The notes under the pieces are model-generated. The model saw nothing but the letters and a program-made list of their open reading frames with translations. It was not told the DNA's origin and searched no databases. Of a stretch of DNA of 64,000 nucleotides, positions 1 to 64,000 are shown one piece after another; positions within the stretch are counted from its first letter, which is position 1, and the number at the start of each line of letters is the position of its first letter. This DNA comes from Chlorokybus atmophyticus (Eukaryota > Plantae > Mesostigma and Chlorokybus algae): positions 186,001 through 250,000 of the forward strand of contig RHPI01002438.1 in assembly GCA_009103225.1 (NCBI GenBank). The letters run 5' to 3'. A program made the translations under genes and the position numbers.

Positions 1-89
1 AGGCACAGGTGTTATCAGTGATGGTGACGGCCACACAAGGCAGACACAAAACTGCTGTTGCTTGTTGTACACGCATCAGCCTCGTCTAG

Positions 90-2676
90 TCAAGTTGGTG
101 TTGGCTCTGTGCTTGCAGCAGGATTGCTACTGTCACTAGGTACCACTGCCAGGGTTGCAGCAACAGGCTTGGCCTCGGCATCAGACACAGGAACTGACTT
201 CGTCCCATTCACAGCTTCAGCGGCATGCTCAATGGCGTCACCCGCCTCCACATCAGTGCAATTGCCATTCTTGTCAGCATCTCTTTCGTCATCATCACCA
301 TCAGTGCTCTCAGCAGCGCGCTTCCTGCTTGGCACCGATCTTGCGACCGCCTTCATAACAATACAAACATATCAGCCTGTACTTACTCGTAACTGATTGT
401 CTTGCATGAGATACTGGTGAATGCGACAAGCGCTTGTAGAGTACCTCAGGCCAGGAGCGGCAGTCAAGCCAGTTCAATAAGATTTCCAGCACGTGGTTTA
501 CTGTCAGCACCGACGACGTCTTGAGAAGGGTCGGATCGATTGGTAACTTTGCTGTGGCAATGTTCTGGCTCTGGGCCTTCTCTAACGTCACATGCTGCAA
601 CCGCCATGGCATGATGCATTGCGCTAAGCTTGCGTGAGCCATGTGTGAGGTGCATTAATACTTGCGCATGCGATGCATAGCAAACCACTGTATTCACTTG
701 CCTTGAATCGATTCCGGTCCACAATGCCACCAATGATGTACGCCTTCTTCGGGTCAAGCTCATTCATGGTGTTGGGAGAGTCTGCAGTCAAGTACACAAG
801 GTCCTCTTTGCGTTCGCTATACACATCCATGTAAGACTGCTCTTCTCGTACCACCTGTTCAAGGTCAAGTTGGTTGGCACTCACTGTATTGTTCCCGTTG
901 CACGGCATGGCCTAAACTAAGATGCAATGCACGATCAAAAACCACGCGACAGCAGTAGGTAGGCTCTGAGTGCAAAATTACAACTGAGCCATGGCACGGC
1001 AGTAACACACTGTTGCTGCCAACAAGCTGCGCAGCTGTGCGTTGATACGTGTGAGTGCCTTCTTTCTGTGTTGGTTTCTGTGCGCACAGGTGCCCGTGCA
1101 TTTACACATGTGTGCGTGTAGCATGCGTGCCTGCATGCCTGCATGCAAGCGTACGTGCATTTTGTGTCTGGCGGGGGGGAGGTGGAGGGCGGGNNNNNNN
1201 NNNNNNNNNNNNNNNNNNNNNNNNNNNNNNNNNNNNNNNNNNNNNNNNNNNNNNNNNNNNNNNNNNNNNNNNNNNNNNGGGGGAGGTCGGTTGCATTATC
1301 TGCCAAACTGCAAGCATACCGGCCAGTGTTTAACACCTGGAATGCGATCGAAGCGCTCGGCCATGACGCCTTTGACGCTCGTGAAACACAGCTTGCACGG
1401 TGTTGAGGCGCGCGAGTTAGCGGCGTAACAGTAGATCAGTTGCTGTGTCAAGCTTCGCACTTCCTGCGCATGAACAGGGCAACATTTGTATATATTCCAG
1501 CAAGCTGTACAGATACGCGCGCATGCACGCACGCACACAAACATACATGCCCGCGCACACGCGCATGCCCTTCCACGCACATTGTCCCGCATAAGGTGCG
1601 TGAAGTCCAAGTCAATGACAATGCTTTGGCCCTCCTGAAGCGCACGCTGCTTGTTTTCACGGCGTTCTCTTTGCTTTGCAATGCGCCCCTGCTTGCTCTC
1701 CTTGCGCTTGGCAATCTCCGCCTGTCTCTCCTCTGCCAACCGACGTGGACTGTGAAGAGATTCTATAGCAAGCGCGAACCAACAAAACATGCCAACCACA
1801 AAGCTGCTCAGTGAATTAGTGTTTTGAGAGGCTATTTGACCGGTGCTGGTGCTGACTCAAGTTAACAACCGCAATGCAAGCTACGGCAGTGCGAGCTTTT
1901 GCAAATGTTCATCATCATACGTTAAAATGATGGGCATTGCTTGTCATACCATAATCGTACTAACGACTGACCACGTGACCCTTACAAAGAGCTGAAATGC
2001 AGTGCAACCTGCAACAAGCTGAGTGTCATCACTTTCAAACGTTAATGATGCAACATGCACAACGTCCACCAGAGAAGAAAGTATAGTGGTTGAGTTTGTA
2101 CAGCCACCTTCCGTGAGGGCGTCCAAGTACGCAGCCGACTGCTGCCGCTTATCCTCCCTCTCGGAACGCTTCGCAGCCTTTTTCTCAACCTTCTTCGCCT
2201 GCATTGTCCCCTCCAAGCACTCAGACAGCAAACTCTCAACACTCATAACCACCAACAGTATGTCCGTTGAAAGATGTGACCGCTACCGCCCTGGTGTCAT
2301 AGCAACAAACAACAATATGCGGCCTCAATGACAAGCATTACACCACTACTGCACTCACACCACGCAGCATACTAAGATGTCTCAGCAAACGTCTGAGCAC
2401 TGGTTGTTTGAACATATCATGAAAACAATCAAGAGCCCAGTGTTGCACTCAATGACGAATTGCTGTTTTACTTCACACCTTCACGTACTCCAGCATGCGT
2501 GCTCGCTTCTCCATCTTCTTCCTGGCATTCTTCGACAGCGGCGCTGGCGTTTCCGCCTCTTCATGCCCACCTCCATCCTCAGCCTTCTGCTCCAACCCAT
2601 TCCCTACCACCTCCGCCTCCTGTGTCACCTTCTCCTCCATACCCGCCGCCGCCGCCGCCACCACCTGCTCCGCCAT
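90..2676 (-). CDS. TRM10: tRNA (guanine/adenine-N1 at position 9) methyltransferase, multi-exon; one intron contains an N gap
   Basis: Spliced exons give [11 protein letters not shown]...[51 protein letters not shown] and [19 protein letters not shown]...[12 protein letters not shown], the Trm10 SPOUT motifs. ATG at 2676 (MAEQVV); the last exon ends at 90. Confidence 0.9.
1194..1278. other. Assembly gap (N run) flanked by G runs
   Basis: N run seen directly, inside a TRM10 intron. Confidence 0.95.
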
Positions 2677-3542
2677 GATCACATTGATCGCATGGATTAC
2701 ACGGACCACGCTAATCACACTGATCGCACTGTAAAGTCTGCTGAACTCAACTGAGCCATAAAGTATACGGTCACCCGGCTACACTTGTGTCCTCCCACAT
2801 CGGATGGTATGCGGTGGGTCGTGGGATTGTGGGCGTAACGCAGCTCTTCAGATCTGTGTGCTGCATGCATGCGACAGAGGCACTGAGCTGGTCAGCGGCG
2901 GGGAAGGGGCGGGGGCGGAGGCGGCCAGGGCATACGGCATAAGGAGCAGGGTTTTGGAAACTGGTGACCCCACTGCTTGAGACGTGTCGCCATAACGCTT
3001 CTATGCCTTGAAACTCAGACCAGCTTGCCTGGTGGACCACCAATGGTGGTGGTACTGCTGCTACTGAGCTAAGCAGAGCAGAGCAGAGCAGTACAGAGCA
3101 GAGCTAAAACTGCTCTGCACCGCAATCAGATTCTGCTTCGCGCTTTGAGCGCCTTGGCAAGGCCGATTCCGCCCAACATCTTGTCGCCTCCACTGGCTCG
3201 GAGTGACAAGCACAAGCATTACTCGAAGCATGATGGTCAAGCACATACAAGCATTGCTACGCGCTCCCGTAGGAGATTCGCCGTCTCCTGATTGCTAATT
3301 GCTCTTTTAAAGTGCTTCTATAGTGTAGCTTTGAGCTTTCTTGTTGATTAGGGGAAGAGCAGACAGCTGCTGCTTAGCAGGCTTCCGTTGCATTCAGTAC
3401 GCAAAAGCGACTGCTTCTACTGCGGTAGAGCAGTACCATTAGCTTGTATGATTGTGCAGAGACTACAGCTCTTTTATACGTGCAAACAGCACTAGCCTAC
3501 TCAAGGTAGCACAATCATAATCTCAAGTACAGCGAGCACGGC

Positions 3543-6500
3543 ATGAACGGCATGAGGGCGCCCACCCCAGTGTGGGGCGAGCCCTCCCCACCTCCAATGC
3601 CGACAGTGCAGCCGGTGTTTAGGACACCGGTTGTCGTGTCTAAGCCGCCTGTGGTTGTGTCCAAGCCGCCTGTGGTTGTGTCTAAACCACCAGTGGTGGT
3701 GATCGGCCAGGCCGTCATCTCGGGGACTGCTGGACATCAACCCAGATCCCAACAGCAGGTACCAACAATTGAAAGCAGACTAAAGAGCAATAGAGCGTTG
3801 CGATGCTTATACTGTACCGTACCACTCGTATGATACCGGCCTTTGCACGCAAACTACAAGCAACAGTGCATTGCGATGTTGTTACTGTATCATATTATGA
3901 TTGTATGGTTTAGTATACCAGTATAGCAGTTAGTTTCAGTGTTCGGTCCTATTCAGTGTAGCCTACACTGCACGGTGGACTGCTCGGCATAGACAATAGC
4001 CCATGGCTGTGACATCCCTGTCTAGAGCTTCGCAGTATGAGTTTGTGCTTGCTTCAAGCTGTGATGTGCTTGCTGGCGTTTTCGCAGGTTGTTCGCGTTG
4101 AAGCCTCAGCAGTGCCGCTCAAGTCTGAGAAGCACAACTCCCGACAGAGGCAATGGACGCTGTGTCCGGTGTACTGCTGCTCTTTTTACTTTGCTTTCAG
4201 CTTCTTCACTTGCGTCATTGGCTTCGCAGTCTTCCCAAAGATCGTGTCGAGTCTGATTGCAGTAAGTGCAACATGTACAAATGTCAACATAACAAACCTC
4301 CAAGAGAAAGGGCGGGTTGCAGCCACCTGAGTGCCTGTGTCATCTTTGTGAATTTACAGAATGCACTCACTGTCACGTCAAAGAATGACGGGTGGGACGT
4401 CAAGAAGCCTTATGTCGACGACTTTGCAAAGGTCAGCAAGATACACCATTGGCGTAAAACCTGTGTCGAGTGGGACATTTTGCAATGGCTCACATGTTGG
4501 CACTGCTTCTCTGCGCAGTACCAAACACTGTACTTCTGGAACATCACGAACAAGGACCAGTTCATGAACGGCTTGGAGCCGCCGATGCTGCAGGTCAATC
4601 ACTAGTATACTTGCATGCAGCCTGCAGCTGTATGCAATGCTCTGTGTGTACTCACCCTGCATGTTTTCAATACAAGCAGGAAGTTGGTCCCTATGTGTTC
4701 AAGTCGACGCGAAGGGTGTACAACGTGACGTGGCTTGATGACGGCAAGCAGGTCCTCCGCAAAAGCAACAGCTTCTACCAATTCAAACCAAAGCTGTCCT
4801 GCCCCACTTGCCATCTGAGACAAGTCTTTCATGTCACCAACTTCTACTGGGCGGTACAGCAAGTCGCAAACCCGCACATGCTTTTCCTGTTTCACACATG
4901 CATCCATACTATTAAGGTAATAAATCTCATTGTTTTGGCATGACACTTTGTTGCAACAGTATCTGCTGGAGGGCTTCCAGCGAAGCGAGTTTGCTTTAGT
5001 GCTGAGTTTCACGCCGTACTACGCGGACGCGGGCGTGCAAGCGTCAGAGGTAATTATTGACCAAGCCAGCCAGTAGGGTGTTTCCGAGACATCAATGGTA
5101 AATTTAATCATAGCAAGGCCTTGTCTGTTCAGGCTGAGTTCAAAGAGTCTGGTTTGTCTTCTGACCCCGCCAAGCTCCATGCCCTGGCGGTGCAACAGTG
5201 GGCCGACTGCTCCGTGCTAAACGGGAAAAGCATCAAAGACGGACCAAACGGTGAGCTTGAGTTTATTGTCTTGCAATTTGAGACTTACTACAGATTGCTA
5301 AACAACGACGTGCGAAGCTGTCTGTACCAAAAATCTTTGTTTGCATTGCATGAGGCTCCGACTTGGGTCTGTACTGGCAGCTTGGACTTGACCAACAGTA
5401 CGCGCTGTCATGAGCATGATTTTGCACTGTGTGCGCAGGTGCCCGCTATCCCTATTACCTGGAGTTCTGTGCTTGGGCGAAGCTAACCGGTAGTCCAGTG
5501 GCCAATCTCACCGCAAGCAAAGCCCAGTGGATTCTGTACGACTCCCCTGCGCACCTCGTAGGCACGAGTGACATGCTCCCGCTTGTATTCGGGGGACCCA
5601 TGGCTGCAGCCGCCAAACTCAACGTGACAGGTACTGCGTGGTGTTGTTGTTACTCATGTCCTTCAAAGTACTATGCATGCCCAGCCTTCTAACGTCACTT
5701 ATGTCACTTAGCATCTGCACTAACACCACGAGTGTGTAGAACAGGTCATGTGCCTGTGTTGCGTCGTATATACTTGGCCTGCAGCGCCTCTGCACTGAGT
5801 TTCTTTATCAGTTGTTTTGTGCGTACGTGATGAACAGAAGCAGAAGCCACTGCCATCTTGAACTATATCAAGTACCTCACGGGCACGCTTGTGTCGGACA
5901 ATTTCCGGGAGACGTACCTGACTTCAGGCACGAGCGGTCCCATCGTGACACGCACGGTTGAGCAGGTCAGTTAGTTGGAGTTATGCCTCATAGATCATTC
6001 ATGTGTTTCATGCTGATTGAGACAAGGAGAAGCTTACACTGTGACCTACAGCTTGTGTTCGGATGGGTGGACGGCGTAGTTGCAACATTTGTTGCCAACA
6101 CAAATCCTCAAGCTGCAGTCTTGCGATTGGCGTATAGCTTCGACGACATCTTCAATACCACTCACTGGCACATACCATGTAAGCTATGCCACAGTGCATG
6201 GCAAACCGTGAATGCGCCGCATTGTTACTTATCGTTGACTCTGCTATCTGGATTGCAGACTCAACGGAGGCGTACCACATGAATGAAGTGGACAAGATAG
6301 CCGACATTATGAAAACGGGCAAGGGCAACGCCAGCGAGAGCGGTGTTCTTATTCAACAGGTTGACACATTAAACCGGCTTAACAATAACAACAAGCCAGG
6401 ACTTACACGCACAAATGCAGGGCCGCTTCATCTCCACAGCTGGTGTCATTGGAAACCTCAAGTCTTTCCCATACAAGAACGCGTCTTCGCCTGTGAATGT

Positions 6501-7958
6501 CACTGGCACGCAAGGGGCAAACTTTAGGTGAGACTCATTGAGAGACATGACATGTTGGTGTGCACATGTGGCTATGCAGCAGTGATGATACACAATCATT
6601 GTTCAGGTGGAAGCTGAAAGAGGGCGACCCTCTCACGCTTTGGTTTGACTTGTTTTTCCGGGAGATGCCATTGGACTACGAAAAAACACACCGTGTTGGC
6701 GGATGGAACTACATCTACAGATACCACTTAGCCGAGGCCAACTTTCAGGTGTGTTGCTCTTGATATGTCGCGAGTTAGCCTAAATACAGCATGTGTGGCT
6801 TTGAAAGGCACACTGCTCCAGACATAAGTACAGCCAGTCATCATTGTGTGTATACGATGCTCACAGCTAAGTAGTAGTACAAGTATGGTGTACTGAGTGT
6901 ACGTACACTCGCAGACGTGTGGTGAGAACCATGACAACTGCAAGTACTCGAACCAAGTGCACGGAGTCTTCGACATGAGTGAGTTCTTTCCAGGATATAG
7001 ATGGACTCAGGTCAGCGCAACAGCTGTTTTGTTACTGCGTGATGGAGCGTTGTTGTCTTGATCATAACCTATCTGATTGGCATACACGCGCAGCCACATT
7101 TCCTCAATTGCGACCCAGTACTGAAAGCATCTTTGGGTGCGGGCGGTGACGTGATGAAACCCAACAAAGCGCTGCACGACACGGCGATTGATGTGGAGCC
7201 CCGAACCGGCCTGATGTTTCAACTTCACACGGCGTGGATGTCGTCAAACGTGCACTTTCAAGGAGACCTCTTCCATACCAACATCTGGACCTCCAATGCC
7301 ACGAAGGAGGTGAGTAGCATGTACTTGTATACATGAATATCGTTGTGTCGGCGGGTGATCAACGCCGTACTACTAGTGACCTAGTGACCTAGTAGGTCAG
7401 TGGCATGTACTTGTATGCTTGAATGTTGCCGGCGGGTCACCCGCCGACACAACAACAGTCACGTGTACACGTTGCTTGTGCAAGCTGAGCTTGCACAAGC
7501 AACATGAACACATCTGTCGCTCAGGGCAGAGTTACGCATACACCCACACGTCACGGACTGATGACGCATTCGCACACAACACGCATAATAAACTTAAACA
7601 CACATATGCATTGTAGGTGTGGATACCATGGGTCACACTGGACTTGAACGTGACGACGGCCTTCAAGACCACGAACGCCGTCGTCGCCGTGTTCGTCAAC
7701 ATGGACGACATCGTGATATCCCTGCGTGCGGGGTCAATCATGAACATCGTGCTGGTGGCGTTCCTCACCGCCATCTACTTCATCGAGTACAGCCGCATGA
7801 CCTCCAGCCGTGTCAGCGGCTTCCAGACGCTGCCCGTGCACTCGCCCAGGCCCGCCACGCCCCACGCACCGATGAAGACCGCATCTAATGTGTCAATGGC
7901 CAACGTGAAAAGAGGGTCTGGCAACCTTGGACCAAGGAGCACCAACTTGGCCAGTTAA
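3543..7958 (+). CDS. CD36/LIMP-II (scavenger receptor class B) family two-TM protein, multi-exon
   Basis: Exons encode YQTLYFWNITNKDQFMNGLEPPMLQ|EVGPYVFK and PHFLNCDPVLKASL...KPNKALHDTAIDVEPRTG, matching the CD36 family FNxTN...EVGPY and PHF...H...DIEPxTG motifs. N-terminal TM YFAFSFFTCVIGFAVFPKIV and C-terminal TM IMNIVLVAFLTAIYFI. Central exons are not fully resolved. Confidence 0.85.
7342..7453. repeat. Intronic inverted repeat: 17-bp perfect arms, 78-nt spacer
   Basis: gttgtgtcggcgggtga (7342-7358) is the exact reverse complement of tcacccgccgacacaac (7437-7453). Confidence 0.85.
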
Positions 7959-8505
7959 CAGGACGCTTAGTATGCTAGGTTCATTGCGGGTAGCGGTTGG
8001 GTCTGATATCATTACCGACAGCAGCCATTGCTGCGTGTGAAGCAACGGGTGCTAAGGTGTTTCGTTGGGCAAATATACTTACAGTGACACCAGATGTCTG
8101 GTATACCACACCAAGTATTTTGGTGGCTTGTGGTTGAGAAGGCCATGTTAGTAAACGTCTGACATTCTATAGTATCTCATTTGAGACACATTTAGTCTCC
8201 AAACATTTTACCCTATACAAACGAAGACGGGTCCAACATAGCTCCAGTTGCTAACAACACTCCAACATGTCGCTACACATAGCACACAGCGACAGCAGCA
8301 AGGGAGTGCTGCAGCACATGCATGACATGCGTGACTGTGCATGCTACCGTGCAATTGACGAAATCTTAGAGTACGGCAGTGGCGACAGCGGCTGCCATTG
8401 CTGATCGAGGGTTTGGAGGGTGGCGGTGGCGGTGGCGGGAGGCAGCAGGGAGGAGGGCGTGGGAGTCCGCGTCGCTGTTGTTGCTGCTGTTGCCGTCCTA
8501 GCCAG

Positions 8506-8714
8506 CAACTGCTAACCGCAGCCCTTGTGGGCAGGTACTGTGCTTCTGCATGCTTGCTGTATGTCTAACGAGGCGGGCTAGTACTAGCATAGCATAGCGT
8601 AAGTAGCACTAGCCCGGTGGTGACTGTTATGTGAGTGGTGAAGGTGACTTGTCGTGCATGTCACTCGCATTGCCCGCACACCATGCATGTTGGCATAGTA
8701 CCATACCCCTTATA
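8506..8714 (+). repeat. Left arm of a long-range inverted repeat pair (partner 10671-10789)
   Basis: 8506-8542 matches rc(10753-10789) perfectly over 37 nt; 8631-8714 matches rc(10671-10755) with about 5 transitions. Confidence 0.85.
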
Positions 8715-9397
8715 TACATAGCACACGCCACGCCAAACGCACAAGCATCATCACATGCACCCACCACAAAACAGCACAGCCTGCGCCCTACCTACTACCA
8801 GTCAGCACTTACATGTTGATATCTGGTGCACCAAGCGGCTGGCAGGGCCCTATGGCTGTGTTTGTTTTACATGCACCACGTAAGCACGTCTGCCAAGCGA
8901 TCTTTGGCCAAACTACCGCAAGGTGGTGAACCTATTGAGTCTGTGCTGTTCGGGTTGCTTAAGCAATGCAGGCGGAGAGGGACCCTGCACCAGCCACGAG
9001 CTAGGTTTAGTCGAGAGCAGCGACCATAGTGCAGAAGAGCAAGAGAGAGAGAGTCTTACTGCTCTGCGGTTTTGCTGCTGTTTCCATTGCCGTGCTGCTG
9101 CGAAGACTGACCCAAAGCCTGCGAGTGGCAGGTGTTGCCACTATCTAGGCTGCATGCATGCATGCATGCATCACTGACGGGTTGTAGGAGCAGTTGTGGT
9201 AGGAGTGACGTACCAGTTGTGGTAGTCGGTGTAATGGATTGGACAATTGTACAATACAACTATATCTACCTATAATGAAATCTGCCTGCCGTTTTGCTTG
9301 GCAGAGTGCCGTATGTAGTGCAAGCACCAGCACTACATAAGCAAGCGAGGCAGGCTCCTGCTTGGCGCTGACACTATGCATGGGCACAATGGTAGTT

Positions 9398-9615
9398 AAA
9401 GCCTTTCCATAAGGATTAACTGCCGTCCCTCAGCAACGCGGCAGAAACACAGCGCTATCGGTGGTTTCCAAATCCCGCTGGTGACGTCGGGAGTTTGAAG
9501 CCGTCTGCGCCTACGCTCCGCCAATCACTCGCCAGCGTTGCACTTGCCAAGTGGCCGCCACAGCTTTGTTGGCAAGGTGTCGCGCCCTGCATCACCAGCA
9601 GGTTCTGCAGACGAC
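9398..9615 (-). repeat. Dispersed ~210-bp repeat, copy A (homologous to 31485-31689 in opposite orientation)
   Basis: Shares identical blocks of 21 nt (9474-9494 vs 31604-31624) and 18 nt (9573-9590 vs 31508-31525), with colinear similarity between them. Confidence 0.8.
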
Positions 9616-10670
9616 GACTCTGCTTCGAGTCTGTAATGCCAGGATTCGCACCTACTTGTTAGGCTAGAAGTGTGTGCGTACCGAGAGCTTTAAACTGCTT
9701 GTGGCAAGGCATTTTGCCTTTTTCAGTACGAAGCCCTCAAGGCCCTCTAGCCCTATGAAGCGCTTGAAAGGTATGCATGAACCCTTTTCTTAATTTCAGC
9801 CCTCAACTGAAGATCTTGCATATGGTATCGGAATGAAAGATCACAAGCATGACATAGCAGCTGCAAACAAGTAGCAAACAAGCAGCACAAGGAACAGGCA
9901 TACACAAATATGCATATGTTAACGGCATTGTTTATTCCCTTGGCTTGCACCGTAAATTGCGGAGCATATAGGCATAAGTACACTACCCCCTCAAGAAGCG
10001 ACTACCCTAAATGCAGACTCAACTTCTCTGCCTGCACACAAGCTCTATGGCGCAATGTTGATCGGTGCAGCGAAGTGGCCCAGTCACGCGCTTGTGACAA
10101 TACTGTTGAACGACGCTGACCACGTTGGGGTCAAAGTAGTTCAACAGTATTGTCACAAGAACTTAACGTGCGCAGCGGGAGCCACTCATTGCTTGCTGAT
10201 CATGCTGTGGCTTCAAGCCGCATATGCGTATAATGCTAAACAATGATAAGTTTGATGCAATATGCATCGCTTGGCGTGCTTTATCATGATGTTTGGTGTT
10301 GCGCAAATGCCCTGTCCACCCTCGCTGCATGTGTCAGTGACACGCGCAACATATGCCAAACATGATGACTATTTATGGTGACCACATTGGTATGACATAC
10401 ATACCGCCTCAGTAATTTACACGCAGCTTTCAAAGCGTTAGATCAACACGCATTGCACAGGTACACAGCACGCCACACAGGTTGCATGCGTGTGCACATT
10501 TTTCACACTACACATATGTTGTACGAAAGATGCAAGGGTGAACTCGCACACGCAGATCTATGTGAACGTGTAATGCCACCACCACAACAATCACTCACCA
10601 ACTTGACCACCGGGCTAAGGCATGCGCTTGCATGCTATCTATCAACTACCCCTACCCCTATCATCTGCGT

Positions 10671-10789
10671 ATGTAAGGGGTATGGTATTATGCCAACATG
10701 CATGGTGTGCAGGCAATGTGAGTGACATGCACGACAAATCACCTTCACCACTCACAGTACCTGCCCACAAGGGCTGCGGTTAGCAGTTG
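10671..10789 (-). repeat. Right arm of the long-range inverted repeat pair (partner 8506-8714)
   Basis: Reverse complement of the left arm, lacking its 88-nt internal segment 8543-8630. Confidence 0.85.
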
Positions 10790-11122
10790 TGCACATGCCA
10801 CCGCACACCGTCTTGCCAGCTGCCACTGGCAGTTTCAACGTGGCACAAGCATGCAGGAGGCAGGCAGCCTGCAGGCAAATTCGACATGTAGCACTGACAG
10901 AGTAATGCGCACCTTTTGCGCACCTCTCCACTAGCTAGCCAGTGCAAGCGTATCCACCTACGTAAACTAGTATACCTTCTACCAATCACCATAGATTAAA
11001 GCTGACAGGAATAGCTGTCACAGTCCGTACGGCAGCTGTCAAACTGAAGAAATGAGAACCATATACCTACCTAAACCTGAGCAATGTTAGCCTCCTCAAA
11101 GATGTAACCGAAGGTTGCTGCA

Positions 11123-14100
11123 TCACAACGACACGCGCACTTTGGGTCGCCTCTTGCGGATGGACTTGCGCACTGCAGCTGGGACTTCAGCTTCGGTCCC
11201 TCGACGACCGTGATACGAGTAGTACTTGAGACTGGTATCGCTGTCATAAATGGCCGAGCGCTCCGGCACATTGCAGGACGCCTCAGTCTCATCCCACGTG
11301 TTAAGAGCACAATGCCACACCTGTAGGACCCACTCGAGCATCAGCATGCAACCCTCATGCAAAACCACATGTTATAACATCTGACACAACATGGCATACC
11401 CCCGGCAGATCTTTGTGGTGCACGTGCGAAGGCAGTTGCCTCCACTTGTTGCACTTCTCGCACTGCACCCACTTCTCCTGATCCTCGTCGTCGCTGCTGA
11501 GGGTGGCCTCGTCCTCCTCCTCGTCCTCGCTCATGGCCTCCTGCGGCTGCGCGCAATCGGCGTATGCGGGGTTCCAATCGTTCATCTCGCAGAACCAAAG
11601 GGACGGAAGCTGCGAGGCTCGCAGGCCGGGCGGAAGCCGCCTCCACTTGCGACACGCGCGCCGGTCGCACTGAACCCACTGCTTCTCGTCCTCGCTACTA
11701 TAGCTGCAACACAACATACAAGATGAGTATGTGAAAACACGCATCCTCGTAAACACACTCACATGCCCATGCCTTACTTTTCTTCGGCTGTTTCACATGT
11801 GGCGTGTTCTGGATCCCACACGTTCAACGAACACGTCCAATGGTCGGGTAATGCCCCGTCTTCGACATGCGATGGAAGGCGACGCCATTTTCTGCACGCC
11901 TTGTTGTCGCATTGAACCCATTTGCTACCCCACTCATCTTCTGAATTTGTGTCGCTGCCGCCCCCCGATGTGGTTGTCTTGCGCCGCCTCCTACCGCGCC
12001 TTCTTCTCCTTCGAGACCGCGGATACATGTCGGGCTTGGCACAACTATTATGGTCTTCATCCCAAACATTCATCTCACAAAACCTGCATTGCCATGCATG
12101 ACTAGATGTCAGACACTGAAGCACACTCACACAAGGGTATGACAACAATAAAGCTTAACGAGAGAAGCTAACAAGCAAGAGCACAACATGTAGGCACACG
12201 TACCATATGGCTGGCAACTCTGATGCATCAACACCGCAAGGCAGCCGGCGCCATTTGCCGCACGTCCTCCGATCGCATTGCACCCAGATGCCGCCTTGAC
12301 TTGCGTGTTTGGTCTTGACGTCAACATCACCAGAGTGCGCCCGCCTGCTCCTGGAGCTCTCCCCTCGCACGCGAAGCGCGTATGTGCAAGTTGCCGGACG
12401 CTGTCGTGAAGCCGCGGCACCTGTTGAATCACCGCCTGCGCTAACAGACCTGCGGCGCCTCTCTCTTGTCCTACGCCTCGCCTCATGCTCCTGAAACCCA
12501 AGTGCATGTGTGTGTGCATGTGTGCGTGTGCGCGCGTGCGTGTGCACCACAGCTGCCAAGACAGAGCCTATTGGCTACTGACAACGTGTAACACTTGATG
12601 ACATCTTACACAAGCTCGCAGTATGCTTCTTGATCTTGATATCACCATCACTGTTCATGCCATTTACAAGCTTGCTTACTTGGACATGTGTCGTAACCTC
12701 CGTTAGTTCATGCCCGCCTCGGCACCCTCCATTCGGCAGTGCGCCCGCGCACTGAAACATGGAGTTGATTCCCCCTGCTGACGACGTGGACGCCGCGTTG
12801 CTGTGATCCGGATAGCACAGCGCCAAAGACACGACCGCGTGCGCCTCGGGCCCGCGGCCCCAGCCCTTGAAACGCACAACGCAGCAGTCGTCATGGGACA
12901 GCGGCGCTGAGGAAGGCCTGGACAGGTTGTTGTCCGTGTGGCCGATGATGACCTCCTCGACGACCGCATGGTAGTACTTGCCGTCGCTGCGACGCGCGAG
13001 GACGTCACGACCGACCACGGCGCCGACGCGAGCGTGCTCGCCCTTGCCATGAATGCCGGCCTGAACAAGATAAGATATCAGTCATGTGCTTGATGACCCC
13101 TTCCTGTACACAAGCCATGATGGCTCATAGCCTACTAAGCGAATACCTTTGGTTTGTCTTCTAAGCTCTCCGGGCGCAGTCCAACTATGCTGAAGCTCAA
13201 GTCTTCGGAGCAACTCACAAGAAGGTCGTCACCTCCATAGTTGCACCACGACAGATCCCTGCACACAGGTGAGAGAACCGTCAGGATGGCTTTGACTGCG
13301 TGTACAGAGGCTGCAGTGCACCGTAACACAGCTTAGTAGTTCGCATTGAGAGGGTGCAACATACCACACGCTGTTGGAGTGAAGCCACAACTGCTTCACC
13401 ATGGCGCCGCTATACGCATCCCACCATAGAACTCTACCATCTTCACTCGCAGCAGCAACGATTAGGCCATCAGGGCTAAACCTCGCATGCCCTATCAACA
13501 ACCACAACATAATCAGCTGATTGCAGTACTATCAACCGCTTAGATACATGTTGCCATGCGACGCCATGCGGCACAATGAGAGCAATGTAAAACAACATGG
13601 CAAAGCTGTCATTACATACCAGTGCCCCACGCAGCGTTGGTGTGACCGCGCAAGACAGTCCGCACTTGGACAGGGGAGGTGCCGCTAACCAGCTGCGCTT
13701 CATCAATGATGTACATTTCATTGGGCTCGCAATTCACCGCAAGCAACCTGGAAACCGGACTCCGGTCGATTGAGGTCACCGCACGCCCAACAGCGCAGTT
13801 CGACAAGCACGTCACACGCCCGTCTGCTGCGGCTCGAGGGAGTAGTGTACTGGAGCTTTCCGCTGTAAACAAGTTCTAAAGAGTTAGTGCGTGTGCAACA
13901 CCACATTGGGTCTGAACTGCAGCGTTTTGTTCCTAGTCACATGCCGTGATTTATGACAAGCCCACATGGACGAGCAACAGCGTGCAGAAACCCTCACTGA
14001 TGCACAGGAAGGCAACAGAACTTCATATCCACAAGCATGCAAACCTTGGGAGGCGCTGGAGGAAGCCCTTGAGGGTGAAGGTGCAACAACGACAGTGGTG

Positions 14101-16265
14101 ATTGGCTCCGATAGAAAGCGCGTGTCCCACAACCGCAGCGCCGCGTCGGAGCCCGCGCTGACAATCAGGCGATCATCTTCCAGAAACTGCGCGCCCGCGA
14201 CCTTGCCCGTGTGCCCTTCGCAGCGTGCAACGGACTGCACGTTGCGCTCTTCCCAGCTGAAGTGCAATTAAACACTGTCATCTTGCATACTTGACACATG
14301 GCATTGCATCACTTGCGGTAAACCCAACTCGCTTACACGGATGCGATGCCTTCTACGCGAGCAGACATTATCTGGCGAACATCCCACAGCCGGATCGTCT
14401 TATCGTTAGAGGTGCTGAGCAGCAAGGCGGGCTGCGTGGGAGAGAACTGCAAAGAGCGCACCCATTGCGTGTGCCCGTCGCAACTACCCAGCTCTACTCC
14501 AGCCACCATGTCCAAGTAGACAATTCTGCCATGCATGAGTGATGTATCAGTCATTAGAGAGGACATGAACTTGCTAGTGAGGAGAAATCTGCAATAGATA
14601 AGAGGGCATGTTGAGTTTTAACTACAAGCAGATCAGCAGTAATTATACATGCCAACTTGACAATACAAGATCGTATAACGCATATGGTATCAGTATTTAA
14701 CATGCGCGCGCGTGCGTGTGTGCGAGTAAACATATACACATTGACAGTTCACTGAACATGTAGGCATGCAAGTACCTTCCTTCTTCATTCCAGCTACCGC
14801 ATGCCATCTTTTCGCCCGAGCGTTCCCACTCAACAACCGAGATGCCTCCCAGCGACGTGCTAACAGACCCTATCCACGTGTTTCGGTTCACGCCCATGCC
14901 AAGAACACCCGTTGCTTCCCAATCATTTACCACAGCAGAGTGCACTTGATACAAGTCCACGTGGCCAGTGTCTGAGCCGGCAGCAAACACGCGCTGGGTT
15001 GGGCTGCACGCAATGGTCCACGGCACCGTGCCGTGGCTCTCGGCAATATCAACATACCCCAATCGTGTGGCTCGCTGCCATCTGCGTCCTGCCATCGCCT
15101 TGATGGCATGCTTGCAGTACTTCGGTTGAAACTCTCTTTGGTAAAGGGATTGGCTGGCCTGTGATGTGCTGGCCTGCCAGCTGCTGAAGCCTCTGTCAGA
15201 TTGACTGCCCGACAAACGCGGCTTCTTCGCTCTGCGCTGAATAGCCGCTGCATCTCGGCCAGCTGGCACGTGCAACTCGCACTGTAAAATTACTCTTGTG
15301 TCGTAACAGCGGCGAAAGGTGTGCTCGCTTGTGTACAGGTTGCCACTGCCTACACACAAACATGGCTGTCAGAGAAGCGCACATATGCGCATCAGCGATG
15401 CTTGAACGGATCAGCATACAACCTTGTGTGCAGCGGTCACAAGCAAATACATCGGTTGGTTTCCTGCCGAAGCCCTTTGAAGGCTCCCCAACGCATGTTG
15501 TGTGAAACCACTCGTCGCACCTGCAAGAGCAACGACAAGCACGCAGATAAAAATCTGCCTGCATTAGTCATCAACATGATCACATGCAGCTTGCCGTGCA
15601 CTTACCCCACACATTGCACCATGAGGCGTCCATCATCCGGCTGGTTGCAGAAGCAGAATGTGTCCGCGCAGTAAGTGGACTTAAAGTTCAGCGCATTGAG
15701 CGCTCTCTCCTTCAACGCAAGAAAACTTCCTGCATGCACGTAAGCACACAAACAAATTTTATCGATGCGATGCCAACCAACCAATGGTGAGCAACCTATG
15801 TGATATGCAATGTAATTTTTGCCACAGCAAAGCGCAAACTCTCTCTCCCATGATAAAACACACCTCACAGCCTCACCTTTGGTCAATATCTCTGGCGTTG
15901 CCGACTCGCTGCAGCGCGGGCATACAAAATAATGCTGCTTCTTCAACCGAGTCTCATGGATGTCCATGCATGCCCCATGATACCTGCAGTGTGAGCAGTC
16001 ACTAAGCCAACGCCACACAAGAAGTCAAACCAGTGCAAGCTGCAACGTAACAAACATCACAACAAGCAATGCAGCTTACTACTGACTGCGCCTGCCCAAA
16101 CAAGCACCATAGCTTAAATTTGAGCTGCCCTCATATGCATGAACAGCAAAGAGCGTGGTCCTCGAGCATGACCGGTGCTTACCAATGTTGGCATAGGTTG
16201 CACTCCAGCATAAACGAGCCATCGTCAGGCTGAAAGCAAATGCAGTAGGTCTTGATCCCGTCCAT
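11123..16265 (-). CDS. Multidomain chromatin reader: 2x PHD finger, WD40 repeats, Tudor/Agenet-like domain, 4x CW zinc finger (about 15 exons, roughly 1100 aa)
   Basis: PHD1 YCICFQPDDGSFMLECNLCQHWYHGAC...CPRC; PHD2 FCFCNQPDDGRLMVQCVGCDEWFHTTC...CDRC; WD motifs GHTQWVRSLQFSP...SNDKTIRLWD and GHTGKVAGAQF...GSDAALRLWD; Tudor-like VLARRSDGKYYHAVVEEV...VVRFKGWG; four WVQC(D/E)...C.KWR.LP...W.C..N.W CW units. The phases I checked are consistent, including the phase-0 intron 13146-13061 joining the WD40 and Tudor exons. Confidence 0.8.
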
Positions 16266-16827
16266 CAGGGGAGGTAGGCAGTTAAGGCACACCGGCAGGG
16301 CGGTGGTGACGCTGACAGCACCCCCACCCGTCCCACCCTAGCCCCTTCGACTGTATCCCATTACACACCTGACCAGGCAACTCCCCTTAAGCCTAGCTAC
16401 CGCGAGAAGCGCTCAATTGGGCGCAACTCATCACACAGGAGCCGCGACAAACAGCGAGCAGGGAAAAAGCACAATAAAGTTGTTGACCCCCGCCTCGTAG
16501 CACATGCCTTGCTCCTGTGCCTCCAACACCGTCTCTTCCGAGCGCAGCAACGCCACCCACGTCGCCACCTCCGCCGCCGCCACCGGCAGCGGCAGCGGCA
16601 ACGTCGCCGTTGCCAGCATCACACGTGTGACAAGACAATGAGTCACTCGCGAATGATTGACCCATTGATTCACTCATTCACTTTGAGCAAATCACTCCAC
16701 ACTTTGCAGAGTGAATCACTCCTCAGCCTAGAGCACTGTGATTCACGACCGTTTGTAAGCATCACTGCACGTAAGCATACTGAGGGCTTGTCGGCGACCA
16801 TGTAGGCCAGTGTGATTGGCACAGGGG

Positions 16828-19241
16828 ATGGCGGCGGCGGCGGTGGGGTCCGTGGAGGGCCCGGCGACCACCTCATCGACCGCCGAGGATTTGCCTGGCT
16901 GGAGCGACGATGCCGTCATGCGCGCGCGGTTTCGCGCCTTTGAGGGCGGCGAGGAGGGCTGGCCCGCCGCTGCGGGCTTCTGGGCCGACGCGGTAGCCAG
17001 CCTGGCAAGGACTGCTGGCCGCCTGATCATTGACGTCGACGAGGTCAGTGTTTAGCATTGCTTGCTATCACTCCGCTGCATGGACGCCGCTGACAATATT
17101 GTTCGATGAGACCTGATGGCATTCCACATTGCGGTAGCCACGCATCCTGCATGGCGACAATGGTTGGGTTTGCGCATGCATTCACGTTGTGGGACTGTCA
17201 CTGCGCTCAATACGAAGAGCATGCGGCGACTGTCAACTTGAAATCAACCTAAATAATCCTGGCTTGTCGGTCATTCTGGTTGAACAACGACATTGTCATG
17301 TTGTTGTTCATTGTGCTGAATTTCACGACAGGTGAAGAATCTGTGGTTCCGCCGTAAAGGGGTGGTACCGTTGAGCTTGGATCTTGTGCTGGTGAGTAGT
17401 TGCGCTTAGCTCAGTTCACTTAGCGATAATGAGAGTCATTGTATGTTGTTACGGGCTAACCTTGCCGTGTGTTGTTGGGCACAGGCAGACATGCTGCGCA
17501 AGGGGCAGCTTCTGCCGGCAAGCTGGTATACAAGTCCCCTTGCTGGTGATCCCGTCTGGTGGCAAGCTTCGCGTGCATTGTATGTGGGAGTGAAATGGGC
17601 TTACAACGCCACGTTTGGTGCTGCATTTGGTGCTGCTGCGTCAACCCAACAGGCCCACAAGCAGCTGTTGGTGTCTGAATTGCTCGAGGCGAGTGTGGGA
17701 TAGAAACCGGCAACCGTGTTGTGCATGCTGGTAAAGGTCCGCCAGGAGTGTGGTGCATGTGGCAAACACTGTTCATGCGTTCCAGTGTTCCGTTCAGTTG
17801 CAAATTGACTTATTTCTTGGGTTGTCTGTATCAGGAGGCTGGCAAGCATGCATTGAACTTATTACAGGAGCCGCAGACTGGCGTTGCACCTGATACCATA
17901 TTGCCATTGGCTCAGGCTCAGCAATTGCTGCAAGAGTTCAACACACAGGATGTACATGTGATACTGCGCCATCTCATTCGACAAGCAAGCGTTAGACACA
18001 TTTCCACAACTGGCAGTGTCGGGCATGAGGTAGTTCGCACATCTCTGCTTGCGCACAAAGCAACAGCAATAGTTGCATGCCAATCAGTACTTGACACAGG
18101 GCATCAAAGTTGCAGCAGAAGGGCAGAAGGTTTGTCCCCGTGTGACAGAACATGACAGGCGCATCCTGCATTTGAAATGCGTGCAAAAAACCATGCAGCG
18201 GCGCTCCGAGGCCATACTAACACAGATAGCCAAGTAAGCATGGATTGATATCTTGGACATCTGTGCAATGGCCATGCTAGCTCACTGTGAGTGTTGCAAG
18301 CAATTGCATGCAACACAACCCTGACTTGCAGTAAACCTTGCTAGGTCGCGTGATCAAGCCAAGGCTGCTGCAAAAGCAGGGGACCGGCGGACAGCATTGC
18401 AGTTGCTGCAGCGGAAGTGAGTTTGGTTTCTTGATATCTATAATAAAGGTGCATGCAGAGCTTGATGTTAAGCTTGTCAGTTGCTCATTGACTGCTGCAG
18501 GCATGCCCTGGGCAACCAAAGCATGCTGGTGGGGCAGTCCTTACAACGGGTGGATGAAGTGCTGGAAGCCATCTGTGCGGCAGAAACCTCTCAACAGGTG
18601 AACTATGTTGGCAACGCTGTATGGGCAGGTTGTTTTATGCCGTTATGGGACCAGTAACATAGTTGGTGTTGATGAGTGTCACACTGTACACACCAGCTGC
18701 TGTGGCTACAATAACTTGCTTACAGTTGATATGCTTCAGGTGATGGCTGCGTACAAAGCAGGACTGGAAGTGCTACGCACACAGTCGGTATCCATTGATG
18801 TTGTTGAAGAAGTGATGGAAGATCTAGATGAAGTTGCACAACAACTTGCTGAAGGTGAGTTGGAGTGCTGTGACTGTCTAACGTTTATGCCGTGTCGTGT
18901 ATGTACTGTGAATCATGGTCATATGATAGTGTTTGAAAAGTTCTGTATGTCGTGCTCAGGCATTGTGATAATTGGCTCAATGGGTTCAGACGTCATGACT
19001 GTCACCAGAGTTGCCACTACTGGGAGCATTGGAATGTTGACTGATGCAAATATTTGGTGTTACAGTTTCCGAGGCGTTGGCCGTCCCGACTGTGGACAAA
19101 GATGTGGAGGACGAGTACCAGCAGCTGCAGCAGGCGCTTGAAGAGCTCACGGTCACTTTTCCGACTGCAGAGCCTGTGCACGCAGCGCCTGTTGCTGCCG
19201 ACTCGCCGGCTGCCGTCAAGCAGCCTGTGCTGTCTGATTAA
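16828..19241 (+). CDS. CHMP7: ESCRT-III related protein CHMP7 (N-terminal winged-helix region plus Snf7-like C-terminus)
   Basis: N-terminal WSDDAVMRARFRAF...FWADAV and WFRRKGVVPLSLDLVL resemble CHMP7. C-terminal exons VMAAYKAGLEVLR...SIDVVEEVMEDLDE...DKDVEDEYQQL are Snf7-like. Confidence 0.75.
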
Positions 19242-20461
19242 CCCTTCACTAAGGTGCTTGTAAGGAGGAGGCAGGGCCATGGATCTCGATGACTTTTCTC
19301 TTGTATTTGTATAGGTCCTGGTGTATATATTTATGACTGTGCGCGCATTAGTTGCGGCCATCATGTGCTGCTAGCAGCAATTTTGACTCGCAGCTGATGC
19401 TCTCTACGAGTGCTTGCCTTAGCCCCTGTTCGGTGAAGGCGAGGAATGGAACAGGAACATACGACAGTGCATTGGTTTCACCTGGCATACATTGCATGCC
19501 AGCAACGGTGCTGGCAGCGCCAACATTCAATTGCATGCCTGTTTGTGACTATCCAAGGCCTATAGCACGCAGCGTTGGCATAGGGTATAGGAATCCGTGT
19601 CAACACTCTATGCACCAAGCTCACAACAAACACCCACAGCGCAACACACTTTATTGACACCACCACCACCACCACCACCTAGCCTACAGGGGTTCTACTG
19701 TACGTGAACGCAAGTGCAAGGGTAGAGTCAGGGCAGAGGGGAGAAGCGGGCTTAACCTGTAGCAGAGCAGAGCATGACTGACTCTCTAGGGCTGATTCGC
19801 ATTACAAAAAACCCTTATGTACAACTGCATGCATATTCATCATTGCTCAAGTCACCCACATGTATTGCATGCGCCATGTGTACATCTGTATGACGTTCTC
19901 ATGCACCCTGCACAACAGCCGCTGTGCAGGTGACTACCATGACCACTGCATGTGATGCATGCATGCATGACTAACAGGGGGGCGGTAGGAGTAGGGGTAG
20001 AGTAGCAGGTAGAGTTAGCCCGGTGGTCGTTCATGCAGGTGCGTGTGGTTGGGTATTTGTTGTATGGTGTGACAATGCATGCTTATAACAGCCTCGTGCT
20101 TATCCTGTACTGAACAAGTCAACAATCCTGCGTGCATTGCACCTTGGCAGGCGTGCGAGAAGTGTGTACCGCTGAAAACGCGCACAAACGTCTTTCATTG
20201 ATAACCTCAACCTTGCGATACCATGTGTTGTGCTTATAAGCTCGAAGCATTGCTACGCTTGTGTCTACAACAGCCATATAATTCAAACAAGAGCAATGCC
20301 ACAGCGCAAAATAGACCAGCTGTCGATAGCAAGCTGCTGCTGGCCACCACTAAGCGCTTGTGCGCAAGCACACAAGCTGCGCTCTTGCCGTAGTGTCTCT
20401 GTTTGTGTCTTTACTACCGCTCCTTTTCCTTGCCCTCTCTTCTGCTGCCCACCCACCCACC

Positions 20462-20874
20462 TTACACCTTTTTCTCCCAATCGTAACCCTTGTAAAACGC
20501 CTGCCCGTAACACCTGCGGCCACCACCGAAACCATCAACGCCCCCAACGTCATTGACAAGCAGCAGAAGTTGAGCAGCCAGACAAGGAGGTGACCACAAG
20601 CACACATACGCATACACACATGAGCAGTAGACAGCAGCCCGTACCTGAAGGGCAAAAGGAGTTCCTCACTGGGCGGGTTGAGTCGTGGCACGGCCAAGGG
20701 ACTGTCGCGCCACCATCCCGCCTCGACGCCCTCCTGCTCGCTGAGAAAACGCCATCCCCGCCTCTCCCTGCTGCCGACGCCAGCGCCGCCTGCTCCTGGA
20801 CCGCCGCCGCCTCCCAGAGACTGCGCCTCAGAGGGATGCGCCTGGGACTGAGACTGAGACTGAGACTGGCCCAT
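20462..20874 (-). CDS. Hypothetical 93-aa two-exon microprotein with an N-myristoylation-type start (MGQSQS)
   Basis: Exon 1 20874-20645, GT..AG intron 20644-20514, exon 2 20513-20462; phase-consistent. Product MGQSQSQSQSQAHP...RGWRFLSEQEGVEAGWWRDSPLAVPRLNPPSEELLLPFRCYGQAFYKGYDWEKKV*. Confidence 0.55.
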
Positions 20875-21676
20875 TGGCGCCCAAGCAGCCAATGCCTTGG
20901 GTCAAAAAAACTACTGAAGGCCTGAAGCCAGGACTCCTGAATACAACCGTGTGCTACGTGGGTGATGACCACTGCATGTGATGATGGTTGTGTACGATTA
21001 ATCAATGATGGCGACTAGCAACCAACCAACAGGGCAACACCCATGTTAGCTGATGCGAATCACTTGGGGCACAGTCACCTTCACTGTGTTTCCCGCCAGT
21101 GGACTATTAACATTATGATCTCTCGCTTCGTCCCATTTCATCATCCATGTCATGATCATATGGATCATTAACATGATCGTCACATCCATGTGATGATCCA
21201 TATGATCATTACATGGATGATGTTGTTGAGCAGGCTCTGTGTGCAGCAACACCCACACTTGTTCGCAGCGCGAGACCCATGGCTTCGGACAGCGCGTGTA
21301 CATATGCATACGTACATATGCAAATACTGTGGCATGACTACATAGGTTGTACTTCCTTAGATTGGAGGCCAGGCCAAGTGACAACATGCAACGCGCACAT
21401 CCGACAGCTAACTAGTCGAGTACGAAGATGTTTGCAAGTCGCTCAACTGGCGGCTTCGCTCTTCCTAAAGCATCACACAATACGCTCCCCGGGGCCACCA
21501 GGTGCTCTCATCTTGGTGTGAGTGTGTCTGCATGTGCGATGACGCTGTCTATGTGTGTACGTGTGCTTGTCCGCGCGCGCGTGCTTGTGCATTTATGCGC
21601 AAGTGAGTGTGCATCCCCCGGGATGTCCCCACCGCCCCCCTCTCCCCCGCCATTCGCACGTGCAAATCTTTCCTCT

Positions 21677-23523
21677 TTAGTTTCTCAGCGTCCCCGCCCT
21701 CTTGTCGCTGCGCATCACCAGCGTCGCATACGTCCGCCGCCCCAGGTTGCCCACCGCCGGGGATCCGCAGAAGTACACCCACCTGCATGGACACAACAAC
21801 AGTAGTTACACAACCCAAGCACACAGTCCGCAGCGACAAGTACAATGACAACAACACAGTGCACCTCCCAGACTCACGGTATCCAGGTGGGCACGCCCAA
21901 CACGTCCGCATGCGTGTACGCGTACAACCCGCCGTAGTTGATCAACACGATCTCTATGACCGGGCCCGCGAATGCTGTCAACGTCGCCATGAACAGGCCC
22001 CCACCTAACGACATCATCAACACCACACTTGGTCGTGAACATGGCACACGCACACGCATGATTGTGCGTATGCATGTGTGTGCTGCCACACGCGCGCACG
22101 CACGCACGCGCGTCATACGCGCGCACATTGACAACCATAGTTGTGTGATGGTATTACGTGTGCGGTCGAGTAGCCACCAGGTGGCCACCGCGTAAGCCCC
22201 GAGCGTCAAGTCCACGCACGCTCTCGCGACGGGAACGGGTGAGGAGGATGGCAGGGCAGCGGCTTGGGCCAGCACGCCGCTCAGGCTGTACTGCGCCGCG
22301 AACAGAGCGATGCCGGCTGCAGATGGGGTGGTGATGTATTAATGATGTTGGGTTGGGGTTGAACCGACACTGATGTGGTGCATTGTATTGCGTATGGTGT
22401 ACAAAGGATCAGTATAGATCACGCATGCCTCAAACAGTGCATACACGCAAACGTGTATGCACTGATTGAGCTATATGTGCGTATGCGCGCACGCACATAC
22501 TCCTTTACTTTTGGTGCTTTGTAGCGAAGCAGCGTTGTCGAATGTGCATTGTGGTATACTGCAGTGATGCGTAAGCCACTGCAGCATGGTGGTGCGGTAA
22601 TGTGGATTCGTAGTAACTGTGTTTCATTCAGGCACACATCACACTGCACTGCACTAAACCAAACAGCGTACCCAACACGACGGGCCACCTCGGCTCCAGT
22701 CCCATCCTCGCCCCTCTGTCCCAACCTGTACCCACTCCATCCCTCTCGTCAGGTCCCAGGACCCAACGGTCCAGCAGCGGATGCGCCACGCCCAGTATGG
22801 CGCCCGCGACCCCGAACAGCAGCGGGACCCACCAGACGGACTCGAGTTCGTAAAAGGGACCCAACGTGATGTGCTACACAGGGAGAATGTTGAGGTGGGA
22901 GAGGAGATGTTGGAATGTTTCAACCCAGCATATTGTGATGCGTACCGCGGGGGAGGTGTAGTGGAGGACGTCGTGGCGGGAGTGCTCGCCGTCGAGGAGC
23001 GGGCCCAACACGGCACTGGTTGTGGGGAGAGAAAGCATACACGTGTATGTACAACACGCGCACATACACACATTGGGGGCGGGNNNNNNNNNNNNNNNNN
23101 NNNNNNNNNNNNNNNNNNNNNNNNNNNNNNNNNNNNNNNNNNNNNNNNNNNNNNNNNNNNNNNNNNNNNGGGGGGGGGGGGGGGCACGTAGACCCGTGCG
23201 TGACATTCAATGAGAATAATGAGGACAACGGCTCAGCAACCAACACGCGCTTGCTTGTTGGTTGCTTATCGACATTGCAGTGACAACACAGCTGTTATTA
23301 CCCGGATGCGAATGTTGCGACGGTCTGGCGCCAAAGCACGGATAGCGAAAGGGGGGATGATGATGATGATGATGAGCTTGTGATGGGGTTGTATGCGCGT
23401 CGGTTGGTGTGATGACGGCAGGGAGGCGAGTGTCTTGTTTTCCGTATCGGGTTGTTGGGCGCGATGGTGTGGCTTGTGTATGAGGTTGTTGGGTTTGAAC
23501 CGCAGTGCTGCGCGTCGATGCAT
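21677..23523 (-). CDS. Plant/algal INSIG-domain membrane protein, probably plastid-targeted; start uncertain, N gap inside
   Basis: Exons AVLGPLLDGEHSRHDVLHY, WWVPLLFGVAGAILGVAHPLLD, GLFMATLTAFAGPVIEIVLINYGGLYAYTHADVLGVPTWIP and VYFCGSPAVGNLGR match motifs I recall for plant INSIG-domain proteins. Confidence 0.75.
23084..23169. other. Assembly gap (N run) flanked by G runs
   Basis: N run seen directly. Confidence 0.95.
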
Positions 23524-24028
23524 TACGTATGAATAAAGTAAATAAGATGCAGGAAACAACTGGTCGCATAGTCAACACACTGTGGTTTGAAAAAACCGCA
23601 ACACACAGTGTTTCTCAGGCAGAGCGCATGTGTGCATCATGAAGAGCAGCGAACCCATATTCATGCGCATGGCTCTGCTTGTTCAACAGCAAGGTCAAAA
23701 CAAAATACTACACAAGATTGACGACACTGTCATGCGCATGCAATATCTCGCAACAATGTGTGTTGTTGTTAACAGACAGGCATGCACGCACGCACACGGC
23801 ACACCTTCACTGAGAGGCCAACGCTCTTTGAGACATGCGGCACCCAGCAGTTGACGGCAGCTGATGTACACATTCCCGACATCTAACGCCTGCGACAACG
23901 ACAACGACAACAACAACGACGACCACGACGACCATGACCACTCCTGAGGCAGTGTGGGCAGGAGCGCAGTTGAATGACCGGGGCAAGCAATTAGACTCTT
24001 TAACTGACTGACTTCACTCTAGTTATTA

Positions 24029-24238
24029 CCGTAGTGCCACGGACTATCCGTCATTTTATCAGATACAAAATGAGAGGTGACGAGAAAATAAACCCCCATC
24101 CTCGACGAGTGCTGCTATGCAATCCATTACAGGCACGTCAAACCCTAGCCCATAGTCAATGCATAATCTACAGACATTTGAGGAATGTCAAGCTCTATGA
24201 ATCAACAAAAAAGTGACGGATAGTCCGTGGCACTACGG
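24029..24238. mobile_element. 210-bp MITE, Tc1/mariner-type (TA target-site duplication)
   Basis: 25-bp perfect TIRs CCGTAGTGCCACGGACTATCCGTCA at both ends (28/29 when extended), flanked by TA at 24027-24028 and 24239-24240. No recognisable coding capacity. Confidence 0.9.
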
Positions 24239-24402
24239 TATTAGAGAGAAGTCAGTGGAGCTTTGTATCGAGCCGTCAGTTGATTAATTGTACGTGAGGT
24301 ACAGCTGCTTCCTTCTTGCGCACGCTGGGCAACGCATGGACCTTCCTGACGCTGTACAAAATCCTTGTTTCCGTCAGAATTTTCATGTAGGCCCACAGTT
24401 TT

Positions 24403-26648
24403 TCAAGTGATGCGCTGTACACTCCAAGTGGTTAAGGGGCCAACGAGTAGTGGTTTGTGGGACTCATCACTTGCAAGGCTGCGTAGATAATGCTTTGTTT
24501 GCTGCAAGTAGGGTGCAACCACCTTATTTTAGCCCAAAATTCATACGCATGTGTACATGCATGTGTACAGGCAATGCAAGTGATGTATGCCACAAGCAGC
24601 GCCACATGCATCGTGCACAACCACATAGGCATGCAGCGTGCATGACATGGTGAAACTTAGGGCTCATGCCAGCCCGAGTCCACTGCATAGCCTGACTCCT
24701 TATTTCCTGAACCATTGTCCTAGATTTGACCACCTCTTTCCAAACACCTACGACAGCATTCACAAGATTCCACTACGTCACAAGGCTACTAGTGTTGTTG
24801 GCTACTGTTGTCACTAAACAACATTGTCAATACACAATGTTGACATACATCGACTATCACCAATACTGGGTGTTGATCATTGCACCTAGTCATCATGCTC
24901 GACACAGCAAGCCCTCACTCAGACTGCCACTGATACGCACATGCGCGTGCCATGCCAGTTGGAACCCTGCTGACCATGTCTAGCATGGCCCTGCAAGGTA
25001 GGTCACTACGGTGCAGACGTCCAAAGACGCTGACGCATGCACTTCATCTTCAAGCCTGTAGCGGAAGAGCAACGCTTTCGGTTGGTCCTGCGACTGTGTC
25101 CTGGCCTTAAAACCTGGAAGGAGGTTGGTATCAATAAACCATGCATGCTTGTGCACATACCTGCATGCTAGCAGACTTCCTCACCTCATTTGCAAGTCGC
25201 GCATGCATACCGCAATGCGCGACTTGCACTGCACACATGCACGCGCCAGCCACTGAGCAAAATGTTTTGCTCACCTAGGCGAGGGTACCAAAGCTTGGGA
25301 CTGCTGTACTGATATGATAGCATCATGCACCGTCATCCTCCACACGTATGGTTGCATGGTCCTTGTCACTTGCCTTCCTGCAAAGACAATGCGGACATTA
25401 GATAGTTGCCACATCGTATTCGCTGTCGCCACTAGTACTATAACTACTCAAGCAAAACCTTGCACGCAACTGGCAAGCACACAAGTAACAGATTGTGAAG
25501 TAACAAATGGCAGTACTACGACAATATTCGTGGCACAGAACCGCTGCTGTGTCAGAGAGATTCCCATTGAGATTTTGATCTTCACCCTTGCCTTTGTTGA
25601 AAGGCGAGTAAGATGTCCCTAATCTCGGTATCATCATCCACAGCCTTCGAGACCATGATTCATAAGCTACAAGGCTCCCATGCAAGACAACACTCAAGGG
25701 TCGTTTCATGCAAGTGGCAAGCGCACAAGAACAGACTCACGAATGATGCATGCGCAGACCCTGATGGCGCACGACTACTGCTGTGTCAGAGAGATTCCCA
25801 TTGAGACTTTGATCTTCACCCTTGCCTTTAATAAAAAGGCCAGTAAGATGTCCCTAATCTCGCTATCATCATCCACAGGATTGAGGACATGACTCATATG
25901 CAAGGCTGGCACGCAGAGACGACAAAATGACAACATTCGCACGCTCAGACTACCTTTGCAACATTTGGTAGTCTTCGAGGCCTCACTGGTTTGCTGCTTG
26001 CATGGCGTCAGAAAATGATTGCTTCTCAATAAACAGCGATCGCGGTCATACACTCAAAGATGAGGCCCCCTGCACGATGATACCTGCACAACACTGTAGG
26101 CTGTCAGAGCACTGTGTACACAAGCAAGAGGGCATGACAGTTCACAAGTCAAACACCCAACCATGCACGCACGCAATGCATGTAGTTAAGGCAAATCTAC
26201 TCAAGCAACTATGCCACCAGAGCCAGAACAACAACGGCGAACTACACAAGCGCTGTGCATTAAAGCGCTGAGCAGCCAGCGAGAAGCTTTCGCTACTACT
26301 CACTGCAGGCATGCAGTGGACGCTTGGCGGCTTGGTTTCAACAGCAGCAAGCACACCTGCCCAGAAGAAGGACACCGGACCACGACATGGTCAACTAGGA
26401 AGCGAGCTCCTTCAGTCAGTGTCTTGCTCTCTGTCTCGCTCTATGTCTCAGTCTGTTGGGCCTCACCTCTGGAAGCCTGTACAGGCCACGCTCAGCCGGC
26501 CGTCCACCCATGCTACCCTCATCGGCTCACAGAGCGACGCCCTCCGCCGCCCACGACATGTGCGCTGTTGGCGCCCAACGTCGTGCAGAGGGCAGAGTCC
26601 CACACATTCAACTACTGGCGCCAGCACCAACGCGGCCGCCGCCACCAT
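24403..26648 (-). CDS. Hypothetical multi-exon gene with a transit-peptide-like first exon; model unresolved
   Basis: First exon MVAAAALVLAPVVECVGLCPLH...RGRRRASL ends at a strong AG|GTGAGG donor. Several later segments have good splice signals (GFKARTQSQDQPKALLFRY; GVWKEVVKSRTMVQEIRSQAMQW; LASDESHKPLLVGPLTTWSVQRIT*), but I could not join all phases. Confidence 0.35.
25544..25877. repeat. Tandem duplication: two ~100-bp copies, 234-bp period
   Basis: 25544-25642 and 25778-25877 are near-identical (ctgctgtgtcagagagattcccattgaga...catcatccacag), with a few substitutions and a 1-nt length difference. Confidence 0.9.
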
Positions 26649-26696
26649 CTCAGCCACGGCCGCCGCCGCCGCCACCGCCGCCGCCAAAGCAAAGTG

Positions 26697-26707
26697 TTAG
26701 GGTTAGG
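26697..26707. promoter_or_regulatory. Telo-box-like motif in the divergent promoter upstream of ARP7
   Basis: ttagggttagg between the two divergent start codons. Confidence 0.4.
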
Positions 26708-26798
26708 AATTGAGTTTTCCCGCCTAAAAGCAGGCCAGGCAAGGCCAGGCTAGGCTAGGCTAGACCAGGCCTGGGAGAAGGTGGAGGAGAGCAGGTGG

Positions 26799-29675
26799 AT
26801 GGATCCGGCGGTGTTGGACAGCGGTTCGGGTGTGTGCAAGGCCGGGTTCGCCAGCCCCGAGGGACCTCCGGCCGTCGCCGCCACCGCCGCCGTGCGCAGG
26901 GCCGAGGGGGCGGAGGAGGACGCAGCGTGGGTGTGGCCTGTCCAGCGTGGACAAGTGAGTACAAGAGGTGTAACCATTGTGCTTCTGAATTGTGTATGGT
27001 TTTTTCTTCGTGTTCTTGGTGTATGCCCTTCTGCAACGCTCGATGTTGTGACATTGAGGACAGCAATGCAAGCTCGGTCGCTTGCGCTAGATGTAGTACG
27101 ATGGATCTGCTATCGTCTCAGCATTCCACCAGTCACTTCAGCAGTCTCACTCAGCTGTGTGCAGCTTCCTGCTCAGTTGTTGTGCAAGCACAACAACTGA
27201 CATGAGGCAGCGAGCAAAACACTCACAAAAGGGGTAGTTAGCCTGCACCTGTCACACCACCACTCCCATGCACACGCTGGATTCCAGTCCTTAAGTGCCT
27301 GGGGTTTGGTTGTCAATGTCACTTGTATGTGCATGCTCGCGTAAAGCTGTGCTATGACGTTTGGCCAGGTTGTGGCCTGGGGTGAGGCGGAGGCGCTGTG
27401 GAGGTGGGCGCTGTACGAACAGCTGGGTTGGGTGGAGGGCGAGGAGGGACCGCTGCTGCTGACAGAACCAGCGCTCACCTCCAAGTACGCACGCGAGCGC
27501 GCCACACAGGTGCAATTGTTGATTTGAGTCTCGGAAGCCCACATGCACTTTGCTGCAGAACGCTCACGAATGCAAGAGTGCCACATACGCAGCAACTGTC
27601 ACAATGAACAGAGCAGCAAGCAGGAAGGGGAAGAGCTGTATGCATCAAAGCCCATGTGTTCTTAAACGCGCTTTGTTTGTCAATAGCAGCTTGCAAGGCT
27701 TTGGCCCAAAGCAAGTGCACTTAGTACAGTTACCAGAGATATTGTGCCCCTGCGTGCGTCCGTGCGTGTGACCTATGGCTCATCCTTGGAGCTGACAGGT
27801 GTTGTTTGAAGACTTCAACGTTGCGGGCTTGTACATTGCTGAGCAAGCCCCGATCTCGTGCTTTGCGGTCGGCCGGCTGACCGCCACAGTCATCGACATC
27901 GGCCATGGCAAGATCGGTGCGTCTCATGTTTCCCTCTGTTGTGTTGTAATTACGCTGTGCAGTGGTATGCCACATTGTGCTACTCCTCACTGAACAATGC
28001 TGTGATATGCCACACTGCATATCATTTCTGCACCAATGTGCATACCTTACTACACTACACTGATGTATATACAGCACTATTGAAACTTTATTTGCTGCAC
28101 TACACTGTACTGCACTGTGCTGCCCTGTGCTGTGCTGCACATTGGTTTTGCATCTATGGTACGCTACACAGTACCATGGCATGCGTATAGCGCAGTATAC
28201 GACACTGCACTACAGCATACTATGTACTTAGAATCCTGTGCGGTACTTCATTGTTGTTTGCCTGTGTTGTACTGTACTCAACTCTGCAGTACTACACCTT
28301 GCTGGGAACGGTGCTACTACTCTAAACTCTCTTATAGCACATAGAGTCCTGTACAGTCACATGTGACACAGTATGGTATAGTGACTGATCCAAAGTGTAC
28401 TGTTTGCTTGTTGATTGGATAGTCTTCATATCTTACTCGTTGACAAACTCAACGTGGTGGCTTTGTTGCACCAGACATCGTGCCGGTCGTGGAGGGCGTG
28501 GCGGTGTCGAGTGCTGCGCAGCGCCTGCGATTGGGCAGCGGAGACATCACGGACATGCTCATGCGCGAGCTCGGGAGACGGGGCCACACGGTCGACACGC
28601 ACGCTGCCATGGACCTCAAGGAGCAGATCTCCAAGACGGCCGCGTCGGCCTCAGATTATGACCGACTTCGAAGTGAACCAACCGATGGCGCCGCACCAAT
28701 GCAAGAGGTGGTAGTTTGTGTTTTACTGGGTTGCCTTGTGCATGCGTGCGTGGGCGTGTGCGTGTGTGTGGCACACGCCCACAATTGCACATGCTTGTGT
28801 GCTGAATGACCGTGTTGCAGTGGTAAACGTGTGCTGTGTTGGTGTGTGTGCATGTGCTGTGTTGGTGCATGTGTGTGTGTGCAAACGCTGCAGTGGTCTG
28901 TGCGTGTGCGTGCTGCTAACGTACAAGCTCTATTGTGTACAACAATGTTGGTTTACAACCCTAACTGACCAATGACCCAATGCAGGAAGAGCACACATTG
29001 CCTGATGGTCAAATCATCAGAACAGCGCGCGAGGGTTGGGACTGCGGGGAGGCGCTCTTCCGTCCGGCAGACTTTCTCGGGACGGAGTATGCGGAGTACT
29101 GCCTGCCCATAGCCGTGTACAACAGCATCATGAGCTGTCACATGGACCAGCGGCGCAACCTGTTTGAGAACCTGCTGCTTTGCGGAGGGTGCTCCACCAT
29201 ACCTGGTAAGAGAATAGGTCTCGTGTTGCGTGTATGCTAAGGGTGGAAGTTGTTTCGTGTGGTTTGTGACTGTCGTGTATGGCGCTGCTTGGTCAGGTTT
29301 GCCGGAGCGGTTTCTTAGTGAGATAAGCGACCTGGCTCCGCCTTCTTTTCGACCTGCACTTGTAAAGGTACGTCCCAGTTTCAGCAAGTGTGGATATGTT
29401 GCACCATGTCATGTGTGTTTGGAGAAACAAGTTGTTCACACGCCAGCACTGTTGATCTTTCCAAAGGGCGGGCAAAGCGTCTCGTGGCTATAATTGTCAA
29501 CACTGGCACATTTGTTGTGCAGCCTCCAGAGTACATGCCGGATGCGACACTGCAGTTTTCAGCTTGGATTGGAGGCGCCATCTTGGCCAAGATAGTCTTT
29601 CCACAAAATCAGCACGTCACCAAGTTTGACTACGACGAGACAGGGCCTGGGGTTGTACATAGGAAATGCTTTTGA
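26799..29675 (+). CDS. ARP7: Actin-related protein 7 (plant nuclear ARP)
   Basis: MDPAVLDSGSGVCKAGFA; VIDIGHGKI; EEHTLPDGQII; the C-terminus PPEYMPDATLQFSAWIGGAILAKIVFPQNQHVTKFDYDETGPGVVHRKCF* is diagnostic of plant ARP7. Confidence 0.93.
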
Positions 29676-30170
29676 GGCTGCAAAATCACGCATGTACTAT
29701 AGTTTGTGTCCTGCAAGGATGGCCCACACATACACTACCATGCAAAGTTATGTCACAACATTGCGACGTCGGCCATTACAATTCACAGGGCACTATTGCT
29801 TCACCAGTTGCTCACGGTATTGACACCCATATAAGTATCAAGCTTGCCACATGCAATGCCCAACGGGAAGGCATGCCACATGCAATCCCAGTTCAACAGT
29901 CCTAGACAGTGTATATAAAGGGTATGGTACGGTGGCAACATGCATGGTGTGCATAAGTTGTTGTTGCAAGTTTCAAATACCCTTGGCAAAAAAAGTACTT
30001 TATTCATGTGCGCTGAGCATTGATTGTTGGTAACAATGTTGCGCAATCTAAGCATCAGCTGTGTCTGGGTGAAGTGCATGTTCCAACCTGCCACAGGTCC
30101 AACACCCTTTCCAACCGTCCAGATTCCCCGCTTTACACCAAGATGCCACAACGGCAGGCTACACTTTGTG

Positions 30171-31182
30171 TCATGCGGCAGTCGTGGACCTAATCAGCTC
30201 CAAGTTCAGGTCTTCATGGGATATGAGCCCCGCACCATCTCGCAACACGGAAATGCCTGCCAGCATGGCATGTGTTCAGCGCCTATATATATTAACCAGA
30301 AGCACCCATACTACAACAACACTTGTGGCTTACGTGACTGGAGGCTGAGTTGCGAGTTCCATTCGCTCAGCACTTGTCTGAAGCTGTCATACACGGCGTT
30401 ATCCTGACCGTCGCCATCGCTCTGTGCCATGCCCGCTGTCGCGCGCAGCCGCTGCAACTCCTGTCTGCTGCCGACCAGCCCCGCGCGCGCCGCATCCACC
30501 AGGTCCTGCGGACGCTACCTTGTTGGGCACAATAGCATGCACGCAGGCATCAATCAGACAAATGCTGTTTCCGGTGCCTACAAAAGGTGTTTTTCTGCTG
30601 TCTATTCATTTGTTTGTTGTGATCTGCTAACCACACGACAAAGACACACAATGCGTGTGCGCTATGTCAAATGCACATGTAAGGGTAGATGGGTGAAGTA
30701 AGTCAACTAGTCAGCTATTGTTAGCAATCCCAGGACTTCTATCTAACATCTCCTGCTTGCCTGTTTGGCGGCTAGCAAGCGGTCCGCTTCAGCCTTAACG
30801 ATGGGCAGCTCTGTCTGCAAGCGCTTCACTTTTTTCAGCAGCGACAGTGGGTTCACCTGCCATTATTATCAGCATTATCATTAGCAGCAGCAGCAGCAAC
30901 AATCACACGCAGATAAGCAGCCCTTTGCTGCAAGCCATACACGCGTCTATCTGCACCACGTTTTGCTACAGAGTGCTCGTAATACAGGACAAAGGTTGGC
31001 AAACGAAACTTGCATGATGCTTACGGGGCTTGAAGCGTACGTGTCCGCAAACTCCGTCTCCAGCTTGTGGCTGATTAACTACAGAAGATCGCAGTCAGTA
31101 CTTACCGCTCTATATAGATTACCAAAACAAGGCAATGCGGCGTTGTATGCGTGTGTGTACGCGCAGAGTAGTTGAGAATGCA

Positions 31183-31239
<57 letters not shown>

Positions 31240-31304
31240 CAGACCTCCAGCTCAGCGTGCAGTCTGTCCAGCGCCAGCGCCAGCGCCGCCGCCGCCGCCT
31301 CCAT
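30171..31304 (-). CDS. SKA2: Spindle and kinetochore-associated protein 2 (plant-type), 5 exons
   Basis: Spliced product MEAAAAALALALDRLHAELE|LISHKLETEFADTYASSP|VNPLSLLKKVKRLQTELPIVKAEADRLLAAKQ|DLVDAARAGLVG... fits the SKA2 RLExEF...NPxxL..R.KKLQ...L..AKQDL pattern. Confidence 0.8.
31190..31235. repeat. (GA)n microsatellite in SKA2 intron 1
   Basis: Seen directly. Confidence 0.95.
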
Positions 31305-31484
31305 ATGTGGCTGACCTCTCTTCCCTAGTTCAAATCAAAGACAAGCTGTTTTTCCCGCGCAAATGCACCCGGTTGTTGCGATCCGGATTCGTAAACAAGC
31401 CTACTGGAACCATATCAAGACTAAGCAAATAAAACCTAACCATTGGCCAGAGGCCACACCACCCGAAACACAGCAGGGAGACGT

Positions 31485-31689
31485 CGGCTGCAAAACCCGC
31501 TGGTGACGCAGGGCGCGACACCTTGGCCACAAAGCTGTGGCGGCTACTTGGAGCGGGCAGCTCTCGCAGATGGTTGGCTGAGCGCTAGCGCAGACGGCAA
31601 GAGACTCCCGACGTCACCAGCGGGTTTGGGGAAACCACCGATGGCGTTTCTGCCGCGCAGTGTAGACGGCACTGCCTTGCAGGAAAGGC
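31485..31689 (+). repeat. Dispersed ~200-bp repeat, copy B, with an internal 15-bp perfect inverted repeat
   Basis: Homologous to rc(9398-9615). aacccgctggtgacg (31494-31508) pairs with cgtcaccagcgggtt (31612-31626). Confidence 0.8.
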
Positions 31690-32439
31690 CGGCGCCTACA
31701 CAAACCTGCGGATGCATGTGAGTGGGACATGGACAAAGGGGAGAGCGAAGAGAAGGAGTTTTATAATGGACGCGCTTGGGCTTGAGGGGGAATACGGATT
31801 TCTATGATCGTCAATAACAGTCAAAGCCATCCATGCCATGTGCAAGCATGCAAGGTGCTTACGAGAAGCGCCTCTGGTGAATATGGTCAGCGACTGCCAA
31901 AGCGGTCCATGCCGCAAGCATACGGTATAAGAGATGATGCCGCATTGAAGGACATTGGACAAAACAATGATGGGCATAGCGAAATGAACTAGGCACACAA
32001 GGACACTTATCAATATGGTCGGGGGGTGTAGTTATGAAGCTAACAATTTAACCAACCAGCTACACAAAGTGTTTGCGTGCGTGCAAATGCAGTAGTAGGT
32101 GCAAATAGAGAAAGGGAGGGATAAAGTTACAACCTGCAGCAGCTAGGGGAGAGAGGCAAAAGTGCGTGAGAGTACAGCGCGGGGCAGTGCAATGCACTGC
32201 GGCAGAGCGTGGCCGCAAGCATGCACGGAGCATTTCATATGCATGTGTGCTCGCTTTCATGAACCGGCGGAACTTTATGTGGCATCACAGTGTGGTTATC
32301 TGTATATCAGACGAAAAAGTTGTGAAAAAGATACACAGCCATCCGATGATGTTGTTGCTGATAATTCATGATGATTGCGTGGTTGTAACATGCATGCAAG
32401 CATACTTGCATGTTAAATCGTCGCAAAATGTTTCCCCTG

Positions 32440-33178
32440 CCGGCCGATTTAATATTGGCAACGGCCGTGCACCTGAGGATACTTATTTGGAATGTCGACC
32501 TTCAGTCTACCGGCGATCTCGATATAGGGACCTAAGCATAACGGCCGTCACCAATAGTTGGCGGCCGTCTGCATAAAGGGACTAACCCTAATTAATAGGT
32601 ACATGTCAGGTACTCAACAGTTAAGCAAAGGGGACTTGACCTAACCAACAGGTAACTGACCGGTACCTATCAGTTAGGTACCGGCAATTGTACGCTAATT
32701 GAGCGAAATTGTCAGGTACCTTAAGCTACCTACCGTTAATAATGTGTACCTTTAAAGGTACCTGCTGGTACCGCTCAGTCGTGATTAAGTGTCACACGTG
32801 ATTGTCGTCATCAGCTGTGCAAGAATGCGTGACAAATAATACAAAACAAAATAAATAAATTATAATGTAATATATTGAGCTACTACTACTACTGCTAGTA
32901 CAACTAGACTACCACTACTGCTACCACTACCACTACTGCTACTACTACCTTAGGTACTACTGCTAGTACTACCCTCATACTGAGCTGCGGCTCCTGCACC
33001 GCCCACTCCAGCTCCGCCGCCGCCATTCCTTCGACGACAACGCCGCCGCCGCCTGGCCTGGTCTGGCCTAGCCTGGCCTGGCCTGGCCGCCCTAAGGCAA
33101 GGAGGGTGGCTAGATGGCATGCGGTGTTGCGCGTAGTACAACGTCAGACAGCAACCAAGCTGACCTACTGTTAGCCGT

Positions 33179-33209
<31 letters not shown>

Positions 33210-33900
33210 TACAACGCTCTGTTCAACTTGAAGCCGTTGAGCGTTTGAATAACTTGGGCAGCTCAGGTTATTCAAAAGCGTTGTCGAAACGTGACTTGCA
33301 ACGGCACTATCGTATTATTATAATGGTATGAAAGTATATTATCGCAGTGGCACTATCTGTTCGTACCATTGACATAGTACGCCGGCTGCATTGTACCAGC
33401 GTCTCGACTTGCCGACCTTTAGGGACCGGCGGTCACTTGCTTATCATACTTGACACATAATAAATAGGTCGCCGCCGCGTTAAGTGCACGACCGGCGATC
33501 GGCCGTCACTTAAAAAACGCGGTAAGGTCACCTGATAGGGATTAACGGCGACTGGCTTGCCAAAGTAGGCAGGCCGTCGCGCATACTTTTTGACGCTCAG
33601 GGTACGACCGACGGTCGGCCGTCACTGTATGTGACTAAAACGTGACTTATCTGCTATACAGATAGATCGCCATCGCGCAAATGCGACGACCGACAATTGG
33701 CCGTCACCTTAAAGTGCGGTGTTGCCGCCACAGGCAGGCCGCCATCGATTGTACGTATCGGTCGACCGCTTGCCATCGGTATAAGTTGCTTGATAGTAAC
33801 GGCCGTCCTGAAAAGTCCCTTTATGGACGAATCCGTTACGTCAGGTAGGGTTCGGCAGGGTCAGGCACTCGTCAGTCCCTCAGTCCCTTGTTGGTCACCG
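32440..33900. repeat. Gene-free block with recurring GGCCGTC(AC), GGTACC and AGGGACT motifs and short hairpins
   Basis: ggccgtc recurs near 32545, 32565, 33500, 33618, 33700 and 33800. ggtacc is clustered in 32660-32775. (GGCCT)n and (CTA)n-like tracts lie in the middle. Confidence 0.55.
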
Positions 33901-35273
33901 TGTAAAATTTGCGACGATGTGCCATGCGTACTTTGTTTGCTTAGCATGTCACGGTCACTGTTGGACGTGAATAAAAACACAGCCATGTAGCATTGTGTTG
34001 GAAGTCAATTGCACGTGCATAAGAAAAACTCTCTGAGCATGCAACGCATGTATTTATCCTCTTACATTAAGGTTTTTCAACTTCGCATGCGAGGATAAAT
34101 GCGCCGCAACAATAAGCAGCACTTCGCAAACACTTTAGGCTATTCATATTTCGAAAATGCTGGCATTACGTTATCATTCATAGCAATAGCATTAATGGAG
34201 GATTAAGAAAATATCAACAAATATGCTATAAGCAATAGCGGTACAAATTGTAACACACATTGATGTAGTGAAAGACGACATTGGGTGCTACCGGTCGGTG
34301 TGATTTGTGTATGCGTATAGCTATAAACGAGACAAATATTGATACTTTCTCATTTGTCAATTTGAGCTCAATGCGTCCTTAATATATACTTCATCTCAAA
34401 GGAGGAAAAATACGACCGGTGCAAATATCTCATGTCTAACAATACACTCAAGTTGTAGCGCAAAGTGTAGCTTGCGGTGCACATTAATGCTTAAATTATT
34501 CTTAGTATGCAACACTATGATACGATGATTTGTGTGCATACTGTTGCGCATTGACAGCGAGTTTGAAGGTATGAATTGACCCTTTATGTTTTATTAAAAT
34601 AACATAAAACAACCCCCATTTGATTGTATATTGTGCATACGTTGTGTACAATTACCTAAGCCAAAACGCTATTTTGATTACATGTTGTAAAGTTGCATTA
34701 CAGCCATAAACAAGGTAAGATAAATGGGGTCATGAAACACTTACGCGCAATATTATCACTTGGGTGGTACAATGGTATTGAACAACACCATGTTTACGGT
34801 TACCAACTGTCATATAAAACTTCGGGTTTGTACGACATAGTCACTTGATTTCATGATTATTCGTATGCATTTGTGGTTGAATGACCATAATACCATGATC
34901 ACAATTCTTACAATCGCTTACGATTACCTATTACTATGTTTATTATTGTTGCCATGAACGCAATTATTGTCGTATTATTCTTACTATCATCAGCAATAAT
35001 AAAAAATTCAAACATTGCATGTTTGCATAATAAAATGCATATCAGTTTCTTTGATTAATTATATGAATGCCACACTTATTATTTATCGTGCATGGATTAC
35101 AAACATATTTGCAAAGAAATAAACAACAAGAAGTGCACGCACAATATCTGGTTTGATTGTAGTATGGTATACCATATTTCATTGGTTAGCAGCCCACGCA
35201 AGAATACCCCCCCCCCTCCCCAAAAAAACATGCATTTATTCAAGTGTAATTCTTATTAAGGGGGAGGGGGGGG

Positions 35274-35507
35274 NNNNNNNNNNNNNNNNNNNNNNNNNNN
35301 NNNNNNNNNNNNNNNNNNNNNNNNNNNNNNNNNNNNNNNNNNNNNNNNNNNNNNNNNNNNNNNNNNNNNNNNNNNNNNNNNNNNNNNNNNNNNNNNNNNN
35401 NNNNNNNNNNNNNNNNNNNNNNNNNNNNNNNNNNNNNNNNNNNNNNNNNNNNNNNNNNNNNNNNNNNNNNNNNNNNNNNNNNNNNNNNNNNNNNNNNNNN
35501 NNNNNNG
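35274..35507. other. Assembly gap (N run) flanked by G runs
   Basis: N run seen directly. Confidence 0.95.
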
Positions 35508-36983
35508 GGGGGAAGGGCTTTTGTACAAAGGTTGGGCTTCTATCTGGGCAAAGACATCATATATGCACTAGTGCGTAGCAGCATGTAATATACATGTATA
35601 TACAATCATTCTATCATTTTGAGTACTATTTTGCATAAATAGACCAACACTTAAATTGTTACTCAATGACACCACACTTATGAAACTGTTGGCACCAATA
35701 GTTGCATCAATATATTGTAACTGCCATACAGTTTGCAAATTGCAGATTTTGCAAGCAAACATTCCACAGCCATGCAAAAAACGCATAGCCTAATTCGTAC
35801 CTCACCTTGCATCTACTGTTTACTCTCGGTATACAAATTACGTTTTATTTTTCAGCTTTTCATGGTACCAACGGGGTTATTCTTTTGGCGCTTATAACAA
35901 TATATATTCTTTTATTGTCTATATATATTCCACTAAAAGATGTATTTTCGTAATATCCGTAAGTCACGTCACCGTATGCTGATGTGGCAAGAAAGGAATT
36001 GAGACATAGACATCAATAATTATGTTATGTACATAACTATTTATGAATTTTGTGACATGTTTATGCTAGTAACAATGTAATAGCATGCCGTTAACGAGGT
36101 ATTCCCCCTTTATAAGACTGAGCCCCCTCAAAATTATGTACAAGACTATTCCACTAACCAATAAAATTTGCCTATTAAACCATCGGTCTTTTGCAAATTT
36201 ATGATCTTAACGGGGTTATTCTCTTTAACCGAAGCCTTTCAACGGCAAACACCCTTGCACAAGGTGCTGCACGCCTACCTGGTATCCCTTGGCTTTAGTG
36301 TTTGATGTATGCTTCTCGCGTCACCGTTTGATAAAGAGAGCGCTTGGCAACTTGGGGGCCAGGTACGGCGGATTGGGCAGTCGCAAGTTGCGACTCGCAA
36401 CAGTAAGAGTTACAAAGCGTGTGTACCGGTATGCAGTGCATTGTCTGTGAATTTATCTAGGTAAACAGCCTGCACTGTCTAGGATATTCCTAGACAGTGC
36501 CGAGGGGACAGTCACCGGCAGGTTTGCTTTTTCGTGCCGGTATCCCCAAGGCTGCATGGCCAATGCATGCACGTTGTGTGCGTCCAAGCAGCCATGTTGC
36601 CTGTGCCTCGGACGCCCGAGGCTGGCCGTCCATGGGCGGAGCAGCAGGCTGGTGGCCATGGGGGAGGGGAGTGTGGGGGTGGGGCGGGGAGAAGGAGAGG
36701 ACGGGCAAGAGACGTCTGTCAGTGCCGTTGCCTGCCCCTCTGTCCCTTTCATCTTCCATGAGCAGCAGCTTGCTGCTCCGGCTCCTGTGGTTGCGTGGGG
36801 AGCAAGGAAGCTTTGCCACAGCGTGCTGGTTGGCATCGGTTGGTGTGCCGGAGGGTAACCAACCTGACTTGACTGGACCACACAGCCTTCGCCAAGCAGA
36901 TGCTGAAGGAGTGAGCTAGGGAGAAACCACATGCATGCTAGCCCTCCCCAACGGTAGCATTCGGTTTGCTATTTGCTCTAAGC

Positions 36984-39679
36984 ATGGCGGACAGCAGCAA
37001 CGCCAGCAACACCAACACCGGCAACCACATCCACCTGCTCTCCGCGTTTCTAGACGAACACGCTCCTCGTGCTGGTGGGTTTGACAGCACTCGGCACATT
37101 GGGCTTCCACCTCCTCTCCGACACCAGCATGCTGAAGCTGAAGCATCAATGCACGGGCAGCAGCAGCAGCAGCAGCAGTCAGGCCGCACCTCACCACGCT
37201 TCAATCGCACCTTCAGCGACCCTGGCTTCTCCTTGGCAGCTTCAGCCAGTGAAGCGCAGCGCAAAGCATGGTAAGGCGCTGCAGTCAAGGTCTCATGCAT
37301 GTCACCAACAAGTGACAAGCAAGCCAAGGGGTGGACATGCACTCAATGTGCTTGTAAGCAGCTATGTTATTCACAAGGAAGCCAAGCACGCAGATATAGC
37401 ACTAATGCCAGTGTCTTGCGCAATGCTTGCCAGAGTTCACAGCTGCTTGTAGACTCTCTGTTTTCAGCTATACGCTAGGCTCGACTGTACATGGTGAACA
37501 CAGGTCAGACCCTTTCACGGACTTCGAAACCATGACTCCGGACACAACCTCTCAGTTCAGCCTCAGCACCATTGCTGAGCTGCTCAGAGACAGCAGCCTG
37601 ATGGGAGTCGACGACTTGACTTTCACAACAGAAGGTTTGTCTTTACAGCTGCGCATACACAAATGTCCTAGTTTGGTTTGTCAAGTTTACCTGTGTGCAG
37701 ACCCCTTTGGCCTGGAAGCAACTGCCTTGCCGCCCCCTTTGCCAGGATGGGCAACAGAGCTGCCGGCCATCACCGAAAACGGCCAGTCTTCCATCTGGAC
37801 TCCCCCAAACGTGAAGGAAGAACTTCCTACCAGACCCGGCACTCAGAAGCTCAAGGTGCATGCTGAGACTTGTGTCTCTTGGAGTGTAACGCACAGTCAA
37901 CTGCTTGCAACCACAATTGCAATAGACATGCTGCATTTGACAAGTGCGTGTGCAGTAGCTGGCTGTTGACTGTGTCACTGTGTTGATGTGCAAAGTGCAG
38001 GCCGAGAGCAGAAGGAGCGGCTCCAAACAGACACGGTCACAAGGCTCGCTTTCAGACACTGAGCTTCTGGACATGGTTTCATCGCCACCTAGCGCTCAAC
38101 CGGCTCCGTACTTCAGAGGCCCCAGCACGAGTGCTTTGCCACGCCCCGCACATGCACACGAGCAAGCACAGGTACAGCTTACTCAACGTACCTGTGCTCT
38201 CACAGTCCACAGCAATGCTGTGATGTTGTCCAGCAGTATGTCATCCCTCTGAATGACACAAGCGCCGCTTAGTCACAAAAGCTATGAGTGCAGGGCTGGC
38301 GAAGCTCACCAAGAGACGTGCTGAACAACAGCTGGACAACAGGCTCCACAGGTAAAATGACGCGCCAGCGCAGCTTTCAGACACGCTCCCGCACCATCCC
38401 ACTCTTCCACCCAAACCGTATTGGCAAACCAGGTGCGGTGACATGGTGACTTGTTGGCCTTTGCTGTCCTGACTGTTCTCAGTAGCGCTCGTCTTGTTTC
38501 CTGATCAGCTGCTGACGTCATCACTAACCAGGGCTTTCCACTGCCTTACGGGGCTATGTCAATCCAGCTGACCTCATACCAGCCCCGCGCGAGCGCTCCT
38601 CAACGTACGTGTAAGCCTGTTTCAGTGCACGTGCTGCCTAAAGCAGTTAACCAAGCTGAACTGGTGACTCTTGCCTCTCTTTGTCGTAATCAAGCTGCTG
38701 AGATGGTCTTTCCCTTCATGAGGTACCGAGGAGTCACGAAGCACAGGCGCAGCGGCCGCTGGGAAGCGTACATCTGGTCAGTCCAATGCCGCATAGCAAT
38801 GTGTGCAAATCTGCGTGGGTGCCCTGTGCACCAAAAATAACTTCACTTTCGTGCTGTCGTACAGGATACCAGCTGCTGGAAAGCAGATGTATCTGGTATG
38901 CATTGCGCATGTTGCATTGGTATACAGACCTCAAGAGAGCTTGCATACATATGCAGGTTGTCAAATTGCAATACACTCAGCTATTGCAGTTTGACATGCT
39001 TGGTTGCTGCAGGGTGGATTTGAGACAGAGGAGTGCGCAGGTAAGGGAAGCAACTGCCTGATTGCTATGTGCCTCCAATATTGCTGCACTACTGCTTGTC
39101 TCCTCACGCATGTGCAAAACAGCTGAGGCATATGACATCGTCGCCATCAAGCATAGAGGAAAGGTACACGTGTTGTTGCCTTTCTGGCCGCGTCGTCACA
39201 CAGTTTGGGACGTGTGCTACTTGATGATGTGCAGGAAGCGGTCACAAATTTCAACATTGAGGAGTACGCCGACATGATGGACCACATTGTAAGTGCGTGA
39301 AGGTTACATTCCAGTGTTGACTACAAGTTCACTACAATTGAAACTGAACTATCAGTAGAAGCGGACTGACTGCTGCTGCAAGCGTTAGTCAAGCGACCAG
39401 CTTATGACTTGTTGCTTAACTGCTACAGGCCTCTGCAGACATCAAGGACCTGATTGTGGAGGTACGCACCAACAGCAAAGGCAAACTCCGGAAACACGGC
39501 AGGGTAAGAGTGACAGAGTGTAGTGCGGTGTCTGACATTCTGGTGGTGTAAATCATACAATGAACACTGATGTTCGCTGATGTATGGCCTGTCTTGAGCT
39601 CACACATGCATTACATTTGTGCCTGCAGCAACAAGCTGGCACCTCTTCCACAACAACATCCAGCGACAGTCAACCTTGA
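36984..39679 (+). CDS. AP2/ERF-superfamily transcription factor, AP2-subfamily-like, with one recognisable AP2 domain
   Basis: Small exons splice to YRGVTKHRRSGRWEAYIW|IPAAGKQMYL|GGFETEECA|AEAYDIVAIKHRG...TNFNIEEYADMMDHI, followed by linker-like ASADIKDLIVEVRTNSKG. The N-terminus is Q/S-rich. The 3' end is inferred. Confidence 0.82.
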
Positions 39680-40118
39680 TCAGGTACTTAATCGTTATTT
39701 AGACAGTAGTACTAAGCCTGCATAACAGTTGCACGTTGTGCTGCTGTTCATACCTTCCTCTTTGCTGGCTTGATCAGGGCATATTGCACCCTCGACATTA
39801 TGTCACCAGCAGAAACTCCTGTACAGAAGATAATGCCGCATGCGTGGACTCCAGGCGAATATAAATTGCTTCCACGCAGCGCACCCGTCGCGTAGTGTGT
39901 TGTTGCAAGCAACAGCCAGTCAGGAAACAGGTCATTCACTCTGTTAGCTGCCCATGAGCTGAACTCAGAGCCCCCTCTTTCAGCTTTGGTCAGCAGCGAT
40001 CATCCGGTCTGTATTGAAGACTGGATCTGCTAGTTAGCTTGGTAAGCGTAATGTCAGCATGCAGCGCTACTACTGTATTACTGTTTAGCAGCTAGGCAAT
40101 TAATTGCAGGACCAAGTG

Positions 40119-42951
40119 CTACAGCTTGAGTCCTGCCATGGCTTCCGACATGGAAGACAAGTCCCAAAGTACCATTTTACCATCAAGCCCTGCACCACAA
40201 GACTGGCTTAGGACAGGCTGCAATAGGATGCGATGCATGTTCGCATTTTCTACATGCTGTTTTGCTGACCTGTTGTTGAAAACCGTGTGACAGCTGATGC
40301 TCCTGCCGCGCCAGTGGACTGTATAGACCTGCATGCAGGTACATTAGCATTACATAAGCAGTGTGTAGCGTTAAAATATGCATGCGCACACATGCACCCG
40401 TACACACCAGTCACATCCAAACATGCATGTGCCCTTGCGCACAAATGCCCACAGACAGAGAGACAGAGAGAAAGAGACAGACATAGACGCAGACCCAAGC
40501 ATGTGCGCACGTGCGCACACACACTCACACAGAGAAAACAGTAGCACGCAGCACACATTGCTGTAGTATGAGTTGAGTTTGCTCACGTGATGCAATTGTG
40601 ATGCGCTGTACTCGGCTCCTCCGCAGGCTCCTCAGACTGCCCGCGCTCTGTCTGTCCATGGAACTTTTTCAAAGCGGAGGCAAACTGCACCACAACATGC
40701 CCCTCAGATGCATACGCATAACACACATGGATTGTGATGTTATAGTGCATCACACTGCAACGGAGTTCAACAATGGTGATGATGACATCAGCAACATTAC
40801 TCGTTCTTATACCTGTGACCCCTGCTTGGAAGAGGCTTCCGTAGTTTTCGGCTCGTCAATTAACCGCAAGACCGACCTGCGAGAGGAGTGCCACATGAAC
40901 ACAACAACGCAGATTCGCGTATGATATGCGTCATCCCCTTCACTCCCTCCTTCACTCCTCGCCCCCCACACGCGCGCGCGCGCACACACAATCACTCACC
41001 ATTTGCCGCTCACGTCCTCTAGAAGAATGGGATTCTGCTCAAAGCCCACCGCCACCGCCCTTGTCTCAGACAGAAACAAAACCTGGTAAATCCAACCAGA
41101 CTTTGATTGCAATCAACATGTACCTGCTCATTTGCTTACACACTTCAATGATACATGCAACCTACGCCGCAAGTGATTAAACAGACACTACAACTCACGT
41201 CTTTGCAAGGCAGGTAGGGTGTCTGCACGCACTCTGCGGCTTCTGAAGCCCCCAACTTGTTCACAAAGTAAACTCCTGAGTCGTGGCCTGCATTGACACA
41301 AATACTGTTTTCCAAGGCACAGTCGCAGCGGCTTATGTGGTTGCCAACAACACGCCCCAACATCGCACATACCAATGAAAGCCAAGCGCCCTCCCGAAGG
41401 TGAGAACCGGACGCCGTGGACCCAACACGATGCTTCATACTGAAACAACACCTGAGCACGTATGTATGAATATTGACAATCAATTCATCAGGCATTGGCA
41501 TGTGAACTGATGTCAGTTCACTTACATACCTCCCCAAACTTGCCCTGGCCATATGGTGTCTCCCCCTCTCTGTCGCATTAAGAAACACATGCACGTCACA
41601 TGCTTTTGCATCATCCGGTTGAACTCTGTTGATGATAATAACGACACTAAGCTGCCAACAGTGCTGTGTGCGTGTTGACCTGTCAACTCCTGCAATGAAT
41701 GCATTGAACACCCGGCACTTGTTGTCGCTCGATGCAGTGGCCAACAAAACCTGCATGAGCACATATTCCAGTTACGTAGCTCTTATGCGTCAACTCTGAA
41801 TCACCGATTGTAGCATTGCATGGATACGCACGTTGTTTGGGTGCCAAGCCACTGCCAGAACCGTGGAGTTGTGCTTTTTCCTGATCTGCTTGCTGACCCA
41901 CCTGCAAATTGTATGTCGCACACGACAACTTGGTTTGAATACGAACACAATTCTTTGCTCACAACATGATCCCTCCACTCTGTGCAAGTTGCAAATGATT
42001 GAAAGAACTGCATGCAGAGTGCAGTTTACCAGTTGTTGGCCACGTCAAAGTAGCACACGCACGCGCTCTTTGCGCTGCTGCCAACAGCAAACTTTGTCTC
42101 TGCCGCCAACAAAGCAACTCAATGCATGAAAACTTTGAAGGTACAATGCAACTTGAAGCTACAATGCAGCATGTGCGCCCACACCAATGCGCGCGCTTCT
42201 GCGTCTAGGTGACGTCCTTGCAAGCGTGTATGAGAGACAGTGTGTCTACGCATGCGTGCAAGCATGTGTGTGTCAACGTATACATACCGTCAGGCGTCCA
42301 TCGCACGCAGACAGCTGCGCGATCCAATCGTAGCAGCACGAGCGTCGGTTGCCACACGCCCTCTTCCTTAGACAAACTCCACACGTACCTATTACAACAT
42401 TGCAACAGACGGTGTGAGACAAACAGGGTTGAGTTACTACAATTGACTGCTGCTGTTGCTTACGCATTGCGATCATGTGAAGCCGTCACGATTCGGTTGG
42501 TCGTTGGAGCCCAGTCCACGCCAGCAATCACTTGATCATGCTGTATAACATCACTGTTTGAATACTCATCATCAACTGCAAGCTTAGGTGCATGTGTGTA
42601 TACGTGGCTATTCGCGCGCGTGCAGGTACATGTGGTTATGTGTGCGCACATATGTGCACCTCTTTGAGGACGTGCTGGCGCTCCCACACAGTGGCAGCAT
42701 TGCTGTTGGTGCGTGCGTCGGCCGTGTAAATATGCAGCTCGCTGTTGTTGGGGCAGATGGCCAGCACTGACCACGGCACGTGCATACCAGTGAGCAACGG
42801 TATATAAACACATGCACCAAACCATGGTTTTGCGCCTGTGTTGTTGTGTGATGCAATTGTCAGCTTGTAGGTCTTGCTTACGTGTGCGGTCGGCATTCCA
42901 TGCGTGGCAGCTGATTGTGCTTGCCAGCTGTTGAACCCTTACTACTGCCAT
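40119..42951 (-). CDS. ARPC1: Arp2/3 complex subunit 1 (p41-Arc, WD40)
   Basis: ISCHAWNADRT; HDQVIAGVDWAPTTNRIVTASHDRNA; WQPTLVLLRLDRAAVCVRWTP; WVSKQIRKKHNSTVLAVAWHPNN; LLATASSDNKCRVF; ends GLDGKMVLWDL...GLKL*. Confidence 0.92.
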
Positions 42952-43892
42952 CTGCGGAGCTCTTTACACATATGCGCATGTCAGTACACGCGTATGCTCG
43001 CAACACGTACCACACACGCATACGCATACGTGCGCACACACAAAACTATTTTGCTGCACAGTCCTGACGTGGCATGCACGCATCATCGCGTTGCGTTGCT
43101 CTTTGTCTGCCTGGACTAACCAGGAAAGTAAGCCAGAAAAAATCACCACACACGAGCAGAATGCCAATGCGTTTGCTATGTCCCCACAGGCATCTTTTAC
43201 TCCTGTACAAGCGCGAGTAGTGCACAGGGCTGAGAATGAGAAAAAGAAGTATGCGAGTACTAGTCTCACCTCACTCAGTTGGTCATGTAGCGCCCTCTTT
43301 CCCTGCTCCCTTCCAGCCTCGAGAGCAACTACAACCAAGCTACCAAGTGTTGACGGAAATTCAGGCACTGTCCAATACCCGCCCACATTGCCTCAGCCTT
43401 GGGCTATTTTTAAATGCGGACAAGCTTCTTGCAACCTTCCGTAGAGATGATGCTCGTACACTTCAAGCTGTTAACCCTAAGATAGAATGTGTGTGCGCAT
43501 TCGCATGAGCTTGCTTCCAGTGATCACACTTGGTGATCGTTGGAAGCAAGCAGCTAGGCTAGGCCTACGCTTAAACGCCCAAGCAACAAACCCGTAGCAA
43601 CACGCAGCAATCAAGCACCATCCCCCAAGCTCTCCTTCACAATCACACTCCACACACCCATGCACCTAGCCACGGACTTGTGCTTTTCAACTTAAGCCTA
43701 GGCGCCTTCCCAGAGCTCAGCTCGCAACAAACTTGGCAGCAGTCGAGAGAGAGAGAGAGAGAGAGAGAGAGCATCCTCTCGTAAAGCGCTGCTTGCCGCG
43801 GTGTACTTGAAGCTGGTGGCGAAAGAAATCAACCGAGTTTGACTGATTGTGTGTGCGTGTGTTTAACAGTGGTTGGTTAGTCGGAATGCAGG

Positions 43893-46191
43893 ATGCTGTG
43901 GGCGGCAGCGTCGGCGGCGACGTCGGTGTCGTCGTCGTCGTCGCTGGCCGCACGCAGTAGTAGGGTCTGTCGAGTTTGTTCAGCTGCAGCGAGGCTGCGC
44001 TGTCTGTCGAAGGGGCGGGCACTGCGGCAGGTAGTCGTCATGTCCACGATAAGCGACGCCGAATCAGCAGCTCTCTCCTCCGGGCCTGACCAGGCCTGGA
44101 AGGGGGAGCTGAAGGCGCAGGGGCAAGGGCACCTGTTGGATGCCCTGGATAAGCTGCAGTACAAGGAGAAAGACCCCTTAGGCATCCATGCCAGTGTTCT
44201 TGAGACGCAGCTGCGGAAGCTGGCGGAGCAGCTGCCCGCCTTGCTGAGAGCGGTGGATGCGTCCAGGCAAGCTCCCGGCAAGGAGGAGGAGGCGGCGCAC
44301 AGCCTGCTGCCGCCGGACAACGTCGCCACGCTGGCTCGGCGCACGGCCGATGATGTGGCGAGATGGAGGTCTATTGGGCTGAAGCTGCTAGCGGAGGGCA
44401 AAGTCGCTGTGCTGCTGCTAGCTGGAGGCCAGGTGAAAGAGAGTGCGAGTTCGAGTCTCTCCTTGCAAGCATGCAGCATGCATGCCGTCGTTGCGCAGTG
44501 CCTGCTGCATTGTCGGCTATCTATTGAGTAGCATTGTGTGTGTAAGTTGCATTGTGCTCGTGCACAGGGCAGCCTGTGCTGGATTGCAGATATGCTGAGC
44601 TTTGAGTGCATGTGAAGGCTGTCTTAGTTGCAGCATTGCATGGCGCAGTATAAAACTTCAACTACAACAAGCAAACAAAGCGCTATGCAGCTGCTTGTTA
44701 AGTGCAGATGGTAGGGCCAGCAGCAAATGACATGCGTGCTGTGACGTTAGGGCACGCGGTTGGGCAGCACTGCACCAAAGGGCTGCTACGGTGTGAACAT
44801 TGGGCTTGAGTCACGCACATGTGCCAAGTTTGCGATCCAGCTGGCACAACATGCAAACTGCTGATACTGCTGGAGTGGCGCTTTGCAGACATAGGGCTGC
44901 CGTCGCACAAGTCTCTCTTGCAGCTCCAAGCAGAACGGCTGCGCAGTCAGCAGTCTGCTGCTGGTGAGTGCAATACTACTGCGTTGTGTTCACGTTGTGG
45001 CATGTGCATTGCAATGACGCGCGCTGTGATAGCCCAACATAAGCCACATTGGCGCAGGCACTGGTACAATACCTTGGTACATAATGACCAGCTGGGCTAC
45101 ATACAGTGCGACAGAGGAACACTTTTTCCAGCACAAATTCTTTGGGCTGAAGGACTCTCAGGCATGAATAGTGAATAGGATGCTTGCAGGGAGTTTGTTT
45201 CACGGTATGTTTTCAGCTGTTGGCTGTCATACGCGCATTTGCTCATGGGTGTTACGTCTCTGTATTCAACAGGTACAGTTTTTCAAGCAAGGCGAGTTGC
45301 CATGCCTGACAGTTGATGACAAGGTCATCTTGGAAAGCCCAACAGAGGTAGTTAGCCAGGAAGGCATCTGTGTCTTGTGCGCTGGAGAACTTTGCATCGA
45401 AATGATTGCTTGAATTGGGTAAGCTGACTTTCTGGTTGCAGATCGCGAAGGCGCCAAATGGCAACGGTGGTGTATACCATGCGCTGCATCGCAGTGGGTG
45501 CTTGAAAGACATGCAAGAGAGAGGCGTTGAGCACATACACTGCTTTTCGGTAGACAACGCGCTGGTGCGTGTGGCCGACCCGGTCTTCATTGGATATTGT
45601 GTTGATCAGCAAGCAGATTGCGCAGCCAAGGTGGTAGCCAAGGCGTATCCAGCGGAGCGAGTGGGTGTGTTTGCCCGTCGTGCAGGCGCTTTGGGTGTCG
45701 TGGAGTACTCTGAGATGCCGCAGGCAGTCGCGACATCTGTGGATACGCGAACTGGAGAGTTAATGTACAAATGGAGCAACATATGTGTGCACTACTATTC
45801 GCGACAGTTTCTGGAAGCTATGGGCACACAGGAGCATCTGGCACAGTACCACCTTGCCGTCAAGGACATCCCATCTGTCACCGGAGTGGTGAAAGGTGTC
45901 AAGTTGGAGCAGTTCATCTTCGATGCTTTCAAGCACGCCAAGAAGATGGCGCTGTTTGAGGTTCTGAGGGCTGCCGAGTTTGCGCCTGTGAAGAATGCAT
46001 CTGGTGCTGACTCACCCGAGACTGCGCGCGAGTTACTGAGCGCGTTGCACCAGAGTTGGGTGCAGGCGGCTGGTGGTTCTATCAACGGCAGTGGGTTGGT
46101 TGAGGTTTCGCCCCTGCTCTCGTTAGAGGGTGAGCACTTACAAGAACGCTGTGCTGGACACGCATTCCAACCACCCATTGAACTTCGCTGA
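43893..46191 (+). CDS. UAP1: UDP-N-acetylglucosamine pyrophosphorylase (eukaryotic UAP1/GlcNAc1pUT) with an N-terminal organellar transit-peptide-like extension
   Basis: KVAVLLLAGGQ|GTRLG...PKG; DIGLPSHKSLLQLQAERL; PWYIMTS; APNGNGGVYHAL; VDNALVRVADPVFIG; KLEQFIFDAF; EFAPVKNA. Confidence 0.93.
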
Positions 46192-46969
46192 TGTGTGTGG
46201 TCACATCAGCTTGTGAACTGTTGCTTCAACACAGCAACACTGCGCGTTTTTCCGCGCTTCTGCTGTACTGCAGCATGCTGAGCTGTCCGCGGGCAACAAC
46301 TGTCATGGAGCTATTCAACATGTATTGTCCTACTCAATCGCGCAATTCAACGCTTGCTTGAAAGCCTCCTTTTCAGCAATAGATGTGTCAGGGAATTGCA
46401 ACAACATCGCAGCGCAACACTACAATGCTGTGAGCATTACCAAAACGACCTTGTGCCTCTTGACACTGAGACATGTAGGTAATGTGGCCAGCCTTTTCAG
46501 AGTTCTGCACAGCGCACCATTATATTGATTGCCTGCAAGTTACAGCGCACTATCCAACGACGCGTTTATTCAATTATTTTCAATGGGTTATCGCAGCGCT
46601 TATTAATTGCATGTCAACATGCGCCGCTGTAAACGCATTTTCAAGCATAAGCTAATGAACTCCCGGCAATGGCAGTGGGTTGCATATGTTGTATCTTCCA
46701 TTTCACGCCCTGCACCAACCTTTGTGAGGGCGTGGTCTCGATGACCCGTGAAACATTCAACCCCTTATATTGAGTGCACATGTGCAATAATGTCACACCG
46801 CATCAATCGCTTTGCCATATAGCATACATGCGATCATGCAGTCATGGCCACACGCGCATTAGCCTACAGACATGCTTCATGTGCACATTGGTAATTGGTA
46901 ATGGACGCAAAGCCCTTCGCCTTCAAGACAATAGCCTCAGTCATGAGTGCCTAGCCTAGCAATGCCGCT

Positions 46970-47030
<61 letters not shown>
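46970..47030. repeat. (CT)n microsatellite
   Basis: Seen directly. Confidence 0.95.
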
Positions 47031-47033
<3 letters not shown>

Positions 47034-49576
47034 ATATCAGTCGTCATAGCTTGTGTTTGCAAGGCGCGGGCCACCCGCTGCCCGCATAGCCGCACAAAGC
47101 TTACACGGTAGTCACTGTGACCGCCCCTTGCATTTTTACATGCGCACAGACGTAGCATGCATATGTGCTGAAACTCCTCTTTTAGCGTGCCATGCGTCTC
47201 CATTGTCAGCAGGTACAAGGTATGCCTTATAGAGTGGGGATAAGGCTTTAACTACTTGCGGCTTATGGTAAAGTGGGCCTTCCTCATTATTGTGAACACG
47301 TCATGCACCATTGGCAATCATATGACTCGGTGTGCGCACAGCCAATTGCGCATCGCAGCAGTTGCGCACCCTCGAGCTGCAGCGGCAACCCCACATGCAC
47401 ATGTTGATACAACTACCATTAGTCATGATGTGTATCACATGGGTCCAATCATTGATCAATCGTTCAATTTCCAACGCCACTCCTACAACGCATACAATGC
47501 GAAGCACACTACACCAACTTAGCATAATTATATAAGTAATGTTTGCAATAAGAGCCACACCCAGCGCATTACCTAACAATCGAATGCTGGCCGACATGCG
47601 CCCCACACCCCTACAACCCGCAATGCCAGTGCCGATAGCGCCAACATGGCCGAAGCCATTTGCGGCAAGGCCACCGTCACGCACTAATGACATTGTGTCA
47701 TGAAGCGTGAGACGAAGTGTGGCACCGACCCGCGGTGCTGCCTGGTGCGTCGCGCGCATGGTGGCATTGCGTTAGACGACGACAATAACACTTTAAGGTA
47801 GGCATGCATCACGTTATTGCTCAGGTACCACAATGTCCATTTGTTGTCGCCATTCATCGATGTCCACCACAGACGCAATGGTCACATCCCTGCGTATGAT
47901 CTTCAGTACAGAAACGGGTATCACATCATCACGTATAGTGTTGCGAGCTCGCATTGGTGGCCCTCCCAGGTGCATTCGTCAGGTGGGAGCTCTTAGCCAA
48001 TTGCAAGCACCTCGCCGCACTCGCATAGCAAACGCCCAACAACAATGGGTGTGGTAATCGTAATCACTGGCGTATAGCAATGCAGTACTTGTTCGGCTAA
48101 GGCTTAGCCTCCCAAGATAAGCTTAAACATTGTCAGCTCTTGGTGTACGGGCGCACACATCAGGCTGTTGGCATGCTATCCGGTGCCAAACTTGGGCTAA
48201 ACCACTCGATTACTACTTTACAACAACGCCATGAGATGGAACCATGGAGGTGTGACGGCTTATGTATGTTACTGAATTGATGTAATTAAAGTGAAATAAC
48301 TACTTGTGGATGTTATATAGTCATGTTAATGCTTATAAAGGACAATGGTTGTAATGACAATAATATACTGGCATCACTTGTATGCACTTTGACTTTACAT
48401 ACGCACCTCATGCATTGCATGATGGCCCTATGGCTGTTATGAAACCTCAACGCACGCAATTGTGAGTAGTTTGCGCTAGGCAGTCACCCAATTCAACTCT
48501 GTTAAGGCTATATTAACGCCGGGGTTTGCGGTCTTTGAAAACGTGTAATTGACTAATGACGGCGTATTTGCCGCGGGTCACAAAGGGAAGTTGTCCCATC
48601 ACCATGTATGTGACTGTATGCCGTTTACAGCACGTAAATGCACTTGATATATAAAAAATGACCTTAACAACTCATACAGGTGTAAGTCTTACACTGAAAT
48701 TTGCGTTAAAAACTTATCATAGGAAGCGTTGAATGTAACCCTATTTATTTTATATATCTATGAAGATTGTGTCATTCTGAACAACTTACACTTTTACATC
48801 AAGTTCATACGATGCAAGGAGTTGTTACAATAAATCCTTAAAGTTTTAGTTAACCCAAATTGTAAGAATTTTGGCACGTGGTAGCCTGCCAACAGCCATC
48901 AACTGCGTTTCAGCACCTGTATCAGATGCGGTTACAGGCGGTGTATAGGGCATACATCATAGTCGGCGACGATCATATATGTAACTGTTAAAGGGCCTTG
49001 AATGACTATGCATACACATGCTCAATGCACCAACACACAGCATACAAGGACAAGCCACTACGAGTAAGCAAACTATCACTACAACCCGGGCCTTTACGAC
49101 TCTACATCACACTCAGTGCACTATGTGCTATGCAAGTGTGATGCAGCAGCAGCCACAAACGGCGTAACCAACTTGTGAATTACAGGCAGTGCATGTCATG
49201 CTCCGAAGCCAGGGTCATGAACTTCGGCTTTTTATTCAATGGTTGACCACAGCTGTCAGGGTCTTGTCAGGCAAGTGACGGTGCTGCAACCAATGGTTGC
49301 GGCAGGCCCGCGAGCGCATCATCGTCCGCACATTCATCTAGGTGGTGTCTGCAGTGTGTGTGTGGCAGATGGTGCGAGATGTTTGGACCATCGACTCCAC
49401 AATGTGTCCATGGTAGGACCTACCGCAGTGGCGGACGCAGCTCTTGCGTAGGATGCTGCTAGCATGCATGGTTGAACGGATGTGCGTGTTGAAGTGTGTG
49501 GCGGAAGCTGAGCGCGCTGTGAACATTATGCTACTAGCCATGTATAGAGCTTGAGTGATGGTAGTACATTTGATAC

Positions 49577-49610
49577 CGCGGCGGAGGAAGTGATCACTTC
49601 CTCCGCCGCG
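49577..49610. repeat. Perfect 34-bp palindrome
   Basis: cgcggcggaggaagtga followed directly by its reverse complement tcacttcctccgccgcg. Confidence 0.95.
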
Positions 49611-50400
49611 ATCACTTTCTTGAGTGTTGAGAAAGTAGACGAGCAAAGTCCCTACCTTACACATCCCCACTTGCAACTGCTGTTATTGCTGCTTACTTGT
49701 CTGCGTGCAATAATACAGCACTCATCGATGAGAAAGTCTAACCGCCCTGTGTGCACACTCTTGAACTATGCACACCCTCTATGTATGCACATTTGACACG
49801 AGAACACATCCCCCGCTAGTCAAATACTACCCTATGTAAGTACTTGCACACGCTCGTTCCAAGCCGCTTGGAACGAAGTTGGTGTAGCACACCAAAAACA
49901 GCCCATTAATCTGTGCATACAAAGAGGGAGAACATATAAGATCTATTGATCTATATGACATACTTGATAAAAATGCATTGGTGTTCGACTTAGGTTATGA
50001 CTATGTATAGCTATTACCAACGACTATCCGATATCAGCTTTTGCAATATGCACATTGTGCATATTGAGAGGTTTATGCGCAATATGCACAATGTTGAAGG
50101 TAGCACACGTCTGTCTAGGCACAACATCGATGCGCATTGATGGTGTGCTTAGAACGAGGTTTGACTATAACGTGCTACCTTTCTCATGCCCAAGCTTCGG
50201 CACATGAGCTGCAGGTATCTATCATGATTTGCTCAGGAGTTCCTTCACCGTGTTTCAAGCTTGCTTGCCTGCACAAATGGTGCGCTCTGTGGCACTGGGA
50301 GCATTGCACACTACTACTGGTGTATGCCTTCATGTATTCACATGGTCATGGACATGGTGCATAACAGTATGCAGGAACACATATATAGACTATTGATAAG

Positions 50401-53400
50401 TTATACATGGTCTAATGGAGTCGAGCCCATCTCAACCTCAGCCCTAGGCTCAAGTCGGGAACTAGGCAACCGCTGCAGCTGTGGTGAGTCGAACTCAACA
50501 TAGCGAGCTGGCATGCTGCGTGGGGAGGATGCGATTGGTTCGTGCATGTTGAAGACAGATGTAGGCTGGAAACCAATGTTTTCCAGGGAAAGCTGCATGC
50601 CAGCAAACTGCACACACAGAAATGCCAGTCAGGCGATCAGGAAACAAGTTGGGTGACCATGACATACGCACACGAACAGAAGAACATGTACCCTGGCGTC
50701 TTCGACCACTTCAGACATCATTGGGATAACGATGGCTGCTGGTGCAAAATTGGACTGTGGCGTCAACGGCGAGCTGGCAGCTGCATCAGGATGCGTTGCA
50801 TTTACATCCACGAAAAGGTCCGGTGCAACCCTGCCAAGCAATGGATGCGGTCAGCAGCAAATATTTTGCTGCATGCGCAAAGCTAAAAGTCACACGCTTA
50901 CTTCAAAGGGCTAATCGCTCCAGGCTGTGTTTCTGCAGTCTTGGTTACTATTGTGACCACTTCAGGCTTCCTTGGAGTACTATCGTCCTCTGCGAGCAAC
51001 AACCGATGAGCTCGCGTGCGGCAAGAGCAGCAAGCCATATGATTGCAAAGCACGCACCATCAGACAGCACAGCGTAGTTCTTCCAGCCATCAGGTCGAGG
51101 CCCTCTTTCAGCACCTAAGTCAACATACATATTATATGAAGGCTCTTTCTGGACATGGCTAATGCTCCCGGTGCGGCAGGCATGTAGTTAAGCCTGACAC
51201 TGAACTTGCATCAAGATGATTTATCTCGCAAAAGGACAGACTTATCATACTTTGGGTTGTGCTTTTGGGAGCCAACATGACCACGCCAGACATAATGATG
51301 AGGAAGCCCAGACAGAACATGGGTGCCTCCAATCCATCAAACACCTGCAGTTCGTTAATGGCAAATGTAAAACACAACATTACAAGATACGATCCACAAA
51401 CTATCCACAAAACAGCCCACATACGGATGGTGACTAACAGTATATACAATGAACTGTAGACGACACAGGCACAGATGTTTGGTACACCAAGGTGACACGT
51501 ACCTTGTACTCCTCAAAGTAGGTTCCACCGGACAAAATTGAAAAGAGTGTCCAGGCAACTTGCAGCATGGGCACTATCACCACAGCGTCAAACAGCGATA
51601 GCGCTTTATTCAGGCGAGCCATCTGTCATTGACAGTTTCAGATCAGTCCCCATGCCAGCTCTGGACGCTGTCCAAGGCTGAGTAGGTTGCGGAGCCTTTG
51701 ATGAGAACTAAAGTGAACCAGTAGCTCACCCAAAAAGCGGATGAGATCAAAAAAAAGAACAGCACGACATATGCAAACCAGCCAGCAACCAGCTGCGGAT
51801 CCCCACCCCACAGTCGGCGCATAAGAATAGACCTGTGCAGTTATGTCAGTGCCAAGCCGACTTGTAGGTATGTATGAAACAACTTTTAGGTGCCGACAAC
51901 CACCACACCCCCTGACTTGCTACAAAACACTTACAAAGATTTGCCTAGAAGCACGCTTTGCGTGCCAATGATGCCGGACACCTGCGAGCAGTCAGAGTCA
52001 CATCAGTTGCAGCTGGGTGCCTTGCAGCAATTGCAAAGCCATACGTACAAATGCATCTCCACAAAGCAATGTCAGTCTGCGAATAGCACAATCTAGAACC
52101 AACGTAAAGCCAGCCACGCAAGAATATATCAGCTGCTGAACTCCGCTATGGCTCACACACAACCGATTGATTGGCAGATGGTGTCTTTATGACACGGGGG
52201 CACGCAACCAGCAAGCACATGTATGGTACAAGATCGCTTGCAACCTCCCAACACATACCATGGCATAGGAGAAAGGCAGAAGGTTGCGATGCATGGCGGA
52301 CAACTGCTGCCCCTCAATCTGTGCAATCTTTGCTTTTCGCCGCCCAACGCGATAGATTGCCGCAAATCCCACGCAAACAGCCACCAGAATTCCCATGTAA
52401 ACCAGGTACACTGGTGCTTGATAGAAGGCAAGCAACTCCTCAACCGTATATGCTGCACATTGGAATAATCATGACCATGCTGGGAAGCGGCCACCACTTG
52501 CTTGTGCACAATATCGACTGAGGCAGCACTGCAAGCGATCCACACAACAACGGGGTGGTGCTTACTGCGGGACTCATGGTTGCCAAACCACACAAGCAGG
52601 AAATTGCCCGCCACAATCAAGCACGTTGCCGCCACAATGCTGCAGATCTTCAGATCAGTCCACAACAGGGCTTGCAAGGCAATGTGCTGCATGGCATGGG
52701 CATCAACAGCAGCAACATACCGGAATGTAATGCGCTCCTTGAGCACGACTGAAGCAAACACTACATTGGAAACAAACTGCACAGACCCCAGCGCCGCTAG
52801 CAATGACTGCCAAGTACAAATGTGCTCAGCAACAAAGACCTCAACACATGCCATGAATAGCGACAGCATGTAGATGCATACCTGCGCTGCATACCCAAAG
52901 GACACAAAGTTGAGTACATTGCCGAAGATGAATGCGACTAGGCCTGTGAACACACAACCGGTCAGCATTCCTGCCATGGCTGCGCGCAAAGCTAGGCGTG
53001 ATGCAACCTGAATCACAGTGGCATACATCCACTTCAGCCTCCGCAACACCATCACACTCACCAAACCTCCAGACGACAAAGGCATGTATTGATGGTTTCA
53101 CAACAGGCTTCAACCGCCTGAGGAAATCATCTTCTGTGTCATCTGGAGATGTTGAAGCAGGCGGGATGTAGGCATCGCGCTACAGGGCAACATGCAGCCG
53201 TAAGCCCTTCAGTATCAATTGTGATGGCCATCCCAAAACTTAGTGACATGCATGCTTCTGATGATGCGTAAGGCCACCTCACACCCAAACCCGCATGATA
53301 TGTAGACAGGTGGAAGTCAAACCTGATTGTGGCCAAGCTTGATCAAGTTTGTCCCAAAGTTTATGCATATCGATCCAATAAGGTTGAGAACAGCGCCGAT

Positions 53401-53412
53401 CCACCACCCCAT
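50401..53412 (-). CDS. NIPA-family magnesium transporter (plant NIPA8-like), multi-exon
   Basis: MGWWIGAVLNLIGSICINFGTNLIKLGHNQ; FIFGNVLNFVSFGYAAQ|SLLAALGSVQFVSN; LLPFSYAMV; MARLNKALSLFDAVVIVPMLQVAWTLFSILSGGTYFEEY. Confidence 0.9.
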
Positions 53413-54894
53413 GCCCTTGGCAGGCGTGGCCTAATGCAGTCGCAGCCGTGCACATACCCTGCAAGAAAGCTGCGCTCCATGATGACATGAGGCTATCAAC
53501 CATACGCATGTCAAGGCACAAGTGACATGGCGACTCAGCTCAACCGGATCAAACCCCGACACAAGCAATAAGCTGCCCAAACTGGATAGCAGACGGGCAA
53601 GTTTAAACAACACCAGACGCAACAGTAGTAGTCACGAGAAAACAGGCAGCTCAAAGCCAGAGTACAACCCAGCGCCAGTGACAAGGCTGATACCATGCTG
53701 TGCTGGAACGACATACATGCAATTGCAACATGAAGCAAGACAACAAATTGTGAGGCTGTGAGTGCCTGCTGGAAGAGCGTGCACTGTCTGCAATCACCAC
53801 GTGTGAACCTTTCGTAATTGGCAAGCACACCGGGCACACGAGAAAAGCGTCCTAAGATCAACGCAAAACGCTTGACGTCACGGAGTCCAGCAACAACGCG
53901 CACAGCGTCCAAAGGAGAGACAGATACCACTTTGGACATGTTGCGCCAGCAAGTTGAATTGCGTGATTGGCCTGACTATGTACGTTCACAGTTTCAGTGT
54001 TCAAAACTCAGTTGAACTTGCAGTGCAACAACTGGAGTGCCTACCACTCAACTGAGCTGACTGACCAGTTCACAAGCGTGCACAAACAGCGTTTGCTAGG
54101 CATGGTTTGCAAGCCACACACATCAGGAACGCTAAGCTGTCAGGCTACCAAGGCGTTAAATTGGTTACTGAGTCCCAGCCTCAGCACTGCTGCTAACTCG
54201 ACTCACCTTTCTAGTGGGCAGAAGAGCGCTTAAGCAGCTGAACAGCACCCTCCAGCTCCTTCCTTATTCAAAGTCAGCTCAGACACCTTTCCTGCCGCTG
54301 CACCACCGACCAGCACTAGAACCAACGCTGCGCAGACCACGGCTTAAAGCTGTTTACAACCCCGCAATCAGCTCTGTCAAACGCAGGCCCAGACGTCGTG
54401 GTCGTCTTTCCTCCGATCCTCTTGCCAGCAAGCACCCCACCTTTCAGCTGAATTACAACCCTACCCTTAAATAGGCGCTCGTCCTCCCGTGCAGCGCCCC
54501 TGTCAGCCACCACCGCCGCCGCTACCACCGTCGCCGCCGACGACCACTAGTACGACAAGCACAGAGACACAATCGCATAGCTGGGGCCACTTCCTGTTCA
54601 AACCCCAAACGGTAGCCGAGATCACTAACGTTGCTGCTTGTACTTTTGACCCAGGTAAGCGGCGGCGATGCGCGTAAGGTTAGGGGCGTGAGAAGTCGGA
54701 TGCGATGCAGCTAACGTTGATCTTCTTTGCTGCTGTCCGTTGTGACTGTTTTGCTGTCCCGGGATACGGAGGACCCGCCGTTATGGCAACCTGGATTACG
54801 CAACTCACCGCAGGAAGTTGATATCAGTGGCATGTCAACAAGTAGTGGATATCTATGTGCGGCGGCAGTGTGGCGGAGAGTGGCGGTGGCGGTC

Positions 54895-56380
54895 ATGGCG
54901 GAGGCGGCGGCAGGGAGGATGGCTTCAGCAGAGGCGGCGCTGCGGGAGCTACCTGGCGTCCTGGATGCGTCGCGGTTTGTGTGCGTCGGCGACACTATCA
55001 GCACGGACCACGACGCCACGTTCTTGAGGTGGGTTGTAATCAGCAGGGAGGAAGTAGCAGCAGTGGTCGGTGTGTGCTTTCGGCTATTTAGGATTCGCAT
55101 GATTGAATAGCTGTTTATTGTGTGCAGAGGGCATGGGACGCACTTAGTGGATGAGAGGCTCGTTGCAACCGTCAGTGGTGTCATTGAAAGGGTCAACAAG
55201 CTGATATCCGTGCGACCGCTCAATACAAGGTGCGTGCATTAATCCTTTGGAAAGTCAGTTTGAATATCTGGACATTCTCAAGGCTGCCTTTTGCATGTTG
55301 TGAAACTGTTTTCTGCATTGTAACGTGTTGAATTGCATGCAATGCATGCGCGTTCGTTGTATGCATTGTATCTCTGGATGTTGTACCTGCAATGCATGCA
55401 TCAGACGCACACGCACATGCATTGCAGGTACAATCCAGAGGCAGGGGATGTGGTGGTTGGGAGGGTTACAGAGGTGGCGCAGAAGAGGTGGTTGCTAGAC
55501 ATCAACTCGAGACAGGAGGCGCAGCTCATGCTCGCTTCGGTTAACCTACCAGGTGGTATACAGGCAAGTGTCTGTGTCTGCAGAGCAGCACATGCATCTA
55601 TGCATGTGCTGCTCTCAGCAGCTGCCCGTGCAAGGCCAAGACGTGCACGAACAACGACAATCAGCTGCTCATTTGCGTGCACTTTTGCAGAGAAGGAGAA
55701 CTAATGTGGATGAACTCAACATGCGGACTCTCTATGCTGAAAACGAGCTTATCAGCGTAAGTGCAGGGGTGTTACTTGCCGCAATTGTCGCTTGCATCGT
55801 CATTACCAACTCAAGTACCATTGCAGGCAGAAGTGCAGTCTGTGATGGCAGACGGCGGTGTACAGCTACATACGCGCAGCTTGAAGTATGGCAAGGTTAG
55901 AAGGACGGTGCACATTGTGTAACAAACCCATCATATGCAAGTCACACCTCCAAGCTGTGTTCACTGCAGCTGGAACGAGGCCAGCTGGTTAGGGTGCCAC
56001 CTTCTCTTGTCAAGCGGCTGAAGCAGCATTTCCACTATCTTGAGCCCTGTGATGTGGACGCGATATTCGGCGTCAATGGGTTCATTTGGATCTGCGAGCA
56101 CCGCGACCCTGCCGCCCAACCATCTGACGACAACAACATCAATGCCGAGGAGGGCATCCCGCTGCCGGTCAGGCAGCGGATATGCCGAGTAGCCAATGCT
56201 GTGCGCGTCTTGTCGTCACTGTTCTTCTCCATACAGCCCGCATCTGTCATCCGCACCTACGAGGCCAGCCTCAAATCGGGAGTGGCATCCAAAGACATGC
56301 TGGGATCCGATTTTCTTGCGCGCGTCATGGAGGGCGAAGCAGAGCGGCGGCTGCAAGAGGACCAAGACATGTTGTCGTAG
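54895..56380 (+). CDS. RRP4: RNA exosome cap subunit RRP4
   Basis: FLR|GHGT...VATVSGVIERVNKLISVRPL...YNPEAGDVVVGRVTEVAQKRW...SVNLPGGIQ|RRRT...HTRSLKYGK|L...GVNGFIWI. Confidence 0.95.
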
Positions 56381-57191
56381 TGGTAGTCTCTCAGCGTGTA
56401 CATCTCGTGCATGACAGCTACAGCAGTACAGCTACCAGTTGCAGAAGGTCTGGAACTCAACAACACAAGTCTGAGCGCCACTAGCGGCACCCTTGCAACC
56501 ACACACAGTCTCGTATGTAAACACAACAGCTTGTGCATAGAGGATCACATATTGTGTCAATCAGCGTAGAATCACTGTACTGCAGTATACACATCAGCCT
56601 GTAAGAACTTCTTACAATCTGATCAACATGTTGTTCTGCTTGCTGTGTCGGAGCCTCTTGAGAAGCGCACGATAGCGCCTTCGCTTTTCTACACACAGCA
56701 AGTAGAAGCCACACATTGCTGCTCGGCGAGCCTTCACACTCAAACCCAAACAACCTCACTAATTTGTTAGGGACCGCTGCTAGGGACATGCAGCCATGTG
56801 CAAATGCCGCAGCAGCAACAGCAGTCGTAGGAGCAGGAGGCGAAGCAGGTCACACACCTGCAGGGCACTGGAAGTGCATGACAGTGAGCCAAGCCATCAC
56901 TGCCTCTCAAGCCGAGACGCAGGCAACTCGCTTGTAGTTTTCTTTCTTAACATACTTAGCACACTGTTGACCTGTACCATGTCCTGCACTCGAGCTAGCC
57001 ACAGTTTATCCAACCATTTGCAAAATGTCGCCTAAGTTGCTTGTTGGCATTTGTGCAATAAAGGTTGCAGCTGTATCAACTGATTGACATTGATGCGAAC
57101 TGGCCTAGTCCCGCCAAGCGACTGCATTGTTAACTACCAGACTACGCTCCCTTGACATGCCAATTCCTGAACCAACCCAAAACGGCAATTA

Positions 57192-58838
57192 CTAAGCCTT
57201 CTTCTTGGTAACTTTCGTGGTCCTTTTGGAGCCAGCAGGCTTGAAGTAGAACCACGCAGCAACAGCCGCAGATAGCAACCCGGCCACTGCCAGTATATTG
57301 CGAGGTGTGAAGTACTGTGAGAACACACAAACACATTGGTAAGCCCCAGGTGGTAAGCCCCAGGCACCAATGACAGCCAATTGCCAACATCATTGCGCAT
57401 GCGAAGCAAAGAAGCACACTTGCCTTGCGGTTTGCCGACAGCACCGCAGCTTTCTCGGCAGGGGACAGGATGGTGAGAGGCACAGGTGTGTTGGATGTGG
57501 AGGCCTGTGACGCATTCATACAGCTCAGTCATCATGTGCCAACGTTTTGCATTGTACGCCTGAGTTGGTGAATGCTTAAGTCATGGCACGGCAGTTATTT
57601 TACCACAGGAGCAGGTTTAGCGGGGATTCGGTAGGTTGCGCTGGCCCTTGCGCTTTCCCAGGTGCCGACAAAGGTAGGCTTAACTACGAAGGAGGTGGAC
57701 ACGCTTTTACCCCTGCGATACCGCAAAGCCAGATTAATGAAGGTCAAGGCATGTGCGACGGTCCGGAGAGGAACACCAAGGCAATCACGTACGCTTGAAG
57801 CTCGCCAAAGTGGGCGGTGGTGTTACCCGACACCAACTCGAAGTGATCGCTCGGCCAATTCTCATCATTAAGAATGACATTGTATGCGGTGCTGCACCGG
57901 ATGAAGAATTATTAATATGCGTGCTGCACATATCGTCTGCATGAGGAGGAGCTTCTGTCACACCTGGAGCCTTGGTTGTACGCGGTGATGGTGACGGTTA
58001 CCGCCTCGCCTTGCGCGATTGGACCGCTTGGTGGCTTGAACGCCTTGTGCACCACCAACCACGCACCATCAGGCGCAGCAGTGCTGATCCCAGCTGCAGC
58101 CAGCAGCAGCAGAAGAGCAAGCACAACCGGCCTGCAGGAAAACCAGCATCAAGACTGCTGGTGCGATGACGCATACAAGGTTGTGGCGCATGAGGATGCG
58201 CCTCAGCTGATTTATGTTTGGACTGACATGTCGTACAGTCAGGGTGTGGCCACGCACAAGCGCAATAACTTTCGCATGCATGCATGCATGCGTGCATGTT
58301 AGCTGTAACACCTATGAAACCAGGCACGCACATGCTGCACGCCTGTTCGCATGCCAAGTCAATGAGGACGCAGCATGTTTGCATTTAGCAATGAAGGACA
58401 GAACTGCGCTATCTTGCAGTGCTACCGTATGACCACTGTCGATTTATCCCTTCAGTATATACGCAGCTTCACAACGGTGCTCAAGTACTGTGCAACATAC
58501 TGTCCGCAGCTGGAATAAAACTTGACACAGTTGACCTGCTGGCTGCGCTGTACTACAAGAACGTGTCAATGGCACAAGAAAGCATGGCCACGACCATGTC
58601 ATGAGCAAGCACAGCCAGAGGGAAGCCGCAGCAGAGCAAATTATACTGCTGCAGTATTCAAGCATCTACGTGCTCTGACAAGAGAGTACGCACAGCACAT
58701 ACAGACGCAAGAAACGCATGCAGTTGAAAAATGATTCGATCAACCCAAGAAGCAAAGCAGTGCGAGCCAGACAAACAATTGGATACAAAGTCCCACGCAA
58801 ACAGTATCAGTGTGCACTCGCCTGGAAGACACAGCCAT
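57192..58838 (-). CDS. SSR2: Translocon-associated protein beta subunit (TRAP-beta)
   Basis: Signal peptide MAVSSRPVVLALLLLLAAAGISTA (first exon inferred), then LVVHK...VTVTITAYNQG, AYNVILNDENWP...FELVSG, SFVVKP, and a C-terminal TM ILAVAGLLSAAVAAWFYF with a basic tail. Confidence 0.75.
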
Positions 58839-58955
58839 CCCGCCGTACACCGACCCTACACCGAGCACCGCCGCCGCCGCCGCCACCGCAACCACCGAGG
58901 CAGGCCACACCGCCGCAAAAGCCGTTTGCGCAGTGGGCACGCAAAATCTATCCGA

Positions 58956-58964
58956 AAACCCTAA
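58956..58964 (+). promoter_or_regulatory. Telo-box (AAACCCTAA) in the SSR2/BORCS8 divergent promoter
   Basis: Exact AAACCCTAA between the two divergent starts. Confidence 0.5.
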
Positions 58965-59093
58965 CGGTGAAACACACTTGGACACGCAACTGATCCGGGC
59001 ATTGGACACGCTCAGACACGCACTAGGTCAGCGTGCAGCGGCGTGTCCCTGGCATACAACTCTGCTTGCTGCTAACCACGCTTGGCGACAGGC

Positions 59094-60478
59094 ATGGCGG
59101 GGACGGCGGCGGTGGCAGTGGCTTCAATGCAGAGGCCTGGGGGTGCAGGCGGCGGGGGAGGCTTGTCGGAGCGTAGCGCGGAGAGGTTACAGGCAGGCAA
59201 GCAGGCGTGCTGTTTGATGACACAACGGAGCAGCTGGTAGTCACATATCCTTCCCGCATTAATTGCTTCTTTGACACAACAGACAGCATGCATGTCGTAA
59301 GATACTGTCAATTGGACTGGTCCTGTCGCCAGTGTGTGGAGATGCTTACAGGGCGCATGCATGCAAGCAGTGTACAGGGGCGCAGGAGAAGCGCTGCGCA
59401 GTGCTGCCAACGAGCCCAGCGTGGGCCTTTTCTACGTGCAGCAGCATGTGCGCAAGGCGGTCCCAGCGCTCGCTGAGATAGAGGTACAGCTAGGCCCCAG
59501 CATCCCGTTCTAAGCGGTAATGCATACTTTCAGACAAGTCATGTAGCCTGCACATTGGTTATACACACTTATACACACTCGTGTGATTGGTGTGAACAAG
59601 AGAGCCTGGTGCAGCAAGCTGACATGGACACATAGCGCACATGCGCGGTGTCCATGCGCAATGGCACTGATGACAAGTTGCGCACACTCGCAGGGTCAAG
59701 TGCGCGCAAGCGGCAACGCATGCGCATTGGAGCGTGGTGCCGCTGAGGACATGACTGCGGTTGTGCAGGTCTAGCTGGAATGCATGCATGCTATCAGCCT
59801 TTAGATCCAAGCTGCGAGTTGCTTACATGCTTTCATCCGCTTCTCTGTCGTCACCAGAGCATGCAAGCATGTGGACCACAGCTGGTGGATCGCATACGCG
59901 ACAACCTGCAGGCGGCTTCAAGTTCAACCACAGCCATAATTGCGCACAGGTTGGCTTTGCTTATGTGCTGGTTTAAAATGACGAGTTCCTTTGCTTAGTT
60001 GTCTGTGACACATGTGTCATTTGTCATATCTCAAGTGCAATAACATACTGCGTGCAGGGTGGAGCGAAGAAGGGGTTCAGCTCAAAATACCCCTATGAAA
60101 GGCTCACCGAGGCACCTCAGTGTCCAATCATCAGCTGCAACAAGCCCTGTGCAGTCAGCTGCGCCATCAGCTTCACCGCTATTTGTGCCGGCTACGCCAC
60201 CAACGCCATCCTCCGATTCAGCATTGAGGTCGCCCGCAACAGTGGCCACCTCCCTCTTGGTGCATCCGATTCAAGCTGCTGGCTCCTTACTAGGCTTTCG
60301 CAACAGCTTTGGAGCTGCAGAGCAGCAGCAAAACCCAAGTGGTAGTCCGGAACTGCGCGCAACAATTGAAGCAAATGCTTCTGCTTCAACAGTGGTTGCT
60401 CCAGCAGAGTCCTCAGCACAATCTGTCACTGCAGAAGCAAGCAAAAATGCCACTGCAGCAGATGAGGGCATTAGCTAG
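59094..60478 (+). CDS. BORCS8: BLOC-1-related complex subunit 8 (MEF2BNB domain) with an S/A/P-rich C-terminal extension
   Basis: AANEPSVGLFYVQQHVRKAVPAL matches the BORCS8 signature NEPS(V)xL(F/Y)xxQxHV. Later exons AAEDMTAVVQ|SMQACGPQLVDRIRDNL join in phase. Confidence 0.75.
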
Positions 60479-61288
60479 ATGGCAATGGCAAATTGCCTGT
60501 GGCTACCTCTTTCAGTAAGCCTGAGTCAGTCGGTTTGCAAAAAAGCTGTGCAACACAGCAAGTGCAATGGCAATGAGTGACCAAGCTGGCAGCTGCCTCA
60601 GAACCAAGGGTGCCGGGTGCAGCGCAGGCTTATCGGCGCAGCGGTCGCTTGCTGAAAGGCTTGCTATACCAATAATGCGACACTTGTACGTTTGTATAGA
60701 GTAAAGTTGTTTCACCGCCATTCTGTTGGTGCCTGGCAGCATCGGCCTCCAAAGTCTGGGCATGTACAAAGGCAGCTTGCAGTGGTGTTGAGATTCAGAT
60801 AAGTTTGTCAGTTCAAATAAGTTTGTCGGTTGCTGCCGTTGTTATATGTCCTGATCCTGAATAATCAAAGCACAAAGCACTCTACATATCCTGTAAATTA
60901 AGCAAGGGATGGCTGCCACAACCGCAGATGTCTGAACACACCAGCCTGACAGCTTAACCAACAACCCTGACATACCCAAAAAAACTTGCAGCTGATGCGG
61001 AAAGCATAGGGCAATTATGCATGCGTCCGGTCAACAGTACTCATGCTGCAAACCACTAACTTGATGGTGGCATGATTGCAAGGAGTCATTCACAAACAAA
61101 CAGCAGCAGAGATGCTTGCCAGCTGCGCAACAAACAGTCAATATAGGAACAAACAAGCAACAACGGCTACAGACAGTGAGCGGGTCACGTTGCGCACTAA
61201 GCAACTCTACCGTGTATACAGACAATCACCTGATACCTGCAGCATTCAGGCACATGGAAAACGGAGCCACACAGTCATAGTATGCTCA

Positions 61289-62765
61289 CTAACGTCTGCC
61301 ATTGCTTACGGAGCTTTCCTGCTTCTGCCTCAAGACTGCTGAGCGCGGCGCCACTTTCATGGCCTCAACCAGCCACTCAACGGCATCCATCACACCGGAA
61401 CTGTTCAGGGCAACCACGCAATAGTACAATATTTGTTGAGTTAGCTCTGGCAATGCAACATGCTTGGTTGCGGTAAACTATGCTGTATCCAGAGCCGTAC
61501 CCATCGAATGAAGATGCTGGTCGTACGGCACACAACCTGTGCTGCGATATCTCATCAATGTTTACCACCTTCGCGACGTCAACAGGTGATGTTGCGCGCT
61601 GCAAGTCCTGTGAAAACACGAGCAAGTAAACCATACAGCCACCATGAGATACTGCTAGTAGGAGCTGTAGTACGTCAATACTACACATGCAGCATACATC
61701 CACGCACTGCACCTGTTTGCTTGCGAGAACTAGTAGCGGTGCGCCAGCTAGTGCTTGACTTGAAAGTGCCCTGTCTGTAATGTATAATCAATAAAGGTCA
61801 GTAGGTCAGTAGGTCAATAACGGCCACATATGCACATTGGACACAAGAGCTGCACGTACTCAAAGCTCCATTAGCCTCAGCAAACCGCTCAGGACAAGTA
61901 GAATCAAACACGTAAAGCACCGCATTGGCTTCCTCAAAGTACTTATCCCAGATAGTCTGTAAACTAGCCTACACACAGTGCCACACGGATTGTTAATGTA
62001 TTATTAGTCACACGCCTCACGATACCAAAGACTATGCAATAGGTGCATTGTCGACAGCACTAGTGATACCTGCCCACCCAGATCCCAGAAAATAAGCTTT
62101 GCTTTTCGCACTTCCACCCGCCCAATGTTCAGACCAACGGTTGGGACGACGTGATCTGGAGGCAGGCCCTCAGAGTCTGTACAAGAGGACTTTATCTTCT
62201 CTAGGAGGGTCTGCCACAAGTGGTATCATACTCAGAAGGAGTTGGATGCGAGGGACCATGCAGCAATATCTACAGCATGGCAATGTGTAGTTTGACACGC
62301 ACAATGATACTACCATGATACAGCTGTGCTCCACCAGTGTTATGGCGTATCAGCAACAGTGGTTCACTACGCGAAGCAGGGTGTCACTGCTTGTATAACC
62401 ACATTGTGATGGTGCGCGTCGATGTGTCATATATGTGTGGCATCACATGCATGCAATGCGGACAACAAATCATATGGTAAATTCAACTACCTAGTGCTCG
62501 CATCAACCTTCCTGCTGCGGGCAATGCACGGGCGATGCGGGCATTTGTACAAACGGCTGTTGACAATGCCTCCTGGCTTGCATGAGACAGCAAACCACTC
62601 ATCTGCCGTCCATCAGCTGTGCACTGTTGCAACAATCTCAACCAATCATGCACACGTAAGAGAGGAGAGTACCGTTTTGCCAGCATGATCAAGGCCGAGG
62701 ATGAGGACATGGAATTCCGCTTTTTTGAAAAGCAGGCTCCACAAGCCATACAGAAGCTCAAACAT
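61289..62765 (-). CDS. ARFRP1: ADP-ribosylation factor-related protein 1 (Arl3/ARFRP1 GTPase)
   Basis: MFELLYGLWSLLFKKAEFHVLILGLDHAGKT|TLLEKIK...VVPTVGLNIGR...FWDLGGQ|ASLQTIWDKYFEEANAVLYVFDS. Confidence 0.92.
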
Positions 62766-63280
62766 CGCCCGGCTGCCAGCTCCGGAGGCAGCGCTCACCC
62801 TCCTATCCTCATCCTCGTCGGCTTTGACCTTGCCCTTGACCTTGCCACCACCGGCTGAAGGCCCAAAGCACGCAGCTAAGCAGCCCCTGCCCGCAGGCCC
62901 GCAACCCAGAAACCCTATCCAGCCGACAACAAGCTGCTCCCACCAAACCGCTGGAGGCTGCACTCCCCCGCTCCCACCAGCTCTCCCCAGTCGCTTGTAC
63001 CCCGCCGTTGCGACCGCCCTTCTACAACATTGCCTGCCCCATGCTACCAGCCACCGCCTTCGCCGCCGCCTGCAGTCACACCCCGTTGCCACGTGGCACT
63101 GAGACAAGCAAATGACACTTCACGCCAGCAGATTACGCTCTGATTATAGAGACCAGTCGCTGACATACAGTCAGGTGTGCGTAACCCATGGTCATCTAAC
63201 GCTTGACCACACGCCAGCGTGGCAGGCAATGGATCTTAGTGTAACAGCGCAATTTAGTTACGTGCTTAGGATTTCTAAAG

Positions 63281-63289
63281 TTAGGGTTT
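63281..63289 (-). promoter_or_regulatory. Telo-box (TTAGGGTTT) about 50 nt upstream of the NDUFV1 start
   Basis: Exact reverse complement of AAACCCTAA. Confidence 0.5.
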
Positions 63290-63341
63290 TGTCGCTGCTG
63301 CTGTCATTATTGGTGTCGTCGCTGTTGTCGCCGCCGCCAGG

Positions 63342-64000
63342 ATGGCGTTGGCGGGTACGGGGCTGAGGGTTCTGCGAAGGGCCGCAGCTACCGCTACTAG
63401 TTCCGGCAGAGCGTTTGCGTCCGCCCCGGGTGCCCAGGCGGCGCCCGCTGAGAAGACAAGCTATGGCGGCTTGAAGGATGAGGTGCGTTGTTGTCGTTGC
63501 TGCAGCTGCTTTTGTTGATGATGGTGATGCTTTTTACTGTCTTGGTTAGTATTGATTGGTTGAATTGTTGGTGCTTAAGCTCAGCTTATGTAGCCCTGCT
63601 TGCTTTTTGGCGTCTTTGCTAAACGCGTGCATGCACGTTTGCAGGATCGCATCTTCACAAACCTCTATGGGCAATATGACGTTGGGCTTAAGGGTGCCGA
63701 GAAGCGTGGGGATTGGCACCGGACCAAGGATCTTGTGGAGAAAGGTACAGACTGGATTGTTGCTCAGATCAAGGCCAGCGGCCTGCGCGGCCGTGGAGGC
63801 GCTGGCTTTCCGTCTGGCCTGAAGTGGTCGTTCATGCCCAAGGTACGTCGACGTTTGTGTTAATAGGTTGGGTGAGTGGGCTAGACGCTATTTGACGACT
63901 TGCTCACGGATAATGTGTCGAAGAGTTCTAGGGCATGTGTGCTGGCAAGATGCAGTGGTATTCTTCGAGTCAACATACGTTTGCAATTGTTCGGTCTATA
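63342..64000 (+). CDS. NDUFV1: Mitochondrial complex I 51-kDa flavoprotein subunit, 5' part (runs off the window)
   Basis: Presequence [15 protein letters not shown]..., then YGGLKDE|DRIFTNLYG...GDWHRTKDL...[22 protein letters not shown] (last visible exon ends at 63843). Confidence 0.95.

Follow-up and report, generated by a model that had tools for sequence, protein, structure and literature searches.

A single nuclear gene on the minus strand of the window, the 64,000-nucleotide stretch of Chlorokybus atmophyticus DNA analysed here, almost certainly encodes a pair of PHD fingers, a WD40 propeller, a small candidate beta-barrel and four CW zinc fingers. The domains follow one another as PHD1, PHD2, WD40 propeller, barrel and CW fingers 1 to 4. 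The explanation that we favour, with reasonable confidence, is that this one gene specifies a multivalent methyl-H3K4 reader in which the propeller would form the output side.

Gene structure and the public gene model

The coding region occupies positions 11123..16265 of the minus strand. When checked base by base from 16265 to 11123, its 15 exons were joined via 14 introns (73-199 nt, GT-AG in 14/14) into a single open frame, beginning with an ATG at 16265-16263 and closed by a TGA that ends at 11123. The spliced coding sequence is a 3408-nt frame with a lone stop at its terminus, and the length of the product, 1123-1135 aa, is set by two alternative in-frame splice options. The GC content was 0.58 in the coding sequence (GC3 0.65) and 0.47 in the introns.

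The PHD/WD40 half and the Tudor/CW half are joined at intron 10 (13061..13146, minus strand; 86 nt, phase 0, GTATTC...TTCAG). The final residues of the WD40 exon are EDKPK, at 13147, and the donor GTATTC starts at 13146; with TTGTTCAG as the acceptor, exon 11 runs from 13060 and reads AGIHGK...VLARRSDGKYYHAVV. An 86-nt phase-0 intron from 13146 to 13061, connecting the WD40 and Tudor exons, had been proposed in the earlier note, and its bases were confirmed. The same note had held that the Tudor/CW half needs no start of its own. This agrees with the sequence of the Tudor exon, in which an in-frame TGA lies 21 nt upstream of the acceptor and no in-frame ATG precedes the domain, the first in-frame Met falling after the barrel. 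The Tudor exon, preceded by this stop and lacking its own ATG, is unable to start a gene. PHD1, PHD2, CW1, CW4 and several WD blades are interrupted by introns, and as these intron-split domains appear only upon the proposed splicing, chance is ruled out as their explanation.

Alternatively, the locus could hold two neighbouring genes, with PHD-PHD-WD40 in the first, which would terminate at the 13135 stop, and Tudor/CW in the second, starting downstream of it, in which case the fusion would be an annotation artefact. Read-through at the 13146 donor indeed hits a stop three codons on, intron 10 is spanned by no domain, and the relative from Diphylleia (see below) lacks CW fingers and does not match the Tudor segment significantly. 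However, translation from a separate start would miss the barrel, the 86-nt gap is too short for a terminator and a promoter, the canonical donor and acceptor join in phase 0, and this junction is used by the transcript-informed MAKER annotation. The two-gene reading was rejected on the upstream in-frame stop and missing start codon of the Tudor exon, and we consider it extremely improbable.

The single gene is an exact match to the public C. atmophyticus model Chrsp104S01209, an uncharacterised protein. This public annotation (P0001), made with transcript-informed MAKER, maps to the window at 100%. It shares the 13146/13060 junction and has both halves already fused; the single-gene structure is not new, as the public model already has it. 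The one-gene proposal of the earlier note is borne out by the canonical GT-AG junctions, by the Tudor exon without a start and by the identical junction in the public annotation.

At the 5' end, exon 1 in the earlier note's version (16183..16265, minus strand) reads MDGIKTYCICFQPDDGSFMLECNLCQHW, forms the first half of PHD1 and supplies the full Cys4-His-Cys3 set of this finger. The first exon of the public annotation (16435..16619, minus strand; MLATATL...AAPV) has no homology and is spliced to 15983, by which half of PHD1 is lost. We prefer the exon at 16183..16265 because it completes PHD1 and gives a start comparable to that of the Diphylleia homologue, which likewise begins with a Met a few residues ahead of a complete PHD1. 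The public first exon probably represents a mis-call or else an upstream ORF, and the public gene model with its truncated PHD1 is due for correction. Alternative 3' splice sites were present at intron 5 (14525..14588, minus strand), with the acceptor before 14588 in the first model or before 14525 in the annotation; both are in frame, and the 14525 option yields a canonical WD repeat (GSWNEEGRIVYLDM). Intron 11 is ambiguous within a low-complexity linker (12204..12680, minus strand), its donor and acceptor being either 12679/12491 (GTAAGC...TTTCAG) or, in the annotation, 12611/12450. Both options are in frame and leave the domains unaffected.

PHD fingers, CW fingers and the barrel

The Pfam PHD profile (PF00628) matched two stretches with 68.7 bits (E 4e-19; cutoff 24). 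PHD finger 1 (15908..16247, minus strand, aa 7-53) has intron 1 inside and the cage-equivalent residues Y7, M19 and W28, and PHD finger 2 (15427..15658, minus strand, aa 88-136) has intron 3 inside and the cage-equivalents F88, M100 and W109. The Cys4-His-Cys3 zinc ligands were present at 16/16 positions and invariant with respect to Diphylleia. In the alignment of PHD1 with BPTF (2f6j), Y10 corresponds to Y7, Y23 to M19 and W32 to W28, and an equivalent of BPTF Y17 is missing. The cage of ING fingers is semi-aromatic and consists of Tyr, Ser, Met and Trp (PMC5000080); judged from its sequence, the PHD1 cage is of this Y/S/M/W type. The Y/F-M-W cage residues of PHD2 are also kept in the Diphylleia relative, in which the cage Trp of PHD1 is a Gln.

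The best solved relatives of the two fingers were BPTF, PHF8/PHF2, DIDO1, CFP1/Spp1 and ING (E 3e-11 to 1e-4), in line with the ING/Cfp1/BPTF class to which the earlier note had assigned them. For PHD2 the nearest solved structures were Spp1, SHL and ING4, with Spp1 chains as the best. Although the cage positions of the BPTF, PHF8/PHF2, DIDO1, CFP1/Spp1 and ING fingers align with those of PHD1 and PHD2, their own contexts differ (remodeller, demethylase or COMPASS subunit), and the full BPTF cage has a second Tyr that the Chlorokybus PHD1 is without.

The Pfam zf-CW profile (PF07496) matched four stretches with 192 bits (E 1.3e-57; cutoff 27.5). On the minus strand these are CW finger 1 (12041..12289), with intron 12 within the codon of its third conserved Trp, CW fingers 2 (11795..11923) and 3 (11553..11681), and CW finger 4 (11273..11474), with intron 14 inside. 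The linkers of this region are strongly basic and acidic. A basic tract ahead of CW finger 2 (11978-12019, minus strand; RSRRRRRRGRRRRK) is likely a nuclear localisation or nucleic-acid contact element, and an acidic tract follows CW finger 3 (11475-11534, minus strand). In the alignment of the four fingers (A1) the zinc ligands C12, C17, C38 and C50 were invariant, as were W9 and W20 (4/4 fingers), which align with the tryptophans of MORC3 WVQC and KWR. MORC3 W410 and W419 are the methyl-lysine cage tryptophans of its CW domain (PMC10612106). The best solved matches were ASHH2, MORC3, ZCWPW1 and ZCWPW2 (E 4e-9 to 1e-5); these matches, and both cage Trp in all four fingers, agree with the CW fingers named in the earlier note. 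The amino acid identity among the fingers was 39-50% and no DNA-level repeats were found among the CW exons, which argues that the four are old duplicates.

ZCWPW1/ZCWPW2, MORC3/4 and ASHH2 (SDG8) share the CW signature of four Cys and two cage Trp, but have one CW beside a PWWP, ATPase or SET domain, whereas the Chlorokybus protein has four CW in tandem and no enzyme. The closest CW sequences found were those of triple-CW proteins from stramenopiles (Achlya, Tribonema, Triparma, Aureococcus) and metagenomes, which show 43-52% identity per finger, are of the same WFCEMNxWD subtype and also have their CW in tandem. These proteins consist of three fingers and a conserved C-terminal module (LSYRRIIFG...), without WD40 and, except for an NSD-type PHD in the Achlya protein, without PHD.

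A candidate Tudor-like (SH3-like) beta-barrel with a 19-residue loop insert is located at 12809..13015 of the minus strand (VGRDVLARRSDGKYYHAVV...CCVVRFKGWGRGPEAHAVVSLALCYP). The Tudor-like domain of the earlier note is the one weak part of the architecture: the Pfam Tudor_2 signal of 19.8 bits (E 7e-4) is under the cutoff of 31.4 and covers the first 21/35 profile positions only. No sequence match to the Tudor exon was found in the PDB by phmmer at E<=10, nor any homologue by word-index search, even at E<=10. A single-sequence AlphaFold model of the segment had four strands and a pLDDT of 68, and its best Foldseek E-value of 0.2 was not significant; the top matches at this level were enriched in the Tudor domains of KDM4A, UHRF1, PHF20, PHF1 and SETDB1 and in Cren7-type SH3-like barrels. 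Pairwise BLAST against the human SMN Tudor domain aligned CVVRFKGWG with CVVVYTGYG (15 residues, E 0.019), which is no more than a lead. The Tudor identity of the barrel is unproven.

The WD40 propeller and the Diphylleia relative

The predicted WD40 propeller (13177..15035, minus strand; about aa 243-613, exons 5-10) scored 72.8 bits against Pfam WD40 (E 2e-20; cutoff 27). Seven blades were counted by eye from the sequence; AlphaFold2 on full-length P0001 without an alignment gave a pLDDT of 30. Sequence matches in the PDB showed no specific affinity of the propeller to any named WD40 family, and the match to WDR5, about 69 bits, was at the same level as those to dozens of unrelated propellers.

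D-x3-R-x-WD-x-R boxes are a signature for the docking of DCAF receptors on DDB1, and most DDB1-binding WD40 proteins are reported to carry WDxR boxes in tandem in consecutive blades. As the DCAF/DWD criterion we used either the 16-residue DWD motif or a tandem of D-x3-[RK]-x-WD-x-[RK] in consecutive blades. Tandem D-x3-R-x-WD-x-R boxes were present at the ends of blades 3 and 4, and both are kept in the Diphylleia relative. DWD box 1 in blade 3 (14375..14422, minus strand; LLSTSNDKTIRLWDVR) is a strict fit to the 16-residue DDB1-binding WD40 motif, and DWD box 2 in blade 4 (14118..14165, minus strand; IVSAGSDAALRLWDTR) fits D-x3-R-x-WD-x-R and misses the strict motif at position 15 only. The DWD motif is unspecific and matched by roughly half of plant and algal (green-lineage) WD40 proteins. 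The tandem boxes had not been described in the earlier note.

A conserved segment precedes the propeller (15048..15149, minus strand; SLYQREF...KH..K...RLGYVD). Its L-x-x-R-E-F core, ~35 residues before blade 1, is common with Diphylleia and has a spacing similar to that of L1054/R1057 in the H-box of DCAF1, at a low information content and a segment similarity of z 1.7. From this pattern, the segment is only a candidate for a DDB1-binding H-box helix.

When 1.84 billion cluster representatives were searched exhaustively with phmmer, the full architecture was not found in any other protein. The query itself scored 2734 bits and the runner-up, a generic multi-WD40 protein, 242 bits; nine other matches of 778-1042 aa contained WD40 only, with no PHD or CW by Pfam. 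The spliced product itself contained no catalytic domain by Pfam. On both points, the missing catalytic domain and the missing named counterpart, the earlier note is supported. It also described the protein as lineage-specific, which is true of the complete combination but not of the PHD-PHD-WD40 half, for which one collinear relative (n=1) was found, the Diphylleia rotans transcript EP00002_P002997 (P0163, 622 aa). There, Met, PHD1, a ~36-aa linker, PHD2 and a single propeller, with tandem WDxR boxes as in Chlorokybus, follow in the same order, at 28% identity across 638 columns (E 6e-59). P0163 contained neither CW fingers nor a detectable Tudor-like barrel; the transcript may be 3'-incomplete or may be that of a prey organism in the culture.

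Shuffle tests of separate segments against Diphylleia gave z 2.0 for the PHD linker, 1.7 for the pre-propeller segment and -0.8 for the post-propeller segment. Blades 1-2 reached z 8.8, but generic multi-WD40 proteins gave them a score at least as good. The post-propeller value leaves a Tudor domain shared with Diphylleia unsupported, and as the linker and post-propeller segments are not significant alone, orthology rests on domain order and total score. A metagenome scan from the Chlorokybus/Diphylleia alignment retrieved only unrelated PHD proteins, a KDM5-like fragment and a Ty3/gypsy-type element. A possible history is an older PHD-PHD-WD40 core, also present in the Diphylleia transcript, to which the barrel and the four-CW tail would have been added in the Chlorokybus line.

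Proposed function and its alternatives

The role of the protein is probably that of a reader of histone methylation, or of an adaptor. As the two PHD and four CW fingers keep their zinc ligands and the residues by which solved relatives cage methyl-H3K4, multivalent H3K4me binding is the most likely activity; for methyl-H3K4 as the mark that is read, our confidence is moderate. H3 tails methylated at K4 would be bound multivalently, across one or several nucleosomes. The propeller would be the output side, with the tandem boxes of blades 3 and 4 docking DDB1, and the CUL4-DDB1 ubiquitin ligase, or another partner, would be brought to H3K4-methylated chromatin. The tandem boxes point to such an effector link more than to a passive scaffold, and the protein may thus be a chromatin-reading CUL4-DDB1 receptor in the manner of PHIP/BRWD. 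This predicted CRL4 (CUL4-DDB1) receptor role is put forward tentatively and is itself rather unlikely.

PHIP/BRWD2, BRWD1 and BRWD3 are animal proteins with a WD40 propeller, a cryptic Tudor domain and two bromodomains that serve as substrate receptors of CRL4 on chromatin. PHIP is a multivalent nucleosome binder that recruits CRL4 to chromatin (PMC8653789), and BRWD3 controls H3K4 methylation via degradation of KDM5 (PMC10523488). The layout is similar in that an N-terminal WD40 propeller with WDxR boxes is followed by a small barrel, in Chlorokybus a candidate Tudor-type one, and an array of histone-mark readers. However, Pfam detected no bromodomain in the Chlorokybus protein, its readers are PHD and CW fingers (methyl-lysine) instead of acetyl-lysine readers, two of them precede the propeller on its N-terminal side, and the sequence relationship is limited to generic WD40. 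The protein is not a member of the PHIP/BRWD family and may be a functional analogue at most. In its fullest form this would be an independently evolved chromatin CUL4-DDB1 substrate receptor on H3K4-methylated nucleosomes, a PHD/CW counterpart of PHIP/BRWD built on an ancient, patchy PHD-PHD-DCAF core (Chlorokybus, Diphylleia). Six or seven methyl-lysine readers would dock it on the nucleosome, and nearby chromatin proteins would then be ubiquitylated. We hold this form at low confidence.

The propeller could instead be an extra histone- or peptide-binding surface like those of WDR5, EED and RbAp48, in a passive multivalent scaffold or chromatin 'glue' with no ubiquitin-ligase link. The propellers of chromatin proteins often bind histone tails, WDR5 is among the PDB matches (at a generic level, like many others), and the DWD motif is of low specificity; the retention of tandem WDxR boxes in consecutive blades across two very distant species speaks mildly against a purely passive role, which we regard as possible but doubtful. 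A subunit associated with COMPASS (Set1/MLL), in which an Spp1/CFP1-type PHD reader is fused with a Swd/WDR-type propeller, would fit the Spp1 chains as best relatives of PHD2, the CFP1 match of PHD1 and the several WD40 subunits of that complex. Yet the similarity of the propeller to WDR5 is only generic and no further Spp1/CFP1 region was found by Pfam, which makes this reading very unlikely. Both the COMPASS-subunit and the WDR5-orthologue readings were rejected, as specific propeller similarity was lacking.

Histone readers of the multivalent kind are familiar, and each domain of the proposed methyl-H3K4 reader is ordinary on its own; the combination is unusual. Up to seven reader modules are present on one polypeptide, four of them CW fingers in tandem, and they are coupled to a propeller bearing a DDB1-docking signature, in an architecture without a second example among the cluster representatives searched. 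If the CRL4 link is true, an early-diverging streptophyte alga would have reached the PHIP/BRWD solution, in which marks of active chromatin are read and a ubiquitin ligase is recruited, with different reader domains.

Gene structure and the published model

The gene occupies 16265..11123 on the minus strand as a split gene. Its structure, which was rebuilt from the sequence and checked by script, comprised 15 exons and 14 introns of 73-199 nt, and all of the introns (14/14) had GT...AG borders. The first spliced model yielded a frame of 3408 nt with a sole, terminal stop codon, corresponding to 1135 aa. The GC content was 58% in the coding sequence, 65% at third positions and 47% in the introns. 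PHD1, PHD2, CW1, CW4 and several WD blades are interrupted by introns and become whole only once spliced as proposed.

The earlier note had joined the PHD/WD40 half to the Tudor/CW half and had argued that the latter needs no start of its own. The proposed junction was exact in the sequence: intron 10 (13061..13146, minus strand, 86 nt, phase 0) has the donor GTATTC from 13146 and the acceptor ...TTGTTCAG, the upstream exon ends at 13147 with ...EDKPK, and exon 11 begins at 13060 with AGIHGKGEHARVGAVVGRDVLARRSDGKYYHAVV. An in-frame TGA is located 21 nt upstream of the acceptor of the Tudor exon, and this exon is unable to start a protein because its first in-frame Met lies downstream of the barrel. 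Read-through of the 13146 donor leads to a stop after three codons, and 86 nt cannot accommodate both a gene end and the promoter of a second gene. The evidence says that the two halves form a single gene.

The top database match of the spliced product was the EukProt entry jgi/Chlat1/704/Chrsp104S01209 (1157 aa) from Chlorokybus atmophyticus (Streptophyta, Chlorokybophyceae), and this protein mapped back onto the window with a 100% match over 15 exons. The Chlorokybus MAKER annotation drew on assembled transcripts (PMC7027972). In the published MAKER model both halves are already fused at the 13146/13060 junction; the single-gene structure is therefore correct, yet not new.

The public model starts at 16619 with an exon 1 (16435..16619, minus strand) that is spliced to 15983. 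As this upstream ORF without homology serves as exon 1, the first four zinc ligands and thereby half of PHD1 are lost. The exon 1 of the earlier note (16183..16265, minus strand, ATG at 16265) regains the complete Cys4-His-Cys3 PHD1, and it is matched by the N-terminus of the Diphylleia rotans homologue P0163, where a Met stands a few residues ahead of a complete PHD1. The exon with the ATG at 16265 is thus preferred over the public one. On the same strand, the acceptor of intron 5 may precede either 14588 or 14525, each in frame; the latter, used by the annotation, yields the canonical WD repeat GSWNEEGRIVYLDM and is preferred. The intron 11 donor/acceptor pairs 12679/12491 and 12611/12450 (minus strand) are both in frame, lie in a low-complexity linker and leave the domains unaffected. 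The choices alter the product by 21 (intron 5) and 9 (intron 11) residues with domain boundaries untouched, and could be true isoforms or prediction noise. Low-complexity stretches resembling short (TG/CG)n repeats occur in introns 11 (12505-12545) and 5 (14703-14727). With the preferred exon 1 (ATG at 16265), these splice choices give a product of 1114-1144 aa, the preferred form being 1123 aa.

The sequence upstream of the ATG, as far as ~16800, resembles a short divergent promoter. The neighboring genes are unrelated and include exon fragments of a CD36-family protein (4470-4943, plus strand, E 4e-9) and of a tRNA m1G (guanine-1) methyltransferase (624-908, minus strand, E 1e-9), neither with an evident functional link to the reader gene. 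Two tandem C/D-box snoRNA copies of the snoR44/J54 family were present at 25546-25644 and 25780-25879 on the minus strand (Rfam RF00357; at 53 and 56 bits, both exceed the gathering score). An AT-rich island of ~2 kb at 34100-36200 (GC 0.32-0.36 vs ~0.52 elsewhere) includes an assembly gap (N run 35275-35506) with homopolymers of C and G on either side; the island may represent a repeat, DNA of organelle origin or a fault in the assembly. Other assembly gaps, seen as N runs and as X in ORF translations, were located at ~1100-1200 and ~23000-23100.

PHD fingers, CW fingers and the Tudor-like element

Pfam recovered all of the two PHD fingers (68.7 bits, two stretches), the WD40 propeller (72.8 bits) and the four CW fingers (zf-CW, 192 bits, four stretches, E 1.3e-57) that the earlier note had recognized, and in agreement with the earlier note its scan of the product found no enzyme domain. 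The solved structures nearest to PHD1 were BPTF, PHF8, PHF2, DIDO1 and CFP1 (E 3e-11 to 1e-9), and those nearest to PHD2 were Spp1, SHL and ING4, which fits the ING/Cfp1/BPTF class originally assigned. In the alignment, BPTF Y10/Y23/W32 correspond to Y7/M19/W28 of PHD1, and an equivalent of BPTF Y17 is absent. By these residues, the predicted PHD1 cage is of the semi-aromatic type known from ING fingers, which have a Tyr/Ser/Met/Trp cage (PMC5000080). PHD2 has F88, M100 and W109 at the cage positions. A PHD finger of the CxCxxPDDGxLMIQCDxCxEWYHxxC class was also observed at the C-terminus of a Ty3/gypsy-type Pol (RT, RNase H, integrase) on the metagenome contig MOXH01000143.1 (790-3315, plus strand), an element with no relation to the reader gene; this arrangement suggests that a histone-mark reader targets its integration.

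The CW fingers matched ASHH2, MORC3/4 and ZCWPW1/2. Aligned with each other, all four retain the four Cys and the two Trp corresponding to MORC3 W410 and W419, which are CW cage residues (PMC10612106). Since the fingers are 39-50% identical in pairwise comparison and have no common DNA-level repeats, they are old duplicates. They are separated by strongly basic (RSRRRRRRGRRRRK) and acidic tracts.

The Tudor-like element is the weak part of the architecture. Pfam Tudor_2 scored 19.8 bits, under the cutoff of 31.4, and covered the first strands alone; no match was found among PDB sequences and no homologue in the word search. Single-sequence AlphaFold of 80 residues (pLDDT 68) gave a model whose four strands surround a disordered loop of 19 residues. 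Tudor domains (KDM4A, UHRF1, PHF20, PHF1, SETDB1) and the SH3-like Cren7 prevailed among the top Foldseek matches, but the best E-value was 0.2, which is not significant. The proposed Tudor-like domain is thus retained as a candidate Tudor/SH3-like barrel, plausible but unproven.

Relatives of the two halves

With the Tudor/CW half as query, the word-index search yielded no plant CW protein and matched solely tandem-CW proteins of stramenopiles and metagenomes. These have three fingers and another C-terminal module, whereas the Chlorokybus protein has four. The closest relatives of CW1-CW4 (11273-12289, minus strand) were P0121-P0141, P0261 and P0277, from Achlya, Tribonema, Triparma, Aureococcus and environmental sequences. 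In an exhaustive phmmer search of the public Chlorokybus protein (P0001) against 1.84 billion cluster representatives, the self match scored 2734 bits and the runner-up 242 bits, the hits at this level being generic multi-repeat WD40 proteins; no closer relative from any other green alga or plant, above 141 bits, was found in this set.

The outstanding match was P0163, a Trinity transcript of Diphylleia rotans (CRuMs) encoding 622 aa with two PHD and WD40 in Pfam. Collinearity runs from the start codon across PHD1, a linker of ~36 residues and PHD2 to a single propeller; the two proteins are 28% identical over 638 columns (E 6e-59) and share all 16 PHD zinc ligands. The segments compared alone were not significant (PHD linker z 2.0, pre-propeller z 1.7, post-propeller z -0.8), and blades 1-2 scored no higher against P0163 than against generic WD40 proteins; the case for kinship is thus made by the order of the domains and the overall score. 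Unlike the Chlorokybus protein with its four CW fingers, P0163 has none. The transcript may be 3'-incomplete or may derive from prey in the culture. The lineage-specific architecture put forward earlier holds for the full combination, which appears unique among the 1.84 billion representatives, but not for the PHD-PHD-WD40 half, which is older and also found in the Diphylleia transcript.

The propeller and proposed function

Blade 3 ends in NDKTIRLWDVR and blade 4 in SDAALRLWDTR, jointly forming the tandem D-x3-R/K-x-WD-x-R/K arrangement that has been reported for most DDB1-binding WD40 proteins. Both boxes are kept in P0163 (NDKTIRVWDTR, SDQSIRVWDRR). These tandem DDB1-type boxes are a new point, absent from the earlier note. 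The blade 3 box, taken as LLSTSNDKTIRLWDVR, conforms strictly to the 16-residue DWD motif. This motif is unspecific, as it occurs in about half of the WD40 proteins of the green lineage. Directly ahead of the propeller, a conserved L-x-x-R-E-F segment, a low-information match to the H-box, could be a candidate H-box helix. From these motifs, a role as a CUL4-DDB1 receptor is conceivable though rather doubtful. The closest functional analogue is the animal PHIP/BRWD, a CRL4 receptor with trivalent nucleosome binding (PMC8653789) that combines WD40, a cryptic Tudor and bromodomains. The Chlorokybus protein has no bromodomains and hence falls outside this family.

The sequence shows which domains are present and that their ligand and cage residues are conserved. 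The observation of the earlier note is confirmed and its interpretation is in essence right, with the function as a multivalent reader or adaptor being inferred. With six fingers of methyl-H3K4-reading classes, and perhaps the barrel as a seventh module, the protein would bind multivalently to H3K4-methylated chromatin.

Follow-up and report, generated by a model that had tools for sequence, protein, structure and literature searches.

The UDP-GlcNAc pyrophosphorylase (UAP) gene of Chlorokybus atmophyticus may give rise, from one mRNA, to two protein forms, one organellar and one cytosolic, a tentative reading that in our judgement falls just short of probable. The gene lies in a 64-kb window of nuclear DNA (the whole stretch that was analysed, in which all positions below are given; the features described for this gene are on the plus strand) and it is a genuine UAP gene, with an extended N-terminus, a second in-frame start and a short overlapping reading frame upstream. 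Ribosomes initiating at Met1 (43893) would produce a precursor with a 49-residue leader, which may serve as an organelle-import signal, the plastid being a likelier destination than the mitochondrion. Ribosomes translating the upstream ORF (uORF; 43886 to 43960) would bypass Met1 and could reinitiate at the second start, Met50 (44040), 79 nt beyond the end of the uORF, and leaky scanning past both upstream AUGs may also bring ribosomes to this position. The Met50 product would be the ordinary cytosolic enzyme, required for glycosylation, and the presumed consumers of UDP-GlcNAc inside the organelle would be MurA/MurG of peptidoglycan synthesis or the lipid A-type Lpx enzymes. We infer that the mature mRNA carries both AUGs, that translation starts at each of them and that the leader directs the protein to an organelle.

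Identity and exon structure of the gene

By profile, structure-match and motif comparison, the product of this gene is a bona fide UAP, and catalysis with GlcNAc-1-P and UTP is predicted. The rebuilt model, which was assembled by hand and checked by alignment A2, has 6 exons and codes for 527 aa. The Pfam profile UDPGP (PF01704) matched residues 169-509 with 165 bits against a curated cut-off of 22 (E 2.7e-48), and the top 11 matches of a PDB search were all UAPs (E 1e-106 to 1e-56), with USP/UGP reaching just ~1e-11 to 1e-12. Eukaryotic UAPs of solved structure, including human AGX1/AGX2 (1JV1/1JVD) and the Aspergillus fumigatus enzyme (4BMA), share the fold family and motifs of the Chlorokybus protein and match it with E values of ~1e-101 to 1e-106 over residues 72-524. 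The signature motifs LxxGGQGTRLG, P(D/N)GNGG, EYxE, KxExFxFD and FxPxKN are all in the rebuilt model, where they fall in invariant columns of A2 (G178-G185, G285-G288, E366/Y367/E369, K432/E434/F438/D439 and F458-N463).

Exon 1 (43893 to 44432) contains codons 1-180 and ends with LLLAGGQ, and it is followed by exon 2 (44751 to 44790; GTRLGSTAPKGCY), which was left out of the JGI model. Exon 3 (44889 to 44963) starts with DIGLPSHKSLLQLQAERL, exon 4 (45058 to 45161) reads from IPWYIMTS to FFGLKDSQ and precedes a GC-AG intron, exon 5 (45273 to 45347) starts with VQFFKQGELPCL, and exon 6 (45442 to 46191) runs from APNGNGG through EYSE, KLEQFIFD and FAPVKN to the stop codon. The confirmed introns measure 94-318 nt, and their real acceptors are TGCAG, CGCAG and AACAG. 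The JGI model is the sole annotation with a Met1 start, but since its exons 2-4 are mis-spliced it does not count as independent support for Met1. As to a second UAP paralog, a question raised in the first-pass annotation, one Chlorokybus UAP copy was found among the best 120 database matches, so the cytosol is presumably supplied by the same gene.

The leader, the upstream reading frame and the two starts

The candidate transit peptide is an acid-free, Ser/Ala/Arg-rich N-terminal extension coded by 43893 to 44039 (codons 1-49). Met1, the first ATG past an in-frame TAG four codons upstream, has an A at -3 in the unspliced sequence and opens MLWAAASAATSVSSSSSLAARSSRVCRVCSAAARLRCLSKGRALRQVVV, after which comes Met50. 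When the 49 residues were recounted (A11, S11, R7, V6, L5 and C3, together with M, W, T, K, G and Q, Thr and Lys occurring once each), the lack of Asp and Glu described in the first-pass annotation was confirmed. The net charge of the leader is +8. Residues 1-20 carry no charge and include no Arg, R21 is the first charged residue, and Arg is abundant in the second half of the leader. An uncharged Ser/Ala start followed by an Arg-rich part is the classical layout of a transit peptide, and a first positive charge that comes late, behind a long run of uncharged Ser/Ala residues, is more usual in plastid transit peptides. A search of the leader for an amphipathic helix gave a maximum hydrophobic moment of 0.42 (100 degrees, windows of 18 residues), where shuffled sequences averaged 0.45 (P=0.55). 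Because the first charge comes at R21 and the amphipathic-helix signal is absent, the leader looks more plastid-like than mitochondrial. It also lies outside the conserved enzyme, with solved UAPs aligning from query residue 72-75 onward.

Met50 (44040 to 44042) opens the sequence MSTISDAES, as the earlier reading had it, and is located where orthologous UAPs begin. The LLAGGQG motif is found 97-138 residues from the N-terminus in nearly all of 120 homologues, and in Chlorokybus this distance is 174 residues from Met1 and 125 from Met50. Compared with its homologues, Met50 is at the ancestral UAP start. No ATG is present in any frame between Met1 and Met50 (43896-44039).

The uORF, which overlaps the main ORF out of frame, was also found as first described, with 24 sense codons and a TAG at 43958-43960. 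Its translation is MQDAVGGSVGGDVGVVVVVAGRTQ, followed by the stop, and it spans Met1 and terminates inside the leader-coding region. The context of the uATG is GGA-ATG-C, with a purine at -3. Upstream of it, a putative 5' leader (43663 to 43885) is ATG-free, unless it is partly a 5'UTR intron, and no ATG occurs between 43661 and 43885. Among the 1427 such gaps of the window, this one (226 nt) ranks 14th in length (top 1%), with a probability of ~0.03 under intergenic composition and of 0.33, which is not significant, under its own dinucleotide composition. The AT dinucleotide has an observed/expected ratio of 0.23 in this region vs 0.97 window-wide, and the actin-related gene in the window (start 26799) has a 241-nt ATG-free stretch right up to its start codon. 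The ATG-free region fits a 5'UTR that would deliver ribosomes first to 43886 and 43893. A (GA)13.5 microsatellite was identified by Tandem Repeats Finder in this promoter or leader region (43745 to 43771), and a matching (CT)30 is found 3' of the UAP gene at 46971-47030. Elsewhere in the window, the low-GC block at 34-36 kb proved to be an assembly gap (N run 35274-35506) and not a feature.

A comparable arrangement has been described for Arabidopsis ATPS2, in which an overlapping uORF is combined with an M1 form carrying a chloroplast transit peptide and an M52/M58 cytosolic isoform (PMC13405301; bioRxiv 10.64898/2026.07.14.738309), and Ribo-seq, in-vitro translation and GFP fusions demonstrated the uORF as well as the two isoforms and their locations (PMC13405301). 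The two genes are alike in having an out-of-frame uAUG with an ORF that passes over the annotated start and terminates within the (in Chlorokybus, putative) transit-peptide-coding region, and in having an acid-poor leader of ~50 residues with an in-frame AUG just beyond it, from which a leaderless cytosolic enzyme would be made. Unlike ATPS2, the Chlorokybus UAP is known here from genomic sequence alone and is a different enzyme, and its uATG, only 7 nt upstream of Met1 (not unusual in itself, with a window ATG density of 0.022 per nt), may be intronic.

Alternative readings of the extended N-terminus

It is also conceivable, but in our view unlikely, that Met50 is the sole functional start and that the 147 nt upstream are GC-rich, repeat-bearing 5'UTR or untranscribed DNA that is open by chance. 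Longest-ORF gene calling would then have created the leader, and the uATG and Met1 would be off the mRNA or would merely lower translation. A makes up only 10.9% of the leader DNA, which also contains an imperfect trinucleotide (CGT)n / GCGTCGTCG repeat (43901 to 43943; Tandem Repeats Finder), read as a run of Ser in the main frame, of Val in the frame of the uORF and of Arg in the remaining one. The low A content and the repeat by themselves make stops and Asp/Glu codons rare, and across the repeat two frames out of three stay open. In simulations with the leader's own composition, a frame that was open and lacked D/E appeared in 8% of cases (joint probability 0.08), whereas with the composition of the 5' leader, of intergenic DNA or of the rest of exon 1 it appeared in just 0.03-0.9%. 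The leader is only partly beyond chance. The alternative initiation proposed in the first-pass annotation is strengthened by a leader outside the fold, by the position of Met50 at the orthologue start and by the ATPS2-like layout, but it is weakened by the frequency with which the leader's composition yields such a frame.

Codon usage gives the main frame no advantage over that of the uORF. With log-odds trained on the remainder of the gene, the leader region scored +0.22 bits per codon in the main frame, +0.34 in the uORF frame and +0.04 in the remaining one, and non-coding controls were all at -0.02 or lower. As the leader appeared coding-like in all three frames, and more so in the uORF frame than in the main one, codon usage was dropped as evidence for main-frame translation.

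Comparison with homologues also bears on a start at Met50 only. The Chlorokybus UAP shares 47-52% identity with UAPs of plants and algae (best non-self database match, 51%), and alignment of orthologues for a conserved extension, as contemplated in the first-pass annotation, went against one: among the 120 matches the leader is missing from every land-plant orthologue and from most algal ones. Human AGX1/AGX2, the Aspergillus enzyme, Arabidopsis GlcNAc1pUT1/2 and rice UAP1/UAP2 are all without an N-terminal leader, unlike the Chlorokybus protein. For rice UAP1 and UAP2, targeting peptides were predicted to be absent and the proteins were seen in the cytoplasm (PMC8264299), and the Arabidopsis UAPs GlcNAc1pUT1/2 are annotated to cytoplasm/plasma membrane (PMC10951099). 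Besides Chlorokybus, 5 of the 120 matches (P0002, P0003, P0018, P0037 and P0113) have upstream in-frame extensions, all of them in gene models and preceding the canonical Met or start position. Similar extensions occur in Trebouxia and Myrmecia gene models and in some metagenome-derived models, and those before the canonical Met in automatic algal models (P0018, P0020 and P0113), together with the poor quality of the JGI model, are what would be expected if gene calling had produced the leader.

In Trebouxia, an upstream ORF of 55-56 residues is retained ahead of the canonical Met in one spliced Logan mRNA contig and at three genome loci (two Trebouxia sp. strains), and a single 3-nt indel among these sequences keeps the frame. 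This comparison gives no sign of coding constraint on the extension, as the adjacent upstream non-coding DNA is equally conserved (~89%) and amino-acid changes exceed silent ones. A closer relative of Chlorokybus was not found when metagenome contigs were scanned with the last exon, identity being <=53% over the whole query and 64% over short segments only. Exact transcript look-ups with the 527-aa form, the 478-aa form and the exon-1 ORF gave no match, and the JGI protein likewise matched no contig. The homology search for transcripts with residues 1-180 returned two weak matches and missed P0001, and this insensitive search carries no weight as a negative.

The production of two isoforms is opposed by the leader composition (8% by chance) and the frame-ambiguous codon usage, as well as by algal-model extensions that are not rare and by the leaderless UAPs of land plants; a stromal UAP would additionally require GlcNAc-1-P and UTP in the stroma. 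Against Met50 as the only start stand the 226-nt ATG depletion, which stops exactly at the uATG/Met1 pair, the A at -3 of Met1 and the rarity of an open acid-free frame under neighbouring compositions. The Ser+Ala+Thr fraction of the leader is, moreover, 0.48 vs 0.31 expected from its own nucleotide composition, and the extension has a length typical of a transit peptide and ends exactly at the ancestral start.

Considerably less probable is a long form made without any contribution of the uORF, in which an intron ending at AG 43890-43891 would remove the uATG and Met50 would be reached by leaky scanning past Met1, or in which a single form, the long one alone, would be imported in part, the rest staying in the cytosol. 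The caution expressed in the first-pass annotation about this AG was well founded. The acceptor-like TGCAG (43887 to 43891), in the context TGCAG/G (43887-43892), equals the type of acceptor really used by the gene, and its use would make the uATG intronic. Two possible donors have a G at -1, GT 43801 (GCG/GTGTAC), which would define a 91-nt intron, near the 94-111-nt introns of the gene, and GT 43816 (76 nt); GTAAAG at 43781 would give a 111-nt intron, but has C at -1. A 5'UTR intron of this kind is plausible, and its removal would leave Met1 with a C at -3, in a weak context that favours leaky scanning. The divergent neighbour (ARPC1-like) has CGCAG right before its ATG and two ATGs just upstream, suggesting that introns ending beside start codons may be common in this genome. 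These splice signals were, however, judged from five introns only, and the ATG depletion of the removed intron (43801-43891) would have no obvious cause.

A mitochondrial presequence, with an isoform feeding lipid A-type Lpx enzymes instead of plastid peptidoglycan, is the least likely of these alternatives and very doubtful. In plants, mitochondrial Lpx enzymes use UDP-GlcNAc, which counts in its favour, as do the Arg-rich, acid-free character of the leader and the leader-like extensions of Trebouxia and Myrmecia; the best hydrophobic moment is, on the other hand, no higher than in shuffles, and a long uncharged Ser/Ala stretch lies ahead of the first positive charge. The mitochondrial isoform allowed for in the first-pass annotation is therefore not favoured, but it is only weakened, because algal transit peptides and presequences overlap. 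Trebouxia and Myrmecia belong to the core Chlorophyta, in which peptidoglycan genes have reportedly been lost to varying degrees (PMC7455551).

UDP-GlcNAc supply and plastid peptidoglycan

If the long form is made and imported into the plastid, peptidoglycan is one candidate use for its product. In streptophyte algae, mosses and ferns, UDP-GlcNAc is the starting point from which plastids make peptidoglycan. Bacterial GlmU (GlcN-1-P acetyltransferase / GlcNAc-1-P uridylyltransferase) and UAP have this same product, the substrate of MurA/MurG, but the architecture of GlmU is unrelated: its acetyltransferase domain is a left-handed beta-helix, and its route goes via GlcN-1-P. The Chlorokybus protein is of the eukaryotic UAP type, not GlmU, and its plastid role is putative. 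All ten core enzymes of peptidoglycan synthesis are reportedly encoded by streptophyte algae (PMC7455551), and in the peptidoglycan literature examined the route of UDP-GlcNAc into the stroma is not stated.

The first-pass annotation had suggested that a host-derived UAP isoform in the plastid stroma could replace GlmU. In this full form, with the split between isoforms set by the uORF and UDP-GlcNAc supplied to MurA/MurG, the proposal is a long shot that found no comparative support: the leader is absent from the UAPs of the peptidoglycan-bearing land plants Marchantia, Riccia, Selaginella and Diphasiastrum, and in these proteins the GQxH motif comes 22-26 residues after the start. Arabidopsis AGM/DRT101, which was reported in cytosol, chloroplasts and mitochondria on the basis of an overexpressed GFP fusion and whose N-terminus has been likened to a chloroplast transit peptide (PMC10951099), does offer a precedent for an organellar arm of the hexosamine pathway. 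Like UAP, AGM/DRT101 is a host enzyme of the hexosamine pathway, acting one step upstream; it differs from the Chlorokybus protein in the step catalysed and in the organism.

Should the leader be merely open 5'UTR, the outcome would be an annotation caveat for this UAP gene. A UAP with a transit peptide, by contrast, would be a concrete candidate for the stromal supply of UDP-GlcNAc and a case in which an endosymbiont pathway is completed by an enzyme of the host. If the proposal is true, the place of GlmU in the cyanobacterial peptidoglycan pathway would have been filled by a eukaryotic enzyme, giving a first answer to the source of the sugar nucleotide of plastid peptidoglycan, and dual targeting through an overlapping uORF, so far described in Arabidopsis, would reach one of the earliest-branching streptophytes.

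Gene identity and exon structure

The window comes from the nuclear genome of Chlorokybus atmophyticus, a streptophyte alga, and the gene examined here has as its top database match EukProt EP00898_Chlorokybus_atmophyticus_P006821 (JGI Chlat1 model Chrsp104S01295), a protein that matches the translated exon 1 of the window perfectly over its first 180 residues. Our hand-built model has six exons (43893-44432, 44751-44790, 44889-44963, 45058-45161, 45273-45347 and 45442-46191), codes for 527 aa and has introns of 94-318 nt, one of them GC-AG. For this one, intron 4 (45162-45272; CAG/GCATGA ... AACAG/GT), no GT-AG alternative preserved the frame, and the junction is gap-free in the alignment with homologues. 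The JGI/EukProt model of the gene (P0001, 475 aa) is mis-spliced mid-gene (44433-45272) and skips the nucleotide-binding motif GGQGTRLG, which is recovered by the six-exon model, and the latter aligns well with 27 homologues. Pfam UDPGP matched at E 2.7e-48 and the best eleven matches among solved structures were all UDP-GlcNAc pyrophosphorylases (UAPs; E 1e-106 to 1e-56), with UDP-sugar and UDP-glucose pyrophosphorylases reaching only about 1e-11. Judged from these matches, the protein is a genuine UAP.

Elsewhere in the window, adjacent minus-strand ORFs at 11355-12560 carry repeated CW-type zinc fingers (Pfam zf-CW, E 2.8e-25) and adjoin a Tudor-like ORF (12575-13018), together probably forming one multi-exon chromatin-reader gene. 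Assembly gaps (N runs) lie at 1194-1278, 23084-23169 and 35274-35506, the last explaining an apparent 32% GC dip at 34-36 kb.

Candidate leader, upstream ORF and second in-frame ATG

The layout described in the first-pass annotation was found again in every element. An out-of-frame ATG at 43886 opens an upstream ORF (uORF) of 24 sense codons (MQDAVGGSVGGDVGVVVVVAGRTQ), closed by a TAG at 43958-60. ATG 43893 (Met1), the first ATG past an in-frame TAG four codons upstream, opens a 49-residue leader, MLWAAASAATSVSSSSSLAARSSRVCRVCSAAARLRCLSKGRALRQVVV, followed by a second in-frame start at ATG 44040 (Met50). Each of the three ATGs carries a purine at -3 (A for Met1), and the interval from Met1 to Met50 is free of further ATGs in all frames. 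The leader is free of Asp and Glu (A11 S11 R7 V6 L5 C3) and looks more like a plastid than a mitochondrial targeting sequence, since an uncharged, Ser/Ala-rich stretch (residues 1-20) precedes an Arg-rich second half and the hydrophobic moment does not exceed that of shuffles (P=0.55).

Solved UAPs align from model residue 72-75 on, corresponding to residues 11-41 of their own chains, and nearly all of the best 120 homologues place LLAGGQG at 97-138 residues from the N-terminus, compared with 174 from Met1 and 125 from Met50 here. Alignment start and motif spacing thus indicate that orthologues begin at the Met50 position and that codons 1-49 are an add-on. The only annotation starting at Met1 is the poorly spliced JGI model, which lends the long form no independent support. 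The UAPs of Marchantia, Riccia, Selaginella and Diphasiastrum, compared for a conserved extension, begin without the leader. No close relative for a conservation comparison was present among database homologues or scanned metagenome contigs. A homology search with residues 1-180 missed P0001, identical there, and negatives from so short and low-complexity a query are untrustworthy with that search tool.

Several UAP models of algae (Trebouxia, Myrmecia and some metagenome calls) likewise have in-frame sequence ahead of the canonical Met, which weakens the dual-isoform reading. In Trebouxia, a basic extension of 55-56 residues precedes the canonical Met (MSSD...) on a spliced Logan mRNA contig (L001, 820-990) and recurs at three genome loci from two strains (L002 and L003, about 3001-3170; L004, about 1330-1500). 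Contig and loci also share an out-of-frame ATG that precedes the extension ATG by 5 nt, an arrangement reminiscent of Chlorokybus. The adjoining non-coding DNA is equally conserved, so this conservation shows no coding constraint. The two NCBI annotations differ, one beginning at the upstream Met and one at the inner Met.

Chance composition and the 5' region

The leader exceeds chance only in part. A makes up 10.9% of its DNA, compared with 25% of the 5' leader and 20% of the remaining exon 1 sequence, and positions 43901-43943 hold an imperfect (CGT)n repeat. A-poverty alone removes stops and Asp/Glu codons from the frame. Random sequence of leader composition gave an open frame without acidic residues in 8% of trials, compared with 0.03-0.9% for neighbouring compositions, and Ser+Ala+Thr make up 48% of the main frame against 31% expected from composition. 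Codon log-odds trained on the remainder of the gene scored the region as coding-like in all frames (controls never exceeded -0.02 bits per codon). They put the uORF frame (+0.34) above the main frame (+0.22), so they do not decide between frames.

The stretch 43661-43885 is devoid of ATG; among the 1427 gaps of this kind in the window, this 226-nt one ranks 14th by length. Its P is ~0.03 under intergenic composition and 0.33 under its own dinucleotide composition, the latter model being partly circular; the AT dinucleotide observed/expected ratio is 0.23 in the gap and 0.97 window-wide. The pattern is consistent with a 5'UTR along which scanning ribosomes would meet 43886 and 43893 before any other ATG, with those that pass reaching Met50. 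The actin-related gene MDPAVLDSGSGVCKAGF (start 26799) offers an in-window precedent for ATG-depleted leaders, with a 241-nt ATG-free stretch (26558-26799) ending exactly at its start codon. Long dinucleotide microsatellites lie upstream of the UAP gene ((GA)13, 43745-43770), downstream of it ((CT)30, 46971-47030) and at 31190-31235 ((GA)23).

The dual-isoform reading is also weakened by a plausible 5'UTR intron from GT 43801 to AG 43891, which would delete the uORF start from the mRNA. The donor GCG/GTGTAC would give a 91-nt intron, and AG 43890-91, named as a possible acceptor in the earlier caveat, lies in TGCAG/G, which resembles real acceptors of the gene. The divergent upstream neighbour, an ARPC1-like WD40 gene (42880-43010, minus strand, ATG 42951, 941 bp from Met1), likewise shows CGCAG immediately before its start codon, and out-of-frame ATGs lie 20 and 28 nt ahead of it. 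These two ATGs would either open overlapping uORFs or belong to a 5'UTR intron ending at the start codon.

Proposed dual isoforms and possible organellar UDP-GlcNAc supply

In Arabidopsis, ATP sulfurylase 2 (ATPS2) is divided between chloroplast (M1) and cytosol (M52/M58) by the same arrangement, and mutation of its uORF start altered isoform ratio and GFP location (PMC13405301). As in ATPS2, the putative Chlorokybus uORF crosses the main start and stops inside the leader-coding region, and an acid-free leader of ~50 residues is followed by an in-frame AUG. This match favours two isoforms: scanning ribosomes would meet 43886 and Met1 before Met50, 79 nt past the uORF stop, yielding a long organelle-targeted form from Met1 and a short cytosolic form from Met50. 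The proposal is plausible and matches a known mechanism, and we hold it tentatively, at slightly below even odds. Since the best 120 matches include a single Chlorokybus UAP, the gene probably must also supply the cytosol.

It is unlikely that this host enzyme replaces GlmU in the organelle, and a link to peptidoglycan is speculation. In favour, the full set of ten core peptidoglycan enzymes is reported to be encoded in streptophyte algae (PMC7455551), the plastid-peptidoglycan literature found does not state the source of stromal UDP-GlcNAc, and AGM, which acts one step earlier, has in Arabidopsis been reported from cytosol, chloroplasts and mitochondria (PMC10951099). Against it, the land plants lacking the leader bear peptidoglycan, rice UAP1 and UAP2 are cytoplasmic (PMC8264299), and a stromal UAP would still require GlcNAc-1-P and UTP in the stroma. 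The UAP leader, if real, would be a lineage-specific solution.
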